This document shows, piece by piece, positions 1-64,000 of a stretch of DNA of 64,000 bases. Below the pieces are notes generated by a model. The model was not told the DNA's origin, searched no databases, and saw nothing but the letters and a program-made list of their open reading frames with translations. The translations under genes were made by a program, and so were the position numbers. Location of the stretch: positions 6,565 to 70,564 of the forward strand of contig CAVPJG010000011.1 of NCBI GenBank assembly GCA_963705205.1, given 5' to 3'. Origin of the DNA: an uncultured Thermoleophilia bacterium (lineage in GTDB: Bacteria; Actinomycetota; Thermoleophilia; UBA2241). Within the stretch, counting starts at the first letter, position 1; each line of letters starts with the position of its first letter.

Positions 1-854
1 AAGGGCGCACCGAGGACTTCGCCGGGTACACCGACGGCCTCGCGACATGGAAGCGGCTCTTCGAGTCGGGAGTCGCGGGCGTCATCCGCGGAGACGAGCC
101 GGGATGGGGCTATCGGACCTACCACTCCGAGAGCTACGCCCGTCGTCGCGTCCATCTCAGGATCCTCGACGATTACCCTCCCTCCCACCTCATCCATCGC
201 CTGGGGCTGGAGCCGCAGCCGGTCCCGCCCGAGCTGCTGCGACGCGAATCGGAGAGCCTCACGACCTACCGCGACCGCATCTACGAAGCCTTCAACCTGC
301 CCACCTTCTTCGCGGCCCTGAACGACGTGAAGACGCCCTACGTGGAGATCGCGAACCCCTTCCTCAGCCGGAGAGTGGTGAGCGTCGTGCGCTCCTTGCC
401 GGATCATCTCCGCGAGCACCGCCGCGCGTTCGCGGCCTTCGTCCACGCGTACGGCCCCGACGTGCCCTTCGCCAGCAAGGCGGCGCCGGCGGAGCCTGCC
501 GAGTACCTCGCTCGCCCCGGGCTCGTGACCGAGATCCGCCGGGAACTCGGCTCGAGCCGGGCCGAGAAGGTGCTCGATCGCCCGGCCCTCGAACGTCTCG
601 ACGCCGCGCTGGACGGGTCCCCGGCCTTCAACGCGCGGCGCGGGCTGCGACAGGCCGCCCGCAAGGTGGTCCCCGACGAGCTCGCGCGCCGGCTGCGGCC
701 GAACGCGGCGATCCTTCTCAGCCCACGAGAACTCGCGTTTCGCTTCTACATCGCGAGCAGGATGGCCGACATGCTGGAGCGGGACGCGGCGGCGGCGGCG
801 GACGTGTGGCAGTCAAGCGCGGCGACACGGGGAGGGCTTCCTTGTCCGGACTGA
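1..854 (+). CDS. Asparagine synthetase (AsnB)-like PP-loop ATP-pyrophosphatase paralog, copy 1 (5' end cut by window edge)
   Basis: Frame 3 is open from nt 3 to TGA 852-854. GRTEDFAGYTDGLATWKRLFESGVAGVIRGDEPGWGY... and ...VKTPYVEIANPFLSRRVVSVVRSLPDHLR align with the C-terminal halves of copies 2 and 3. Confidence 0.8.
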   Translation, partial: GRTEDFAGYTDGLATWKRLFESGVAGVIRGDEPGWGYRTYHSESYARRRVHLRILDDYPPSHLIHRLGLEPQPVPPELLRRESESLTTYRDRIYEAFNLPTFFAALNDVKTPYVEIANPFLSRRVVSVVRSLPDHLREHRRAFAAFVHAYGPDVPFASKAAPAEPAEYLARPGLVTEIRRELGSSRAEKVLDRPALERLDAALDGSPAFNARRGLRQAARKVVPDELARRLRPNAAILLSPRELAFRFYIASRMADMLERDAAAAADVWQSSAATRGGLPCPD

Positions 855-2560
855 TCGTCGCCTGCTCCCGACCGGGGACCGACCTGCCGTTCTCGGCCGG
901 AGACCTGAGGACCGTCGCCGCCCGCCTCTCCCCCGACCACATCACGGCGCACGCCCCACTGCTCGTCGCCGACCCTGGCCTGCTGGTGGCCGTGGTCAAC
1001 CCCCTGCCCGACCTGCCGCGGGCACCGGGCGCGGTCTGCCTCGGCGGACTGGTCGGCGGCGGCGACGGCTGGGGCACCCCCGGGTCGCACCGGCCGGACG
1101 GCTCCTACGCCGTCTGCCGCTGGGACGCCGACCGGCTCGAGCTGGTGAGCGACAACCTCGCCAGCAGGGCGGTCTGGTACGTGCTCGACGGCGACCTCTT
1201 CCTCGCCTCGACGTCGCAGCGGGCGCTGGTCTGCCTGCTCGGCGACCTGCGCCTCGACCACGCCGCCGTCGCCTGGCTGGCCTCCAGCGGCACCCTGGGC
1301 CCCGACCACGGCTGGGACACGCGGCTGCAGCGCCTGCCGGCGGCGACCGTGCTCTCCCTCGACCGCCGCGCCTGGACCCTGAGCTCAAGCGAGGAGCCTC
1401 TCGACCACTCGTCGGAGGCGCTCCCGGACGAGGTGCATCTCCAGCGCTGGCGCGACGCCATCCTGGAGACCTGCGCCGAGCTCGGCGTCTCCCTCGACAC
1501 CTGGCTGCTGCCGCTCTCCGGCGGCCTCGACAGCCGCACGCTGCTGGCCGCCCTGATCGCCGGCGGCCGTCGGCCGCGCTGCGTCACCTGGGGCCTGCGC
1601 CATTCGCTGGACGATCCCGCCAGCGACAGCGCCGTGGCTCGCCGCCTGGCCGATCACTATGGGGTCGAGCACACCTTCTTCGCCACCGACGCCGGCACGG
1701 TGCCTGCCCGCGTCGTCATCGATCGCTACTTGGTCGCGGGCGAGGGGCGCACGGACCAGATCGCCGGCTACCTCGATGGGCTCGCCGTCTGGAAGCGCCT
1801 GTTCGAGGAGGGCGTGACCGGGGTCATCCGCGGCGACGAGCCGGGGTGGGGCTACGACACGGCCTACTCGGCGGCCGACGCGCGGCGCGGCAATCGCGTC
1901 GAGATGGTCGCCGACTTCCCGGCGTCTCATCTGATCCGGCAGCTCGGACTCGCCCCTCAGACCCTGCCCGGCTGGGCACGACAACGCCCCGGGGAGAGCC
2001 TCGTCCTCTACGACGGCAGGCTGACCGATACCTACCAGGTGCCCCTCGACCTCGGCCCGCTCAACGACGTCAAGTGCGCCTACGTGGAGGTCGTCAACCC
2101 GTTCTTCGCCGATCGGGTGATGCGCGCGGCACGCGCCCTCCCGGAACATCTTCGCAAGGAGCGGCGTGGGTTCACCGCCGTGGTGCAGGAGCTCGGCCCT
2201 CCCATCCCGGAGGCGAAGCGCTCAGCGCTCGCGAGCTCCGCTCCGACGCTTCGCAGCAAGGATTTCCACAGCGAGATGCTTGAGGAGCTCACGTCGAGCG
2301 AGGCCGAACGCATCTGCGAGCGCCACGCCCTCGATCTGGTGGTGGCCCGCCTGCGGCGCCCGGACACTGCGTCTGCGCACCATAGACTGCGCGGCGCCGC
2401 GCGCACCGTCCTGCCTCGCCGCGTGAGGGTCGCGGTACGGCCGGACCCGGGGGCGAGCCTCACGACGGAGCGGCTGGCGCTGCGGCTCGTGCTCGCCAGC
2501 CGGATGGCGACGCTCCTCACCGATGACGCCGCCGCTCTCAGCCGAGACCGGACGGCCTGA
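842..2560 (+). CDS. AsnB-like PP-loop amidotransferase-family paralog, copy 2 (no N-terminal Cys nucleophile)
   Basis: TTG at 842, preceded by GGGGAGGG, sits at the position homologous to the GTG start of copy 3 (SGLIVAC...). It has the PP-loop LLPLSGGLDSR and an AsnB-like N-domain (GSYAVCRWD..LELVSDNLASR..WY). The 837-aa track ORF 47..2560 includes an out-of-frame upstream extension over copy 1. Confidence 0.8.
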   Translation: MSGLIVACSRPGTDLPFSAGDLRTVAARLSPDHITAHAPLLVADPGLLVAVVNPLPDLPRAPGAVCLGGLVGGGDGWGTPGSHRPDGSYAVCRWDADRLELVSDNLASRAVWYVLDGDLFLASTSQRALVCLLGDLRLDHAAVAWLASSGTLGPDHGWDTRLQRLPAATVLSLDRRAWTLSSSEEPLDHSSEALPDEVHLQRWRDAILETCAELGVSLDTWLLPLSGGLDSRTLLAALIAGGRRPRCVTWGLRHSLDDPASDSAVARRLADHYGVEHTFFATDAGTVPARVVIDRYLVAGEGRTDQIAGYLDGLAVWKRLFEEGVTGVIRGDEPGWGYDTAYSAADARRGNRVEMVADFPASHLIRQLGLAPQTLPGWARQRPGESLVLYDGRLTDTYQVPLDLGPLNDVKCAYVEVVNPFFADRVMRAARALPEHLRKERRGFTAVVQELGPPIPEAKRSALASSAPTLRSKDFHSEMLEELTSSEAERICERHALDLVVARLRRPDTASAHHRLRGAARTVLPRRVRVAVRPDPGASLTTERLALRLVLASRMATLLTDDAAALSRDRTA

Positions 2561-2565
2561 CCCCC

Positions 2566-4323
2566 GTGTCCGGACTGATCGTCGCCTGCTGCCGGCCGGG
2601 GACCGACCTGCCGTTCTCGGCCGGAGATCTGAGGACCGTCGCCGCCCGCCTGTCGCCCGACCGCATCGCTCCGCGTGCCCCTCTCGTCGTCGACGAGCAG
2701 GGTCTGATCGTCGCGGTCGTCAACCCCATGCCCGACCTCCCGGCCACGACGGGTGCCTTGTGCCTCGGCGGGCTGGTCGGCGCCGGCGGTGGCTGGAGCG
2801 CGACCGGATCCCGGCGCCCGGACGGCTCCTACGCCGTCTGCCGATGGGACTCCGGCCGGCTGGAGCTCGTGACCGACAACCTGGCCTCGAGGACCATCTG
2901 GTACGTCCTTGACGGCGACGTGTTCCTCGCCTCCACGTCTCAGAGAGCGCTCGTCTCTCTGCTCGGGGATCTCAGGCTCAACAGCGGAGCTGTCGCCTGG
3001 CTCGCCTCGAGCGGCTCGCTCGGACCGGACGGTGGCTGGGACACGCGACTGCGGATGATCCCGCCGGCAGCAGTCCTCACGCTCGACCGGCGGACGTGGA
3101 CGACGCGCTGCGCGGCAGAGTCGCTCGACCCTCACCCCGAGGCGCTCCCGGACAAGGTGCACCTGCAGCGCTGGCGCGACGCGATCCTCGAGACCTGCGC
3201 CGAGCTCGGCGTCTCCCTCGACACCTGGCTGCTGCCGCTCTCCGGAGGCCTCGACAGCCGCGTCCTGCTCGCCGCCCTGATCGCCGCCGACCGACGACCG
3301 CGCTGCGTCACCTGGGGATTGCGTCGCTCGCTGGACGACCCCGAGAACGACGCCGTCGTCGCGCGCCGTCTGGCCGAGCACTACCGGCTCGACCACCGCT
3401 TCCTCGCCACGGACATGGACGACACCCCCGCCCGCGTCGTCATCGACCGCTTCCTCGCCGCCGGCGAGGGGCGTACGGACCAGATCGCCGGCTACCTCGA
3501 CGGGCTGCGCGTGTGGAAGACGCTCTATGAGGACGGTGTGTCGGGCATCATCCGGGGCGATGAGCCCGCCTGGGGCTACACCACCATCTACACCGACGCC
3601 GACGTGACGCGGCGGGGAGACGGAGGCGCCGTCGTCGCGGACTATCCTCAGGGCCATCTGATCCGGCAGCTCGGACTGGCGCCCCAGTCCCTGCCGGCCT
3701 GGATGGCGAGGGGAGATGGGGAGACCCTCCAGCACTACGCCTCCCGCCTCTGGGAACGACACGGGTTCCAGGCTCACCTGGCTCCCCTCAACGACGTCAA
3801 GGCAGCGTACGTCGAGATCGTCAATCCCTTCATCTGCGATCGCGTGATGACGGTCGCGCGAGCGCTCCCCGAGACCCTGCGCAGCCAGCGGCGCGGCTTA
3901 AAGGCCGTGGCTGCCGGCCTGAGTCCGCCGATACCCATGGCGAAGCACTCGGCGATCGACGGCTCGAGCCGACTGTTGTCGTCCAGCGCGCCGGTCATCG
4001 ACGAGATCACCGCAGTCCTGTCGTCTCCTGAGGCCGAGCGCATCTGCGACCGGCGAGGGCTTGACCGGGTCATCTCCGCGCTCCGCACGCCCGGTACCGC
4101 TCGCGCCGAGCCGCGGGTCCTCGGCGCCGTGCGGGCGGCCGTGCCGCGCCGCGTGAAAGCCGCCCTCAGGCCGAGACCGCCGCTGACGCTCTCGGCGTTC
4201 AAGCTGGCATTCCGGCTCCACCTGGCGATCCGTATGGCCACGATGCTGGAGGCCGACGCGGCCGCCCTGCGAGACGGCGCCTCGGCATCCCCCACGACAC
4301 CGCGAACGTCACCGTCACCTTGA
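2566..4323 (+). CDS. AsnB-like PP-loop amidotransferase-family paralog, copy 3 (no N-terminal Cys nucleophile)
   Basis: 585-aa ORF starting MSGLIVACCRPG, with the SGGLDSR PP-loop. It is collinear with copy 2 over its whole length and shares blocks of near-identical nucleotides. Confidence 0.85.
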   Translation: MSGLIVACCRPGTDLPFSAGDLRTVAARLSPDRIAPRAPLVVDEQGLIVAVVNPMPDLPATTGALCLGGLVGAGGGWSATGSRRPDGSYAVCRWDSGRLELVTDNLASRTIWYVLDGDVFLASTSQRALVSLLGDLRLNSGAVAWLASSGSLGPDGGWDTRLRMIPPAAVLTLDRRTWTTRCAAESLDPHPEALPDKVHLQRWRDAILETCAELGVSLDTWLLPLSGGLDSRVLLAALIAADRRPRCVTWGLRRSLDDPENDAVVARRLAEHYRLDHRFLATDMDDTPARVVIDRFLAAGEGRTDQIAGYLDGLRVWKTLYEDGVSGIIRGDEPAWGYTTIYTDADVTRRGDGGAVVADYPQGHLIRQLGLAPQSLPAWMARGDGETLQHYASRLWERHGFQAHLAPLNDVKAAYVEIVNPFICDRVMTVARALPETLRSQRRGLKAVAAGLSPPIPMAKHSAIDGSSRLLSSSAPVIDEITAVLSSPEAERICDRRGLDRVISALRTPGTARAEPRVLGAVRAAVPRRVKAALRPRPPLTLSAFKLAFRLHLAIRMATMLEADAAALRDGASASPTTPRTSPSP

Positions 4324-4348
4324 CCCACGCGTCCACGGGAGGCGCGCC

Positions 4349-4462
4349 ATGGCAGATCTGATCGTCGCCTGTCCGCGCGAGCCTCTGGTGCTCGAGCACG
4401 CGGCTGTGACCGGCGTGGTCGCGAGGGCCCTCGTTCGAGTACAGGTCAGATCGATCCCCTGA
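4349..4462 (+). pseudogene. 5' remnant of a fourth AsnB-like paralog (37 codons)
   Basis: ATG at 4349 opens MADLIVACPREPLVLEHAAVTG..., matching the M-S-G-L-I-V-A-C N-termini of copies 2 and 3. It stops after 37 codons, inside the 3' end of the convergent ATP-grasp gene. Confidence 0.4.
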
Positions 4463-5759
4463 CCGCGGATCGTCGCGCGAGACGCGTCGTCGCGGCTCGT
4501 ACCGCCACCCTGAGCATCGGTCCGGGGTCGTCGAGCGCGATCACGGCGTCGGCGCGGGCCCGGGCCAGCGGGCGGATCCAGGCGCCCAGGCTGAGCTGCC
4601 CACGCCGCCACTCGTTGAGGGAGTCTCTCGCATCGCGTGGCAGGTCCGTCCACACCACACCGTCCGCCTGCCAGGGCATGGTGACGGCTTCGCCGAGAGC
4701 GTCACGGTACGCCACCTCGCTGAGGTTCACGCCGGCGGCCGTGGCGATCCCTGCCCAGAGACCGTGCCGCGCATTGATCTCCATGAACTTCAGTCCGCCG
4801 TCCCTCGGGTCGCGCTTGAACTCCACGTCCGACACGCCCCGGTAGCGCAGACGCTCGAGCAGGCGGAGTGTCATGTCGGCCACCTCGTCCGACCACAGGC
4901 TCTCGGCCACCCGCGTGTTCCCGAAGCCACGAGGATGCTGGCGCAGCTTGCGGCCCGTGAACACGGCCAGAGGCCGGCTGCACGCGTCGTGATAGGTCGC
5001 GGCGATCATGAGCGCATCATCGTCTCCGGGTATGACCTCCTGCAGCATCAGGGGCCCGCAATCCGCCACGCGATCGTAGGACCGCCGCAGGTCACCAGCC
5101 GTCTCGATCACCAGGAGCTTGACGCCGAGACGTCGCCACAGCATCAGAGGCGCCGTCGCCTTGAGGACGGCAGGAAGCCGGACCGCCGCGGCCGCCGGTC
5201 CGAGATCCGCGGCGGAATGGACGAACGCCGTCAAGGGAGTGGGCACCCCGGCCTCCCACGCCGCACGCACCTGGCTCTCCTTGTCGTCCAGTCGCTTCAT
5301 CACGTCCCAGCGACAGACGGGCAGCACGAAGGGTGGCTCCAACTGCTCCGCGTGCCGTGAAACGCTGGCCACGAAGTCGTCCTGCGCGGGAAGGACGACG
5401 GTGCCCGCGGGCAGCCGCCGCGAAAGCGCGAGCATGTCCTCGACGAATCCGGCCTCGTCGTAGTGCGGATCCGAGCAGCGCACTGCATGGGCGTACCGCG
5501 ACGCGAAGCCGAGCGCGCCCGGCTGGGAGTCGACGGCCAGGACGGGTACGCCCAATCTGCCCAGGTCGCGAACGATGCCGAGACCTGTGCCGTTGCCGAC
5601 ACCGAGCACGACCGCGGGCCGAAGTCCGCGACGATCCCGCCGGACCAGTGGCCGCCTCACCGTGTTGGTCCTGATGTGACTCGATCTCGCACAGGGGACT
5701 CCGCTGCCGCCCAATCGCCGATACGGGCGCACCGCGCCCTTCGGCGCGCCTCTTGGCAC
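4446..5759 (-). CDS. ATP-grasp family carboxylate-amine ligase (COG3919-like predicted ATP-grasp enzyme)
   Basis: Has an N-terminal Rossmann-like VVLGVGNGTGLGIVRDLGRLGVPV, and ATP-grasp core motifs ...LPAVLKAT..., ...MLQEVIPG..., ...SDVEFKRDPRDGGLKFMEINARHGLW. The true start may be the downstream GVRRPLV region, so the N-terminus is uncertain. Confidence 0.75.
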   Translation of the reverse strand: MPRGAPKGAVRPYRRLGGSGVPCARSSHIRTNTVRRPLVRRDRRGLRPAVVLGVGNGTGLGIVRDLGRLGVPVLAVDSQPGALGFASRYAHAVRCSDPHYDEAGFVEDMLALSRRLPAGTVVLPAQDDFVASVSRHAEQLEPPFVLPVCRWDVMKRLDDKESQVRAAWEAGVPTPLTAFVHSAADLGPAAAAVRLPAVLKATAPLMLWRRLGVKLLVIETAGDLRRSYDRVADCGPLMLQEVIPGDDDALMIAATYHDACSRPLAVFTGRKLRQHPRGFGNTRVAESLWSDEVADMTLRLLERLRYRGVSDVEFKRDPRDGGLKFMEINARHGLWAGIATAAGVNLSEVAYRDALGEAVTMPWQADGVVWTDLPRDARDSLNEWRRGQLSLGAWIRPLARARADAVIALDDPGPMLRVAVRAATTRLARRSAVRGSI

Positions 5760-5783
5760 CCTACCATGGCCCCGTACCGGGGC

Positions 5784-5927
5784 TCAGGACGGCGCGCCGG
5801 CTACGAAGACCAGCGCCAAGCCGACGAGGAAGGCCAGCATGCCGATCTCGATCGCGAGCCGGCGCCGGGCAGCGCCGCCGCCCTCGCGTACCGTCTCTGG
5901 GCGTTCCCCGTCCCGTGTGGCCGCCAT
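5784..5927 (-). CDS. Small (47 aa) single-pass membrane protein, hypothetical
   Basis: The ATG is preceded by AGGAGG with a 6-nt spacing. The sequence is MAATRDGERPETVREGGGAARRRLAIEIGMLAFLVGLALVFVAGAPS, with one hydrophobic helix. The stop is followed by the hairpin GCCCCGGTACGGGGC. Confidence 0.45.
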   Translation of the reverse strand: MAATRDGERPETVREGGGAARRRLAIEIGMLAFLVGLALVFVAGAPS

Positions 5928-6028
5928 GACCAGCCTCCTGTCCTTGCGCCGCGAGGTGCTTTCGCGGAAGGACGTCGGCCAGAACAGCGCCGTGCTCGCT
6001 GGTACATTCGTTTGACACGAGGCGCGCC

Positions 6029-6065
6029 ACCGCGACGCGGTGAGGCCGGAGGCCCGCGTCGCGGT
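6029..6065 (-). terminator. Perfect 11-bp inverted repeat overlapping the ispG stop codon (terminator-like hairpin without a clear U-tract)
   Basis: ACCGCGACGCG-15 nt-CGCGTCGCGGT on the coding strand, directly after or overlapping TGA 6065-6067. Confidence 0.35.
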
Positions 6066-7150
6066 CAGCTGCGTCCGACCGGGCCGGTGCGGACGAGCGC
6101 GAGGAGCGCGTCGAGCAGCTGCCCCTCGGGCAGCGTACTCGACGCGCTCGCCGTGGTCGAAGAGCACGCCCTCGCCGGCGCCGGCGGCGATGCCGTAAGT
6201 CGGCGTGACGCGCCTCTTCGGGGCCGTTCACACGGCAGCCCATGACGGCGACGCTGATCACGCGGCCGGCGAGCGCCGGGTCCGAGCGCCGAGCCGGCGC
6301 TCGACCTCTTCGGCGAGGTCGACGATGTCGACCTCGGTGCGGCCGCAGGTCGGGCACGAGATGACCTCGGGGCCGCGCCGCCGCAGGCCCAGCGCGGCCA
6401 GGATCTGCCAGGCGACCCTGACCTCTTCGACCGGGTCGCCGGTCAGGCTCACCCGGATCGTGTCGCCGACGCCGTCGGCCAGCAGGGCGCCGATGCCGAC
6501 GGCGCTCTTGATGGTCCCGCTCCAGACGGTGCCGGCCTCGGTCACGCCGACGTGCAGCGGCGCGTCCGTCTTCGCCGCCAGCAGGCGGTAGGCGGCGATC
6601 GTGTCCGGCACCGAGGAGGACTTCACGCTGAGCTTGTAGCTCGTGAAGTCCCCACTCCTCGAACTGCTCCGCCCAGCGCAGCGCCGCCTCGACGAGCGCT
6701 CCGGGCGCGTCCGTCGGCGGCGCGCTCGCGCAGGTCGCGCGGCAGCGAGCCGGCGTTCACGCCGATGCGGATCGCGACGGGGACGCCGGGCTCGCCCGGC
6801 GCGGCGGGCACGCGGGCGTCCGCCGCCGCCTGCACGATCTCCCGGACGTGCTTCTCCGCCATCGTCCCCGGATTGATGCGCACGCCGGCGGCGCCGGCCT
6901 CGATCGCCGCGAGCGCGAGACGCCAGTCGTAGTGGATGTCGGCGATGATCGGCACGCCCGCCTCGCGCACGACGCGCGCGAACGCCGGCGCCTCCTCGGC
7001 CGTAGGCAGGCTCACGCGCACGATCTCGCAGCCGGCCGCCGCCAGCGCGCGCACCTGCGCCAGCGTCGCGTCGGCGTCGCCGGTGCGCGTGCACGTCATC
7101 GACTGCACGGCCACTGGGGCGCCGCCGCCGACGGGCACGGCGCCGACCAT
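6065..7150 (-). pseudogene. ispG: 4-hydroxy-3-methylbut-2-enyl diphosphate synthase IspG (GcpE), reading frame broken about 5 times as sequenced
   Basis: Conserved IspG segments occur in rotating frames: [41 protein letters not shown]; then [16 protein letters not shown]; then [51 protein letters not shown]. These are followed by VAVMGCRVNGPEEARHAD, GIAAGAGEGVLFDHGERV and EGQLLDALLALVRTGPVGRS-stop. Confidence 0.85.
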
Positions 7151-8174
7151 GGATGCGGCGCGCGGCTAGCCACGGTCGTCCCCGCCGCCGGACCGCTCGC
7201 GTCCTCGCGCGCCCTCCCGGCGCCGGCGGACCACGCCCACGTCTCCGCGAGGCCGGCGGCCAGCGTGGTCCCGGCCTCCCAGCCGAGCACCCAGCGGGCG
7301 CGGCCGGCGTCGGCGCGCGAGTGCCGGATATCGCCCTCGCGCGCGGGCTCGAGACGCCGCTCGAGCCTCCTCCCGGCCTGCTGCTCGACGACGGCCGAGG
7401 ATCTGCAGCAGGTCGGTCTGCCGGCCGGTGCCGACGTTGAGCACCGAGACCCCGGTGAGCGGCCGCTACAGCGCCGCCAGGATGGCGGCCACCACGTCGG
7501 CGACGTAGACGAAGTCGCGGGACTGGCGGCCGTCGCCGTAGATGGTCACCGGGTCGCCGCGCGACCGCCGCCGAGAGGAAGCGGCTGATGACGCCGGAGT
7601 AGGCGGAGCCGGGATCCTGCCGCGGCCCGTACACGTTGAAGAACCGGAGGCACGCGGCCGTGAGCTGACCGGCGTCGGCGGCGTCGGCGCACACGCCCTC
7701 CGACGCCAGCTTGGCGAACGCGTACGGGCTGAGCGGCAGCGGCGGCGCGGTCTCGGCGATGGGCAGCTGCGCCGCGTCGCCGTACACGGCGCAGCTCGAG
7801 GCGAGCACGAACCGCTCGGCGCCGGCCTCCACGGCCTGGCGCACGGCATTGACCGTGCCCCCGTGGGTGACGGAGTCGCAGCCCACGGGGTCCTCGACCG
7901 ATCGCGGCACCGAGACGACGGCCGCAAGGTGCACCACGCCCGAGCAGCCATCCATCGCGTCGCGCATGCGCACTTCGTCGCGCACGTCGCCCTCCATCAC
8001 CTGCAGGCCGGCGCCACCCTGCGCAGCGAGCGCCCAGGCGTCATCCAGGTTCTCGTCCTTGCCGGTGCTGAAGTCGTCGAGGACGCGCACGTCTGAGCCG
8101 CTCGCGAGGAGGGCGTCGACCACGTGTGAGCCGATGAACCCGGCGCCGCCGGTGACCAGTGTGATGCCGTCCAT
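7096..8174 (-). pseudogene. NAD-dependent epimerase/dehydratase (extended SDR, GalE-like), disrupted by 2 frameshifts and an in-frame TAG as sequenced
   Basis: The N-terminus [20 protein letters not shown] and the YxxxK motif ([11 protein letters not shown]) are intact. The frame changes near 7563 (..FLSAAV / [23 protein letters not shown]). There is an in-frame TAG at 7466-7468 (..[20 protein letters not shown]). A second shift occurs near 7395 (..DLLQIL / [33 protein letters not shown]). The 3' end is uncertain. Confidence 0.75.
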
Positions 8175-8264
8175 CCGCTCATCCTACGGCAGGCAGGGGC
8201 GCGGCGCCGCCCTCTTGGTCGGCCGGCCAGGTCACGAGGGGCCCGTTCCCGGCGTACGCTCGTC

Positions 8265-9521
8265 TCAGCCGCCGAACAACCTCTTCACGTCGTTGAAGGT
8301 GAGGAAGATGAACAGCATGACGAGCAGCACGGTGCCGAAGGCGACCAGGCGCTCGAACACGCGCGTGTCGAGGCGCCGTCCGCGGATCTTCTCCACCACG
8401 TTCATGGCGATGTGCCCGCCGTCGAACGGCAGGATCGGCAGCAGGTTGATGAGGCCGAGGTTGAAGCTGAGGAACGCCAGCAGGATGGGATACCAGTTCT
8501 GCTGCACCGCCTGGCGACTGACGTCGATGATGCCGACCGGCCCGACGGCGCCGTCCGGCCCGGTCGCGCTGATCTTGCCGCTCAGCAGCCACCAGAAGCC
8601 CGTGAACGTGCCCACGACCACGTCCCCGAAGCCGGTGAGACCGAGCTTGACCGCCTCGACCGGGCCCGGCCGCTCGCGCGAGACGCCCGCGCGCACGCCG
8701 AGGTAGCCGCTCCCGGGCGCCTGGGGGTTCTCGACCAGCGTGAGCTGCACGGTCTGCTCCGGCCCGCCCGCCTTGGGCTCGTAGGTCAGAGAGATGGTCT
8801 TGCCGGGGTTGGCGCGGAAGTACGCGGACGCCTCGTCCCACGTCGACCACGTCTGCCCGTCCGCGCCGACGAGGGTGTCGCCGGCCACGAGGCCGGCCTT
8901 GGCTGCCGGCGCGCCCTTGACCACCTCGTCCAGCGTCAGCGTCGCCGTGGCCACGCCCTGGATACCGACGAAGAGGACGAGGATGACGGCGGCGGCGGCG
9001 AAGTTCATCAGCGGGCCGGCGGCGATGGTGACGTTGCGCTTCCAGATCGCCTTCTTGTAGTAGACGCGGTCGCCGGTGCCCTCGGGGACGTCCTCCTCGG
9101 GCAGCATGCCGCTGATCTTGCAGAAGCCGCCCAGCGGGATGATGCCGATGCCGTACTCGGTCTCGCCCCAGGTGCGACGCAGGGCCGCCGGCGGGAAGCC
9201 GACGTAGAACTTCTCGACGCGCATGCCGAACGCCTTGGCGGCGATGAAGTGGCCGAACTCGTGCACGGTGATCAACAGGGCGAGCCCGAGGATGGCGACG
9301 AGCCACACCCACTGACCGAAGACGAGCGCCACGAGCAAGGCGCCTCCGAGCAGCAGCGACCAGGGACTGACGGCCCGCGGCGCAGGCGCCGGAGCCGCGG
9401 AGGCGTCGCGCTTGCGCGAAACGACCTCCTCGCGTGAGGCGGAGTCGGCTTCGGGAGGCTGTGTACGGTCGTCGCGTTCCGCGGGGGAGCGCTCGCCGGT
9501 CGGTCTGGAGTCGTCACTCAT
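8265..9521 (-). CDS. rseP: RIP zinc metalloprotease RseP/Rip1 (site-2 protease, M50 family)
   Basis: Has HEFGHFIAAKAFGM (HExxH), multiple TM segments, an internal PDZ-like region, and the C-terminal LSFNLGLINLLPILPFDGGH motif. It sits in the conserved position next to dxr. Confidence 0.92.
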   Translation of the reverse strand: MSDDSRPTGERSPAERDDRTQPPEADSASREEVVSRKRDASAAPAPAPRAVSPWSLLLGGALLVALVFGQWVWLVAILGLALLITVHEFGHFIAAKAFGMRVEKFYVGFPPAALRRTWGETEYGIGIIPLGGFCKISGMLPEEDVPEGTGDRVYYKKAIWKRNVTIAAGPLMNFAAAAVILVLFVGIQGVATATLTLDEVVKGAPAAKAGLVAGDTLVGADGQTWSTWDEASAYFRANPGKTISLTYEPKAGGPEQTVQLTLVENPQAPGSGYLGVRAGVSRERPGPVEAVKLGLTGFGDVVVGTFTGFWWLLSGKISATGPDGAVGPVGIIDVSRQAVQQNWYPILLAFLSFNLGLINLLPILPFDGGHIAMNVVEKIRGRRLDTRVFERLVAFGTVLLVMLFIFLTFNDVKRLFGG

Positions 9522-9582
9522 GTAGTCACACGATACCCAATCGAGGTTACGTCCACATTAACGCCGCCGGCGGCCGGGAGGT

Positions 9583-10817
9583 TCAGGACCGCGCGACCGC
9601 TTCTTCAGCCACACGGCGCGCCTCGGCGTCGCTCGCGTACACGTCGTCGAGCGACGCGACGCGTTCGTGGCCGAGCCGGGTGAGGCACTGCTCGACGACC
9701 TCGGCGATACCGAGGAACGACAGCCGCCCGCCGAGGAACGCCTCCACCGCCACTTCGTTGGCGGCGTTGAGCACGGCTGGGGCGGCGACCGTGCGCGGCC
9801 CGTCACCCGTCGCGGCCGCCTGTCGCTCCACAGCGGCCGCCTTCCTCCCCGCCTCCTCCGCCAGCGCGAGACAGCGGAACGTCCCCGTGTCCGGACGCTC
9901 GAAGGCGACCCGCGTCGCAAAGAGATCGAGCCGGCCGACCTGCGGCAGGGCCGGGCGCCCCGGGTAGGCGAGCGCGTAGCCGATGGGCGTGCGCATGTCC
10001 GGGACGCCGAGGTGGGCAAGGATGGCGCCGTCGGTGAAGCGCGCCATGCTATGCACGGTGCTTCGCGGGTCGAGCACGACGGTGATCTGGTCGTAGGGCA
10101 CGCCGAAGAGATAGTGGGCCTCGATCAGCTCCAGGCCCTTGTTCATCAGTGTGGCCGAATCGATGGTGATCTTGGGGCCCATCGACCAGTTGGGGTGCGC
10201 AAGGGCCTGGGCGGCGGTGACGGCGGCCAGCTCCGCGGCCTGGCGGCCGCGGAAGGGGCCGCCGGACCCGGTCAGCAGGATCTCCTCGAGCGCCGCCTCC
10301 CCCCGCCGGCGGCGATGCACTGGAAGAGGGCGCTGTGCTCGCTGTCCACCGGCAGGATCGGCGCGCCGCTGCGGCGGGCGGCGTCCAGGACGAACGGCCC
10401 GCCCGCCACCATGCTCTCCTTGTTGGCCAGCGCGAGCGTCGCCCCGGCCTCGAGCGTCGCCGCGGTGGCGCGAAGGCCGGCGGCGCCGACGACCCCGTTG
10501 AGCACGACGAGCGGTACGTCCAGCGCGGCCGCACGCTCGGCGGCGCCGGTGATGAGCTCACGGATCCCGGCCTCGCCGGCGTGGATCCTCAGACCGGGTC
10601 CCAGGGCCGCGGCTCTCGCCGCGGCCTCGACGTCGTGCAGACACACGTCGCGCACACCGTTCGCGACCGCCTGCTGGACGACGGCGGCCGCGTCCCGGCC
10701 CGCCGCCAGCCCGACCAGGCGCAGGCCCGGGACAGCGGGCAGCACCTCGAGCGCCTGGCGGCCTATCGAGCCGGTCGACCCGAGGATGAGAAGGTGCCTG
10801 GAAACGGGCTCAGTCAT
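9583..10817 (-). pseudogene. dxr: 1-deoxy-D-xylulose 5-phosphate reductoisomerase Dxr, single frameshift in a G6 (plus-strand C6) run as sequenced
   Basis: The N-terminal part (MTEPVSRHLLILGSTGSIGRQAL...LANKESMV...PVDSEHSALFQCIAAGGG) and the C-terminal part (EAALEEILLTGSGGPFRG...HPNWSMGPKITIDSATLMNKGLE...NAANEVAVEAF) are in different frames. They join at homopolymer 10299-10304. Confidence 0.88.
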
Positions 10818-10881
10818 GGGCGCAAGGGTACCACGGCGACTCCTGGCCGCAGTCCAGCAGCAAGCGCGGGGGGGATCGACG

Positions 10882-12036
10882 CTACGTCTTCGATCGCCGA
10901 GCAGCGAGCTCACGCCGCAGCCGGGCCGTGAGCGAGCGTGCGAATCCGAAGCGCAGCTGCAGAAGAGCCCCAACGACCGAGCGCAGGGGCCACCTGCCGA
11001 TCGCCACGTAGGCGAGCTGCAACGGCACCGTGTCCGGGCGCCAGCCGTGGACCCAGGCGGCCCCGCTCACCATGTCGAAGCGCTCGATGCCGGGATCCTG
11101 GCAGCAGCGCTCGATCATCTTCTCGACCAGCTGCTGCCCCGGTGACACACGTGCGAAGGCTTCGTCGTACCCGATCTTCAGACACGAGTAGGTCGAGCCG
11201 GTGCGCGTGCAGAACGCCGACGCGAGGCACCGTCCGTCGGCGTGGAGGGCGGCTATCTCGCAGTAGTCGTCGTCGCCACCGAGGTTGGCGGCCAGGTCGC
11301 GGAAGAAGGCCGTCTTCTCGCGGCTGCAGCGGATCGCGGTCCCCGAACCCCGGTCCCCCTTCCAGCCGGAGGCCTCGACGTCGAGAAAGGTCGCGAACGC
11401 GGCGTCCAGGTCGCCCTCCCTCGTGACGGTCGTGAAGCGTACGTCCTCGAGCTTCGCGAGCCTGCGGGCGGCGGTGTTGCGTTTGTGGCGGAAGTTCTTG
11501 GGAAGCGACGCGCGAAACTCGTCGAACGGCATGGTGCAGTCCAGGGAATTCACGCTCTGCTTGGGGACCACGCGATACTCGCCGTGCCTCAATCGTCCGA
11601 GACCGCTCCACAGACTCGAGCTTTGCGGCGCCGACCCGATGAGCAGCAGCTGCCGCCCCTCCGGCTTCCGTCGCAGATGATCGACGACGGCAGGGATCAG
11701 CCTGGGCCGCGCCTCGTCGTCCGGGCAGAGCACGTCCGCCTGCGGCCCGTGGACGTGCCAGAGCACCCCCCAGAGGCGGATCGGCGGCCCGAGTGGCCGG
11801 TCGCTCCTCGGCTGGAGTGCGCAGATGGCCCGCACCCGCCGGCCATCCGTGAGTGCAAGGCACCTGAGCTGGTCGGGCGCCCGCATGAGGTGATCGACGT
11901 GCGCAAGGCAGGCCTCGTGGGCGAGGAAGCTCGTGCGCCGCGGGAGCTGAGCGTAGAGGCGGCGCCAGTCGGCTTCCAGCCACTCGAGCCCTGCCCGCCC
12001 CCGGAACTCAAGGATGGTCCACTCGTTGTCAGACAT
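10882..12036 (-). CDS. CelD/BioF2-like GNAT-fold acyltransferase (FemAB-like, polysaccharide-associated family)
   Basis: 384-aa ORF. The layout and motifs (..FRHKRNTAARRLAKL..FLDVEASGWKG..GSTYSCLKIGYDE.F...SPG..L) recall the acetyltransf_6 / cellulose-biosynthesis CelD family. The assignment rests on motif recall only. Confidence 0.55.
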   Translation of the reverse strand: MSDNEWTILEFRGRAGLEWLEADWRRLYAQLPRRTSFLAHEACLAHVDHLMRAPDQLRCLALTDGRRVRAICALQPRSDRPLGPPIRLWGVLWHVHGPQADVLCPDDEARPRLIPAVVDHLRRKPEGRQLLLIGSAPQSSSLWSGLGRLRHGEYRVVPKQSVNSLDCTMPFDEFRASLPKNFRHKRNTAARRLAKLEDVRFTTVTREGDLDAAFATFLDVEASGWKGDRGSGTAIRCSREKTAFFRDLAANLGGDDDYCEIAALHADGRCLASAFCTRTGSTYSCLKIGYDEAFARVSPGQQLVEKMIERCCQDPGIERFDMVSGAAWVHGWRPDTVPLQLAYVAIGRWPLRSVVGALLQLRFGFARSLTARLRRELAARRSKT

Positions 12037-12171
12037 GGTCTTTCGTCAGGATCGCTCGCGTGGAGGTCTCATTCTCGCGTCCTCATCTCTTCTCCTGCTG
12101 CGAAGCGGGTGGACCCGGCACAACGCCGCGGACGGCGACGCGCGTCACAGCACACCACCGGGCCCGCACGT

Positions 12172-14043
12172 CTAGAGGCGCGGCAGGCGCGCAAGGACCT
12201 CGGTGGTGGATTCGGCCGGCGGCTTGCGGTGGAGCGCGTACCAGGGCGCGACCACCACCGGAGGATACGACAACCCGCCGCACACCGCCTGCAGCTCGGC
12301 ACGGGTCCTCCCACCGGTGTCCAGGAGGTGTCCGACGAGCGTCGGCACCTCACGATGGCGACGGTAGTAACTCACGGTCGCCTTGGGCAGCGGCGCCCCG
12401 GGGGCGGGAACGACCAGCTGGTAGGTGTTGGCGGCGATCTCGCCCGGCCAGTAGAGGTAGTACGCGGCGCCCCAGGGATAGACGAGGAGGCTGTCGCCGG
12501 ACCTTCCTTCCCGCGCCAGTGCGTCCGCGAAGCCGTCGAGGCGCTCGCGCTGCGCCGTCGTCACCGCGATGCCCTTCCACGGGCCGGCGCTCATCCGCTC
12601 TGAGGTGTCCCTCCCGCCGTGGCCGCCGTACTCGAACTGCGCCTGGAACGCGAGGGTCACGAGGACCACGGCCGCGAGACCGGCCAGCGCCGGCCACGGG
12701 CGACCCCGGACGCGCCGCGGCGCGAGCGGCTCCAGCCCCCAGGCCAGGAACAGCCCGCTGGCGACGATCCCCGGGAACAGGCCCACGGCGGCGTGCACGA
12801 GGCCGTCGCCGCTGGTGTACGCGGTCATCGAGCCGACGAGCAACGCCGGCGCCCACACCCACAGCAGCAGGCGGGCGCCGTCCGGCCTCCTCTCCGCGGG
12901 AACGAACAGGTAGAGATACGGCGCGGACAGCGCGTAGACGATCACCGCCGCGGCGACGTGCAGGGGCGACGTCGCCGCGGTGATCCAGAGAGCCAGTGGC
13001 GTGAGCAGAAGCAGCCAGCGCCCGGCGCCCGGTCGGCGACGGAACACGAGGTACGCGACCGCCGCCGCGACGACAACGTACCACTGGCCGGCGACGAGCG
13101 TGACGAAGCCTCCGGCGACCTCCGCCGCCTTGGCCGTGCCGCCGAGCTGGTCGAGGCGCCGCGCCAGGTCGATCGTGTAGTCCCAGCAGCGCAGGAGGTT
13201 CGCGCGCCCGGCCAGGGCGGCCGTCAGGGTACAGGCGGGTACGACGACGAGGGCGCCACCCAGCACCCAGGCGCTCAGGACCTCCCAGGCGCGTCGTCCA
13301 GTCGGCTCGCCCCCACGGGGCGGCAGATGGATGAAGGCACCCCGGGCGAGCACGGCCACGGCGCGATCACCGACCGAGAAGGCCAGGAAGACCGCGACGA
13401 ACGGCGTCAGGAGCAGCACGGTCGGATACGCGACGCAGGCGATACCGAACGCCACCCCGGCGGCGAGAACGTAGCGGCGGCGCCCTCCGAGGACGGCCAC
13501 GCCGCCGAGTGCCGCCCCCGCCGTCAGCGACAAGGCACAGAGCGTGTTCGCGGTGAGCTGCGGCGTCTCGAACAGGAGGACGGTGACGAACGGCGCGCAC
13601 ACGAGCGCGGCCAGCGAACCCGGCAACGAGCGCCGAGCCACGACGAACACGGCCAGCGCCGCCAGCACCGATACGGCCAGATAGACGTGGCGCCCGTACA
13701 GCACCACGCCGGTCACGTCGTTCCCGCCGAGCACGGCGTAGAGCTTGAAGAACGGGTACGAGAGCAGGCCGGCGGTCTGTACCAGGTTCTGCTCGTCGAC
13801 GAACGGCCGGTCGCCGAGCGCCCAGCGCCAGGGGATCACCACCGAGAACGCCTCGTGCACCAGCTCGGCGCCGCGGAAGAGCCGCCGCCAGGTGAGCCCC
13901 AGCGCCGTCACGAGGACGACCGCCGTGATCGCCGCACCCGCGAGGCCGACGCTGTCCGTCGTGCCGCTCCGCCCACCCGGCGCCGTGCGCGTGCCGGGAC
14001 CCTCCGGCGGAGATTCAGCCATCCGGTGTGCGCTCACTCCCAC
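12172..14043 (-). CDS. Large polytopic membrane protein, putative GT-C-type glycosyltransferase or polymerase with a C-terminal extracytoplasmic domain
   Basis: 623-aa ORF with about 12 or more hydrophobic helices, followed by a roughly 170-aa soluble tail. It directly follows the CDP-sugar genes. The start is uncertain (GTG 14043 or ATG 14022). Confidence 0.55.
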   Translation of the reverse strand: MGVSAHRMAESPPEGPGTRTAPGGRSGTTDSVGLAGAAITAVVLVTALGLTWRRLFRGAELVHEAFSVVIPWRWALGDRPFVDEQNLVQTAGLLSYPFFKLYAVLGGNDVTGVVLYGRHVYLAVSVLAALAVFVVARRSLPGSLAALVCAPFVTVLLFETPQLTANTLCALSLTAGAALGGVAVLGGRRRYVLAAGVAFGIACVAYPTVLLLTPFVAVFLAFSVGDRAVAVLARGAFIHLPPRGGEPTGRRAWEVLSAWVLGGALVVVPACTLTAALAGRANLLRCWDYTIDLARRLDQLGGTAKAAEVAGGFVTLVAGQWYVVVAAAVAYLVFRRRPGAGRWLLLLTPLALWITAATSPLHVAAAVIVYALSAPYLYLFVPAERRPDGARLLLWVWAPALLVGSMTAYTSGDGLVHAAVGLFPGIVASGLFLAWGLEPLAPRRVRGRPWPALAGLAAVVLVTLAFQAQFEYGGHGGRDTSERMSAGPWKGIAVTTAQRERLDGFADALAREGRSGDSLLVYPWGAAYYLYWPGEIAANTYQLVVPAPGAPLPKATVSYYRRHREVPTLVGHLLDTGGRTRAELQAVCGGLSYPPVVVAPWYALHRKPPAESTTEVLARLPRL

Positions 14044-14721
14044 GCATCGGTGCGGACGGCGGCAGCGGAGACGCCCCGCTCAGCAGCTGCGCCGCGAGCG
14101 CGGTCAGCATGGCGGCGGGCCGCTGAGGTAGAAGACGGGGTCGTCCAACGCCTCGATCGCCGGCCACGCCGCGGCCACGCGAGGACGCCGTCGGAGGTCT
14201 CCGCGACGAGCCTGCTCGAGAGCGACGGCACCTGCGCGCGCAGGCCTCGACCAGAGGGCCCGTACACGAACAGATCGGGAGTCCGGGCGCCGTAGAAGAG
14301 CAGCACCCGCGGCGCCCGTCCGGCCTCCAGCGACTGCAGGAAGGCGGTGAACGCGGTCACGCCGGTCCCGCCCGCAAAGAGGACGGCCTCGCGTGACTGG
14401 TCGACGATGAACTCCCCGTAGGGCAGCTTGACCCAGACCTCCCGCCCGTCGCCAGCTCGCTTCCATGCGCGCCGTGAACGCGCCCTTCACCGCGTAGGTG
14501 ATCGCGAGCCGATCGCGCTCGCGCGGAGGACTCGCGATCGAGAACACCCGCGACTCCGGCCAGAAGCCGCCCGGCTCATAGCCGTCAAGCGCGAGGTGCA
14601 GGAACTGCCCGGGCCTGAAGCGCGGCGGCGGCGCGACGGGGTCGAGCTCCACGGTGTAGACGCGCTCGCCGTGATCGGTGACGCCCGCGACCCTGCAGGC
14701 GATCTTGCGGACGACGGCCAT
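14034..14721 (-). pseudogene. FNR-like FAD/NAD(P)-binding oxidoreductase, candidate E3 (AscD/RfbI-type) partner of RfbH, about 4 frameshifts as sequenced and no 2Fe-2S domain
   Basis: Frame segments are RFRPGQFLHLAL..RVFSIASPP..LAITYAVKGAFTARM, then EVWVKLPYGEFIVDQSREAVLFAGGTGVTAFTAFLQSLEAGRAPRVLLFYGARTPDLFVY. These are followed by IEALDDPVFYLSGPP, AMLTALAAQLLSG and GVSAAAVRTDAWE-stop. Confidence 0.7.
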
Positions 14722-14730
14722 CCCTGCGGC

Positions 14731-16086
14731 TCAGCGGTCCTCAGGACCGGCGAGCACCCCATCCGCGCCGGCGACCGCTGCGCGTTCGCCGTCCATGAAG
14801 CGCGCGAAGACCTCGATCATGTACTGCATGCGCGGCTCGTCGATGCCCGGGTACACGCCGACGAAGAACGTGCGTTCCATGACGGCGTCGGTGGCCGCCA
14901 GGTCGCCGACCACCCTGCACTCGATATCCTCGAACGCCGGATGTCGCAGCAGGTTGCCGCTGAAGAGGTTGCGCGTCTCCACGCGATTCGCCTCGAGGAA
15001 CCCGGTGAGCTCGTTGCGGGTGAACCCGGCGTCCTCTCGCACGGTGATGACGAAGCAGAACCACGACGGGTCGGTGTTCGCGGGTGCGTGCGGCAGCAGC
15101 AGGCGGTCCTCATAGGCCCGCAGCGCCTCGAGGAGCCGCGCGTGGTTGCGCTTGCGCGCCGCGACGAACCCGTCGAGACGCGACAGCTGGGCGCAGCCGA
15201 TGGCCGCCTGCATGTCGGTCGCCTTGAGGTTGTAGCCGAGGTGGCTGTACACGTACTTGTGGTCGTAGCCGTGGGGCAGGGTGCCGAACTGCTGGGTGAA
15301 GCGCTTGCCGCAGGTATTGTTCTCGCCGCCGGCGCAGTAGCAGTCACGGCCCCAGTCGCGGACCGACCTGGCGATGCGCGCCAGCTCCTCGTCGTCGGTG
15401 AGGACCATGCCACCCTCGCCGGTGGTGATGTGGTGCGCCGGGTAGAAGGACAGCGCGGCGAGGTGGCCGAACGTGCCGGTGAGCCGGCCGCGGTGACGCG
15501 AGCCCAGCGCGTCGCAATTGTCCTCGACGAACCACAGGTCGTGCTTCTCCACGAGCTCCATGACGGCGTCCAGATCGAACGGCACGCCCAGCGTGTGCGC
15601 CAGCATGATCGCGCGCGTGCGCTCCGAAACGGCCGCGCGCAGCTGGTCTGGGTCGGCGTTGTAGTCGCCGAGGCGCACGTCCACGAACACGGGCACGAGG
15701 CCGTTCTGCACGATGGGCGCCACGGTGCTGGGAAAGCCGGCGGCCACCGTGATGACCTCGTCGCCGGGCCTCAGCCGCCGCTCGCCCAGCTTGGGAGACG
15801 TCAGCGCGGTGAGAGCGACGAGATTGGCCGACGACCCGGAGTTGACGAACAGGGCGTCGGACAGGTCGAGGTGGTCGGCGACCCCGGCCTCGAACTCCTC
15901 GGTGAACCGGCTCGCCGTCAGGTAGAAGTCGAGGCTGGCGTCGACGAGGTACCGCAGTTCTTCCTCGCCGAACACGCGTCCCGCGTAGCGCACGGGGTCC
16001 TTCTCGGGGTCGAACGGCCGGCCAGCGTGGCGCTCCTCGTAGAACGCCGCCGCCAGGTCCAGGATACGGGCTCTGCTGTCCATCAT
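14731..16086 (-). CDS. rfbH: CDP-6-deoxy-L-threo-D-glycero-4-hexulose-3-dehydrase (E1; RfbH/DdhC/AscC, DegT-family PMP enzyme)
   Basis: MMDSRARILDLAAAFYEE.., ..SGSSANLVALTAL..EVITVAAGFPSTV.., ..FYPAHHITTGEGGMV.., ..DWGRDCYCAGGENNTCGKRF..YDHKYVYSHLGYNLKATDMQAA. These match the RfbH signature, including the His in place of the usual Lys. The start overlaps the rfbG stop (ATGA). Confidence 0.88.
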   Translation of the reverse strand: MMDSRARILDLAAAFYEERHAGRPFDPEKDPVRYAGRVFGEEELRYLVDASLDFYLTASRFTEEFEAGVADHLDLSDALFVNSGSSANLVALTALTSPKLGERRLRPGDEVITVAAGFPSTVAPIVQNGLVPVFVDVRLGDYNADPDQLRAAVSERTRAIMLAHTLGVPFDLDAVMELVEKHDLWFVEDNCDALGSRHRGRLTGTFGHLAALSFYPAHHITTGEGGMVLTDDEELARIARSVRDWGRDCYCAGGENNTCGKRFTQQFGTLPHGYDHKYVYSHLGYNLKATDMQAAIGCAQLSRLDGFVAARKRNHARLLEALRAYEDRLLLPHAPANTDPSWFCFVITVREDAGFTRNELTGFLEANRVETRNLFSGNLLRHPAFEDIECRVVGDLAATDAVMERTFFVGVYPGIDEPRMQYMIEVFARFMDGERAAVAGADGVLAGPEDR

Positions 16087-17204
16087 GCGCTCCTGCCGAT
16101 CGTCCCCGCCTCCGCCGCCCACGCCCGGCCGGCAGCGCCCGCGTCGCGCGCGTAGGCGAGCAACTGCTCCTCGACCAGCGCACGCGCCGCACCGGGCCGC
16201 CGGTAGTACTCGCGATACCACGCCGCAGTGCGCCCGACCGCCGCGGCCGCGTCCCAGACCGGGGCCCAGCCAAGGCGCTCTCGCGCTTTGCCGCTGTCGA
16301 GCGCCAGCGACCGCGCCTCGTGTGGCTGCGGCGCTCCCGGCTGCGGCGTCGCCCACGTTCCTGCCCCCCACGCGTCCAGGAACCGCTCGACGACCCAGCG
16401 GACCGGACGCGACGCGTCCTCGTCGTCGGGCCCGAAGTTCCACGCACCTGCGAACGCGGAGCCCTGATCGACGAGGTGAGCGGCCAGCGACAGATAGCCC
16501 GCAAGCGGCTCGAGCACGTGCTGCCACGGCCGCACGGCGTCCGGGTTACGGACTACGACCGGGCGCCGGCCGCCAGGGCGCGCACGCAGTCGGGGATGAT
16601 CCGGTCCGGCGCCCAGTCGCCGCCGCCGATGACGTTCCCGGCGCGGACCGAGGCGACCCCTGCCGGCCGGCCGGCGTCGAAGAAGCTGGCGCGGTAGGCG
16701 GCGGTGACCAGCTCCGCGCAGCCTTTGCTGGCGCTGTACGGGTCGCGCCCCCCAAGTGGGTCGTCCTCGAGGAAGGCCCGTCCGGTCTTCGAGTTGTCGG
16801 TAGCACTTGTCGCTGGTGACGATCACGACCGCCTCGACCGAGTCGCACGCGCGCGCCGCCTCGAGCACGTCCACCGTGCCCATGACGTTGGTCGCGAAGG
16901 TCTCGTGCGGCTCGGCATAGCTGCGCCGCACGAGCGGCTGGGCGGCCAGATGGAAGACGATCGACGGCCTCGCGGCCGCCATCTCCCGTGACAGTCGGTC
17001 GCGGTCACGCACATCGGCGACGACGTGCCGCACGCGCGCCGCGAGGTCCAGCGCGTCGAAAAGGCTGGGCTCTGTCGCCGGAGGGAGGGCGTAGCCCGTC
17101 ACTTCCGCCCCCAGTCCGAACAGCCACGACGTCAGCCACGCACCCTTGAACCCGGTGTGGCCGGTGACGAAGACCCTCCGGCCGTCGAAGGCGCCGCCGA
17201 ACAT
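16083..17204 (-). CDS. rfbG: CDP-glucose 4,6-dehydratase (RfbG/DdhB); ORF is continuous but about 78 internal codons are out of frame
   Basis: RVFVTGHTGFKGAWL..VFHLAAQPLVRRSY..TNVMGT..VVIVTSDKCY and ..PVVVRNPDAVRPWQHVLEPLAGYL are in frame. The expected middle (DNSKTGRAFLEDDPLGGRDPYSASKGCAELV...NVIGGGDWAPDRIIPDC) is in the +1 frame between about 16799 and 16564. Confidence 0.85.
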   Translation of the reverse strand: MFGGAFDGRRVFVTGHTGFKGAWLTSWLFGLGAEVTGYALPPATEPSLFDALDLAARVRHVVADVRDRDRLSREMAAARPSIVFHLAAQPLVRRSYAEPHETFATNVMGTVDVLEAARACDSVEAVVIVTSDKCYRQLEDRTGLPRGRPTWGARPVQRQQRLRGAGHRRLPRQLLRRRPAGRGRLGPRRERHRRRRLGAGPDHPRLRARPGGRRPVVVRNPDAVRPWQHVLEPLAGYLSLAAHLVDQGSAFAGAWNFGPDDEDASRPVRWVVERFLDAWGAGTWATPQPGAPQPHEARSLALDSGKARERLGWAPVWDAAAAVGRTAAWYREYYRRPGAARALVEEQLLAYARDAGAAGRAWAAEAGTIGRSA

Positions 17205-17977
17205 CACCAGGTCTTCCACGGCGCCGCACCCGACTCCCACAGCTCTTCGAGGGCACGCTTGTCCCGCAGCGTGTCCATCGGCTGCCAGAAGCCGTAGTGA
17301 CGGTACGCGGCCAGTTGCCCGTCGCGCGCCAGCCGCTCCAGCGGCTCCTTCTCCCAGAGCGTGTCGTCGCCGGCTATGTAGTCGAGGACGGCCGGCTCCA
17401 GCACGAAGAACCCGCCGTTCATCCAGCCGCCGTCTCCCCGCGGCTTCTCCACGAAATCGTGCACCGCCGTCCCGGCATCGTCCATCTCGAGAGCGCCGAA
17501 GCGCCCGGGCGGCTGGACCGCCGTGACCGTCGCCAGCCTGCCCTGGGCCTCGTGCACGGCCAGCAGCGCGGCGAGATCGATGTCCGCGACGCCGTCGCCA
17601 TAGGTCATCATGAACCGTTCGCCACCGAGGTAGTCGGCCACCCGCCTGAGGCGGCCGCCAGTCTGCGTCTCCGCTCCGGTGTCCACCAGCGTCACGCGCC
17701 AGGGCTCGGCGGCGTTCTCGTGGACGATCATCTCGCGGCCGCGCAGGTCGAACGTCACGTCGGCGTTGTGCAGGAAGTAGTTGGCGAAGTACTCCTTGAT
17801 CAGGTAGCCCTTGTAGCCGAGGCACACGACGAACTCGTCGAACCCCTGCTCCCCGAAGATCTTCATGATGTGCCAGAGGATGGGGTGCTCGCCGATCTCC
17901 GCCATGGGCTTGGGCTTGACCTGCGTCTCTTCCGCGAGGCGGGTGCCCAGACCCCCCGCGAGGATGGCTACTTTCAC
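17204..17977 (-). CDS. rfbF: Glucose-1-phosphate cytidylyltransferase (RfbF/DdhA)
   Basis: MKVAILAGGLGTRLAEETQVKPKPMAEIGEHPILWHIMKIF..GYKGYLIKEYFANY..TGGRL..MTYGDGV..EKP..GWMNGGFFV. GTG start with a GGGAG SD. The stop overlaps the rfbG ATG (TGATG). Confidence 0.93.
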   Translation of the reverse strand: MKVAILAGGLGTRLAEETQVKPKPMAEIGEHPILWHIMKIFGEQGFDEFVVCLGYKGYLIKEYFANYFLHNADVTFDLRGREMIVHENAAEPWRVTLVDTGAETQTGGRLRRVADYLGGERFMMTYGDGVADIDLAALLAVHEAQGRLATVTAVQPPGRFGALEMDDAGTAVHDFVEKPRGDGGWMNGGFFVLEPAVLDYIAGDDTLWEKEPLERLARDGQLAAYRHYGFWQPMDTLRDKRALEELWESGAAPWKTW

Positions 17978-18052
17978 GCTGTCTCCCGTCCTCCCCGGTC
18001 CCTTCGTGCGCGACGCGGCCGGCTATCGCCGCCCCGTACACGACTCCCGTGG

Positions 18053-18058
18053 ATTCTA
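18053..18058 (-). promoter_or_regulatory. Candidate -10 box (TAGAAT) upstream of the rfbF operon
   Basis: TAGAAT lies about 75 nt upstream of the rfbF GTG, in the 147-nt cdsA-rfbF spacer. No convincing -35 was found. Confidence 0.25.
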
Positions 18059-18124
18059 CGACAACGCCTCAGGATGCGGACAGCGGCCCCAGCCCCCGCG
18101 GCGCGCACGAGCCTCCCGCTCGGG

Positions 18125-18907
18125 CTAGAAGCCCAGGACGAGCGTGAGCACGAAATACGCCGCGACCGACGCGAAGATCAGCGCGTCGAAGCGGTCGAGC
18201 ACGCCGCCGTGGCCGGGGATGCCGCGCCCGGAGTCCTTGATCTGCACGTCGCGCTTCACGAGGCTCTCGAACAGGTCGCCGAGCGGGCCGGCGACGGCGA
18301 TCACGGCGCCGAGGACAAGCGAGTCGGCCGCGCCGAGCGGCGTGTACAGGCCGATGAACACCACGAGCAGCACGGTGCTGATGGCGCCGCCGGCGAACCC
18401 CTCCCAGGTCTTCTTGGGGGAGAGCACCGGCGCCATGGGCGTGCTGCCGAAGAACCTGCCGGTGAAGTACGCCATGGTGTCGCCCGCCCAGGTGCCGAAG
18501 ATCACGGTGAGGAGGGCGGCCGTCCCCACGTCCAGTTGCCGCATGAGCAGCACGGCGCTGAAGCCCAGCCCGAGATAGAGCATCCCGAGGACGGTCACGC
18601 CCATGCGCACGGTGACTCCCGGCTTGGGGCCGGCGAGCAGGCCGAGCAGCGCGGTGAAGAGCACCCCGGCACACACGGCGCCGAACACCGCGACCGGACT
18701 GAAGAACCAGGCCATGGTGGCCATCAAGGCGACGCCGAGAAACCCGGCCAGCGGCAGCGGGCGGTACTTCCGCGTGAGCCGATAGAACTCGTTCAGCCCC
18801 AGCAGGGCCAGGACGAGCATGAGCAGGAAGAAGATGAGGCCGCCGTGGACGACCACGACGACGGCGAGCACGCCGAGGACGACGCCGGTGATGATGCGCG
18901 TGGTCAC
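18125..18907 (-). CDS. cdsA: Phosphatidate cytidylyltransferase (CDP-diglyceride synthase)
   Basis: Multi-TM protein with TWAGDTMAYFTGRFFG..PKKTWEGFAGG..GDLFESLVKRD..KDSG..IPGHGGVLDRFD. The GTG start overlaps the uppS stop (GTGA). Confidence 0.92.
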   Translation of the reverse strand: MTTRIITGVVLGVLAVVVVVHGGLIFFLLMLVLALLGLNEFYRLTRKYRPLPLAGFLGVALMATMAWFFSPVAVFGAVCAGVLFTALLGLLAGPKPGVTVRMGVTVLGMLYLGLGFSAVLLMRQLDVGTAALLTVIFGTWAGDTMAYFTGRFFGSTPMAPVLSPKKTWEGFAGGAISTVLLVVFIGLYTPLGAADSLVLGAVIAVAGPLGDLFESLVKRDVQIKDSGRGIPGHGGVLDRFDALIFASVAAYFVLTLVLGF

Positions 18908-19749
18908 GACGCGCCGCTCTCGCCGGCATCCGCGGCGGACGACCCGGCGCCGGCCCCGCCGGAGAGCGCCGCCCGGCGCCCACCGAAGCGGCGCTGGCGG
19001 CCGGCGTAGTCGGCCAGCGCCGCGTCCAGATCCCTGGGGCCGAAGTCCGGCCAGTACCGGTCGCTGAAGTACAGCTCCGCGTAGGCGCACTGCCAGAGCA
19101 GGAAGTTGCTGATGCGGAGCTCCCCGGAGGTGCGGATCAGGAGCTCCGGGTCGTGCATCTCGGGCGCGTAGAGGTGGCGACGGAGATCTTGCTCGGTGAA
19201 CGCCGGCGCCCCCTCAAGGGCAGACGCGTCGTACTCGGCGGCAAGGCGCTCGGCCGCGTCCAGAAGCTCGCGCCGGCCGCCGTAGCTGAAGGCGATGTAC
19301 AGCGTCATCCTGGTGTTGGCGGCGGTCAGCGCCTCGGCCTCCTCGATGCGGCGCACCAGTTCGTCCGGCGCCCCCTCGCGACGCCCGACGAAGCGCACGC
19401 GCGCACCGCGCTCGTGCATGTCGGGCACCTGCGAATCTATCATCTCGACGAACAACCGCATGAGCGCTTCGACCTCGTCCTTCGGCCGGTTCCAGTTCTC
19501 GGTGCTGAACGAGTAGACCGTGACCTCCTCGATGCCGAGGTCGAGGGCGTGCTCGAGCACGCGGCGCAGCGCCTTGGCGCCTGCCCGATGCCCGGCCGCC
19601 ACGGGCAGACCCCTGCCCTGCGCCCAGCGGCCGTTCCCGTCCATGATGATGGCGAGGTAGCGGCAGGTGGCGCCGCCCGCCGCAGGCTCCGCGGCGTCCG
19701 TCGACCTGCTCAGGCGCCAGCGCGCCAGCCACTGCCGCAGCGAGGCCAT
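18904..19749 (-). CDS. uppS: Isoprenyl (undecaprenyl) diphosphate synthase, cis-prenyltransferase
   Basis: AIIMDGNGRWA..GH..G..VTVYSFSTENWNRP..EV..LM.., ..RTSGELRISNFLLWQCAYAELYF....WPDF. Confidence 0.93.
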   Translation of the reverse strand: MASLRQWLARWRLSRSTDAAEPAAGGATCRYLAIIMDGNGRWAQGRGLPVAAGHRAGAKALRRVLEHALDLGIEEVTVYSFSTENWNRPKDEVEALMRLFVEMIDSQVPDMHERGARVRFVGRREGAPDELVRRIEEAEALTAANTRMTLYIAFSYGGRRELLDAAERLAAEYDASALEGAPAFTEQDLRRHLYAPEMHDPELLIRTSGELRISNFLLWQCAYAELYFSDRYWPDFGPRDLDAALADYAGRQRRFGGRRAALSGGAGAGSSAADAGESGAS

Positions 19750-19792
19750 CGGGTCGTTGTTCCCTGAGGATCGGCGCCGGCGAACGGCCGGC

Positions 19793-20350
19793 TCAGACCT
19801 CGAGGATCTCCGCTTCCTTATGCTTCAGGAGATCGTCGATCTGGTGGACGTTCTCGTCCGTGTACCTCTGGAGCTCCTTCTCGGCGCGCACCTCCGCGTC
19901 CTCGCCGACCTCGCCCTCGTGGACGAGCTCCTTGAGGTCCTTCATGCAGTCGCGGCGGACATTGCGCACGGCGACACGGCCGTCCTCGGCCAGCCGGTGC
20001 ACGAGCTTGACCAAGTCGCGGCGGCGCTCCTCGGTGAGCGCGGGGATCGGCAGCCGGATCACGACGCCGTCGCTGCTCGGGTTGAGGCCGAGGTCGCTCT
20101 CCATGATTGCCTTCTCGATGCTCTTCATCGCCGTCTTGTCGAACGGCTGCACGGTGAGCAGCCGGGACTCGGGCGCCGCGATGTTGGCCATCTGCTTGAG
20201 CGGCGTCGAGGCGCCGTAGTAGTCGACGTGGATGCGGTCGAGCAGGCCGACGCTTGCCCGGCCGCTGCGCACAGTGTTGAACTCGTTCTTGACGGCCTCC
20301 ACGGCCTTGTGCATCCGATGCTTGGCGTCAGCGAGCAGCTCTTTCTCCAC
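19793..20350 (-). CDS. frr: Ribosome recycling factor
   Basis: 185 aa; ..FNTVRSGRASVGLLD.I.VDYYG..TPL.Q.A.I..P..R.L.VQPFD...LPIPALTEERRRDLVK. Confidence 0.96.
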   Translation of the reverse strand: MEKELLADAKHRMHKAVEAVKNEFNTVRSGRASVGLLDRIHVDYYGASTPLKQMANIAAPESRLLTVQPFDKTAMKSIEKAIMESDLGLNPSSDGVVIRLPIPALTEERRRDLVKLVHRLAEDGRVAVRNVRRDCMKDLKELVHEGEVGEDAEVRAEKELQRYTDENVHQIDDLLKHKEAEILEV

Positions 20351-20369
20351 CGGTCCTCCCTTTGCCGGG

Positions 20370-21107
20370 TCAGCTCCCGGCGGGCGCGCGCACCACGGTG
20401 CCCACGCGGTCGCCGGACAGCACGCGCACGATGTTGTCGCCGGTCATCCTGAACACATGGATCGGCATGCGGTTGTCCATGCAGAGGCTGAGCGCGGTCG
20501 TGTCCATGACCTTCAGGCCGCGTTCGATAGCCTGCAGGTGGGTGATCTCGGGGATGAACTCCGCCGAGGGGTCCTTCTCGGGGTCGGCGCTGTAGACGCC
20601 GTCGTACTTGCGCTTGGCCATGAGGATGGCCTCGCACTCGAGCTCGAGGGCGCGCAGGGCTGCGGCCGAGTCGGTGCTGAAGTACGGGTTGCCGGTGCCG
20701 GCGGCGCAGATGACGACACGGCCCTTCTCGAGGTGGCGGATGGCGCGGCGGCGGATGTAGGGCTCGCAGATGGCGCGGATCTCGATGGCGCTCATGACCC
20801 TCGTGTCGACGCCCTCGTCCTCCAGGGCGTCCTGCAGGGCGAGGGCGTTCTGCACCGTCGCCATCATGCCGATGTGGTCGCCGGTGGTGCGGTCCATGCC
20901 GCCGGCGGCGGCGGCCATCCCACGGAAGATGTTGCCGCCGCCGACGACGATGGCGATATCGACGTCGAGGCTGCGGGCGACCTTGAGCGTGCCGGCGATC
21001 GACTTCGTCGTCGCCGGGTCGATCGCCCGCGTCTCGCTGCCCAACGCCTGTCCGCTGAGCTTGAGGAGGACGCGGTGGAAGGCGGTGGTGCCAGGCTCGC
21101 CTTCCAT
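20370..21107 (-). CDS. pyrH: UMP kinase
   Basis: RVLLKLSGQALG.., ..VVGGGNIFRG.., ..DHIGMMATVQNALAL.., ..VICAAGTGNPYFSTDSAAALRA.E.. Confidence 0.96.
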   Translation of the reverse strand: MEGEPGTTAFHRVLLKLSGQALGSETRAIDPATTKSIAGTLKVARSLDVDIAIVVGGGNIFRGMAAAAGGMDRTTGDHIGMMATVQNALALQDALEDEGVDTRVMSAIEIRAICEPYIRRRAIRHLEKGRVVICAAGTGNPYFSTDSAAALRALELECEAILMAKRKYDGVYSADPEKDPSAEFIPEITHLQAIERGLKVMDTTALSLCMDNRMPIHVFRMTGDNIVRVLSGDRVGTVVRAPAGS

Positions 21108-21112
21108 GGGGC

Positions 21113-21724
21113 TCAGCCCGCTACCGTCGTCTCACCGAGCTGGAAACGCACGAAGCGGCGCACCTCGACGTTCTCGCCGATGACGCCGACGAGATCGGTG
21201 CGGACCTGCTCGATGGTGCGGTCCGGATCCTTCACGAAGGCCTGCTCCATGAGACAGGTCTCGCCGAAGAACTTCTCGAGCTTGCCCGTGATGATCTTCT
21301 CGACCACGTTCTCGGGCTTGCCCTTGATCTGGTCGGACTCGGCGTAGATGGCCTTCTCACGCGCGATGACGTCCTCGGGCACCTCGTCGCGATTGACCCA
21401 GATCGGAGCCGACGCGGCGACCTGCATGGCGAGGTCGTGGGTGAACTCCTTGAACGGCTCGCTGCGCGAGACGAAGTCGGTCTCGACGCCGACCTCGACG
21501 AGCACGCCGATCTTGCCGCCGGCGTGGATGTACGAATCCACGGCGCCGTCCTTGGTCGCCCGGGCGCTCTTCTTCTGGGCGGTGGCGAGCCCCTGCTTGC
21601 GCAGTTCGTCCATCGCCTTCTCCAGGTCGCCGGACGTCGCCGACAGCGCCTTCTTGCAGTCCATCATGCCCGCCCCGCTCTTCTCGCGGAGCTCCTTTAC
21701 CAGTGCAGCGGTGATCTCAGCCAC
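21113..21724 (-). CDS. tsf: Translation elongation factor Ts (short form)
   Basis: MAEITAALVKELREKSGAGMMDCKKAL...G.L.KA...LR..G...A.KK..R....G. Confidence 0.95.
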   Translation of the reverse strand: MAEITAALVKELREKSGAGMMDCKKALSATSGDLEKAMDELRKQGLATAQKKSARATKDGAVDSYIHAGGKIGVLVEVGVETDFVSRSEPFKEFTHDLAMQVAASAPIWVNRDEVPEDVIAREKAIYAESDQIKGKPENVVEKIITGKLEKFFGETCLMEQAFVKDPDRTIEQVRTDLVGVIGENVEVRRFVRFQLGETTVAG

Positions 21725-21797
21725 AGCACGATCCTTTCGTAGGGTCGGCGTTGTTCGTCGTTCTGATGCTTACTCGGCCGGCTTGCCGGCCTCGGCC

Positions 21798-23024
21798 TCA
21801 GGCTCCGCCGCCTTGGGTTCCTCGGCCTTTGGGCTCCTCGGCCTTGGGCTCCTCGGCCTTGGGCTCGGCCTTCTTGGCGGCGGGCTTCTTCGCCGGCTTC
21901 TCCTCGACGGTCCCGGCCGCGGACTTCTCGTCCTTCGCGGCCGGCTTGTCGGCCTTGGGCTCGGCCTTCGGCTCGGCCTTCGCGGCCGGCTTCTCGGCCT
22001 TGGGGGCGGCCTTCGCCTCGGGCTTCTCAGACTTCGCGACCTTCGGCTCGGCCTTGGCCTCAGCCTTGGCCGCCTCCCCGGGCTCGGCCTTCTTGGCCTC
22101 GGCCTTGGGCTCCGCCTTCTTCTCGGCAGGCTGCTTCTCGGCCTTCGGCTCGGCCTTGGCCTCGCCGGCCGCCTGGGCCGGAGCCTCGGCCTTGGCCTTC
22201 GCGGCCTCGGCGGCTGCGGCGGCGGCCTGCTCGGCCGCCTCACGCTCGGCGGCCGCGACGGCCGCGGCCACGGCGGCCTCTTCGGCGGCCTTGCGCTCGG
22301 CCTCGGCCTTCATCTCGGCCTCGGTGAGCAACTGGCGACCCTGGGCGACGGCGTCGGCCATCACGCGGATGATGAGCGAGCAGCTGCGGATCGCGTCGTC
22401 GTTGCCGGGGATGATGTAGTCGATCTCGTCCGGGTCGCAGTTGGTGTCGACGAGGCCGATGATCGGGATCTTGAGCTTGCGCGCCTCCTTGACGACGATC
22501 GCCTCCTTGCGGGGGTCGACCACGAAGACGGCGGCCGGCAGGCGGTCCATGCCGCCGACGCCGCCGAGGTTCTGCTCGAGCTTGCGCAGGTCGGCGCGCA
22601 GCTGCATGGCCTCGCGGGTCGGCAGCAGGTCGAGGGAGCCGTTCTCAGAGAGCTCGCGGAGCTCGTGCATGCGCTTGATCCGCTTGTTCAGCGTGGCGAA
22701 GTTGGTGAGCAGACCGCCCAGCCAGCGATTGGAGACGTAGGGCATGCCGACGCGCGCGGCCTGCTCCTGGATGGTCTCCTGGCACTGCTTCTTGGTGCCC
22801 ACGAAGAGCACGCTGCCGCCGCGCTCGGCGGTCTTCTTGAGGAAGTCGCAGGCCTCATCGATGAGGACCGTCGTCTTCTGCAGGTCGATGATGTAGATGC
22901 CGCCGCGCTCGCCGAAGATGAACTGCTTCATCTTGGGGTTCCAGCGCCGCGTCTGGTGGCCGAAGTGGACGCCGCTCGTGAGCAGGTCCTTCATGCTCAC
23001 CGTGTGCTGGGTGGTCGCAGGCAA
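21798..23024 (-). CDS. rpsB: 30S ribosomal protein S2 with a roughly 150-aa Ala/Glu/Lys/Pro-rich C-terminal extension
   Basis: TTG start at 23024 sits 6 nt after GAAGGAGG; (M)[50 protein letters not shown]... The tail is low-complexity AEPKAE repeats. The stop at 21798 follows an apparent 1-nt insertion. Without it the ORF would end at 21770 (..[17 protein letters not shown]). Confidence 0.93.
21820..21865 (-). repeat. Three tandem 15/16-nt units (cctcggcct(t)tgggct) encoding the (A)EEPK repeats of the S2 tail
   Basis: Units lie at 21820-21835 (16 nt, extra t), 21836-21850 and 21851-21865 (15 nt each, identical). Confidence 0.8.
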
Positions 23025-23221
23025 GGTTGCCTCCTTCTGAAGACGGTTACGGCGGCGGAGGGCCGGCGCGGGAGCGCCGGCGGCATACGCCACCTTCTGT
23101 TCCGGCAGACAGATCAGTGGAATCGGGCACGGCGAGCGCTCGCGAAACGCCTGGCGCCTCCCGCCCGACACCGCCACGGACCTGGGGGTCCGCCGGTTCG
23201 GCGTGGACACAACGGCCGGAA

Positions 23222-23250
23222 ATGATACCAGAAAGGATGGGGTGAGGCCA
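23222..23250 (-). promoter_or_regulatory. Candidate sigma-70-type promoter of rpsB-tsf (TGGCCT-N17-TGgTATCAT, extended -10) with a roughly 190-nt leader
   Basis: On the coding strand: TGGCCT, a 17-nt spacer, then TATCAT preceded by TGG. The downstream leader contains the GCGAGCGCTCGC palindrome and a TCTGT..ACAGA hairpin before the SD. Confidence 0.35.
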
Positions 23251-23270
23251 GAGCGACCGGCCCGTCACCC

Positions 23271-23298
23271 GCGCCGGCGTACAGCCTCGCGCCGGCGC
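23271..23298 (-). terminator. GC-rich hairpin immediately downstream of fliA/whiG (9-bp stem, 10-nt loop; no U-tract)
   Basis: GCGCCGGCG-10 nt-CGCCGGCGC starts about 8 nt after the stop codon. Confidence 0.3.
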
Positions 23299-23305
23299 AT
23301 CGGAG

Positions 23306-24097
23306 TCAGCCGATGGCCGCCGGCTCGACCTCGTCGCGCAGTCGGCCCTTGAGGCGCAGGATCGCCTTGGTGTGGAGCTGGGAGACGCGCGACTCCGTGA
23401 CGCCGAGCACCTCGCCGATCTCGCGCAGCGTGAGATTCTCGTAGTAGTAGAGCGCGATGACGATCTTCTCGCGCTTGGGGAGCGCGTCAATCGCCGCCGC
23501 GAGCCTGGACTTCATCTCCGTGAGGTCGAGCATGCGCGACGGGTCGTGGCTCTTGGGGTCCTCGATCGTGTCGATGAGCGCCGCCTGATCGCCGTCCGAG
23601 CCGGAGATGGACCAGAGTTCGTCGAGCGCGACGATGCTCGTGTTGGCGATCTGCGTGAGCGACGTCTGGAACTCGGCCACCGTGACTTGCAGTTCGTCGG
23701 CGATCTCCTGATCGGTCGGGGCGCGCTGCAGCCGGTTCTCGAGGATCGCGCAGACCTTCTCGATCTCGCGCGCCTTGCTGCGCACCGAGCGCGGCACCCA
23801 GTCCAGCGAGCGCAACTCGTCGATGATGGAGCCCTTGATGCGCGAGATGGCGTAGGTCTCGAACTTGATCTCGCGGTCCGGGTCGAACCGCTCCAGCGCC
23901 CCGATGAGCCCGAGCAGGCCGTAGCTGATGAGGTCGGACTCCTCGATGTGGGACGGGAGGCCGTTGCTCATGCGGCCGGCGACGTACTTGACCAGCGGCG
24001 AGTAGGCGAGGATGAGGCGGTCGCGCGCCGCCTTGTCGCCCTGGAACTTGTAGCGTCCCCAGAGCTCTCTGACCTTGTCCTCTTCCAGGCGGGTCAT
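23306..24097 (-). CDS. fliA: FliA/WhiG-family alternative sigma factor (sigma-28 type)
   Basis: ..LILAYSPLVKYVAGRM..., ..ESDLISYGLLGLIGALERFDP....KFETYAISRIKGSIIDELR..DWVPRSVR..., ..LYYYENLTLREIGEVLGVTESRVSQLH.KA...L. Confidence 0.9.
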   Translation of the reverse strand: MTRLEEDKVRELWGRYKFQGDKAARDRLILAYSPLVKYVAGRMSNGLPSHIEESDLISYGLLGLIGALERFDPDREIKFETYAISRIKGSIIDELRSLDWVPRSVRSKAREIEKVCAILENRLQRAPTDQEIADELQVTVAEFQTSLTQIANTSIVALDELWSISGSDGDQAALIDTIEDPKSHDPSRMLDLTEMKSRLAAAIDALPKREKIVIALYYYENLTLREIGEVLGVTESRVSQLHTKAILRLKGRLRDEVEPAAIG

Positions 24098-24112
24098 CGT
24101 CGTGATCGCCCC

Positions 24113-25096
24113 TCAGGCGCGCGGGTGGTGAAGGTCATAGGTGCGCCGCAGGTGCGCCCCGCTCACGTGGGTGTACACCTGCGTGGTCGAGACGGAGGCG
24201 TGCCCCAACAGTTCCTGGATGGCACGCAAGTCGGCTCCCCTCTCGAGCATGTGTGTCGCGTACGCGTGCCGCAACATGTGCGGCGACGCCGGGTCGATTC
24301 CCGCAAGCCGGCTGTATTTTACTACGAGCCGGCGGATGTCCGAGGTGAGGAGCGCGCGGCCCCTGCGCGAGAGCAGCAGGGGCGCCTCGCGGCGCGGCGC
24401 GGCGAACGCGGCGTCTTCGTGGATGGTCGCCAGGCGCTCGAGCTCCCCGCGACCGCGCTCGAGGTACCTGCGCAGCGCGGCCGCGGCCTCGTCGCCGAGC
24501 GGGACCACGCGCATCTTGCCACCCTTGCCGCGCACGATGAGCTGCGCCTGCGCCGCCTGGACGTCGCCCAGGCGCAGCGCCACCAGCTCCATGCTGCGCA
24601 GGCCGCACCCGTAGAGGAGCTCCAGCACGACTCGATCCCGCAGCGCGAGAGGATCGGTGCCGTCCGTCACCGACACCAGGGTGTCGACCTCGCTCAGGCT
24701 GAGCACCCGCGGCAGGCGCCGGCGGCGGCGCGGCCCCGGCAGGCTCCGCGCCGGGTCGGCGGCGAGCACCCCGGTCTCTGTGAGGTGCCGTGTGAACCCC
24801 CGCAGGGTCGAGAGCTTGCGCGCCAGCGTGGCCGGCGCGTACCCGCGCCGGCCCAGCTCCGCCGAGAAGGCCCGCACTTGACGCCGCCCCAGGTCCGCGA
24901 CCGTCTGGTCACGCCCCGCCAGCCACTCGAGCAACTGCTGCAGGTCGGACGCGTAGGAGCGACGGGTCGCGGCGCTCGCCCCGCGCACCTCGAGGTCGCG
25001 CAGGAACGCACGGCGCAGGCCGGTCGGATCAGCCCGCCGCGCAGCGGCGTCGGTGGTCTCGGATTCTTCGGAGCGGCGCTCTCGTGGAACTGTCAC
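24113..25096 (-). CDS. xerC: Tyrosine recombinase XerC (chromosome dimer resolution)
   Basis: ..TRRSYASDLQQLLEWL.., ..RDRVVLELLYGCGLRSMELV.L.., ..PHMLRHAYATHMLERGADLRAIQELLGHASVSTTQVYTHV. Sits in the conserved position next to dprA. Confidence 0.88.
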   Translation of the reverse strand: MTVPRERRSEESETTDAAARRADPTGLRRAFLRDLEVRGASAATRRSYASDLQQLLEWLAGRDQTVADLGRRQVRAFSAELGRRGYAPATLARKLSTLRGFTRHLTETGVLAADPARSLPGPRRRRRLPRVLSLSEVDTLVSVTDGTDPLALRDRVVLELLYGCGLRSMELVALRLGDVQAAQAQLIVRGKGGKMRVVPLGDEAAAALRRYLERGRGELERLATIHEDAAFAAPRREAPLLLSRRGRALLTSDIRRLVVKYSRLAGIDPASPHMLRHAYATHMLERGADLRAIQELLGHASVSTTQVYTHVSGAHLRRTYDLHHPRA

Positions 25097-25150
25097 CAGG
25101 TACCCCCTGAGGCGACCTAGGTTTCAACGAGCGATGCGCTCCTTCCTGCC

Positions 25151-26443
25151 TCACACCGCGCGCCAGCTCCTGAGCAGCCGGTACCTCCCCCCATCCACTC
25201 GCCGGGCGAGCCCCTCGACCTCCAGGTCGCTGACGGCGGCAGCGACCTTGGACGCGGGGAGACTGCAGCGGACCGACAGCTCGTCGATCGTGAACGAAGC
25301 CATCTGGAGGGCGCGCAGCACGTCGCGTACCGCGCCGCCGCCGTGGTCGAGCACGAGTGCCGGCAGCTCGGAGCTCGCGGCGCCTGAGCTCGCTCCCGGC
25401 CCCGGGTCTCCCACCCCGATGACCCGCAGGACGTCCGCGGCGCTCTCGCAGACGCGCGCGCCCTCGGCCAGCAGCCGGTTGGGCGCCTCGCTGAGCTTCC
25501 GCCCGGCCTCTCCGGGGACGCAGAGCACGTCGCGCCCGAGATCGGTGGCGTGTCCCGCGGTGATCCGGCCGCCGCTCTGCTTCGCCCCCTCCACCAGGAC
25601 CACCGCGCGCCCGAGCGCGGCCATGACCCGGTTGCGCGCCGGGAAGCGCCAGGTGCGCGCCGGTACGCCCCAGGCGAACTCGCTGAGGACGAGGCCACCA
25701 CCGGCGACGCGTGCGTAGAGGCCGGCATGACGGCGCGGATAGACGACGTCGGCGCCGCAGCCGAGCACCGCGACGGTCGAGAGAGGCGTGCCGGCGTCCG
25801 CACCCAAGGCCGCCTCCTTGATGGCTGCGTGGGCCTCCACAGCCGCTTTCTGCGCGACGGCGTCGATCCCCAGAGCCAGTCCGCTGACGACCACGACGCC
25901 GGCGCGGGCGAGTCCGCCCGCGAGCATCCGGGCCATGTCCTCGCCGTAGGGCGAGGGCGAGCGGGTGCCGACGACCGCGACGAGCGGCGTCTCGACGAGA
26001 GCGGAGAGGCGAGGCCCTGTGGACTTGGCGTCCGCCCCGCCGCGGACGAACAGGCAGAGCGGCGGATCCGCCAGGTCGCGGAGCTGGTCCGGGTAGAGCG
26101 CCTCGCTCCACGCGACCACGGCATCGCCCGGCGGGCGGCGCTCGGCGCGGCGCAGGCAGGCCGCCGGACCCTCGCGGAGCGCCGCCGCGAAGCGCTCTGC
26201 ATCCGACATCCGCTCCGCCTTCGGGGCTCGCGCATACGCCTGCTCCGCTGCTTCACTCCCTCCCCAGCCGCTCCTTCGCGCCGCGAACGCGACGATCTCG
26301 CCCGGCGGTCGTTGCAGCACGTCCGCCGTCGTGCGGTACTCGCGCAGCAGGTGGCCGATGAGCCCCGGCCGCCACGAAGCGAGCGTCCCCAGCCACACGC
26401 ACATCGCCCTCGCTCCAGCCTGGCACTCAGCCACCGGGCTCAC
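25151..26443 (-). CDS. dprA: DNA-processing protein DprA (Smf)
   Basis: ..VAVVGTRSPSPYG......LA..LA.AGVVVVSGLALGIDAVAQKAA.., ..FPARNRVMAAL..AVVLVEGA..SG.., plus a C-terminal winged-helix-like tail. Confidence 0.9.
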   Translation of the reverse strand: MSPVAECQAGARAMCVWLGTLASWRPGLIGHLLREYRTTADVLQRPPGEIVAFAARRSGWGGSEAAEQAYARAPKAERMSDAERFAAALREGPAACLRRAERRPPGDAVVAWSEALYPDQLRDLADPPLCLFVRGGADAKSTGPRLSALVETPLVAVVGTRSPSPYGEDMARMLAGGLARAGVVVVSGLALGIDAVAQKAAVEAHAAIKEAALGADAGTPLSTVAVLGCGADVVYPRRHAGLYARVAGGGLVLSEFAWGVPARTWRFPARNRVMAALGRAVVLVEGAKQSGGRITAGHATDLGRDVLCVPGEAGRKLSEAPNRLLAEGARVCESAADVLRVIGVGDPGPGASSGAASSELPALVLDHGGGAVRDVLRALQMASFTIDELSVRCSLPASKVAAAVSDLEVEGLARRVDGGRYRLLRSWRAV

Positions 26444-28004
26444 CCTCCCTGTCCCTGTAGCTGAGGCTCTCGGCGAGGTGGGCGGCGGAGATCGCCGTAG
26501 CGCCGTCGAGGTCAGCGATCGTGCGCGCCACCTTGACCACCCTGTCCGCGGCGCGCGCGCTGAGGCGCATGCGGTCGTAGGCCTGATCGAGCTTCCTGGT
26601 CGCGGCGGCGTCCAGGCCGCAGAAGCAGCGCAGCTGGCGCGTGGTCATGTGCGCGTTGGCATACGCCCCGGTACCTGTGAAGCGCTCCAGCTGCCGCCGG
26701 CGCGCCGCCACCACCCGATCACGGATCGCAGCGGAACCCTCCGACGGCCGCTTGTCGCGGCGAGCCTTGGGCGGCACGCGAGGCACGTCCAGACGCAGGT
26801 CGATGCGGTCGAGCAGCGGGCCGCTGAGCCGGGACCGGTACTGCTGCAAGCGAGAGCCCAGGCAGGAGCACTCGCGCTCCTTGTCGCCGGCAAAGCCGCA
26901 GGGGCAGGGGTTCATCGCGGCGACGAGCATCAGCCTCGCAGGATACGTCACCGACGTGAGCCGGCGGCTGATGGTCACCTCGCCGTCCTCGAGCGGCTGG
27001 CGAAGGCCCTCGAGGGCCGAGAGCCTGTACTCGGGGAACTCGTCGAGAAAGAGTACGCCGAGGTGGGCGAGACTCACCTCGCCCGGGCGCGGCGTGCCGC
27101 CGCCGCCGACGAGCCCCGGAGAGGAGATGGTATGGTGCGGTGCCCGGAAGGGCCGCCGCACCACCAGCGGCTCCCCGGGCGGCAGCAACCCCGCGACGCT
27201 GTGGATGCGGGTGATCTCGATCGCCTCGTCGCGGGTGAGCGGCGGCATGATGCCCGGCAGCCGCCGCGCGAGCATGGTCTTGCCCGCGCCCGGCGGGCCC
27301 GTCATGAGCACGTTGTGCGCGCCGGCCACGGCGATCTCGAGCGCGCGCTTGACCCCGTCCTGCCCGATGATGTCGGAGAAGTCGGCGTCGCCGACGGGAG
27401 TGGCGGCGAGGAGTGCGTCGAGGTCCGCCGGCGGGGCGGCGCCGCAACCGCCGGCCTCGATCTGCGCGACCGCCTCGGCGAGCGACGACGCCGGATAGAC
27501 CTCCAGTCCGGTGACCAGCGCCGCCTCGGCCGCGTTGCCGGCCGGAAGCACCAGACCGCGGATGCCGCGCGAGCGGAGACTCTGCGCGAGGGCGAGCGCC
27601 CCGGCCACCGGGCGCAGCCCGCCGTCGAGCCCGAGCTCGCCGACGGCCGCCAATGGCCCGCGCCCGTCGCAGCCGTCGCGCACCTGCCCGGTCGCAAGCA
27701 GGAAGGCGAGCGCGATGGGCAGGTCGAACGACGGGCCCTCCTTGCGCAGGTCCGCGGGTGCGAGGTTGACCGTGATGCGCCGCGAGGGGAACTCGAAGGA
27801 CGAGTTGACGATCGCGGCGCGAACCCGCTCCCTGCTCTCCTGTACGGAGGCGTCCGGCAGACCGACCACGCTGAACGCGGGAGCAGCGGCCACCACGTCG
27901 GCCTCGACCACCACCGGCTGGCCCTTGAGGCCGCTGAGCGCCTCACTGGCGACGCGCGCCAGCATCTCATGCCACCCGGTCCCGGGCGCTTGAAGCCGGT
28001 CCAT
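26427..28004 (-). CDS. comM: YifB/ComM family Mg-chelatase-like AAA+ ATPase
   Basis: ..FDLPIALAFL.., Walker A MTGPPGAGKTMLARRLPGI.PPL, ..GEVSLAHLGVLFLDEFPE.., ..VAAMNPCPCG.. By homology the start may be the internal ATG at 27965 (MLARVASEAL..). Confidence 0.9.
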   Translation of the reverse strand: MDRLQAPGTGWHEMLARVASEALSGLKGQPVVVEADVVAAAPAFSVVGLPDASVQESRERVRAAIVNSSFEFPSRRITVNLAPADLRKEGPSFDLPIALAFLLATGQVRDGCDGRGPLAAVGELGLDGGLRPVAGALALAQSLRSRGIRGLVLPAGNAAEAALVTGLEVYPASSLAEAVAQIEAGGCGAAPPADLDALLAATPVGDADFSDIIGQDGVKRALEIAVAGAHNVLMTGPPGAGKTMLARRLPGIMPPLTRDEAIEITRIHSVAGLLPPGEPLVVRRPFRAPHHTISSPGLVGGGGTPRPGEVSLAHLGVLFLDEFPEYRLSALEGLRQPLEDGEVTISRRLTSVTYPARLMLVAAMNPCPCGFAGDKERECSCLGSRLQQYRSRLSGPLLDRIDLRLDVPRVPPKARRDKRPSEGSAAIRDRVVAARRRQLERFTGTGAYANAHMTTRQLRCFCGLDAAATRKLDQAYDRMRLSARAADRVVKVARTIADLDGATAISAAHLAESLSYRDREGEPGG

Positions 28005-28019
28005 CAGACGCCGGCACGG

Positions 28020-28394
28020 TCATCCATCCAGTGTGAAGGCGCCCGGGAGGTGACGGACCGCCGGCGGCCAAGATGAGGCGTCGACGGCGACGATGTCGAA
28101 GCGCACGTCGCTCACGCCGCGGAGGGCCCAGGGCCTGCAGGAGAGCCACAGTTCGGCGAGCCGGGCGACCTTGCGCCGCTTGCGCCCGTCGACCGCGTCC
28201 TCCGGTGAGCCGAACGCCGCCGAACGCCGTGCCTTGACCTCGACGAACGCGAGGACGTCTCCGCGGCGCGCGATGAGGTCGAGCTCGCCCCGGCCGACGC
28301 GCACGTTGCGCCCGAGGAGTCTCCAGCCCTCACGGACCAGGTAGCGCGCCGCCGCGGCCTCCGCCGCGCGGCCGAACTGTTGCTTCGCGTTCAC
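28020..28394 (-). CDS. YraN family (UPF0102) endonuclease-like protein
   Basis: ..AAEAAAARYL...GWRLLGRN.R.GRGELDLIARRGD.LAFVEVKAR....FG.PE.AV...K.. Confidence 0.85.
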   Translation of the reverse strand: MNAKQQFGRAAEAAAARYLVREGWRLLGRNVRVGRGELDLIARRGDVLAFVEVKARRSAAFGSPEDAVDGRKRRKVARLAELWLSCRPWALRGVSDVRFDIVAVDASSWPPAVRHLPGAFTLDG

Positions 28395-28491
28395 CCGGTC
28401 AGCCTAGGGCACGCGCGCACCGGTTCAGAGGGTGCCGAACGGGGCACAGGGATGACGTTGAAGATCGTCGACCGGCGGCGAACCACCGACA

Positions 28492-28518
28492 CTCCCGCGG
28501 CCCGGAACGGCCGCGGAG
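28492..28518 (-). terminator. Strong GC hairpin just downstream of rnhB (8-10 bp stem, 6-nt loop)
   Basis: CCGCGGCC-GTTCCG-GGCCGCGG on the coding strand, about 10 nt after the rnhB stop, followed by a T-containing stretch (GTGTCGGTGGTT). Confidence 0.35.
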
Positions 28519-28525
28519 GACGCCG

Positions 28526-29185
28526 TCAGCAGTCCTCCGGCGCGTCCAGTCCCAGCCCGAGCTGCCGGTAGGCGACGCTGGCGAACGAGAGACGATGCAG
28601 CTCGCAGACGCCGTGCTCGCAGATGGCCGTCTGGTGCACCGCCGTCGCGTAGCCGACGTGGTGGTCGAAGCCGTACGCCGGATAGCTCGCGTGGAGGCCG
28701 CGCATCACCCGGTCGCGGGTGACCTTGGCGATGATCGACGCCGCCGCGATGGCGGCCGAGAGGTGGTCGCCGCCGACCACGGCGCGGTGGTCGCGCGCGC
28801 AGTCCGGCAGCGGAAAGCCGTCGACCAGGGCGACGTCAGGCGTAGGATCGAGCCGCTCGAGCGCCCGGGCCAGGCCCCGCAGGTTACAGCGGTGGAGGCC
28901 GTCGCGGTCGATGGTCGCGGGAGACAAGAGCACCACCACGACCTGGCGCGCCAGCCGCAGGATCTCGTCGTACAGCTCCTCACGACGCTGGCGGGTGAGG
29001 CGTTTGGAGTCGTCGAGGCCGGAGAGGGCTTCGCGGCCGGCTTTGTCCAGCATCGCGTAGTCGAGGCAGACGGCGGCGACGGAGAGCGGGCCGGCGAGAC
29101 AGCCGCGGCCGGCCTCGTCGGCGCCGGCGACGGCCGCGCCGTCGCTGCCGGCGGCCGCCAGGTCGAAGGCGAAGCGCTCCTGCAC
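28526..29185 (-). CDS. rnhB: Ribonuclease HII
   Basis: ..VAGADEAGRGCLAGPL.VAAV.., ..LDDSK.L....RE.L...I.., ..VDG......H.AVVGGD..S..IAAASIIAKV.RD..M. GTG start. Confidence 0.93.
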   Translation of the reverse strand: MQERFAFDLAAAGSDGAAVAGADEAGRGCLAGPLSVAAVCLDYAMLDKAGREALSGLDDSKRLTRQRREELYDEILRLARQVVVVLLSPATIDRDGLHRCNLRGLARALERLDPTPDVALVDGFPLPDCARDHRAVVGGDHLSAAIAAASIIAKVTRDRVMRGLHASYPAYGFDHHVGYATAVHQTAICEHGVCELHRLSFASVAYRQLGLGLDAPEDC

Positions 29186-29202
29186 TGCCCCGCCGCCGGT
29201 AG

Positions 29203-29321
29203 TCAGTCCGCGCCGCCCTGAGCCCTACGGCCGGCGGCGTGCTCAATAGCTCTGCCGTGCACTAGTCCACGCCGCCCTGGGCCCTACGCCCGGCGGCGTG
29301 CTCAATAGCTCTTCCGTGCAT
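29203..29321 (-). repeat. Two tandem 59-nt intercistronic repeat units (MIRU-like), each readable as a 19-codon mini-ORF
   Basis: Unit 1 is 29262-29321: ATG overlapping the lepB TAA (TAATG), MHGRAIEHAAGRRAQGGVD-TAG. Unit 2 is 29203-29262: GTG overlapping that TAG (TAGTG), (V)HGRAIEHAAGRRAQGGAD-TGA. The units differ at 6 of 59 nt. The core TGCACGGAAGAGCTATTGAGC recurs at 44662-44682. Confidence 0.85.
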
Positions 29322-29920
29322 TAGTCCACGCCACCGATGCGGCCGGGCGGCCAGTAGCGGGCGAACGCCTTGCCGACCAGCTGGCCGCGGGGCACCGGTC
29401 CGAACTCGCGGCTGTCGCCGCTGTCGACGCGGTTGTCGCCCATCATGAAGTAGTTGCCGGCCGGTACCGTGTAGGGCTGTTCCAGCGACCACGGCAGCCC
29501 GTTGTCGAACGGCTCTGTCGGCACGTACTCCCCTTCCGCGGTGCTGCGCACATAGGGTTCGTCCAGCTTGCTGCCGTTCACGTACACGGCGCCGTCCTTG
29601 AGGGAGATCTCGTCGCCCGGCATGCCGATGATGCGCTTGATGAGCACCGGACCCACCATCGGCGAATGGAACACGGTGATGTCGCCCCGCTGCGGGTCCG
29701 ACAACCGCCACGAGATGCGGTCGACCAGCACGCGGTCGCCGATCAGCAGGGTGTCCTCCATCGACTCGGAGGGGATGCGGTACGGCTTGACGAGGAACGC
29801 CTGGATGAGCAGCGCCACGGCGATGGCGACGACCGCCAGCACGACGTACTCGAGGATTGTCCGGCCCGTCGAGGCCTTCTTGTCACCCTTGCCGGGCTCC
29901 GCGTCCTGCGTGTCGTTCAT
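29321..29920 (-). CDS. lepB: Signal peptidase I (paralog 1)
   Basis: ..PYRIPSESMEDTLLIGDRVLV.., ..VFH......LIKRIIGMPGDEI.., ..YFMMGDNR..S.DSR.FGPV. Confidence 0.92.
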   Translation of the reverse strand: MNDTQDAEPGKGDKKASTGRTILEYVVLAVVAIAVALLIQAFLVKPYRIPSESMEDTLLIGDRVLVDRISWRLSDPQRGDITVFHSPMVGPVLIKRIIGMPGDEISLKDGAVYVNGSKLDEPYVRSTAEGEYVPTEPFDNGLPWSLEQPYTVPAGNYFMMGDNRVDSGDSREFGPVPRGQLVGKAFARYWPPGRIGGVD

Positions 29921-29950
29921 CCCTCTCCTGATCCGCCGGGCGGGAGTGTA

Positions 29951-30511
29951 TCAGAGCGCCCGCAGACGTGAGACCGGCCAGTACGTCGCCAGCCCCTCGC
30001 CCACGATCGCCGCCCTCGGGACCGTGCCCCAGTCGCGGCTGTCGTCGCTGTCGGTGCGGTTGTCGCCCATGACGAAGTAGGTGCCCGCGGGCACCCGGTA
30101 CGGCTCGGCCAGAGACCATGGGTCGTGCAGGGTGCTGCCGACGATGGCCGCCTGCGCGACCGTGGGGTCGAGGCGGCCGCCGGTGCGGTGAACGTAGGGT
30201 TCGGCCGCCTTGTTCCGGTTCACGTAGAGGCGCCCGTCCCGCGCCTCGAGGAGGTCGCCGGGCACGCCGACGACGCGCTTGATGAACACGACGTCCGGGT
30301 CCTGGGGATACCGGAACACGATCACGTCACCGCGCCGCGGCTCCCGCAGGTGGTACACGACACGGTTGACGAGCACACGGTCTCCCGGGCGGAGCGTGTC
30401 GAGCATGGACCCTGAGGGGATGCGGTACGGCTTGACCAGCCACGCCTGGACCGCCAGCGCCACCAGCACGGCGACGGCGACGACCGCGACGTACTCGAGG
30501 ACGCGCTTCAC
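29951..30511 (-). CDS. lepB: Signal peptidase I (paralog 2)
   Basis: ..PYRIPSGSMLDTLRPGDRVLVN.., ..VFIKRVVGVPGD.., ..YFVMGDNRTDSDDSRDWG.VP. Confidence 0.92.
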   Translation of the reverse strand: MKRVLEYVAVVAVAVLVALAVQAWLVKPYRIPSGSMLDTLRPGDRVLVNRVVYHLREPRRGDVIVFRYPQDPDVVFIKRVVGVPGDLLEARDGRLYVNRNKAAEPYVHRTGGRLDPTVAQAAIVGSTLHDPWSLAEPYRVPAGTYFVMGDNRTDSDDSRDWGTVPRAAIVGEGLATYWPVSRLRAL

Positions 30512-30541
30512 GGGGCGGACGGCCGGGGCGGCCGCGTCAGC

Positions 30542-30886
30542 TCAGCGCTGCTTCTCGCGGACCCGCGCCTGCTTGCCGACCTTCTGACGCAGGTAGTACA
30601 GCTTCGCGCGACGGACGTCGCCGATGGCCGTGACCTCGATGTGGTCGATCTTGGGCGAGTGCACGGGGAACGTACGCTCGACCCCGACCCCGAAGGACTG
30701 CTTGCGCACGGTGAAGGTCTCGCGCACACCTTGGCCCTGGCGCTTGATCACGATGCCCTGGAAGACCTGGATGCGGTGGCGGGTGCCCTCGACGACCTTG
30801 AAGTGGACCTTCACGGTGTCGCCGGCCTTGAACTGCGGGATGTCGTCGCGCAGCTGCTCGCGCTCGATGTTCTCGATGATGTTCAC
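30542..30886 (-). CDS. rplS: 50S ribosomal protein L19
   Basis: [72 protein letters not shown]. Confidence 0.97.
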
Positions 30887-30919
30887 GGACCCTCGTCTTT
30901 CGTCAGAAAAGCGGCGGCT

Positions 30920-30948
30920 AGTCTAGCAGGGCGGGCCGAGCGGCGCAA
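30920..30948 (-). promoter_or_regulatory. Candidate sigma-70-type promoter for rplS (TTGCGC-N17-TAGACT)
   Basis: Hexamers with exact 17-nt spacing lie in the 97-nt trmD-rplS spacer, about 33 nt upstream of the rplS GTG. Confidence 0.4.
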
Positions 30949-30983
30949 AACCCCCTGCCGGCCTCCGGCCACGAAGCGGTATC

Positions 30984-31643
30984 TTACCGCTTTCTGACCT
31001 GCTCCGCCCGCCAGCGCGCGATCTCGGCGTGGTGCCCGCTGCGCAGCACCTCGGGCACCTCCCAGCCGCGGAACTCCGCGGGGCGCGTGTAGTGTGGGTA
31101 CTCCGCCCCGCCCTCCAGCTCCGGGGCGTGCGACTCGCTCACGATGCTGTCCGGGTTGCTGATCACGCCGGGGAGCTTGCGCGTGACCGCGTCGAGCGTC
31201 GCCATCGCGGCGATCTCACCGCCGGACAGCACGTAGGGGCCGATGGACACCCGGTCGGTGACGAGGTGCTGCACGCGCTCGTCGATGCCCTCGTAGCGGC
31301 CGCACAGGAGCACGAGGTCGCCGCCGGCGAGCTCGATGGCCAGCGCGTCGTCCAGCTGCCGCCCCTTGGGCGTGAGCTCGACGACGCGCCGCGAAGCCTT
31401 GACGTGCTCGGCGGCGACGCCGAAGACGGCCTCGAGCGCGGCGCAGACGACGTCGATGCGCAACACCATGCCCGCGCCGCCGCCGTAGGGCGTGTCGTCC
31501 ACCTGCTGGTGGCCGAGCGGCGTGTGGTCCCGGTAGTCACTGAGGACGAACTCGTGGCCGAGGTCCGCGGCGGCGCGGATGTGCACCTGCCCGAGGTACC
31601 AGTCGAATGCCTCCGGGAAGAGCGTGAAGACGTCGAAGCGCAC
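30984..31643 (-). CDS. trmD: tRNA (guanine37-N1)-methyltransferase
   Basis: MRFDVFTLFPEAF...L..........D.R........VDD.PYGGGAGMVL......AL.., ..LLCGRYEGIDERV......D.VSIGPYVLSGGE.AA....DA..R..PGV. Confidence 0.95.
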   Translation of the reverse strand: MRFDVFTLFPEAFDWYLGQVHIRAAADLGHEFVLSDYRDHTPLGHQQVDDTPYGGGAGMVLRIDVVCAALEAVFGVAAEHVKASRRVVELTPKGRQLDDALAIELAGGDLVLLCGRYEGIDERVQHLVTDRVSIGPYVLSGGEIAAMATLDAVTRKLPGVISNPDSIVSESHAPELEGGAEYPHYTRPAEFRGWEVPEVLRSGHHAEIARWRAEQVRKR

Positions 31644-31645
31644 GC

Positions 31646-32158
31646 TCAGGGCTCCAGCTCGTCGAGGAGGCCGTCGACGACGGTCACGACGCCGTCCTGC
31701 AGAGTGATCAGCGCGTCCACGAGAGGGATGAGGACGTCCCCGCCATCCGGCGCCCGCACCGCCAGGATCTCGTGCGCGGGCGCCTCGAGCACGTCACGCA
31801 CCTCGCCGACCGTCCGGCCGGAGGCCGTGCGCACGGGCAGCCCCAGCAGATCGCCGACGCGGTAGTGCGGCTGCCGGTCCAAGGCGTCGCCGGCCGCGAG
31901 GAGCTCAAGTCCCTGCAGCGCGATGGCTTCGTCGCGGGTCGTTGCGAGGTCCAGGACGACGAGAGGGCGCCGGTCCGTCCCGCCCGCGCGCGTGAGCGCG
32001 CAGGGACGGGGCTCACCGGCGCCCTCGTCGGCAACGAAGAACCGCTCGCCCAGCTCCAGTCGTTCGAGCCCGCCGGGCGCGAGGTTCAGGTACAGCTCGC
32101 CCTTGAGGCCGTGCACCTTGCCGAGCGTGCCGCAGGACCAGAGGGCAGAGTCTGTCAT
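31646..32158 (-). CDS. rimM: 16S rRNA processing protein RimM
   Basis: ..GTLGKVHGLKGELYLN.. (PRC-barrel/RimM N-domain), ..GR.VG.V..V...PA.E.L.V......D.LIP.V. Sits in the conserved position between the KH gene and trmD. Confidence 0.9.
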   Translation of the reverse strand: MTDSALWSCGTLGKVHGLKGELYLNLAPGGLERLELGERFFVADEGAGEPRPCALTRAGGTDRRPLVVLDLATTRDEAIALQGLELLAAGDALDRQPHYRVGDLLGLPVRTASGRTVGEVRDVLEAPAHEILAVRAPDGGDVLIPLVDALITLQDGVVTVVDGLLDELEP

Positions 32159-32218
32159 CGTCGGTCATTGTGCGGTCCACCTACGGCGGCCCGCACGTCA
32201 GTTCGCCTACGGCGACTA
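32159..32218 (-). repeat. Degenerate copy of a second intercistronic repeat family (type 2) filling the KH gene-rimM spacer
   Basis: GAT-TAG-TCGCCGTAGGCGAACTGACGTGCGGGCCGCCGTAGGTGGACCGCACA aligns over about 53 nt (about 40 matches by hand) with the sequence following the rpmF stop at 42827-42881. The shared 11-mer is CGCCGTAGGCG. Confidence 0.6.
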
Positions 32219-32449
32219 ATCGATGATCTCCACGATGGCGCGTTTGCCGTCCCGTACGGCAGAGGCCTTGACGATGGTGCGCAGCGCCCTGGCGATGCGC
32301 CCCTGTTTGCCGATGACCTTGCCGACGTCGTCCTTCGCCACTGAGAGCTCCAACACGACGGTGGTGTCGGTTTCCGTAGCCTTCACGTGGACCTCGTCCG
32401 GGCTGTCGACCAGCGACTTGGCCAGATACTCGAGCAGGTCCTTCAACAT
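32216..32449 (-). CDS. KH-domain RNA-binding protein (YlqC/UPF0109 family)
   Basis: MLKDLLEYLAKSLVDSPDEVHV.......TVVLEL.VAKDDVGKVIGKQGRIARALRTIV. Sits in the conserved position between rpsP and rimM. Confidence 0.92.
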   Translation of the reverse strand: MLKDLLEYLAKSLVDSPDEVHVKATETDTTVVLELSVAKDDVGKVIGKQGRIARALRTIVKASAVRDGKRAIVEIID

Positions 32450-32485
32450 CCCACTACTCCCTCCGTCGTCGTCGAAAGGGCTTGC

Positions 32486-32731
32486 TTATTTTTCGATGCC
32501 CTTGATCGAGAGCAGCTTCTTGACCGTTCGCGAGGGCTGCGCGCCCTCACCCAGCCACTTCTTCGCCTTCTCAGCATCGATCTCGATGAGCGACGGCTCC
32601 ATGCGCGGGTTGTACTGGCCGATGGTCTCGATAGCGCGACCGTCGCGCCGAGCGCGGGAATCCACGACGACGATACGGTAGACAGGATTCTTGGTGCTCC
32701 CTACCCGGGTCAATCTCATCCGCACTGCCAA
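32486..32731 (-). CDS. rpsP: 30S ribosomal protein S16
   Basis: (M)[44 protein letters not shown] start downstream of a GAGGGGG SD. Confidence 0.96.
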
Positions 32732-32752
32732 CTGGTGTCACCCCCTCAGGGT

Positions 32753-32789
32753 TGAAAAACGACGCGCTGCGACCGCACAGGGTCGCAGC
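32753..32789 (-). terminator. Rho-independent terminator-like hairpin with T-run between ffh and rpsP
   Basis: GCTGCGACC-CTGTGC-GGTCGCAGC (perfect 9-bp stem), followed by GCGTCGTTTTTC on the coding strand. Confidence 0.55.
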
Positions 32790-32798
32790 GGTGAGTGA

Positions 32799-32827
32799 AC
32801 CTTATGCGACCCGGCATCGGGCCGCAA
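32799..32827 (-). promoter_or_regulatory. Candidate promoter (TTGCGG-N17-TAAGGT) upstream of rpsP and immediately upstream of the terminator-like hairpin
   Basis: Hexamers with 17-nt spacing; the same TTGCG(G/C) -35 is seen at the pyrG and rplS candidates. The hairpin begins about 10 nt after the -10 box. Confidence 0.3.
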
Positions 32828-32838
32828 GAATCGCTAGT

Positions 32839-34167
<1,329 letters not shown>

Positions 34168-34262
34168 CGCGTGCTCTCGTCGAGTGGCGGAGCGTTCATG
34201 GTAGCAGGTCGGCGGCCCACTGGACGTGCGGACGATCAGACAGCGCGTACCCCGTGGAAAGG

Positions 34263-34796
34263 TCACGCCCCGCCCGCGTGGCGGACGTCGTCCGCGGGCA
34301 GGTCCAGCATCCAGAGGTCGTGCGCCCGGCCGCTCCACTCGACCCGGCGGTCGACCGCCATGCCCAGCCTGACGGCGACGCGCCGCGAGCGCGCGTTCTC
34401 GGGCACGATGAGCGCGCACACGCGGCGGATGCCCAGACCTGCCGCGTGCGCGAGGGCGCCCCGCGCCGCCTCGGTGGCGTAGCCTCTCCCCCACGCGGAC
34501 CGCTCAAGGTGCCAGCCCGTCTCGACCAGGTGCTCCCCGTCGATGACGCGCGGGACGAGACCGCAGTCCCCGATCAGCCGCTCACCGGCGCGCAGTACGA
34601 CCGCGTAGAGCCCCATGCCGGCGTCCGAGTAGCCCTCTCGGGCTCGAGCGACCCAGTCACGCGCATCCTCCGGCGTGAAGGGCGCCGGGCGCCACCAGAT
34701 CACCTCGGGGTCGGCGAACGCCCTGGCCACCTCCGGGACGTCGCCGACGGTGAGCTCGCGCAACACGAGCCGCTCTGTCTGGATGGGCAGCACCAC
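34263..34796 (-). CDS. GNAT family N-acetyltransferase (RimJ/RimL-like)
   Basis: ..TERLVLREL...D....., ..IGDCGL......., ..E.GW.L....WGRGYATEAARG.L..A...LG..RV.A.....N..S..V..RLGM. Confidence 0.8.
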   Translation of the reverse strand: MVLPIQTERLVLRELTVGDVPEVARAFADPEVIWWRPAPFTPEDARDWVARAREGYSDAGMGLYAVVLRAGERLIGDCGLVPRVIDGEHLVETGWHLERSAWGRGYATEAARGALAHAAGLGIRRVCALIVPENARSRRVAVRLGMAVDRRVEWSGRAHDLWMLDLPADDVRHAGGA

Positions 34797-34809
34797 GCCG
34801 GCGGGCGTG

Positions 34810-35844
34810 TCACCCCGCGGCGATGTCGCCGGCGGACTCGTAGCCCTCGGCCGACCCGAAGATCGCCCGCGCGAAGATGTCCGGCTCGAAGGGCCGCAGG
34901 TCCTCGAGCTGCTCGCCCACGCCGATGAGCTTGATCGGGATGCCGAGCGACTCGTGGATGGCGACGACGATGCCGCCCTTGGCGGTGCCGTCGAGCTTGG
35001 TGAGCACCACGCCGCTGATGTCCACGGCCTGCTTGAACTCCTGCGCCTGGCGCAGGCCGTTCTGGCCGGTGGTCGCGTCGAGCACCAGCAACGTCTCGTG
35101 CGGGGCGCCGGGCAGCTGCTTCTCGATGACCCGGCGCACCTTCTCGAGCTCGCGCATCAGGTTCACCTGCGTGTGCAGGCGCCCTGCCGTGTCGACGAGC
35201 ACGACGTCGGCGCCGCGCGAGCGCGCGGCGGCGACGCCGTCGAACACGACGGCCGCCGGGTCGGCGTCCGCGGCCTGTCTCACGATCTCGCAGCCGACGC
35301 GGTCGGCCCACTGGCTGAGCTGCTCCACCGCCGCGGCGCGGAACGTGTCGCCGGCGACCATGAGCGGCGTCTTCCCCATCTCCTTGAGGCGCCAGGCGAT
35401 CTTGCCGATGGTCGTGGTCTTGCCGGTGCCGTTGACGCCGACCATGAGGATCACCGTCGGCTGGTGCGAGACGTCGATGCGCTGCCGCTCCGGGTCGTCC
35501 GGCTGCAGCAGCTCGGCGACCACGTCGGCCAGCTCGTCCTGGAACGGCTCCCTGGTCTCGATCTTCTTCGCCGTGCAGCGCTGTTCGAGCTCGTCGACGA
35601 TCTTGATGGTGCCGTCGACGCCCACGTCGGCGGCGATCAGCATCTCCTCGGTCTGCTCGTACAGCCTGCGGTCGACGCCGACGTAGACGGCGCTCTTGAG
35701 CGCGTCCGTGACGGCGCCGTGCGCCTTGCCCAGGTTGCGGCGCAGGCGGCCGAAGAGCCCTCTGCGCTCCTGTGCCTCTTCTTCCAGGACCTCCGCCGGC
35801 ACCTCCGCCTCGACGACGCCCTTGAACACCTCGTGCCACTCCAC
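34810..35844 (-). CDS. ftsY: Signal recognition particle receptor FtsY
   Basis: ..VILMVGVNGTGKTTTIGKIA.., ..AGDTFRAAAVEQL..WA.R.., ..DTAGRLH....LM.EL.K...., ..LTKLDGTAKGG...... Confidence 0.95.
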   Translation of the reverse strand: MEWHEVFKGVVEAEVPAEVLEEEAQERRGLFGRLRRNLGKAHGAVTDALKSAVYVGVDRRLYEQTEEMLIAADVGVDGTIKIVDELEQRCTAKKIETREPFQDELADVVAELLQPDDPERQRIDVSHQPTVILMVGVNGTGKTTTIGKIAWRLKEMGKTPLMVAGDTFRAAAVEQLSQWADRVGCEIVRQAADADPAAVVFDGVAAARSRGADVVLVDTAGRLHTQVNLMRELEKVRRVIEKQLPGAPHETLLVLDATTGQNGLRQAQEFKQAVDISGVVLTKLDGTAKGGIVVAIHESLGIPIKLIGVGEQLEDLRPFEPDIFARAIFGSAEGYESAGDIAAG

Positions 35845-35890
35845 CCTGTCAGTCTCCCGTCAGCGGCCGCCCGGAGGCGGCCGGTCGCCT

Positions 35891-38800
35891 TCAGTCCGCC
35901 GGCGCGCCCGGCTGCTTCGCCCTGGCGCGCTCTTCGCGCTCTATCTCTTCTTCCGCCATGCGCGCACTCACCACCTGGGACGCCCCGTCCTGCCCCATGG
36001 TCACGCCGTACAGCACGTCCGCGGCCTCCATGGTGCGCTTCTGGTGGGTGATGATCACGAACTGCGTGCGCTCGCGGTAGTCGCGCAGCAGCTGCACCAG
36101 GCGGCCGATATTGACGTCGTCCAGCGCCGCTTCGATCTCGTCGAGCACGTAGAACGGGCATGGGCGCGCCAGCACGAGCGCCATGAGGAAGGCGATCGCG
36201 ACCAGGGCACGCTCGCCGCCGGAGAGCAGCTGCAGGCGCTTGCCCAGCTTCTTGGCGGGCTTCACCTCGACCGCGACCCCGCCCTGCGGATGGTCCTCGT
36301 CGGGCTCCACCAGCTTGAGCTGACCACGCCCGCCCGGGAAGAGCACCATCACCATGTGGCTGAACTGCTCCTGCACCGCCGCGAAGGTCGCCGCGAACTC
36401 AGCGTCGACCTGCGCCGTGAGCTCCTTGATGAGCGCGTCGAGGTCGTCCATGGACTTCTCGAGGTCGCGCCGCTGCTCGCGCAGGAACGCGGCGCGCTCA
36501 GAGAGCTCCGCGCACTCGGCCTCGGCGAGCGGATTGACCGGCCCGATGCGCTCGCGGCGGCGAGACAGGCGCTCGACGCGCTCCCGGAGCCCCGTCTCCT
36601 CGGCCGCGTCCGCCGGCGGCGCGAACCCCGCCTGGTCGATCTGTTCGCTCACCTCGTTGAGGCTCGCGGCCAGTTCGTGGCGGCGGTCCTCGAGCCGGGC
36701 GAGGGCGACCTGGACCTCCGTGCGGCGCTCGCCGGCGTTCTCCAGCCCGCGGCGCAGCTGCGCTTCGTCGTCGGCCAGCTTGCGGAGCTCCACGCGCTCC
36801 AGTCCGACGCCTTCCTCGTCGCCCACGTCGAGCTGGGCGATCAGGCGGGTGGAGTGCGCCCGGAGGGCGCCGGTGCGGGCCTCCACCGCCGCGCAGGCGG
36901 CGCGCACGTCCGGGATGCCGGCGAGGCGCCGCTCCAGCTCCTCCAGGCGTTCGTGATCGGCCGCGGCGCGGCGGCGGGCGGCCTCGCGCTGCTCGGCGGC
37001 GCGCGCCGCGGCGGCGCGGCGCTCCTCGAGCTCCACGCGACGCCGGGTCACGAGCGCGAGCGAGGCCGAGTGCGCGGCCTCGGACCGGTGCAGCGCCGCC
37101 TCGGCGTCGGCCGCGGCCGGGCGCAACTGCTCGGCCTGCAGCAGCGCGTTCGCCGCCGCGACGTCAGCGGCGTCCTTTCCGGAGGCCGCCTCGGCCAGCT
37201 CGGCGGCGATCCCCTCCACAGCGCGCCGGTCGCGCTGCAGGTGCTCCTCGAGGTCGCGGCGGCGGGAACGTACCTGTGCCAGCGCGCGCTCCGCCGTCTC
37301 CGCCGCGATGCGCGCCGCGCGGTCGGCTGCCGCCGCCGCGTCCGCAGCCTCGCGCGCCGTGGTCAGGCGGCTCGCGGCCAGCTGCAGGGCGGCCTCCTCG
37401 CGAGCCTCCCGCGCCGACACCGCGGCGAGCTTCTCGCCCAGCCGATCCAGCGAAGCGCGACGCTCGAGCAGAAGGGCGGCGGGCACCCCGCCGGCCAGCC
37501 CGATCTGACCGTCGGCCGGGCGGTAGTACTCACCCGCCCGGGTGACCGCCAGGCCGGTGAACTCGGCCGGCACCGCGCGCAGATCGTCGACGATCACGAC
37601 GTCGGCCAGAGCGCCCTCGAGACCCTCGTGGTCGCCGAAGCTCACCTTGTCGGCGAGCGGGGCCGCGCCGGGGAAGGCCGTGGACGGCCTCCTGCGCGCC
37701 GGCACCACGAGCCGGACGAGACCGACGCCGGCGCGCTTGAGCGCGTCGAGCAGCGACCACTGGTCGACTCCCACCGGCACAGCCAGCGCGCCGGAGAGCT
37801 GCGCGAGCGCCGCGGCCAGGGCACGCTCGTAGCCCGGCTCGCACGAGACACTGCCGGCGAGTGAGACCGTGCCCGGGAACTCGCCGGCCACCTCCATGAC
37901 CTCGCCGCCGACGTCCTCCATGTCGAGCAGCGCGGCGCGGAGGTGGTCCGCCTCGGCCTCCATCGCGCGCCGCTCCATCAGCGTCGCGCGGTGCGCGTCC
38001 TCTGCAGCCGTGACGTCGCGGGCCGCGTCGGCCACGGCGGCGGCGGCGGCCGACGCGGCCGCCTCGGCGGCGCGCAGCTCGTCGCGGGCCGCTGCCTCCG
38101 CCTCTGCGGCCTCGCGCTCTTCGCCGGCCTTGCCGGCGACTTCCGCGCTCATCGCCTCGTGCTGCGCCGAGAGGCGCTCCTGCTCGCCGCCGAGCGCCTC
38201 ACCGCGTCGCTCGAGTCGCGCCGCCGTGGACAGCGCGCTCTCTCGCTCTACGGCGAGCCTGTCGACCGCGACACGCAGCTCCGTCGTCGCCGCCCGCGCG
38301 GCCTCGAGCTCGGCCGCCGCGCCCGCGTGCTCGGCCTCGGCCGCCTCGAGTTCGGCGACCCGACGTCGCTCCTCCTGCGGCCACGCGTCGTCGTCGCGCT
38401 CCTCCGGGCGCCCGGCGAGCTCGGCGACCAGGCGCTCCCGCTCCGCCGTCGCTGCGCGCTCGACCTCGTCCAGCAGGTGCCGCCGCTGCTCGGCGAGGCG
38501 CCGCACGCTCTCGAGCCGCCCGTCGAGCACGCGCGCGCGCAGCAGCCGGCGAGCACCGCGCTCCCGCTCGGCCAGCTTGCGCGCGAAGGCCTCCTCCTCG
38601 CGCGCCCTGGCGGCGGCTACGCGGGCGAGGCCCTGCTCGTGCGTCGCCCGCTCCGCGTCGATGGCGGCGAGGTCGTCGCGCCGAGCCTGCAGATCGGCGT
38701 CGAGGGCGAGCAGGTCACCGGTGAGCAGACGCCCCCTGGTCTCGGCGATCTCGCCCTCCACGGTGCGCAGCTGCTCGGCCGCCGTCGCCTGACGGCGCAG

Positions 38801-39412
38801 CGGCGCCAGCTGCGAACCCACCTCACGTTCCAGGAGCAGGGCCCGTTCGAGATTGCGGCGCACCTCGCGGAGCTTGAGCTCCGCGCGCTCGCGGCGCCGC
38901 TTGTAGGCGCCCAGGCCGGCGGCCTCCTCGATCTGGCTGCGCCGGTCCTCCGGCTTGCCTGCCAGGAACGACTCCACCTTGCCCTGGCCGATGATGGAGT
39001 GCAGCTCCTTGCCGAGGCCCACCTGGGCGAGCAGCTCGACGACGTCGGTCAGCCGGCAGGTGGACTGATTGATGGAGTACTGCGACGAGCCGTCGCGCGC
39101 CACGCGGCGCATGACGCTCACCTCGGGCGTGGGCAGCGGCAGGGCGCCGTCGGCGTTGTCGAAGGTGAGCTCCACCTCGGCGGCGCCGCTCGCGCGGCGG
39201 CCGTCGCTGCCGGCGAAGATGACGTCCTGCATGGACGAGCCGCGCACCGTCGTGGGGCTCTGCTCGCCGAGCGCCCAGATGACGGCGTCGGCGAGGTTGC
39301 TCTTGCCGCTCCCGTTGGGGCCGATGATGACGCCGACGCCGGGCTCGAAGAGGAGCTCGGTCTGCTTGGGGAACGACTTGAATCCCTTGAGGCGGAGCGC
39401 CTTGAGATACAC
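35891..39412 (-). CDS. smc: Chromosome partition protein Smc
   Basis: GTG start at 39412: VYLKALRLKGFKSFP....L.F.PGV..IIGPNGSGKSNLADA..W.LGEQS. It has long coiled coils and a hinge, and ends with C-terminal ..LSGGERALVAIAF..A......PFYVLDEIEAALDD.N. The track ORF adds 188 spurious upstream codons overlapping rnc. Confidence 0.95.
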   Translation of the reverse strand: MYLKALRLKGFKSFPKQTELLFEPGVGVIIGPNGSGKSNLADAVIWALGEQSPTTVRGSSMQDVIFAGSDGRRASGAAEVELTFDNADGALPLPTPEVSVMRRVARDGSSQYSINQSTCRLTDVVELLAQVGLGKELHSIIGQGKVESFLAGKPEDRRSQIEEAAGLGAYKRRRERAELKLREVRRNLERALLLEREVGSQLAPLRRQATAAEQLRTVEGEIAETRGRLLTGDLLALDADLQARRDDLAAIDAERATHEQGLARVAAARAREEEAFARKLAERERGARRLLRARVLDGRLESVRRLAEQRRHLLDEVERAATAERERLVAELAGRPEERDDDAWPQEERRRVAELEAAEAEHAGAAAELEAARAATTELRVAVDRLAVERESALSTAARLERRGEALGGEQERLSAQHEAMSAEVAGKAGEEREAAEAEAAARDELRAAEAAASAAAAAVADAARDVTAAEDAHRATLMERRAMEAEADHLRAALLDMEDVGGEVMEVAGEFPGTVSLAGSVSCEPGYERALAAALAQLSGALAVPVGVDQWSLLDALKRAGVGLVRLVVPARRRPSTAFPGAAPLADKVSFGDHEGLEGALADVVIVDDLRAVPAEFTGLAVTRAGEYYRPADGQIGLAGGVPAALLLERRASLDRLGEKLAAVSAREAREEAALQLAASRLTTAREAADAAAAADRAARIAAETAERALAQVRSRRRDLEEHLQRDRRAVEGIAAELAEAASGKDAADVAAANALLQAEQLRPAAADAEAALHRSEAAHSASLALVTRRRVELEERRAAAARAAEQREAARRRAAADHERLEELERRLAGIPDVRAACAAVEARTGALRAHSTRLIAQLDVGDEEGVGLERVELRKLADDEAQLRRGLENAGERRTEVQVALARLEDRRHELAASLNEVSEQIDQAGFAPPADAAEETGLRERVERLSRRRERIGPVNPLAEAECAELSERAAFLREQRRDLEKSMDDLDALIKELTAQVDAEFAATFAAVQEQFSHMVMVLFPGGRGQLKLVEPDEDHPQGGVAVEVKPAKKLGKRLQLLSGGERALVAIAFLMALVLARPCPFYVLDEIEAALDDVNIGRLVQLLRDYRERTQFVIITHQKRTMEAADVLYGVTMGQDGASQVVSARMAEEEIEREERARAKQPGAPAD

Positions 39413-39413
39413 G

Positions 39414-40256
39414 TCAGCCGACCTCGGTGGCCCCGGCGGAGCCCGCCGGCGAGGCGTCGGCCTGGTCCGGCGCGGCGTCCCCGACCTGACCGGCCTCGGG
39501 GACCTCGCCGGGGCCGGTCTCCGACGCCTGCGGGCGCCGCGAGCGGCTCCCACGGAGGCGCGCCTTGCGCGCGGTCTTGCGGGCGTGCGTCTGCAGCTCG
39601 TGCAGCGCCTCGGCGGCGGCCTCCTGCTCGGCGCGCTTCTTGCTCGTCCCGAACCCGCGCCCCAGGGAGTCGCCGTCGACGACCGCCTCGATCTCGAACT
39701 CCCTGTTGTGCGGGGGCCCGCTGAAGCCGAGCACCTTGTAGGCGACCGACTGCCCGCCGCGCGCGAGGAACTCCTGGAGCTCCGTCTTGTGATCGATGTA
39801 GCTGCTCTCCGCGTAGACGATGTGCTCCTCGAACACCTCGATGACCGCCGGCCGGACGGCCTCGTAGCCGAAGGTGAGGTAGACGGCGCCGATGAGCGAC
39901 TCGGTGAGGTCGGCGAGCACGTTCTGGTTGGTCTGCAGCTGGGCGGCGTCGCCGCCCTCCCCTCCCTGGCCGGCATACTGGCGGAGCAGCTTGCCGAGGC
40001 CGAGCTTGGCGGCCACGCGCGCGCAGGTGGCGCGGCTGACGATGTAGGCCCGTAGCCGCGCCAGGTGCCCTTCGGCGAAGTCCGGGAAGCGCCGGTACAG
40101 CTCGGTGGTGATGCAGAGGCTCAGCACGCTGTCGCCGAGGAACTCGAGCCGCTCGTACGAGTGCACCCGGTCCGGCGCCCACGAAGTGTGCGTGAACACC
40201 TGGCGCATGGTCGCCTGGTCCAACTGCTGCGCGAGCGTGAGTAGTCGTTGCGTCAA
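39414..40256 (-). CDS. rnc: Ribonuclease III with a roughly 50-aa basic/acidic C-terminal extension
   Basis: ..FTHTSW........YERLEFLGDSVL.L..T..L...FP...EG.L...R...VS......A.., ..L.DL.ES.IGA.YL., plus a dsRBD (..DHKTELQE........Y......GP.H...F...........G.G.SKK.AEQ.AA..AL). The preferred start is TTG 40256 (GGAG 9 nt upstream). ATG 40307 would lie inside a long hairpin. Confidence 0.9.
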   Translation of the reverse strand: MTQRLLTLAQQLDQATMRQVFTHTSWAPDRVHSYERLEFLGDSVLSLCITTELYRRFPDFAEGHLARLRAYIVSRATCARVAAKLGLGKLLRQYAGQGGEGGDAAQLQTNQNVLADLTESLIGAVYLTFGYEAVRPAVIEVFEEHIVYAESSYIDHKTELQEFLARGGQSVAYKVLGFSGPPHNREFEIEAVVDGDSLGRGFGTSKKRAEQEAAAEALHELQTHARKTARKARLRGSRSRRPQASETGPGEVPEAGQVGDAAPDQADASPAGSAGATEVG

Positions 40257-40273
40257 GGTAGGTGCTCCAACGA

Positions 40274-40317
40274 CGACGAGGGGACGCCTCCTGCCTGCAG
40301 GAGACACCCCCTCGTCG
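40274..40317 (-). promoter_or_regulatory. Long imperfect inverted repeat in the acpP-rnc spacer (candidate RNase III processing or autoregulatory stem, or acpP terminator)
   Basis: A 10-bp outer stem (CGACGAGGGG/CCCCTCGTCG) plus an inner stem of up to 7 bp (CTCCTGC/GCAGGAG), separated by a 4x4 internal loop. It ends about 17 nt before the rnc TTG. Confidence 0.45.
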
Positions 40318-40341
40318 GTCCCCCTCGGGGGATCGGCGCGG

Positions 40342-40587
40342 CTAGGCGTCCACCCGCGTCATGACGAAGTCGACCGCGTCGCCCACCGTCTTGATGTCGG
40401 CGGCCTCTTCGTCGGTGATCTTGATACCGAACTTCTCTTCCATGGTCATGACGAGCTCGACCAGGTCGAGGGAATCGGTCTCGAGGTCTTCCTGGAAACG
40501 GGCATCCATGGTGACCTTGTCTTCGTCGACGCTCAGGGTCTCGACGAGGATCCCCTTCACGTGCTCGAACACCTCTTCACGGGTCAT
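40342..40587 (-). CDS. acpP: Acyl carrier protein
   Basis: MTREEVFEHVKGILVETLSVDEDKVTMDARFQEDLETDSLDLVELVMTMEEKFGIKI.DEEA (DSL phosphopantetheine site). GGAGG SD. Confidence 0.96.
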   Translation of the reverse strand: MTREEVFEHVKGILVETLSVDEDKVTMDARFQEDLETDSLDLVELVMTMEEKFGIKITDEEAADIKTVGDAVDFVMTRVDA

Positions 40588-40618
40588 GCAGTGAACCTCC
40601 GGGCGAGTTTGGGAGAGT

Positions 40619-41695
40619 CTACACCGCGGCGGTCTGCGTCCCAAGCTCCCGCGCGATGGTCGGAAGGAGGTCGCTGACCCTGCCTCGGCGCCCCATCCGG
40701 ACCGCCTGAGCGATGCCGCGGGCCTTGGAGTTGCCGTGCGCGATCACGACCGGCGCGTTCATGCCGACGAGGAGCGCGCCGCCGAACTCCTCGGGGTTCA
40801 AGGCGTCCCTGAGGATCTGCAGGTCCTTCTGCAGCAGCAGGCCGCCCATCTTGGTCCGGGCGTTGTCCATGATGACGGCCTTGAGGGCACCCATGATGGC
40901 CTTGGCCGACCCTTCGATGGTCTTGAGACCCACATTGCCGGTGAAACCGTCTGTGACGATCACGTCGACGAGCCGGTTCATGATGTCCCTGCCCTCGATG
41001 TTGCCGTAGAAGTGCGAGATGCGCTGGTCGCCGGCGATGAGCTGGTGCGCCTCGATCACGTCGGGCGTGCCCTTGGTCGGCTCCTCGCCGATGCTCAGCA
41101 GGCCGATGGTCGGCTCGGGGATGCCCATGACCTCGCGCGCGAACGCCTGGCCCATGATCGCGAACTGGCGAAGGAACTCGGCGCGGACCTCGGCGTTGGC
41201 GCCGACGTCGAGAAAGGCTACCGGCGCGGGCATGGCCGGCATGATGGTGCAGATGGCCGGCCGCTTCACGCCGGGGATGCGGCGCACGTACAGCACGCTC
41301 GCCGCGACCACCGCGCCGGTGTTGCCGGCGCTCACGAAGGCGTCGGCCTCGCCGTTGTGGACCATCTTGAGGCCGACGACGATGCTGGAGCCGGTCCTGG
41401 CGCGTGCCGCGGTCGCCGGCTCCTCGTGATAGCCGATCACGTCGGGGGCGTGCACGACGCTGACGTGCTGCGCGCCTTCGGGCAGCAGCGCGCGCACGCG
41501 CGGCTCGTCGCCGACGAGGATGACGTTCAGCTGGGGGCCGCAGGCGTCGAGCGCGCCCTTGACGATCTCGCCCGGCGCGTGGTCCCCGCCGGCGGCGTCG
41601 ACGACCACGCGAACGACGCGGTCGTCGGTCACGGCGCTCCACGCGTCGGTCACCCAGTGCGGCGACGTGTATGGACGGTCCCTGGAGCCCCTCAT
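40619..41695 (-). CDS. plsX: Phosphate acyltransferase PlsX
   Basis: ..[20 protein letters not shown].., ..DAFVSAGNTGA.., ..FLDVGAN......L.QFA.MG..., ..SIGEE..KG......, ..VTDGFTGNV.LK..EG. The ATG overlaps the stop of the upstream gene (ATGA). Confidence 0.93.
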   Translation of the reverse strand: MRGSRDRPYTSPHWVTDAWSAVTDDRVVRVVVDAAGGDHAPGEIVKGALDACGPQLNVILVGDEPRVRALLPEGAQHVSVVHAPDVIGYHEEPATAARARTGSSIVVGLKMVHNGEADAFVSAGNTGAVVAASVLYVRRIPGVKRPAICTIMPAMPAPVAFLDVGANAEVRAEFLRQFAIMGQAFAREVMGIPEPTIGLLSIGEEPTKGTPDVIEAHQLIAGDQRISHFYGNIEGRDIMNRLVDVIVTDGFTGNVGLKTIEGSAKAIMGALKAVIMDNARTKMGGLLLQKDLQILRDALNPEEFGGALLVGMNAPVVIAHGNSKARGIAQAVRMGRRGRVSDLLPTIARELGTQTAAV

Positions 41696-42756
41696 GCCTG
41701 CAGGTCGCGGACCAGCCGGTCGACGTCGACCGACTCGTCGATGAGGCGAGCGATGAGCTCGATCTTGGAGCGTTCCCGGACGCGCAGGCGGCCGAACAGG
41801 CGGCGCATGCCGTCCGCTGCGGAGACCGTGTCGGTCTCGACCGACACCAGCGGCACGCCGCGCTCCTCGGCCCGCTCGATCACCGCGGGGCTGGGCACGT
41901 AGTTGCCGGTCAGCACCACGGCGACGGTGGGGGTGTCCAGGGCGGCGAGCACGATCTCGGCGCGGTCGCCGCCGACGATGACCACCTTGTTCGGCGTGAG
42001 CTGGAAGTAGCGGAGCGCATGCTCAGAGCTCATGGCGCCGATCATGTAGGTCTCGACGAGGCGCTGGCCGTAGCGTTCGCCGCACACGTACGTGCCGTCC
42101 AGCGCCTCCACGATCTCGGACACGGACACGGCGGAGAGCATGGCGCTGGAGACCAGAGCCCCGTAGCTCTCGACGTCGTTCTTGGCGAGGAAGCGCGTGT
42201 ACTCGTCGCGCACCAGCGCGAGGCGGGACTCGGGGACCATGTTGAAGAGCACGCCCAGGAGGTGCTGCTTGAGGGCGTCCTTGACGTAGATGATGTCGTC
42301 CAGCAGGCGCGCGCCGGCGAACTTGGCCACGAGCAGGGTGCCGAGGTCGAGCTCGGCCACGACCTCGGAGCCGCTGGTGCGCAGGAAACGCCCCTGCCAG
42401 ATCTCGCCGAGGCCCTCACAGACCACGATGTCCCTGCCGGCACGGATGCGCTCGTACGCGGCCTTGACGCGGCTCATGGCGTCGACCTCGGTGCCGCTCA
42501 GCACGTCGTGCAGGGCGTCCTCGTCGAGGACGACGGGGCAGATGTCGGTGAGATCGTCCTCGAGCTCGAGCACCTCGGCGACGAACTCGGCGTCCTCGTC
42601 GAGCAGGACGCCGCCGGCGTGCGCCGCCAGCGTGCCCACCGGCTTGAAGTACCCGGCGTCGAGGCCGCGCTCCCGGAGGGCCATGCAGAGGCCGACGGCG
42701 ATGGTGGTCTTGCCGCCGCTGCCTTGCGTGGAGGCGATGTAGAGCGATCTCGTCAT
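41692..42756 (-). CDS. Stand-alone BioD-like P-loop + DRTGG domain protein (homolog of the N-terminal regulatory half of class II phosphotransacetylase)
   Basis: MTRSLYIASTQGSGGKTTIAVGL..AL..RG...GYFKP.G.., later ..KVVIVGGDRAEIVLAAL.....AVVLTGN..P...V...A...GVPLVSV..DT. No PTA_PTB catalytic domain is present. Confidence 0.75.
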   Translation of the reverse strand: MTRSLYIASTQGSGGKTTIAVGLCMALRERGLDAGYFKPVGTLAAHAGGVLLDEDAEFVAEVLELEDDLTDICPVVLDEDALHDVLSGTEVDAMSRVKAAYERIRAGRDIVVCEGLGEIWQGRFLRTSGSEVVAELDLGTLLVAKFAGARLLDDIIYVKDALKQHLLGVLFNMVPESRLALVRDEYTRFLAKNDVESYGALVSSAMLSAVSVSEIVEALDGTYVCGERYGQRLVETYMIGAMSSEHALRYFQLTPNKVVIVGGDRAEIVLAALDTPTVAVVLTGNYVPSPAVIERAEERGVPLVSVETDTVSAADGMRRLFGRLRVRERSKIELIARLIDESVDVDRLVRDLQA

Positions 42757-42774
42757 CGCTCAGCGGAGCCGCGC

Positions 42775-42879
42775 TCAGTCCGTCCGCCGCGGGGCCCTTC
42801 GGGCCGACGGCCGCTCAACGAGCATTACTGTCGAGTGCACCTGCGGCGCACCCGACGTTGATCCGCCTACGGCGATCAA
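42775..42879 (-). repeat. Composite intercistronic repeat (type 2 unit fused in frame to a degenerate type 1 unit), readable as a 34-codon mini-ORF starting on the rpmF stop
   Basis: TTG overlaps the rpmF TGA (TTGA). The ORF reads (M)[36 protein letters not shown]. The first half matches the 32.2-kb spacer. The second half (TAATGCTCG..TTGAGCG...GGACGGACTGA) resembles the units at 29.2 and 44.6 kb. Confidence 0.6.
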
Positions 42880-43058
42880 TCAGTTTCGAGGACGACGACC
42901 TCGCGGCCCTTGTAGGTGCCGCACTTGGGGCAGGCGCGATGCGGGAGCTTGGGGCTCTTGCACTGCGGGCAGACGCTCGCGGTCTCCACACTGAGCTTCT
43001 GCTGCGACCGACGCTGGTCGCGACGCCGCTGGGAGGTCTTCTTCTTGGGTACGGGCAT
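42876..43058 (-). CDS. rpmF: 50S ribosomal protein L32
   Basis: [21 protein letters not shown]........CP.C......HR.CP.CG.YKGREV. GAGGAG SD. The track ORF has a spurious 42-codon extension. Confidence 0.95.
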
Positions 43059-43111
43059 GACTTCTTCTCCTCGGGTGAACCAGACAAGGGACTGTACCAT
43101 ACGGCCGCGGG

Positions 43112-43585
43112 TCACGCTTCCTCGTGCGCATGCCCCGGATCCGCGTTCAGGTCGGCCCCGCAGACGGGGCACAGCCCACGGCAATCCTCGTCGCAGAGGA
43201 ACTTGACCGGCAGTTCCTCAGCGATCAGGTCGCGCACCCAGCGCTCGAGGTCGATCTGGTGGGCGACGACGTAGGCCTCCTCGTCCTCGTCCTCACCGGT
43301 GGCGCCGGACTCCCCGTGCCGCACGTACTCGATCCCGTGCGCGTCCACCGTCAGGTCGGCGTCCGCAAGGCAACGCTGGCACGGACCCAGGACGTGGGTG
43401 CGGAGCTCAAGCGTGAGGGTGAGGTTGTCGCCGACCCGCGCCGCCGTGAGCTTCGCCTCCACGACGTCGTCGGGCACCCGGTACTCGAGGCCGCCGTAGT
43501 TGAACGGCGCGACCTCGACCGGCAGCGTGCGCCAGACCTCGCTGGCGTCGTGGAACCGCAGTGCATGCAGGTCGAATCTGCGCAT
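43112..43585 (-). CDS. YceD/DUF177 family protein (23S rRNA accumulation / L32-associated)
   Basis: 157 aa with the C-terminal ..L.C.EDC.GLCP.CG..LN motif. Sits in the conserved position upstream of rpmF. Confidence 0.88.
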
Positions 43586-43621
43586 GATCTCAGGCCCCGC
43601 TTCGCGGGCGCCGCCGGCGGC

Positions 43622-44089
43622 TTACGGCTGGAGCTCGTCGTCCGAGCCGCGGCCCTGAAGACGCTCGCGGCCGCGGCGCACCGCGGCGATGAACTTGTCG
43701 AGGTTCATCTCGAGATTGCCCAGCACCTCGTCGGCGTAGTCCTCGGCCCCGAGCCGGACTTCGCGCTCGCGCTCGCGCGCGTCCTCCATGATCTGGTGCG
43801 CGTTCTTCTCGGCGAGCCGCACGACCTCGGTGTCGGAGGCGAGCTTCTCGGCCCGCTCCTGGGCCTCGGCCAGCACACGATCGGCCTCCTGCTTGGCCTC
43901 GGAGAGCATCTCCTGCCGCTCCTTGACGATCCAGCGCGCCTGCTTGATCTCCTCGGGGATCGTGGAACGCATCTGGTCGAGGATGTCGTAGATCTCCTCG
44001 CGGTCGATCATGACGCTGTCGGTGAGCGGCACGGATCGTGCGTTGTGGATGATGTCGTCGAGTTTGTCGATGAGAACCAGGACGTCCAT
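43622..44089 (-). CDS. Conserved coiled-coil protein of unknown function (often auto-annotated as ATPase subunit b/H-like)
   Basis: MDVLVLIDKLDDIIHNARSVPLTDSVMIDREEIYDILDQMRSTIPEEIKQARWIV.. followed by charged heptad-like sequence. The ATG is 10 nt after AAGGAGG. The upstream TTG of the track ORF is too close to the SD. Confidence 0.6.
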   Translation of the reverse strand: MDVLVLIDKLDDIIHNARSVPLTDSVMIDREEIYDILDQMRSTIPEEIKQARWIVKERQEMLSEAKQEADRVLAEAQERAEKLASDTEVVRLAEKNAHQIMEDAREREREVRLGAEDYADEVLGNLEMNLDKFIAAVRRGRERLQGRGSDDELQP

Positions 44090-44116
44090 ACTCAGCAACC
44101 CTCCTTGGGTAGCCGC

Positions 44117-44623
44117 CTACGAGCGCTGTACGCGCGGCGGATAGATGTCCGCCAGACGGCGGGCAACGGCCGGGGGGACCAGGTCGGCGACGGACCCCCC
44201 GAACGCGGCGATCTCCCTGACACCGCTCGAGCTCAGGAAGCTGTGCTCGGGCGAAGCCATCATGAAGACTGTTTCGATGTCGGGCGCCAGCTTCCTATTG
44301 AGCTGCGCCATGGCGAACTCGTACTCGAAGTCGGAGATGGCGCGCAGGCCCTTGAGGATGACGTGCGCGTCCCACCTGCGGGCGAACTCCACGACGAGCT
44401 CGTTGAAGCGGTCGACGACGATGTTGTCGTGCCCGGCGAGCGCCTCCCGCAGGAAGGCCTCTCGCTCCTCCGGCGTGAACAGCGGTGACTTGCGCTGCGG
44501 GATCTCGATGAGGCCGACGACGACGCGGCCGAACTTGGCCGCGCCGCGCGTGATGATGTCGAGGTGACCCACGGTCACAGGGTCGAACGTGCCCGGACAT
44601 ATGGCGGTGATGTTGCTGGGCAT
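44117..44623 (-). CDS. coaD: Phosphopantetheine adenylyltransferase
   Basis: ..AICPGTFDPVT.GHLDII.RGA..F..VVV......K.PLF...ER......A......V..F..L.V.FA........LKGLRA.SDFEYE..MA..N..L....ETVF. Confidence 0.95.
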   Translation of the reverse strand: MPSNITAICPGTFDPVTVGHLDIITRGAAKFGRVVVGLIEIPQRKSPLFTPEEREAFLREALAGHDNIVVDRFNELVVEFARRWDAHVILKGLRAISDFEYEFAMAQLNRKLAPDIETVFMMASPEHSFLSSSGVREIAAFGGSVADLVPPAVARRLADIYPPRVQRS

Positions 44624-44756
44624 CAGTCCGCCTCTCTCTGCGGCTGGCGCCCATCGAGGCGCTCAATAGCTCTTCCGAGCATTAGTCCGCCTCTCTCTGC
44701 GGCTGGCGCCCATCGCGCTGCATAGGACTCTGTGCACTTCGTGGCACTGCGGACAT
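44623..44756 (-). repeat. rsmD-coaD spacer fully tiled by two chained mini-ORFs built from a tandem repeat (MIRU-like, type 1)
   Basis: The rsmD TGA overlaps an ATG (TGATG): MSAVPRSAQSPMQRDGRQPQREAD-TAA (44682-44756). That TAA overlaps an ATG (TAATG): MLGRAIERLDGRQPQREAD-TGA (44623-44682). That TGA overlaps the coaD ATG (TGATG). The 3' 32 nt of the two units are identical. Confidence 0.85.
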
Positions 44757-45430
44757 CAGTCTGCCGATTCTCCTTCTGCCGGCGGCGCAGCGTCCGCCAC
44801 GAGGAACGTGACACGCGTGTCGCCGTAGCGTTTCTCCCGCACGACTGCCCAGGGCAGCCCGGCCGCCGTGCCGGCGGCCGACTCGACGACCAGCACCGCG
44901 CCGGGGACGAGCACCCGCCCGAGCAGTCTGACGAGGGCGGGACGGACCTGCTCGTAGACATCGTACGGCGGGTCCGCAAACACGAGAGTATATCGTGCGC
45001 CGCGACGGGCGTCAGCCGCCAGCGCCCGGCGCACGTCGCCGGCCAGCACGACGGCGTGAGGCGCCGGCGTGCCCGCGGGCGCCGGGGACTCAGCGGCGCG
45101 GAGCACCGGGACGCCGATCCGCTCCAGGTTGGCGCGCAAGGCGCGAAGGGCCGGCGGCGCCGACTCGATAAAGGTGCAGCTGACGGCGCCCCGGGAGAGC
45201 GCCTCGATGCCGAGGGCGCCGCTGCCGGCGAAGACGTCGAGAGCGGCGTGGCCGGCGAGCGGACCGGCCACCGCGCCGGCCGGGCTCGACGCCGCGGACT
45301 CCCGCGCCTGCGGCAGCGCTCCGAGCACGTCGAAGACGGCCTCTCGGACCTTGTCGGAGGTCGGCCGCGTGCCGCGCCCCGGAGGCGCGCTCAGCGGCCG
45401 ACCGCGCCACGCGCCGCCGACGACCCTCAC
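44756..45430 (-). CDS. rsmD: 16S rRNA (guanine966-N2)-methyltransferase RsmD
   Basis: MRVVGGAWRGR.L..P.G..TRPTSDKVREAVF..L.., ..LD.FAGSGALGIEALSRGA.., ..FADPPY. GTG start. Confidence 0.88.
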   Translation of the reverse strand: MRVVGGAWRGRPLSAPPGRGTRPTSDKVREAVFDVLGALPQARESAASSPAGAVAGPLAGHAALDVFAGSGALGIEALSRGAVSCTFIESAPPALRALRANLERIGVPVLRAAESPAPAGTPAPHAVVLAGDVRRALAADARRGARYTLVFADPPYDVYEQVRPALVRLLGRVLVPGAVLVVESAAGTAAGLPWAVVREKRYGDTRVTFLVADAAPPAEGESAD

Positions 45431-45482
45431 GGCAGGCCCTTAGGCGCCCGGCGGCGCCCGAACAGCGGCGCTCCCGCAGTGC

Positions 45483-46775
45483 TCACCCTTCCCTACCGAG
45501 GATGAGCGTGCGCGCCGGAGGCTCGTCCTCGCTCACGACGAACGCCCCCTCCAGCAACAGACCGGCCTCGCGGCGGCGGGCCGGGTCCCGCGAGAACGCG
45601 GCCGCCAGAGGCTCTCCCGCCTCCACCCTATCGCCGACCGCATGTTCCAGGAGCACGCCGGCGGCCGGGTCGACGGCGTCGTCCACCGTGCGCCGGCCGG
45701 CGCCGGCGACCTGCGCCGCGCGGCCGATCGCCAGCGCGTCGGCGGCCGCCAGGTAACCGGCGCGCGGCGCCTTGACCTCACGCCCCGCGAGCCGGTGGAA
45801 CTCGCCGGGATGCCAGCGACCGCCCTGCACGTAGCACCAGCGCTCGAAGTGCTCGGCGGCGCGCCCGTCGTCGAGCGCCGCCTCCGCCCGCGCGCGCGCC
45901 TCACGCGCGTCCACGCCGAGGTCCGCCAGCGGCAGCAGCTCGGCGGCCAGCGCCAGCGTGACCTCGCGCACGTCACCCGGACCCTCTCCGCCAAGCACCT
46001 GCCACGCCTCTTCGACCTCGAGCCGGTTGCCCACGGTCCGCCCCAGCGGTTGGTCCATGGCCGTGTACAGGCACGAGGTGGGGCGCCCGTAGGCGGTCCC
46101 GATCACCCGGCAGAGGCGGCCGATCTCCCTGGCGTGGTCCAGGTCGGCCGCAAACGCTCCCCGCCCCACCTTGAGGTCGAGGACCACAGCAGACGTGCCG
46201 CTCGCGACCTTCTTGGCCATGATGCTCGCGGCGATGAGGCCGTCGCACTCGACCGTCCCGGTGACGTCGCGCAGCGCGTACAGCAGCCGGTCCGCCGGGA
46301 CGACGCGTTCGCTCTGGCTCACCACCGCCACCCCGATGCGCTCGAGCTGGCGAAGGAAGTCCCCCTGCGGCAGCTGCACGCGGAAGCCGGGGATCGACTC
46401 GAGTTTGTCCAGGGTCCCGCCGGTGTGCCCCAGACCGCGGCCGGACATCTTGCCGAAGACGGCGCCGCAGGCCGCGACGAGCGGCGCCAGCACCAGCGTG
46501 ACCTTGTCCCCCACCCCACCGCTCGAATGCTTGTCGAGCACCGGGCGGCGCAGGACGCCGAGGTCCAGCGTCTTGCCGCTCTCGACCATCGCCCGCGCCA
46601 GCGCGAGCGTCTCGGCATCGCTGAGGCCGCGCAGCACCATCGCCATGAGCAGCGCGCTCGCCTGGTAGGAGGGCACGGCCCCGCTGACGACGCCCTCGAC
46701 GAAGGCGCGCACGCGCGGCTCGTCGAGCTCGTTGCCGTCGCGTTTCCAGGCGATCACGTCGTGCACGAAGTCCAC
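45483..46775 (-). CDS. pdp: Pyrimidine-nucleoside (thymidine) phosphorylase
   Basis: GTG 46775 follows GAGGGGGAG. ..I..KRDG..L.......F......G.....Q.SALLMA....G......LA.AM..SG.......DKHSSGGVGDK..L.LAP..AACG....KMSGRGLGHTGGT.DKLESIPGF. Confidence 0.93.
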   Translation of the reverse strand: MDFVHDVIAWKRDGNELDEPRVRAFVEGVVSGAVPSYQASALLMAMVLRGLSDAETLALARAMVESGKTLDLGVLRRPVLDKHSSGGVGDKVTLVLAPLVAACGAVFGKMSGRGLGHTGGTLDKLESIPGFRVQLPQGDFLRQLERIGVAVVSQSERVVPADRLLYALRDVTGTVECDGLIAASIMAKKVASGTSAVVLDLKVGRGAFAADLDHAREIGRLCRVIGTAYGRPTSCLYTAMDQPLGRTVGNRLEVEEAWQVLGGEGPGDVREVTLALAAELLPLADLGVDAREARARAEAALDDGRAAEHFERWCYVQGGRWHPGEFHRLAGREVKAPRAGYLAAADALAIGRAAQVAGAGRRTVDDAVDPAAGVLLEHAVGDRVEAGEPLAAAFSRDPARRREAGLLLEGAFVVSEDEPPARTLILGREG

Positions 46776-46786
46776 GTCACTCCCCC

Positions 46787-47581
46787 TCAGGGCGTGTCGA
46801 ACAGGTACGGCCAGCGCGCCGAAACGGCGCGCGCGAGACCGGCGGCGAGCAGCCCGGCGAGACGGCCGCCGGCGGCGAGCACGTCCTCGTGCGAGCCAAC
46901 GGCGGCCGCGACATTGGCCACGAGCGCCAGGAGAACGCACTCTACGCCGCCGGCGGCGGCTGCGCGAGCCTCCGGCGCCGCCGACATGCCGACGACGTCG
47001 CCGTACCGGGCGAGCCAGGCGACCTCCGCCGGTGTCTCGAACTGCGGGCCGCACACCGAGACGTAGGCGCCGGCGGCCGGGGCCGCGCCGGCGCCCAGCG
47101 CGGCGGCCACGCGGGCGGCGTCCTCGTCCGCGCACAGGGACAGGCGCTCCGGCGCGTCTCCTGCCGGCGGGAGCTGCAGGTCCACGACCGCGGCGCAGGT
47201 GACGACCCCCCCGACTCGGGCGCCGGGCCGCAGCGCGCCGCACGCGTTGGTCAGCACCAGCCGGGAGACGCCGGCCGCGGCGAGGGCACGCACCGGCGTC
47301 TCGAGCTCCTCGTCCGTCCAGCCCTCGTAGCGGTGCGGACGCCCGCAGGCAAGGGCGAGCCGGAGCTCGCGCCCGTCGGCGACGGGGACGCGCGTGAGCC
47401 GCAGCACGTTCTCATGGCCGGGCACCGCGCCCCACGGCCAGCCCAGCGCGTCGTACGGGATCTCGTCCTCGACGCGCCCGCCCTGGGGCAGCGCATAGAG
47501 CCCGGAGCCGTAGACAGCGGCTGCATGCGGCCGCCAAGCCGCCACCCGGCGCAGACCGGCCTCGGGCGTCGCCGCCATCAC
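46787..47581 (-). CDS. punA: Purine nucleoside phosphorylase (PunA/DeoD-II, trimeric PNP family)
   Basis: ..GR.HRYEGW.., ..LVLTNACGAL.., ..YV.V.GPQFETPAE......G.D.VGMS..PE. The start (GTG 47581 or ATG 47578) overlaps the deoB stop. Confidence 0.85.
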   Translation of the reverse strand: MMAATPEAGLRRVAAWRPHAAAVYGSGLYALPQGGRVEDEIPYDALGWPWGAVPGHENVLRLTRVPVADGRELRLALACGRPHRYEGWTDEELETPVRALAAAGVSRLVLTNACGALRPGARVGGVVTCAAVVDLQLPPAGDAPERLSLCADEDAARVAAALGAGAAPAAGAYVSVCGPQFETPAEVAWLARYGDVVGMSAAPEARAAAAGGVECVLLALVANVAAAVGSHEDVLAAGGRLAGLLAAGLARAVSARWPYLFDTP

Positions 47582-48711
47582 CCGATCGGACGCCCGGGGA
47601 GCGGCGGCTCCTCGCCGGTGAGGTGCGCGAACGCCGTCGCGCCCACGTCCTCCTGCGCGCCGTCGTACCTCCCCGGAGCGAGCCCCAGGGCGAGCAGCGG
47701 CGAGTACTCTCGTGAGTGGTCGGTGCTCTCAGTGGTGGGGTCCACGCCGTGATCGGCGCACAGGATCAGCACGTCCTCATTCCCGAGGAGCGCCTTCCAC
47801 GCGGGCAGCGCCGCGTCCACCTCCGCGAGGCCGCCGGCGAAGCCGTCCACGTCGTTGCGGTGACCCCACACCTGGTCGAAGTCGACGAGGTTGGCGAACA
47901 GCAGCCCATCCTCCATCTCGCGCAGGTGCCTGGTGCAGGCGGCGATGCCGGCCGTGTTGTCGGTGGTGTGGTCGTCCACGTCGACGCCGCGCTGCACGAA
48001 GATCTCGCCGATCTTGCCCACGCCGATGACCGGGACGCCTCGCTCCTGCAGGAGGTCGAGGTAGGTCGGGCCAGGCGGCGCCAGCGAGAAGTCGCGCCGC
48101 CGCGGCGTGCGCATGTAGCGGCCGGAAACGCCGTCGAAAGGCCGTGCTATGACGCGCCCCACGGCGTGTGGCCCCTTCAGGATGCCGCGCGCGGTCTCGC
48201 ACCACTCGTAGAGCGCAGGCACCGGCACGACGTCCTCGTGGCAGGCGATCTGGAACACCGAGTCGGCGGACGTGTAGACGATGGGCCGGCCGCTGGCGAC
48301 GTGCTCGTCGCCCAGCTCCTCGATGACGCCGGTACCGGAGGCCGGCCGGTTGCAGAGCACCCGCCGTCCGATCGCCGCCTCGAACGGCTCCACGACCTCG
48401 GGCGGAAAGCCGTCCGGGTAGGTCGGGAACGGGCGCTCGAGCACCACCCCCATCATCTCCCAGTGGCCGGTCGTGGTGTCCTTGCCGGCGCCGCGCTCGA
48501 CCAGGCGCCCGTAGGTCGCCTCCGGGCGCGGCGCCCCGAGGTCCAGCCCGACGATCTCGCCGAGTCCGAGGGCCGAGAGGTTGGGAAGCGGGACGTCCGT
48601 GCGCTCGAGCACGTGCCGCAGCGTGTCCGACCCCTCGTCGCCGTAGGCGGCGGCGTCGGGCAACGCCCCCGCTCCGCAGCCGTCCAGCACGCACACGAAC
48701 ACGCGCGTCAT
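47578..48711 (-). CDS. deoB: Phosphopentomutase
   Basis: MTRVFVCVLDGCGAG..PDA..YGDEGSDTL.H......., ..GKDT.TGHWE.MG.., ..NLVDFD...GHRND..G.A..L...D..L.., ..ADHG.DPT...TDHSREY.P. Confidence 0.92.
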   Translation of the reverse strand: MTRVFVCVLDGCGAGALPDAAAYGDEGSDTLRHVLERTDVPLPNLSALGLGEIVGLDLGAPRPEATYGRLVERGAGKDTTTGHWEMMGVVLERPFPTYPDGFPPEVVEPFEAAIGRRVLCNRPASGTGVIEELGDEHVASGRPIVYTSADSVFQIACHEDVVPVPALYEWCETARGILKGPHAVGRVIARPFDGVSGRYMRTPRRRDFSLAPPGPTYLDLLQERGVPVIGVGKIGEIFVQRGVDVDDHTTDNTAGIAACTRHLREMEDGLLFANLVDFDQVWGHRNDVDGFAGGLAEVDAALPAWKALLGNEDVLILCADHGVDPTTESTDHSREYSPLLALGLAPGRYDGAQEDVGATAFAHLTGEEPPLPGRPIG

Positions 48712-49637
48712 CCTTGCTCCTTTTCACCGGGCCGTCGCCGTGCCCGCGGGTGCGTCTCCAGGAACACCTCGCGGAGGTGCTCCACGGTCACGTGAGTGTA
48801 CAACTGGGTGGTCGCCACGTTGGCGTGACCGAGCATCTCCTGCACGCTGCGCAGGTCGGCCCCGGCGGCTAGGAGGTGCGTGGCGAAGGAGTGCCGGAAC
48901 GTGTGCGCGCTGGCGGCGCCGAGCATGTCGGCGCGGGCGAGCACGCGCCGGAGGATGTAGTCGAACCCCTGGCGCGTGAGCGGCCCGCCGCGAGCGTTCA
49001 GGATGAGCTGCGGGCGACGGCGGCCCTTCAGGAGGGCCCGCCGCCCGTCGGCGACGTACCGGCTCACGGCCGCCGCGGCCGCGCCGCCCACGGGCACCAC
49101 GCGTTCCTTGTCGCCCTTGCCGACACAGCGCACGATCCCGCCCTCGACGTCCACGTCCCCGTCGCGCAGGCCCAGCAGCTCGCTCACCCGCAGGCCGCAG
49201 CCGTAGAGCAGCTCGAGCGCGGCGAGGTCGCGCTGCCCCAGGGGACCGGCCCGCACGACGGCCGCAAGGACATCCTCGACCTCCTCGACGGAGAGCACGC
49301 GCGGCAGCTCCTGCGGCCGTTTGGGCGTGCGTAGCCGCGCCGCCGGGTCGTCCTCGCGGACGCCCTCGCGCACCAGGTACGCGTAGAAGGCGCGCACCGC
49401 CGCCGTGCGGCGCGCCACGCTGGACGGCGCACCGTCGCCGCCGGAGCCGGCGAAGTAGGCGCGGACCTGCCCGGGCGTAGCACGGCCCGGCTCTGCACCG
49501 CCCCCCGCGAGGGCGGCCGTGAACGCGGCGAGGTCGCGGCCGTAGGCGGTCACTGTGTTGTGGCTCAGGCCGCGCTCGTATCGCACGTAGTCGAGGAACT
49601 CCTGGACCAAAGGATCGGCGGGAGGTGGCGGGGGCAC
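48708..49637 (-). CDS. xerD: Tyrosine recombinase XerD
   Basis: ..FLDYVRYERGLS.NTV.AY.RDL..F.., ..RD.A.LELLYGCGLRVSEL..L.., ..HTFRHSFATHLL..GADLR.VQEMLGHA.V.TTQLYTHV. Confidence 0.9.
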   Translation of the reverse strand: MPPPPPADPLVQEFLDYVRYERGLSHNTVTAYGRDLAAFTAALAGGGAEPGRATPGQVRAYFAGSGGDGAPSSVARRTAAVRAFYAYLVREGVREDDPAARLRTPKRPQELPRVLSVEEVEDVLAAVVRAGPLGQRDLAALELLYGCGLRVSELLGLRDGDVDVEGGIVRCVGKGDKERVVPVGGAAAAAVSRYVADGRRALLKGRRRPQLILNARGGPLTRQGFDYILRRVLARADMLGAASAHTFRHSFATHLLAAGADLRSVQEMLGHANVATTQLYTHVTVEHLREVFLETHPRARRRPGEKEQG

Positions 49638-49653
49638 GCGCCGCCCCGGGCCG

Positions 49654-52559
<2,906 letters not shown>

Positions 52560-52610
52560 TCACGGGCCGGCACGACGATATGCCCGGCGAGCCCACGGAT
52601 CACGTCGGCA

Positions 52611-52639
52611 AGTATAGCATCGGGCCCGGCCGCCGCAAG
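52611..52639 (-). promoter_or_regulatory. Candidate strong promoter for pyrG (TTGCGG-N16-TGcTATACT, extended -10) with a roughly 200-nt leader
   Basis: TATACT preceded by TGC, with a TTGCGG -35 16 nt upstream, inside the 298-nt recN-pyrG spacer. Confidence 0.45.
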
Positions 52640-52701
52640 GAGCGCCGGTCGTCGCTTCCACCTGCCCGAGGACTCTCCTCTGAGCGTGGCTCCGGTGCGG
52701 A

Positions 52702-54351
52702 TCAGGTGGCGGCGCCGGCCTTCTCGAGGAGGCTCAGGGCGTGACTGCGCGCCGCCTCGTCGCCCGGGCCGGCGCCGAGCATGCGGCACAGCTCCTCCAC
52801 GCGCTCGTCGCCCTCCACACGGCGGACGACCGTCTCCGTGACGCCGGCTCCCGGGTCGCTCTCCTTGGCGATCGCGAACTGCCGGTCGGCGAAGGCGGCG
52901 ACCTGCGGCAGATGCGTGATGCAGAGCACTTGGCGGCGCTCGGCCAGGCGGCGGAGCCGCACGCCCAGCGCCGCCGCCGTCACGCCGCCGATACCGGTGT
53001 CGACCTCGTCGAAGATGAGCGTCTCCACGTCATCGCCGAGCGTGACGAGCCCGCGGATGGCGAGCATCGTCCGCGAGAGCTCGCCTCCCGACGCGGTCTC
53101 CCTCAGCGGGCGGGGCGGCACGCCCGGGTTGGCGCCGAAGACGAACTCCACGTCGTCGGCGCCCGACGGCCCGAGCCCGTCCCACCCGCCGCCGCGCGCG
53201 GTCACCTCGATGACGAAGGTCGCGTGCGGCATGGCCAGCCCGCGCAGCTCCTCCTCGATGCGCGCGGCGACCCGCGGCGCCAGGCGCCGCCGGGCCTCGC
53301 CGAGACGCGCGGCGGCGGCGACCGCCTCATCCTGCGCCGCCGTCACCCCTGCGACGAGGGACTCCTCGTCGGCGGCGAACTCCTCGAGAGCGTGCAGCCG
53401 GAGGTGCGCATCCTCGAGGTAGGCGAGCACCTCGTCGGCCGAGCCGCCGTACTTGCGCATGAGCCCCTTGAGCCTGTCGTAGCGGAGCTCGAGCGCGTCT
53501 CGGTGCGCGGCGTCCACATCGAGCGCGTCGATGTAGTCGCGCAGCGCGGCGGCGAGGTCGTCGAGCTCCGCGGTGAGCGCGCCGAGCCGTTCCGCCAGCG
53601 GCGCGACGCTCTCGTCGAGCAGCGCCGCCTCGGCGACCAGGCGCTGCGCCACGCGCACTCCGTCGAGCGCGGCCGCTTCGGATTCGCCGGCCAGCAGGGC
53701 GAGCGCGCCGCCGGTGCGCTCGAGCAGCTTGCCGGCGTGTCGCGCCCTCTCTCTGTCGACGGCCAGGCGCTCGTCCTCCCCCGGCTCGACGCCCGCCGCC
53801 TCGATCTCGTGCACCTGGTAGCGAAGCATGTCGAGCTCGCGCTCGCGATCGCGCCCGGCGCCGCGCAAGTCGTCGAGCTCGCGCGTGAGCGCGCGGGCAC
53901 GCGCGTACGCTTCGGCGTAGACGGTCTTGAGCGGCTCGATCTCGTCAGCCACGGCTCCGTCGAGGAGGTCGAGCTGGCGCTCGAGCTGCAGCAGCCGCGT
54001 GTGCTCCAGTTGCCCGTAGAAGGCGAGGCGCCGCCTCAGAGCGTCTTCGACGGCGGCGGCGCTGCTCAGCAGCCCGTCCATCCGGGCTCGCGACCGGCCG
54101 CCCCGCGGCAGCTCGCGAGCCACCGCCAGCGTGTCGTCCCCGACCTCGAAGAGAGCCTGCACGAGGGCCCGTCCGGCGCCCGGCCGGACGAGCTCGTCGC
54201 CGCCCTTCTGCCCCATGAGCAACCCTATCGCCTGCGCCAGCAGACTCTTGCCCGCGCCGGTCTCGCCGGTGATGACGTTCAGGCCCGGTGAGAACTCCAG
54301 CCTGGCCGCGGCGATCAGGACCAGGTCGTCGATGCTCAGTTCAGCGAGCAT
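52702..54351 (-). CDS. recN: DNA repair protein RecN
   Basis: MLAELSIDDLVLI....L.F.PGLNVITGETGAGKSLL..A.GLL.G.., coiled coil, C-terminal ..ASGGELSR.MLA......., ..IFDEVD.GIGG..A.. Confidence 0.95.
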   Translation of the reverse strand: MLAELSIDDLVLIAAARLEFSPGLNVITGETGAGKSLLAQAIGLLMGQKGGDELVRPGAGRALVQALFEVGDDTLAVARELPRGGRSRARMDGLLSSAAAVEDALRRRLAFYGQLEHTRLLQLERQLDLLDGAVADEIEPLKTVYAEAYARARALTRELDDLRGAGRDRERELDMLRYQVHEIEAAGVEPGEDERLAVDRERARHAGKLLERTGGALALLAGESEAAALDGVRVAQRLVAEAALLDESVAPLAERLGALTAELDDLAAALRDYIDALDVDAAHRDALELRYDRLKGLMRKYGGSADEVLAYLEDAHLRLHALEEFAADEESLVAGVTAAQDEAVAAAARLGEARRRLAPRVAARIEEELRGLAMPHATFVIEVTARGGGWDGLGPSGADDVEFVFGANPGVPPRPLRETASGGELSRTMLAIRGLVTLGDDVETLIFDEVDTGIGGVTAAALGVRLRRLAERRQVLCITHLPQVAAFADRQFAIAKESDPGAGVTETVVRRVEGDERVEELCRMLGAGPGDEAARSHALSLLEKAGAAT

Positions 54352-55210
54352 CGTGGCGGTCGAAGAGCTTCTCCTCGACGTTCTGGTAGAACGACCCCTC
54401 GCTCTGCATGACGAGGCGCGCGACCTCCGACCCCGCCGTGACGCGCACCTCGTCGCCGCAGCACAGCCGCCCGAGGAGGTCCCCGTCGGCCATGACCTCG
54501 CACTCCTGCAGAGGCGACACGTTGCGCGCGGTGATCACGTGGTCCGGGCGCAGGATCACCGGCCGGAACCCCAGCGAGTGCGGGGCGATGAAGTTGAGCA
54601 CGAGCACGCCGGCGTTCCACTCGACGATGGGTCCGTTGCACGACAGGTTGTAGGCCGTCGAACCGGTGGGCGACGCGATGATGAGCCCGTCGCAGAACAT
54701 GTCGCCGACGGTCACGCCGGCGACCTCGTACTCGAGCTGCAGCACGTGGCGCGGGGCGACGCGGCTGAGGATGACGTCGTTGACGGCGCTGTGGTGTTCA
54801 CCCGCGAGGGAGACGTCGACGGTGAGCAGTTCCACTTCGCGGTAGTCGCCGCCGAGGATGGTCTCGAGGCCCGCCATCCAGCCCTCACGAGGCAGAGAGG
54901 CGAGGAAGCCGACGTTGCCGTAGTTGACGCCGAGCGTCGGCACCCGCGTCCCGAGCAGGCGGGACAGGCTGCGGAGGATGGTGCCGTCGCCGCCGAAGAC
55001 GAGGCACAGGTCGGCGACGCGCAACTCGGCCTCGTCGACGACGCGGTAGCCGAGGTCCGTGGCCGCGGGATGCTTGCGCACCTCTTCGGCCGGCATGAGC
55101 AGCTCGAGACCGAGGCGGTCCGCGGCCGCGGCCAGCTCCGCCAGCGCGGCCGCCGTGGCCGCGGTGAACAGGTGCGTGAGCACCGCGACGCGGCGCAGCG
55201 GCTCACCCAT
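54341..55210 (-). CDS. nadK: NAD kinase
   Basis: ..DL.LVFGGDGT.L........, ..P.LGVN.G.VGFL.., ..ND......, ..DGLI.ASPTGSTAY.LS..GPI. ATG 55210 overlaps the tlyA 3' end by 8 nt. Confidence 0.93.
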   Translation of the reverse strand: MGEPLRRVAVLTHLFTAATAAALAELAAAADRLGLELLMPAEEVRKHPAATDLGYRVVDEAELRVADLCLVFGGDGTILRSLSRLLGTRVPTLGVNYGNVGFLASLPREGWMAGLETILGGDYREVELLTVDVSLAGEHHSAVNDVILSRVAPRHVLQLEYEVAGVTVGDMFCDGLIIASPTGSTAYNLSCNGPIVEWNAGVLVLNFIAPHSLGFRPVILRPDHVITARNVSPLQECEVMADGDLLGRLCCGDEVRVTAGSEVARLVMQSEGSFYQNVEEKLFDRHDAR

Positions 55211-56000
55211 GAGCCGCGCCCACCGCGTCGTCGATGAGGCCGTCCGCCGGCGGCGGAGCCGCTCCGGCGGTGCGCGCGTCGCTGAAGAGGATGAAGTACT
55301 CCACGTTGCCCTTCGGTCCCGGGTGCCCCGAGTCGCACACGCCCTGCACCGTGGCGCCCCTTTCCTGCAGCCAGCCGGCCACGCGCCGGAGCACGTCGCG
55401 GTGGACGACAGCATCCCGTACCACCCCGCCCTTGCCGACGCGCTCCCGTCCGGCCTCGAACTGCGGCTTGACCAGCACGAGGCCGCGGAAGCCCTCGCGC
55501 AGGCATTCTAGCACCGGCCCCAGAGCCACCGTCAGGGAGATGAACGACAGGTCGGCGGTGACGAACGAGGGCGCGTACGGGAGACGTTCGCGCGTGAGCC
55601 GCCGGGCGTTCGTGCGCTCGAGCACGGTGACGCGCGGGTCCTCGCGCAGCCTCCAGTCCAGCTGGCCGTAGCCGACGTCGACGGCGATCACGCGCGCGGC
55701 GCCACCCTGCAACAGCCGGTCGACGAACCCGCCGGTGGAGCTGCCCAGGTCGATCGCGTCCTCGCCGGTCACGTCGACGCCCAGACGAGTGAACGCCGTG
55801 TCGAGCTTGTCGCCGCCGCGCGAGACGTAGCGGCGGCGCGCGGCGGCGGCGAGCGTGGCCGCGTCGTCCACCTGGGTGCCGGGCTTGTCGACGACGCGGC
55901 CGTCCACGGTGATCTCCCCCGCGAGGACGGCGGCGCGCGCCTGGGCGCGGGAGGCGAAGAGGCCGCGGTCCGTGAGCAGCACGTCCAGCCGCTCGCGCAT
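55203..56000 (-). CDS. tlyA: TlyA family 16S/23S rRNA (cytidine-2'-O)-methyltransferase
   Basis: MRERLDVLL..RGL..SR..A.A.VLAGEI.VDGR.V.KPG..V (S4 domain), ..YVSRGG.KL..A.., ..DLGSSTGGF.D.LLQ.GA..V.AVDVG. Confidence 0.92.
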   Translation of the reverse strand: MRERLDVLLTDRGLFASRAQARAAVLAGEITVDGRVVDKPGTQVDDAATLAAAARRRYVSRGGDKLDTAFTRLGVDVTGEDAIDLGSSTGGFVDRLLQGGAARVIAVDVGYGQLDWRLREDPRVTVLERTNARRLTRERLPYAPSFVTADLSFISLTVALGPVLECLREGFRGLVLVKPQFEAGRERVGKGGVVRDAVVHRDVLRRVAGWLQERGATVQGVCDSGHPGPKGNVEYFILFSDARTAGAAPPPADGLIDDAVGAAHG

Positions 56001-56007
56001 CGGTGGC

Positions 56008-57885
56008 CTACTTGACGCGCGTCAGCGCCGGGCTGTGCGCCCGCGCCGCGAGCGCGACCGCCTGCGGCGTGAGGCCGAGGTCCGCAAGGACGCGCGTCCG
56101 GTCGCCGTGCGGGACGAAAGCGTCCGGCAGCCCGAAGCGCACGACCTCCACGGCGCTCCCGACCGCCTCGAGCACCGCGCTGCCGAAGCCCCCGGCCAGC
56201 GCGTTCTCCTCAACGGTGACGAGCCGGCGGTGGCCGGCAGCGAGCCGCTCCAGCAGCTCCGTGTCCAGCGGCTTGACGAAGCGAGCGTCGACCACCGTCG
56301 GCGTGACACCCTCCACGCGCAGCAGCTCGGCCGCCTCGCGTGCGATGGCGACGCCGGTGCCCACGCCCACGAGCGCCACGTCGGCGCCCTCCTGGAGCAC
56401 CAGGGCGCGCCCTACCTCGAGTGGCATGATCTCTTCGAGCGGCGTGACCGGCGCCGCGAGGCCGCGCGGGTAGCGGAGCGCCGCCGGTCCGTCCAGCGAG
56501 AGCGCCGTGGCCAGCATGCGCTGGAGCTCCTCCTGGCTGGAGGGAGCCATCAGGGTCATGCCGGGGATGACGCGCAGGAAGGAGAGGTCGAAGGCGCCGT
56601 GGTGCGTGGGCCCGTCGTCGCCGACGAGCCCTGCCCTGTCGACGGCGAAGGTCACCGGCAGGCTCTGCAGCCCGATGTCCTGCACCAGCATGTCGAACGC
56701 CCGCTGCAGGAACGTCGAGTACACCGCCACGACCGGCCGCATGCCGCCGATGGCGAGGCCGGCGGCGAACACGGCGGCGTGCTCCTCCGCGATGCCGACG
56801 TCGTAGAACCGGTCGGGGAACCGCCGCTCGAACGCCTCGAGCCCCGTGCCCTGCGTCATCGCCGCCGTGATCGCCACGATCCGCTCGTCGCGTTCGGCCA
56901 GACGCACGAGCGCCTCGCCGAACGCGTCCGTGTACGTCGCGCCGACCGCTGCGGCCTTGCGCGCCCCGTTGCCGATGTGGAACGGCCCGGTCCCGTGATA
57001 GGTGTCGGGCCGGGCCTCCGCGGGTTCATAGCCCTTGCCCTTCACCGTCTTGACGTGGACGACGACGGGCCGGCGCGTGTCGATCGCCTGGCGGATGCTC
57101 TCGCGCAACGCATGCATGTCGTGGCCGTCGACCACGCCGATGTACGCGAAGCCCAGCTCCTCGAACAGCATGCCGGGCACGAGGAACGCCTTCATGGACT
57201 CCTTGACGTCCTTGCCCAGCCGGTATGCCTGACGGCCGATCGCCGGGATCTTGGCGACGCCCTGCTCCAGATCCTCGCGCAGCCGGGTCAGGGTCGGGTC
57301 GAGCCTGATGCGGTTGAGGTAGAGCTGCAGGGCGCCGACGTTGGCGCGGATGGACATCTCGTTGTCGTTGATGACGACGACGAGCGGTGTGTGCAGGTGG
57401 CCGGCCTGGTTGAGCGCTTCGAAGGCGACGCCGCCGGTGAGCGCGCCGTCGCCGAGCACGCAGACGACGTTGCCGCCGCCGTCACGCGCGATGCGCCCCG
57501 CCTCGACAAGCCCCAGCCCGTAGCTGATCGACGTCGAGGCGTGGCCGGTGCCGGCGACGTCGTGCGGCGACTCGGCCCGGTTCGGGAACCCGGAGAGCCC
57601 TCCGTACTGCCTGATCGTGCCGAATCCCTCGCGGCGGCCGGTGAGCAGCTTGTGCGCGTAGCACTGGTGCCCGACGTCCCAGACGATCCTGTCGCGCGGG
57701 CTCTCGAGCACGCTGTGCAGCGCGACCGTGAGTTCAACGGTGCCGAGGCTGGCGGCGAGGTGGCCGCCGGTCTCGCTGACGCACGAGAGGATGTTCTCGC
57801 GGACCTCGTCGGAGAGCAGCGTGAGTTCACGCTCGGAGAGTTGTCGGAGGTCGGCGGGGTCTGAGATCGTGTCCAGATACCGCAT
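56008..57885 (-). CDS. dxs: 1-deoxy-D-xylulose-5-phosphate synthase
   Basis: MRYLDTISDPADLRQLS..EL..L..E.R......VS.TGGHLA.SLG.VELTVALH.V......D.I.WDVGHQ.Y.HK.LTGR.., ..GDGALTGG.A.EALN. Confidence 0.96.
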   Translation of the reverse strand: MRYLDTISDPADLRQLSERELTLLSDEVRENILSCVSETGGHLAASLGTVELTVALHSVLESPRDRIVWDVGHQCYAHKLLTGRREGFGTIRQYGGLSGFPNRAESPHDVAGTGHASTSISYGLGLVEAGRIARDGGGNVVCVLGDGALTGGVAFEALNQAGHLHTPLVVVINDNEMSIRANVGALQLYLNRIRLDPTLTRLREDLEQGVAKIPAIGRQAYRLGKDVKESMKAFLVPGMLFEELGFAYIGVVDGHDMHALRESIRQAIDTRRPVVVHVKTVKGKGYEPAEARPDTYHGTGPFHIGNGARKAAAVGATYTDAFGEALVRLAERDERIVAITAAMTQGTGLEAFERRFPDRFYDVGIAEEHAAVFAAGLAIGGMRPVVAVYSTFLQRAFDMLVQDIGLQSLPVTFAVDRAGLVGDDGPTHHGAFDLSFLRVIPGMTLMAPSSQEELQRMLATALSLDGPAALRYPRGLAAPVTPLEEIMPLEVGRALVLQEGADVALVGVGTGVAIAREAAELLRVEGVTPTVVDARFVKPLDTELLERLAAGHRRLVTVEENALAGGFGSAVLEAVGSAVEVVRFGLPDAFVPHGDRTRVLADLGLTPQAVALAARAHSPALTRVK

Positions 57886-57894
57886 CGTCACCGG

Positions 57895-57903
57895 AGTATA
57901 GCA
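57895..57903 (-). promoter_or_regulatory. Extended -10 element TGCTATACT 9 nt upstream of the dxs ATG (predicts a leaderless or near-leaderless mRNA)
   Basis: The coding strand reads GGTGCTATACTCCGGTGACGATG. The identical 9-mer TGCTATACT is found at the pyrG candidate promoter. No SD fits between the -10 box and the ATG. Confidence 0.35.
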
Positions 57904-57976
57904 CCGGGCGCCCGCGGCTCCCCTACGGGCCGCCGCGGGCGGCTGCGCACCGTGCGAGCCCGCCGGCGCGGCGGCC

Positions 57977-58855
57977 TCAGCGCCGGCGGTCGTGGATGAA
58001 CCGGGTGACGGCGGCGAGGTCGGACGTGTCGCCCGGCAGCGCCGCGAGGAGATCCACCGCGCGGCGCTCCGCCTCGTCGGCGAGCTCCACCGCGCGGTCC
58101 ATGCCGAAGCGCGAGACGTAGGTGACCTTGGCGAGCGCGCGATCCTTGCCCACGCTCTTCCCCAGCTCGTCCTCGGCGCCCGTCTCGTCGAGGATGTCGT
58201 CGACGATCTGGAAGAGCAGCCCGAGCTCGGCGGCGTAGGCGCGGTACGGCGCCACATCCTCCGCGCCGCTGAGCAACGCTCCGCACACCACGGCGGCCTC
58301 GATCAGGCGCCCGGTCTTGAGCGCGTGCAGGGTGCGCAGGTCGTCGTCGTCCGCCGCCTCGCCGGCGACGTCCATGTACTGGCCGCCCACCATGCCCTGG
58401 ACACCGGTGGCCGCGGCGATCTCCGCGAGCGCGGCCAGGACCGCGGCGCACCCGCCCGACTGGCGCGTCAGCACCAGGTCGAAGGCCTCGGCGAAGAGGC
58501 CGTCGCCGGCCAGGATGGCCACGTCTTCCCCGAAGGCGACGTGGCAGGTGGCACGGCCCCGGCGCAGCGTGTCGTCGTCGATCGCCGGGAGGTCGTCGTG
58601 GATGAGCGAGTACGTGTGGATGAGCTCGAAGGCGGCGGCGGCGGGCAGGACCACGCGCGGATCGGCGCCGCGGCCCCGCGCCGTGGCCAGCGTGAGGACC
58701 GGCCTGATGCGCTTGCCGCCGGCCAGCAGCGAGTAGCGCATGGCCTCCGTGAGCCGCGCCGCGCGGCGGTCGGCGCTGAAGTCCAGCGCGGCCAGGTAGT
58801 CCTCGACGAGGGCCAGCAGGTCCGCCGGGTAGCCGGCTGTCCCGCCGGCGTTCAC
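57977..58855 (-). CDS. Polyprenyl diphosphate synthase (farnesyl/geranylgeranyl diphosphate synthase, trans-IPPS)
   Basis: FARM ..LIHTYSLIHDDLPAIDDD.LRRG.. and SARM ..LLFQIVDDILD.. motifs. Sits in the conserved xseB-ispA-dxs position. Confidence 0.92.
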   Translation of the reverse strand: MNAGGTAGYPADLLALVEDYLAALDFSADRRAARLTEAMRYSLLAGGKRIRPVLTLATARGRGADPRVVLPAAAAFELIHTYSLIHDDLPAIDDDTLRRGRATCHVAFGEDVAILAGDGLFAEAFDLVLTRQSGGCAAVLAALAEIAAATGVQGMVGGQYMDVAGEAADDDDLRTLHALKTGRLIEAAVVCGALLSGAEDVAPYRAYAAELGLLFQIVDDILDETGAEDELGKSVGKDRALAKVTYVSRFGMDRAVELADEAERRAVDLLAALPGDTSDLAAVTRFIHDRRR

Positions 58856-58865
58856 CCTCGCGTCC

Positions 58866-59075
58866 TCACCCGGCGACGCGACCGAGCTCCTCCAGGAGCC
58901 GGCCCGCCTCTTCGACCTGCTCGGTGGCGCGCTCGAGGAGCGTCATCTCCACCTCGGCAGACGACGACGCGGCGAGCCGGGGCTCGAGCTCCTCGAGCTG
59001 GCTCAGGATCTCCTCGAGCCGGGTCAGCGCCTGCGCGCGCGTCGTGCCCGCCCCGCTCCGCGCGTCGTCAGCCAT
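58866..59075 (-). CDS. xseB: Probable exodeoxyribonuclease VII small subunit
   Basis: 69-aa helical protein (..RAQALTRLEEILSQLEE..). It occupies the canonical slot between nusB and the prenyl synthase, dxs (xseB-ispA-dxs in E. coli, nusB..xseA-xseB-ispA-dxs in Bacillus). Sequence similarity is weak by eye. Confidence 0.5.
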   Translation of the reverse strand: MADDARSGAGTTRAQALTRLEEILSQLEELEPRLAASSSAEVEMTLLERATEQVEEAGRLLEELGRVAG

Positions 59076-59508
59076 CGTCTCCCCCCTCCTGCTCCGCCTC
59101 GTCCTGCTCCGCGCGCACGATCCCGCCGAGCACGCCGTTGACGAACGCGCCGGCCTCGTCGGTGGAGTACCGCTTGGTGAGGCGCACGGCCTCGTCGATG
59201 GCCACCTCGGGCGGCGTCACTTCGGTACGGATCTCCCACACGGCCAGCCGCAGGATGCTGCGCTCCAGGGGAGCGATGCGGTCGAGAGGCCAGTCCCGCG
59301 CGTGGGCCTGGAGCACGACATCGAGCTCGTCCCGCGTCTTGAGCACGCCAGCGACGGCCTTGACGGTGAACTCGTCCGGCGCGTAGCCCTCGCGCAGCCG
59401 CAAACCCTCGACGAGCTCCGCCGTGGAGAGGTCCGTGACCTCGGTCTGATACAGGAGGAACACGGCGTCACGACGCGCCTGCTTGCGACTCGGACCGACC
59501 GTGGGCAC
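59068..59508 (-). CDS. nusB: Transcription antitermination factor NusB
   Basis: ..R..AR..A...LYQ......, ..W...R....ER.ILRLA..E........P..V.I.EAV.L.K.Y......FVNGVL. Confidence 0.92.
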   Translation of the reverse strand: MPTVGPSRKQARRDAVFLLYQTEVTDLSTAELVEGLRLREGYAPDEFTVKAVAGVLKTRDELDVVLQAHARDWPLDRIAPLERSILRLAVWEIRTEVTPPEVAIDEAVRLTKRYSTDEAGAFVNGVLGGIVRAEQDEAEQEGGDDG

Positions 59509-59530
59509 GCTGCGTCGCCTGCTCCCCCGC

Positions 59531-61369
59531 TCAGGCGGGTTCGATGGCGAAGAGCGGCTGTCCGTACTGCACGGTCTCGCCGTTCTCGACGAGGATCTCG
59601 CGGACCACGCCGGCGACGTCCGCGGTGAGCTCGTTCATCATCTTCATCATCTCGAGGATGCAGAGCGTCTGTCCGGCCTCGACCTCGTCGCCGACCTCGA
59701 CGAACGCCGGCGCCTGCGGCGTGGGCGAGCGATAGAACGTGGCGACCCATTTGGACTTGACGAAGTGGAAGCCGTTCGTGCCCTCGTCCACGCCCGCGGC
59801 GGCGACCGGAGCCGCTGCCTGCACGGCCGCCGGCGGGGCGACCGCGGGCTCGACCCCGGCCTTGCGCACCGTGATCTTGAGGTCTCCCTCCTCGATCACC
59901 ACTTCGTCGACCTCGCTCTCCTCGATCATCCCGAGGATGTCCTTGACGCGGTCTGCGCTCTGCTCGAGCAGGTCGGCGCCCACCTGCGAGCTGAGGTAGC
60001 GGTCGTGCACGCCGAACACATCCGACTCGGGGCCGATGTGATGGCGCTCCAGGTACACGCGGGCGGTCTGCGGGAAGAGCGCGTAGCTGAGCAGGTCCTC
60101 TTCGGAGCGCGCCAGCTCGCCGATCTCGGCGCGGTAGTCCTCGAGCGTCTCGTCGACGAGGTCCGCGGGGCGCACGCCGATGGGCTCTTCGCCCTCCAGG
60201 ACGCGCAGGAGCACCTCGCGCGAGACGGGTCCCGGGGCGGCCCCGTACTTGCCGCGCAGGTACTGCTTCATCTCGTCGGGCACGATGTGCCAGCGGCGCC
60301 CGGACAGCACGTTGAGCACCGCCTGCGTGCCGACGATCTGGCTCATCGGCGTCACCAGCGGCGGGAAGCCGATCTCGGCGCGCACGATGGGGATCTCCTC
60401 CAGGACCTCGGGCAGCCGGTCGAGCGCACTCTGCTCCTTGAGCTGACTCTCGAGGTTGCTGATCATGCCTCCCGGCACCTGGTGCGAGTACACCTGCATG
60501 TGCGTGAGCGAGGTGACGCCGCGGTCCCAGCCGCCCTCCTGGCGGACCTTCTCGAAGTACTTGGCCATCTCGAAGAGCTTCTCGAGGTCCAGCCCGCTGT
60601 CGTAGGGCGTGCCGGTGAGGGCCGAGACGACCATCTCGGTGGCCGGCTGCGAGTTGCCGAAGGCCAACGGCACGGTGGCCGTGTCGATGACGTCCACCCC
60701 GGCCTCGATCGCCTTGAGGTAGGTCATGGGGGCGAGGCCGCCGATGTAGTGGCAGTGCAGCTGGATGGGCACGGAGAGCTCGGCCTTGAGGCGGCCGACG
60801 AGCTGCTCGGCGTAGAACGGCGAGAGCAGCGCCGCCATGTCCTTGATGCAGATGGAGTCGGCGCCCATGTCGACGAGCCGGTGGGCGTGGTCCATGTAGT
60901 GGTCGAGCGAGTGCACCGGCGAGATGGTGTACACGACGGCGCCCTGGAAGTGCTTGCCGGTCTCCTTGATGGCGGCGGCGGCCGTCTCGTAGTTGCGGAT
61001 GTCGTTGAGCGCGTCGAAGACGCGGAAGACGTCCATCCCGTTCTCCGCCGCCTTGTACACGAACCGGCGCACGATGTCGTCGCCGTAGTGCCGGTAGCCA
61101 ACGATGTTCTGGCCACGCAGGAGCATCTGCAGGGGCGTGCGCACGACGTGCTTCTTGATGAGCCGGAGGCGCTCCCAGGGATCCTCGTCGAGGAACCGCA
61201 AGGACGCGTCGAAGGTGGCCCCGCCCCAGCACTCGAGCGAGCGGAAGCCGATCGAATCCATGAGCTCGAGGACCGGGATCATCTCGTGGGTGTGCATGCG
61301 CGTGGCCCACAGCGACTGGTGGCCGTCGCGCAGCGTGGTGTCGGTGATGCCTACCTGACGCGCTCGCAT
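59531..61369 (-). CDS. Carboxyltransferase 5S subunit (oxaloacetate decarboxylase alpha / pyruvate carboxylase B-like) fused to a complete AccB-like biotin carboxyl carrier module
   Basis: The N-terminus has ITDTTLRDGHQSL.ATRM....M........D..GF.S.E.WGGATFD...RFL.EDPWERL... (HMGL-like TIM barrel). After a Pro/Ala linker, the C-terminus has ..V.S..V.TFYRSP.P.AP.FVEVGD.V..GQTLCILEMMKMMNE..AD..G.V..ILVENG..V.YGQPLF.IE. Confidence 0.88.
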   Translation of the reverse strand: MRARQVGITDTTLRDGHQSLWATRMHTHEMIPVLELMDSIGFRSLECWGGATFDASLRFLDEDPWERLRLIKKHVVRTPLQMLLRGQNIVGYRHYGDDIVRRFVYKAAENGMDVFRVFDALNDIRNYETAAAAIKETGKHFQGAVVYTISPVHSLDHYMDHAHRLVDMGADSICIKDMAALLSPFYAEQLVGRLKAELSVPIQLHCHYIGGLAPMTYLKAIEAGVDVIDTATVPLAFGNSQPATEMVVSALTGTPYDSGLDLEKLFEMAKYFEKVRQEGGWDRGVTSLTHMQVYSHQVPGGMISNLESQLKEQSALDRLPEVLEEIPIVRAEIGFPPLVTPMSQIVGTQAVLNVLSGRRWHIVPDEMKQYLRGKYGAAPGPVSREVLLRVLEGEEPIGVRPADLVDETLEDYRAEIGELARSEEDLLSYALFPQTARVYLERHHIGPESDVFGVHDRYLSSQVGADLLEQSADRVKDILGMIEESEVDEVVIEEGDLKITVRKAGVEPAVAPPAAVQAAAPVAAAGVDEGTNGFHFVKSKWVATFYRSPTPQAPAFVEVGDEVEAGQTLCILEMMKMMNELTADVAGVVREILVENGETVQYGQPLFAIEPA

Positions 61370-61390
61370 GTGCTCTCCTGCCCCGAGCGC

Positions 61391-61957
61391 TCAGGCGCGC
61401 CCGAGGTACTCCCCGCTGCGGGTGTCGACCTTGACCTTCTCGCCCTCTTCGATGAAGAGCGGCACCTGGATGGTGGCGCCGGATTCGAGGGTGGCGGGCT
61501 TGGTGGCGCCCTGGGCGGTGTTGCCCTGCACGCCGGGATCGGACTTGGTGATGGTGAGCTCGACGAAGTTCGGCGCGTCGACCTCGAACGGCACGCCGTT
61601 GAGGTACATGATCTCGACCTCCATGTTCTCGACGACCCACTTCAGGGCGCCCTCCGCCATGGAGGGCGAGACCGAGACCTGCTCGTAGGTCTCGTTGTCC
61701 ATGAGCACGACCTCTTCGTCGGTCGCGTACAGGAAGGCCATCTTGCGCGACTGGGTGTGCATGCGGTCGAACTTCTCGCCGGCGCGGAAGGTCTTGTCGA
61801 GCACCGCGCCGGTGGCGATGTTGCGGACCTTGGTACGCACGAACGCCCCGCCCTTGCCGGGCTTGACGTGCTGGAACTCGACGATGGTGAACGGCTGGCC
61901 GTCGATCTCGATGGCCATGCCGGTCTTGAACTGGTTGGTGTTGACGACGTCTGCCAT
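61391..61957 (-). CDS. efp: Translation elongation factor P
   Basis: MADVVNTNQFKTGMAIEIDGQPFTIVEFQHVKPGKGGAFVRTKVRNI.TG......FRAGEK. Confidence 0.97.
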   Translation of the reverse strand: MADVVNTNQFKTGMAIEIDGQPFTIVEFQHVKPGKGGAFVRTKVRNIATGAVLDKTFRAGEKFDRMHTQSRKMAFLYATDEEVVLMDNETYEQVSVSPSMAEGALKWVVENMEVEIMYLNGVPFEVDAPNFVELTITKSDPGVQGNTAQGATKPATLESGATIQVPLFIEEGEKVKVDTRSGEYLGRA

Positions 61958-62005
61958 GGGTCCTACTCAGGGGTCGAGGGGGCTGGTCTGCGCACGTGGT
62001 AGGCC

Positions 62006-62034
62006 ATGATACCGCAAGGCTGCCCGGGTGTGCA
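62006..62034 (-). promoter_or_regulatory. Candidate promoter for efp (TGCACA-N17-TATCAT)
   Basis: Hexamers with 17-nt spacing lie in the 93-nt pepP-efp spacer, about 48 nt upstream of the efp ATG. Confidence 0.35.
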
Positions 62035-62050
62035 GGCACGTCCGCGCGCC

Positions 62051-63130
62051 TCAGTCGACCACCTGCAGCTCCTTGGGCGAGGTCGTGAGGCGTTCGCAGC
62101 CGTCCGGCGTCACGAGGACGGTGTCTTCGATGCGTACGCCGGCGAGGCCTTCGACGTAGATGCCCGGCTCGACGGTGCACACCATGCCGGCCTCGAGCCG
62201 ATCGCCACGCACGCGGCCAAGCGCGGGGGTCTCGTGGACCTCGAGCCCGACGCCGTGCCCGGTGCCGTGGCCGAAGCGCTCACCGTATCCCGCGTCGTCG
62301 ATCACCTGCCGGGCGGACGCGTCCACGTCAGCCCGGCCGTCGGCCCCGGCGCGCACGGCGGCGAGGCCGGCGAGCTGCGCCGCGAGGACGGTATCGTACA
62401 CGCGGCGCAGCTCGTCCGCCGGCTCTCCGGCGGCGTAGGTGCGCGTGATGTCGCTGCAGTAGCCGTCCACGCGCGCGCCGGTGTCGATCACCACCAGCTC
62501 ACCGACGCGGATGACGCGCTCTCCCGGCAACGCGTGCGCCTGGGCGCCGTGGTCGCCGGCGGCGACGATCGCGCCGAACGCCTCGCCCTCCGCGCCCAGG
62601 CGGTGGTACTCCGCCTGGAGGTCCCAGGCCACGTCCCGTTCCTTGCGGCCGACGAGGCCGCGCGCCACGACCAGGCGGAGCCCCTCGTCCGTCACCGCGG
62701 CCGCGCGCCGCATGGTCTCGATCTCGGAGGCGTCCTTGACCGCACGCAGCGACGTGACGTGCTGGCGCACGTCGCGCAGCGGTCCGCTGTGGAGGCGACG
62801 CAGCCGGCGATACGAGGCGTGGCTGAGCTGGCTCCCCTGATACCCGACGCGAGCGCCGGCGCCCAGGACTCGCGCGGCTTCTCGCACGCTGTGGGCGAGC
62901 AGCGGCTCCGCCGTCACCTTGCTGAGCTCGAAGTCACGCACCTCCTCGTGCACCTGCCCCCAGAAGCGCGCGTCGGTGCAGAGCAGCGCCGCGCCATGCC
63001 CAACGACGAGCGTCGCGTCCTCCCCGCGGAACCCCGAGAAGTAGCGCACGTCGACGGGGTCCGTGACGACCACACCGTCGACGCGCAGCCCGTCCAGACG
63101 GGCGCGCAACCGGTCGAGCCGCCGCGTCAT
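62051..63130 (-). CDS. Xaa-Pro aminopeptidase (M24B family)
   Basis: ..VV.D.GA...GY.SD.TRT...G.., ..GHG.GH.VGLEVHE.P.., ..G.V.TVEPG.Y..G..GVRIED.V.VT. Conserved neighbour of efp. The ATG overlaps the aroQ stop (ATGA). Confidence 0.9.
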   Translation of the reverse strand: MTRRLDRLRARLDGLRVDGVVVTDPVDVRYFSGFRGEDATLVVGHGAALLCTDARFWGQVHEEVRDFELSKVTAEPLLAHSVREAARVLGAGARVGYQGSQLSHASYRRLRRLHSGPLRDVRQHVTSLRAVKDASEIETMRRAAAVTDEGLRLVVARGLVGRKERDVAWDLQAEYHRLGAEGEAFGAIVAAGDHGAQAHALPGERVIRVGELVVIDTGARVDGYCSDITRTYAAGEPADELRRVYDTVLAAQLAGLAAVRAGADGRADVDASARQVIDDAGYGERFGHGTGHGVGLEVHETPALGRVRGDRLEAGMVCTVEPGIYVEGLAGVRIEDTVLVTPDGCERLTTSPKELQVVD

Positions 63131-63594
63131 GGCTGCGTCCTGCCCTCAACGAGCTTCGCCAAGGCCTCAAGGGCCTCGGCGTACCCGGCCGCGCCCTTGC
63201 CGCGCACGCGCACGTCGACGACATCGGCGATCACCGAGACGCGCCGCCACTGCTCCCGGCTCTCGATGTCGGAGAGATGCACCTCGGCGACCGGCGCCTC
63301 GACCAGCTCGAGCGCATCGTGCAAGGCGTAGCTGTAGTGCGTCCAGGCGCCGGGGTTGATGATGGCGGCGTCCGCACCGTCGATCGTCAACTGGTGCAGC
63401 TTCTCGACGAACTCGCCTTCATGGTTGGTGTGGAAGCTGCGCACCGTGAACCCGAGCGCCTCGCCGTGCCTCGCCACGTAAGCCTCGAGCTCCGCAAGCG
63501 TCATGCTGCCGTACACCGACGGGTCGCGACGGCCGAGCATGTCGAGGTTCACCCCGTGCAGGAGCCAGAGGGTCTTCAGCGCTTTCGCAGCCAT
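63127..63594 (-). CDS. aroQ: 3-dehydroquinate dehydratase, type II
   Basis: ..LLHGVNLDMLG.R.P..YG..TL..........A...G........NHEGE...KLH........IINPGAWTHYSYAL.DAL. Confidence 0.94.
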   Translation of the reverse strand: MAAKALKTLWLLHGVNLDMLGRRDPSVYGSMTLAELEAYVARHGEALGFTVRSFHTNHEGEFVEKLHQLTIDGADAAIINPGAWTHYSYALHDALELVEAPVAEVHLSDIESREQWRRVSVIADVVDVRVRGKGAAGYAEALEALAKLVEGRTQP

Positions 63595-64000
63595 TCCACC
63601 ACCTCCAGTTCGAGCTCCGGCGGGACGCGCACCCCGATGACGGGAAAGCCGGGACGGCGCAGCAGGACATACCCCACGCCGTCCTGCCCGGCCTTCTTGT
63701 CGCGGACGATGAGGTCGCAGACGTCCTGCGCGCGCACGCCGGTCAGGCGCGCAGGAAGGCCGAGGGAGTCGAGCAACTCGTGGGCCTCCTGCTCGTCCGC
63801 CTCGGGCAGGCCGGCCAGCTCGCCGGAGATCCGCAGCGCCGCGTGCAGGCCGAGGGCGACCGCCTCGCCGTGCGAGAAGCGCCGGAACGCCGTCGCCGCC
63901 TCGATGGCGTGGCCGATGGTGTGGCCGAAGTTGAGGACGGCGCGCAGGCCGGCCTCGCGTTCGTCGCGCTCCACGACGCCGGCCTTGTACTGGATGGACC
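63576..64000 (-). CDS. aroB: 3-dehydroquinate synthase (3' portion; 5' end beyond window)
   Basis: ..ER.....R..LNFGHT.GHAIE.......HGEAVA.G...A..., the C-terminal part of the AroB fold. The ORF is open to the window edge. Confidence 0.88.
   Translation of the reverse strand, partial: SIQYKAGVVERDEREAGLRAVLNFGHTIGHAIEAATAFRRFSHGEAVALGLHAALRISGELAGLPEADEQEAHELLDSLGLPARLTGVRAQDVCDLIVRDKKAGQDGVGYVLLRRPGFPVIGVRVPPELELEVVEWLRKR

Follow-up and report, generated by a model that had tools for sequence, protein, structure and literature searches.

The spacer between lepB and rnhB in the DNA of an uncultured Thermoleophilia bacterium is taken up by tandem repeat units that read as a chain of mini-ORFs, which raises the question of what these units are and how they came to lie at the end of a gene. 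We examined the locus within the whole stretch of 64,000 nt that was analyzed (the window) and in related genomes. The explanation that we consider probable is that the spacer holds a small non-autonomous insertion element, present twice in tandem and specific to an uncultured Thermoleophilia clade.

Two tandem units between lepB and rnhB

All window features described here lie on the minus strand. The gene for signal peptidase I (lepB; 29321..29920; Pfam Peptidase_S26, E = 7.7e-52) reads ...GGTGGCGTGGAC-TAA at its 3' end; the encoded C terminus, ...RIGGVD, is native and conserved across 120 homologs, and the TAA (29321-29323) is supplied by the element. The initial annotation had described a chain of overlapping codons downstream, and every link of it is present. 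TAATG opens a 19-codon ORF (29262-29321) that reads MHGRAIEHAAGRRAQGGVD-TAG, and TAGTG opens a second ORF with a GTG start (29203-29262) that reads VHGRAIEHAAGRRAQGGAD-TGA. The chain closes with this TGA (29203..29205), and a 17-nt gap, CTACCGGCGGCGGGGCA, separates it from the GTG of rnhB (RNase HII; 28526..29185; Pfam RNase_HII). A LepB homolog of 278 aa (P0102) carries the S26 and RNase HII domains in one protein.

The two units, each 59 nt long, differ at six positions, as had been noted. Unit 1 (29265..29323) consists of TAA-TGCACGGAAGAGCTATTGAGC, a hairpin and GGAC; in unit 2 (29206..29264), TAG-TGCACGGCAGAGCTATTGAGC precedes the hairpin and GGAC. Tandem Repeats Finder (TRF) reported a period of 59 with 2.2 copies at 29205-29332 (92% matches, score 221), the excess over two copies arising because the repeat extends ~11 nt into lepB. 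The 21-nt core of the units lies at 29300..29320 and 29241..29261, and the hairpins at 29269..29299 (ACGCCGCC...GGCGGCGT, −23.8 kcal/mol) and 29210..29240. Folding confirmed an inverted repeat with an inner GGGC/GCCC stem in each unit, under an outer stem of 8 to 9 bp, (C)ACGCCGCC/GGCGGCGT(G). The folding energy of the array is not exceptional (z = −1.25) and is uninformative in DNA of 71% GC; it is covariation, not energy, that supports the hairpin.

A dispersed repeat family in Thermoleophilia

Both units are members of a dispersed repeat family with the anatomy TAA-TGCACGGAAGAGCTATTGAGC, a locus-specific hairpin and GGAC. A scan of 185,579 species genomes for the core returned 33 stretches, 26 of which show every part of this anatomy; each of the 26 derives from a Thermoleophilia-type metagenome-assembled genome (MAG). 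The other seven (L005, L009, L017, L019, L020, L024 and L026) were set aside as fortuitous matches to the core in unrelated taxa. The family was not found in any of the cultured-species genomes, viral contigs or plasmids searched (the viral contigs and plasmids lack the core itself), and a literature search yielded no paper on Thermoleophilia repeats and no instance of the motif in print. The 26 fetched stretches represent 18 distinct sites in ~19 MAGs, in addition to three sites in the window; the core thus extends well beyond the two loci at which it had been noticed. Units were scored with a covariance model, R1, for which the equivalent pattern is TRATGCNCGGNAGAGCTATTGAGC-N25-33-GGAC; units 1 and 2 at lepB-rnhB score 83.8 and 44.1 bits. 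Family units measure 53 to 61 nt (modal length, 59 nt), contain a hairpin of 25 to 33 nt and form arrays of one to four; a genome has only one to four exact-core loci. One “master” hairpin type occurs at at least six non-orthologous sites and a GCCTC/GAGGC type at at least four. The flanking genes are functionally unrelated and belong to housekeeping operons.

The second window site, the rsmD-coaD spacer, had been singled out for its recurrence of the core, which lies at 44661-44681 with one mismatch (a match found in 0 of 100 shuffles). Here, the chain runs without a break from gene to gene, as rsmD-TGATG-25 codons-TAATG-19 codons-TGATG-coaD. It begins at the stop TGA (44756-44758) of an rsmD-like methyltransferase gene (44756..45430; Pfam Cons_hypoth95), which opens a decayed unit of 74 nt (44685..44758; nhmmer E = 3.8e-11) whose 25-codon ORF, from TGATG to TAATG, is still open. 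An intact 59-nt unit with a GCCTC...GAGGC hairpin follows (44626..44684; model R1, 76.9 bits), and its 19-codon ORF finishes at the TGATG of coaD, the ATG of this coaD-like gene (44117..44623; Pfam CTP_transf_like) overlapping the final TGA of the chain. An exact sequence look-up of the window CoaD gave no record. At the third site, the spacer between rpmF (L32) and an AAA_26 gene (Pfam L32p and AAA_26), a decayed unit with a “master”-type hairpin and a 9-nt core deletion (42775..42831; model R1, 37.5 bits, E = 7.5e-8) abuts no stop codon.

Structural constraint on the hairpin

Across the family, the outer stem has a mean of 5.7 bp, compared with 2.84 ± 0.23 in shuffles. In alignment A1, 86.9% of cells are paired versus 61.0 ± 2.1% after shuffling (0 of 500 shuffles as high), and eight of nine pairs show two-sided changes; slid controls gave 21 to 49%. 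Because G.U and A.C counts in the stem are 10:10, the hairpin is not assignable to the RNA (sense) strand. In arrays, each 5' arm could alternatively pair with the 3' arm of the upstream or downstream unit. In hairpins of the GCCTC/GAGGC type, GAGG stands 8 to 10 nt ahead of the next ATG and, as read from the sequence, would be sequestered by the stem. The 3' end of each unit had been said to mimic that of lepB. This is true at lepB only; as a family rule it fails, the resemblance of the hairpin 3' arm to its upstream flank being ~5.5/14 at its own locus and 5.2/14 between loci once within-array rows are removed, and a 3' arm copied from the flank, whether by a long target duplication or by guide-target pairing, was rejected for the family.

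Given how widely the hairpins vary from one locus to the next, a sequence-specific enzyme would need to read shape only. Alternatively, their covariation reflects host-level selection on RNA, as would befit a cis-acting module that the host maintains in its operons, be it a hairpin that directs mRNA processing or stability, a site for protein binding, or a device for coupling or attenuation, as opposed to a selfish insertion. The strong compensatory covariation is consistent with such a module, as are the sense orientation of every copy, free-standing intergenic ones included, the possible alternative pairing between neighboring units and the conservation seen at dnaJ->hspR: there, the core is 100% and the hairpin 83 to 93% conserved against more diverged surroundings (third-codon positions ~75% identical, adjacent spacer partly 33 to 39% alignable). 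A second helix, in which UAAUGC pairs with GCUAUUG under a GGAA loop, may add to the structure, but it amounts to only −1.2 kcal/mol and its invariant columns show no covariation. Against a host-maintained module, units are sporadic at all three window sites among relatives with 82 to 96% protein identity, and model R1 found zero units within 0.5 Mb of DNA from CoaD-anchored relatives. Decayed copies are tolerated, and the neighbor genes have no function in common. With Rfam, the window gave no match at the gathering threshold, and relaxing the cutoff to E ≤ 10 at the locus returned only noise; a promoter and terminator scan of the lepB-rnhB spacer detected no promoter-like or terminator-like site. 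We regard the RNA module as unlikely; it is compatible with the insertion element that we favor, as a mobile element can be co-opted.

Orientation and reading frame

In all 22 arrays with an upstream gene called within 400 nt, the element lies on the strand of that gene; these arrays represent ~18 independent sites (p = 8e-6). Downstream genes run in this direction too in 22 of 24 cases, and copies are usually found inside operons. By GC skew, replication and transcription orientation point the same way and are not separable. Overlap with the upstream stop codon was observed at 13 of 20 sites, and about 6 of the 20 are free-standing in spacers; overlap with the downstream start is confined to a few loci (coaD, L012, L016 and L032).

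Units of 59, 56 and 53 nt give an ORF chain, those of 57 and 60 nt read through in frame, and the frame is lost in those of 58 and 61 nt. The chained 19-codon mini-ORFs of the initial annotation are thus not conserved across the family as a whole. Frame-breaking lengths are underrepresented (4 of 25; p = 0.046). Along the rsmD-coaD chain, the −1 overlap of the native junction appears anew three times, and the decayed unit, with a net gain of 15 nt, still has its in-frame ORF open. A relative with a single unit at lepB-rnhB (L034) keeps the phase TAATG ... 19 codons ... TGA.

Open ORFs with ATG or GTG starts, placed for re-initiation, might suggest that the 19-residue micropeptides (MHGRAIE...) are themselves functional. 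Beyond seven core codons, however, the peptide follows the local hairpin sequence, and units of 57, 58, 60 and 61 nt alter or fuse the frame. Within the core, the codons GGA, AGA, GCT and ATT show no synonymous drift in a genome with a GC3 of ~0.9, which argues for a constraint on nucleotides rather than on a peptide, with the proviso that the constancy of the core across loci is partly imposed by the search pattern. Functional peptides are unlikely because peptide conservation does not extend past the translated core, and we consider this explanation of the repeats highly improbable.

Empty and filled sites

Each of the three window sites has an empty counterpart in close relatives. At lepB-rnhB, the window has two units, L034 has one and five relatives (L035 to L039) have none, in line with the variation in copy number that had been anticipated. 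The flanks are colinear among relatives, GGCGGCGTGGAC-TGA-(17 nt)-GTG, and the spacing to rnhB in the empty site L036 is identical to that in the window. The native overlap at rsmD-coaD, GCAGAC-TGATG-CCC, is seen in six relatives (CoaD identity, 90 to 96%), and in the window, 133 nt are inserted between two copies of GAC-TGATG. The rpmF site is empty in more than 25 relatives, L041 among them, and the orthologous spacer of L008 contains two intact units. Unit numbers also vary at other orthologous sites, with one, one and four units at dnaJ->hspR and two and one at cobO-like->lysA-like.

The junctions are asymmetric. At the left junction, TAA stands in 21 of 25 cases, compared with 8 of 158 native stops (5%; p = 2e-17), while the right ends of arrays (TGA 12, TAG 3, TAA 0) match native usage, indicating that this TAA comes with the element and that the insertion point lies between (G)GAC and the native stop. 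NAC precedes the left junction in 24 of 28 cases versus 8.9% of native gene ends, and the insert is flanked by GGAC (or NAC), a direct repeat of only 3 to 4 nt. Since all five empty lepB-rnhB sites read GAC/AAC/GAT-TGA and array right ends follow native stop usage, the TGA that closes the window chain is probably the original stop codon of lepB. At PBP2->rodA, two species whose synonymous divergence is saturated (46% third-position identity) each have three units, with different hairpins and different unit lengths; this pattern would fit repeated hits on a GGCGAC-TRA hot spot.

Could the lepB-rnhB units have arisen by replication slippage, as a one-off tandem duplication of the spacer with neither family nor mobility? 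In favor of slippage, they are adjacent, 90% identical and overlap the 3' end of lepB, but it would explain only the step from one unit to two, whereas L034 shows a single-unit state, and as a full explanation it is refuted by the recurrence of core, hairpin and GGAC at 20 distinct sites in ~19 genomes besides those in the window. A one-off duplication of this kind is hardly credible. A core confined to two loci, a copy number constant among relatives, or a stop/start phase lost in them had been named as findings that would speak against a repeat of the MIRU (mycobacterial interspersed repetitive unit) type, and we observed none of the three. A degenerate CRISPR-like or other repeat-spacer array, suggested by the alternation of a ~28-nt conserved block with variable segments of ~30 nt, can be dismissed with near certainty, because the “spacers” are palindromic and near-identical within an array, arrays have at most four units (many loci only one), and the neighbors are housekeeping operons with no cas genes nearby.

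A model for the element

In the explanation that we favor, an element of ~59 nt with the structure 5'-TAA-TGCACGGAAGAGCTATTGAGC, a 25- to 33-nt hairpin and GGAC-3' would insert one way only, between an existing (G)GAC (or NAC) and the next T(G/A)(A/G), the usual target being the point where the final codon of an operon gene meets its stop codon. The upstream gene would then terminate at the element-borne TAA, the last A of which, together with TG, would form an ATG start; in 59-nt units, a 19-codon ORF would continue across the hairpin and, past the duplicated GGAC, end at the original stop of the gene. We infer that the units are transcribed and the mini-ORFs translated, and that terminating ribosomes re-initiate and are handed on. 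With coupling and hairpin melting kept, an insertion would be nearly neutral, and only such insertions would survive. The overlaps recreated at rsmD-coaD, the scarcity of frame-breaking lengths and the placement of GAGG ahead of the next ATG are in keeping with such a relay. Arrays may grow by local duplication or by re-insertion, because the target is restored with every unit. A putative mobilizing enzyme probably recognizes the element by its near-constant core and the conserved structure of its hairpin. Several observations weigh against the model: a tblastn search of low power found no mobilizing gene, terminal inverted repeats are lacking, the hairpins diverge between loci, some copies are free-standing, several unit lengths do not yield the 19-codon chain, the core owes part of its constancy to the search pattern, and exact-core loci are few per genome.

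As to how the element moves, we offer a tentative and rather doubtful proposal: it may be mobilized through single-stranded DNA or an RNA intermediate by an enzyme that reads one hairpin and a guide-like core and targets (G)GAC^TRA, and it may alternatively or additionally have been co-opted by the host as a device for translational coupling or Shine-Dalgarno sequestration in essential operons. If true, this would be a minimal, single-hairpin, stop-codon-homing element with its own evolved stop/start relay. The family combines unusually clean pairs of empty and filled sites with a target and a polarity that are both defined (the TAA is that of the element, and the native stop is displaced downstream), and with a near-constant core next to a covarying hairpin. 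These features offer handles on the mobilizing enzyme, through phylogenetic co-occurrence, and on the ribosome relay, through constructs with zero, one and two units. In practical terms, automated gene calling will put stops in the wrong place or merge ORFs at element sites, and the arrays could be variable-number tandem repeat markers for abundant uncultured soil and sediment actinobacteria.

Comparison with known repeats and mobile elements

A classical MITE, with terminal inverted repeats and a target-site duplication of the DDE type, was considered and rejected: the ends of the element, TAATGCACGG... and ...CGGAC, are not inverted repeats of each other, and the direct repeat is restricted to 3 to 4 nt. 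The Correia/NEMIS, ERIC, RUP and RPE repeats are likewise small, structured, dispersed and co-transcribed, and can affect mRNA processing or translation, but they have terminal inverted repeats and TA-like target duplications and occur in both orientations. We know of no repeat of these types that gives the upstream gene a stop codon together with an overlapping start codon.

REPs consist of a 5' GTAG and a palindrome, are typically found as inverted pairs or as clusters facing both ways, and have an associated RAYT gene flanked by REPs. The family described here shares with REPs and BIMEs the short, GC-rich extragenic hairpin with a conserved single-stranded 5' motif and the frequent location in transcribed operons, and REPs are thought to be mobilized in trans through recognition of a single-stranded hairpin. 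It differs in that GTAG is missing, all copies are direct and sense with no inverted pairs, and the element abuts stop codons and carries start and stop codons of its own. A tblastn search of low power found no RAYT-like or HUH/Y1 gene in the fetched DNA.

The likeness to miniature IS200/IS605 elements extends to the lack of terminal inverted repeats, strictly oriented insertion beside a short specific target, a subterminal hairpin (~20 nt from the left end and 4 to 7 nt from the right end), a right end that resembles the target, and a strand bias that would follow replication direction. Here, however, one hairpin serves both ends, and the unit is 59 nt long versus 100 to 400 nt in known examples. 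GGAC is seemingly duplicated, and IS200/IS605 elements make no duplication, although a duplicated GGAC and a right end identical to the target are indistinguishable from sequence. No Y1 transposase was identified: in 0.83 Mb of fetched DNA, the tblastn search just mentioned, run with an IS608 TnpA query and of low power, gave no match to an IS200/IS605 transposase.

The closest parallel is with MIRUs, which the initial annotation had invoked. According to reviews, MIRUs are short tandem units in operons whose ORFs overlap the neighbor genes; their filled sites have empty counterparts and show a short direct repeat (Supply et al. 1997, reviewed in PMC3184786 and PMC12548453). Features of this kind recur here: units within the 40- to 100-bp range (53 to 61 nt) in short arrays (one to four) at dispersed loci, one orientation between co-directional operon genes, empty and filled sites with an approximately tetranucleotide direct repeat that suggests insertion, a copy number that varies between relatives, GC-rich internal inverted repeats and an actinobacterial host. 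Internal ORFs whose ends overlap the neighbors, and which would preserve translational coupling, are seen in part of the family, in 59-, 56- and 53-nt units, commonly at the upstream stop and at a few loci at the downstream start. The overlap geometry differs. Coupling by MIRUs is described at the downstream start with a −4 overlap (PMC12548453), whereas the overlap here is at the upstream stop (−1, TRATG), with an element-borne TAA. The most strongly supported feature of the family, a covarying locus-specific hairpin beside the near-constant 21-nt core, also lies outside the classical MIRU description, and far fewer loci per genome are seen (one to four, counted by exact core). The sequences are apparently unrelated, the comparison being with MIRU descriptions only; among the 185,579 species genomes scanned, the core matched no Mycobacterium, which shows absence of the exact core only. 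The present family belongs to uncultured Thermoleophilia, with no matches in other groups. “MIRU-like” holds for the element as an analogy and probably not as family membership. To our knowledge, how MIRU-type repeats move and what role their small ORFs have were never settled since 1997, and an apparently independent second family provides a handle on both questions.

A tandem repeat between lepB and rnhB

On the minus strand, lepB (Pfam Peptidase_S26) ends in ...GGTGGCGTGGAC-TAA, and rnhB (RNase_HII) starts with a GTG located 17 nt past the TGA of the second of two 59-nt units. The mini-ORF of unit 1 opens with an ATG that begins on the last A of the lepB TAA and reads MHGRAIEHAAGRRAQGGVD-TAG, while in unit 2 a GTG overlapping this TAG opens VHGRAIEHAAGRRAQGGAD-TGA. 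Translation and Tandem Repeats Finder (29205-29332; period 59, 2.2 copies, 92% matches) bore out the initial annotation, which had described a two-copy tandem repeat read as chained mini-ORFs; between the units there are 6 mismatches in 59 positions. In the predicted fold of each unit, an outer stem of 8-9 bp encloses a small stem-loop, and the folding energy of the array is by itself unremarkable (z = -1.25 in 71.5% GC DNA). Within the array (29186-29340, minus strand), each hairpin 5' arm has two possible partners, its own 3' arm and the 3'-arm copy that precedes it, which belongs to the lepB end or to the preceding unit. The latter pairing makes the 21-nt core the loop and is adopted in the MFE structure, and a flip-flop between the two predicted folds is possible.

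The unit's 3' end had also been said to resemble that of lepB. This holds at lepB (~12 nt), but similarity between flank and 3' end was ruled out as a general rule, with own-locus identity at 5.5/14 versus 5.2/14 between loci. The lepB C-terminus (...RIGG[VIA][DNHE]) is conserved among the 120 LepB homologs listed, and the lepB end is therefore native rather than element derived. Upstream of rnhB lie two tandem signal peptidase I (S26) genes (29951-30511 and 29321-29920, minus strand), a pair kept in relatives (L034, L037, L038), and only the second is followed by the element. One database LepB homolog (P0102, 278 aa) combines S26 and RNase HII domains in a single protein; it may be a gene-calling fusion over a lepB-rnhB junction, possibly via an in-frame repeat array.

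As annotated, the core recurs in the rsmD-coaD spacer (one further copy, 44661-44681, 1 mismatch; no matches in shuffles of the window), where the chain is cleaner still: rsmD-TGATG-25 codons-TAATG-19 codons-TGATG-coaD. A covariance model (R1), built from an alignment of 29 distinct units (A1), revealed a third, decayed copy with a 9-nt core deletion at 42775-42831 (minus strand), between rpmF and an AAA_26-domain gene. The window's largest tandem-repeat block, at 21790-22324 (periods 12, 15, and 45), lies inside ORF 21798-23210 (minus strand) and encodes a long C-terminal tail rich in Ala, Glu, Pro, and Lys (AEPKAE-like). This ORF, directly upstream of EF-Ts (21113-21724), we take by eye to be ribosomal protein S2.

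Distribution and anatomy of the element

Scanning one genome per species from 185,579 species with the core pattern GCNCGGNAGAGCTATTGAGC yielded 33 stretches, 7 of which were rejected as chance matches from unrelated lower-GC taxa without the remaining anatomy. The motif, initially noted at two loci, extends to a third window site and to 26 full-anatomy stretches elsewhere. All 26 come from Thermoleophilia-type MAGs; the MAGs under two deviant labels (“Actinomycetes” and “Deltaproteobacteria”) display the same gene contexts as the others and a GC content of 71-73%. The “Deltaproteobacteria” MAG, MAG248, carries the element at 71-73% GC in two stretches (L004 and L027) with gene context common to Thermoleophilia MAG loci, L004 being orthologous to L013; it is probably mislabeled or contaminated. 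Core scans of cultured species genomes, viral contigs, and plasmids found no instance, no Rfam family matched the element, and no printed instance of the core motif was found in the searchable literature.

Common to 26 of 26 stretches are, in the 5' part, (N)AC-TRA followed by TGCACGGAAGAGCTATTGAGC and, in the 3' part, a 25-33-nt hairpin abutting GAGC and GGAC, after which comes a stop codon or the next unit. Unit length ranges from 53 to 61 nt, with 59 the most common, and 1-4 units make up an array. The longest array seen (four units, 57-nt period) lies downstream of a dnaJ-like gene and spans two adjacent stretches (L029 and L006) of contig CAVOVA010000005.1.

The hairpin is real and covaries across loci, its stem sequences being wholly different from one locus to another (ACGCCGCC/GGCGGCGT, GCCTC/GAGGC, GAGGCACG/CGTGCCTC, GACGCGCC/GGCGCGTC). 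The mean length of anchored outer stems is 5.7 bp versus 2.84 +/- 0.23 in shuffles. In A1, 86.9% of cells pair versus 61.0 +/- 2.1 in column shuffles (0 of 500 reaching the observed value), both sides change at 8 of 9 stem pairs, and sliding the partner by 1-3 columns lowers pairing to 21-49%. Since G.U and A.C counts in the stems are equal (10:10), the structure is not assignable to sense RNA versus DNA. RNAalifold also proposed a second helix, within the invariant block, with UAAUGC and GCUAUUG as its strands and GGAA as its loop; it is worth just -1.2 kcal/mol and cannot covary, and we keep it as no more than an idea.

Insertion between GGAC and a stop codon

With a crude gene caller (long ORF and high GC3; upstream gene sought within 400 nt), the element was found in sense orientation only: the upstream gene is on its strand at 22 of 22 arrays with a called gene (~18 independent sites, p = 8e-6), and the downstream gene is codirectional in 22 of 24. 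Orientation relative to transcription and to replication is the same here. At 13 of 20 distinct sites, a genuine upstream gene ends in frame at the TRA that precedes the first core, the rest being free-standing in spacers. No common function links the neighboring genes, which are ordinary ones (PBP2 to RodA, DnaJ to HspR-like, L32 to AAA_26, ABC permeases, and sites preceding LysA-like, GlmM-like, and RpiB genes).

The TAA at the left junction (21 of 25, p = 2e-17) is borne by the element, while array right ends (TGA 12, TAG 3, TAA 0) match native stop usage in these genomes (TGA 115, TAG 35, TAA 8). NAC precedes the left junction in 24 of 28 cases versus 8.9% of native gene ends. The simplest reading of these sequences is a 59-nt element, TAA-core-hairpin-GGAC, that inserts between a preexisting (G)GAC and the following stop codon. 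On this reading, the upstream gene receives the element's TAA, the native stop passes to the element's ORF, and GGAC is present on both sides.

Copy number at lepB-rnhB varies among relatives, as the initial annotation had expected. Against two units in the window, the closest relative among the LepB homologs (L034, 91% identity) has a single 59-nt unit whose phase is that of the window, and five others have none (L036, 90%; L038, 91%; L035, 87%; L039, 88%; L037, 82%). On either side of their empty junctions, for example ...GGCGGCGTGGAC-TGA-gggccgaaggcggggca-GTGCAGGAGCGC, the sequence is colinear with the window. The rsmD-coaD site is empty in six relatives (90-96% CoaD identity), which have a native -1 overlap (...GCAGAC-TGATG-CCCAGC); in the window, 133 nt comprising a decayed and an intact unit are flanked by two GAC-TGATG copies. 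The junction ...cagcTGAggaccATTGAGCagcctaccgccgcggcgcgaggtctcTGATGccg, ~60 nt upstream of coaD in L054 and L057, seems to be a unit remnant in which ~17 nt of core are gone while the hairpin and the terminal TGATG overlapping coaD remain; a search with R1 at E <= 0.01 missed it. The rpmF site is empty in >25 relatives, among them L041, which also has the window's long spacer, and holds two intact units in L008. In an unbiased sample, 0.5 Mb of DNA from CoaD-anchored relatives, R1 found no unit. We conclude that the element is sporadic and has been active recently in the lineage of the window.

Hairpin type GGCCGCCGGCCCGAAGGGCCCCGCGGCGGAC occurs at at least six nonorthologous sites and the GCCTC/GAGGC type at at least four, which is what active sub-lineages would produce. 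Arrays expand in tandem, with 1, 1, and 4 units at orthologous dnaJ-hspR sites and 2 and 1 between cobO-like and lysA-like genes. At PBP2-rodA, synonymous divergence has reached saturation (46% third-position identity), yet the two species have three units each, with different hairpins and different lengths (57 and 60 nt), which suggests repeated insertions at a GGCGAC-TRA hot spot. The dnaJ-hspR element is about as conserved as its coding flanks and more so than part of the neighboring spacer, leaving room for some host-level constraint.

A proposed translational relay

A -1 stop/start overlap is typical of termination-reinitiation coupling (PMC12548453). Because TAA-TG recreates this overlap, a ribosome that terminates at the upstream gene could reinitiate within the unit. 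It would melt the hairpin by translating through it and halt at the native stop, from which the original downstream arrangement would resume. Several observations fit such a relay. The window's rsmD-coaD spacer reproduces the native TGATG coupling three times, and its decayed unit is still open and in frame (net +15 nt). Frame-breaking unit lengths are rarer than expected (4 of 25, p = 0.046), arrays of 57- and 60-nt units permit in-frame read-through, and GCCTC/GAGGC hairpins position a stem-sequestered GAGG 8-10 nt ahead of the next ATG. The mini-ORFs are thus more likely a device that renders insertion harmless than peptide genes.

Comparison with known families

By membership tests, the element is not a REP/BIME, a classical MITE, a CRISPR, or a member of any Rfam family. 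It calls to mind the single-strand IS200/IS605 and REP-RAYT systems in lacking terminal inverted repeats and in its fixed polarity, short specific target, and subterminal hairpin; a tblastn search of the fetched DNA with an approximate IS608 TnpA query, a weak test, found no gene of either type. The proposed likeness to mycobacterial interspersed repetitive units (MIRUs) holds as an analogy of function and topology, judged by the features described for them (PMC3184786, PMC12548453), but the element differs in host lineage, in its near-constant core and covarying hairpin, and in coupling at the upstream stop, whereas MIRUs are described as coupling at the downstream start (PMC12548453). It is a small intercistronic insertion repeat, a clean, apparently undescribed system, and not a new biological principle. 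To our knowledge, it is the closest MIRU counterpart outside mycobacteria, and it makes the movement of MIRU-type elements and the reason for their overlapping ORFs directly testable.
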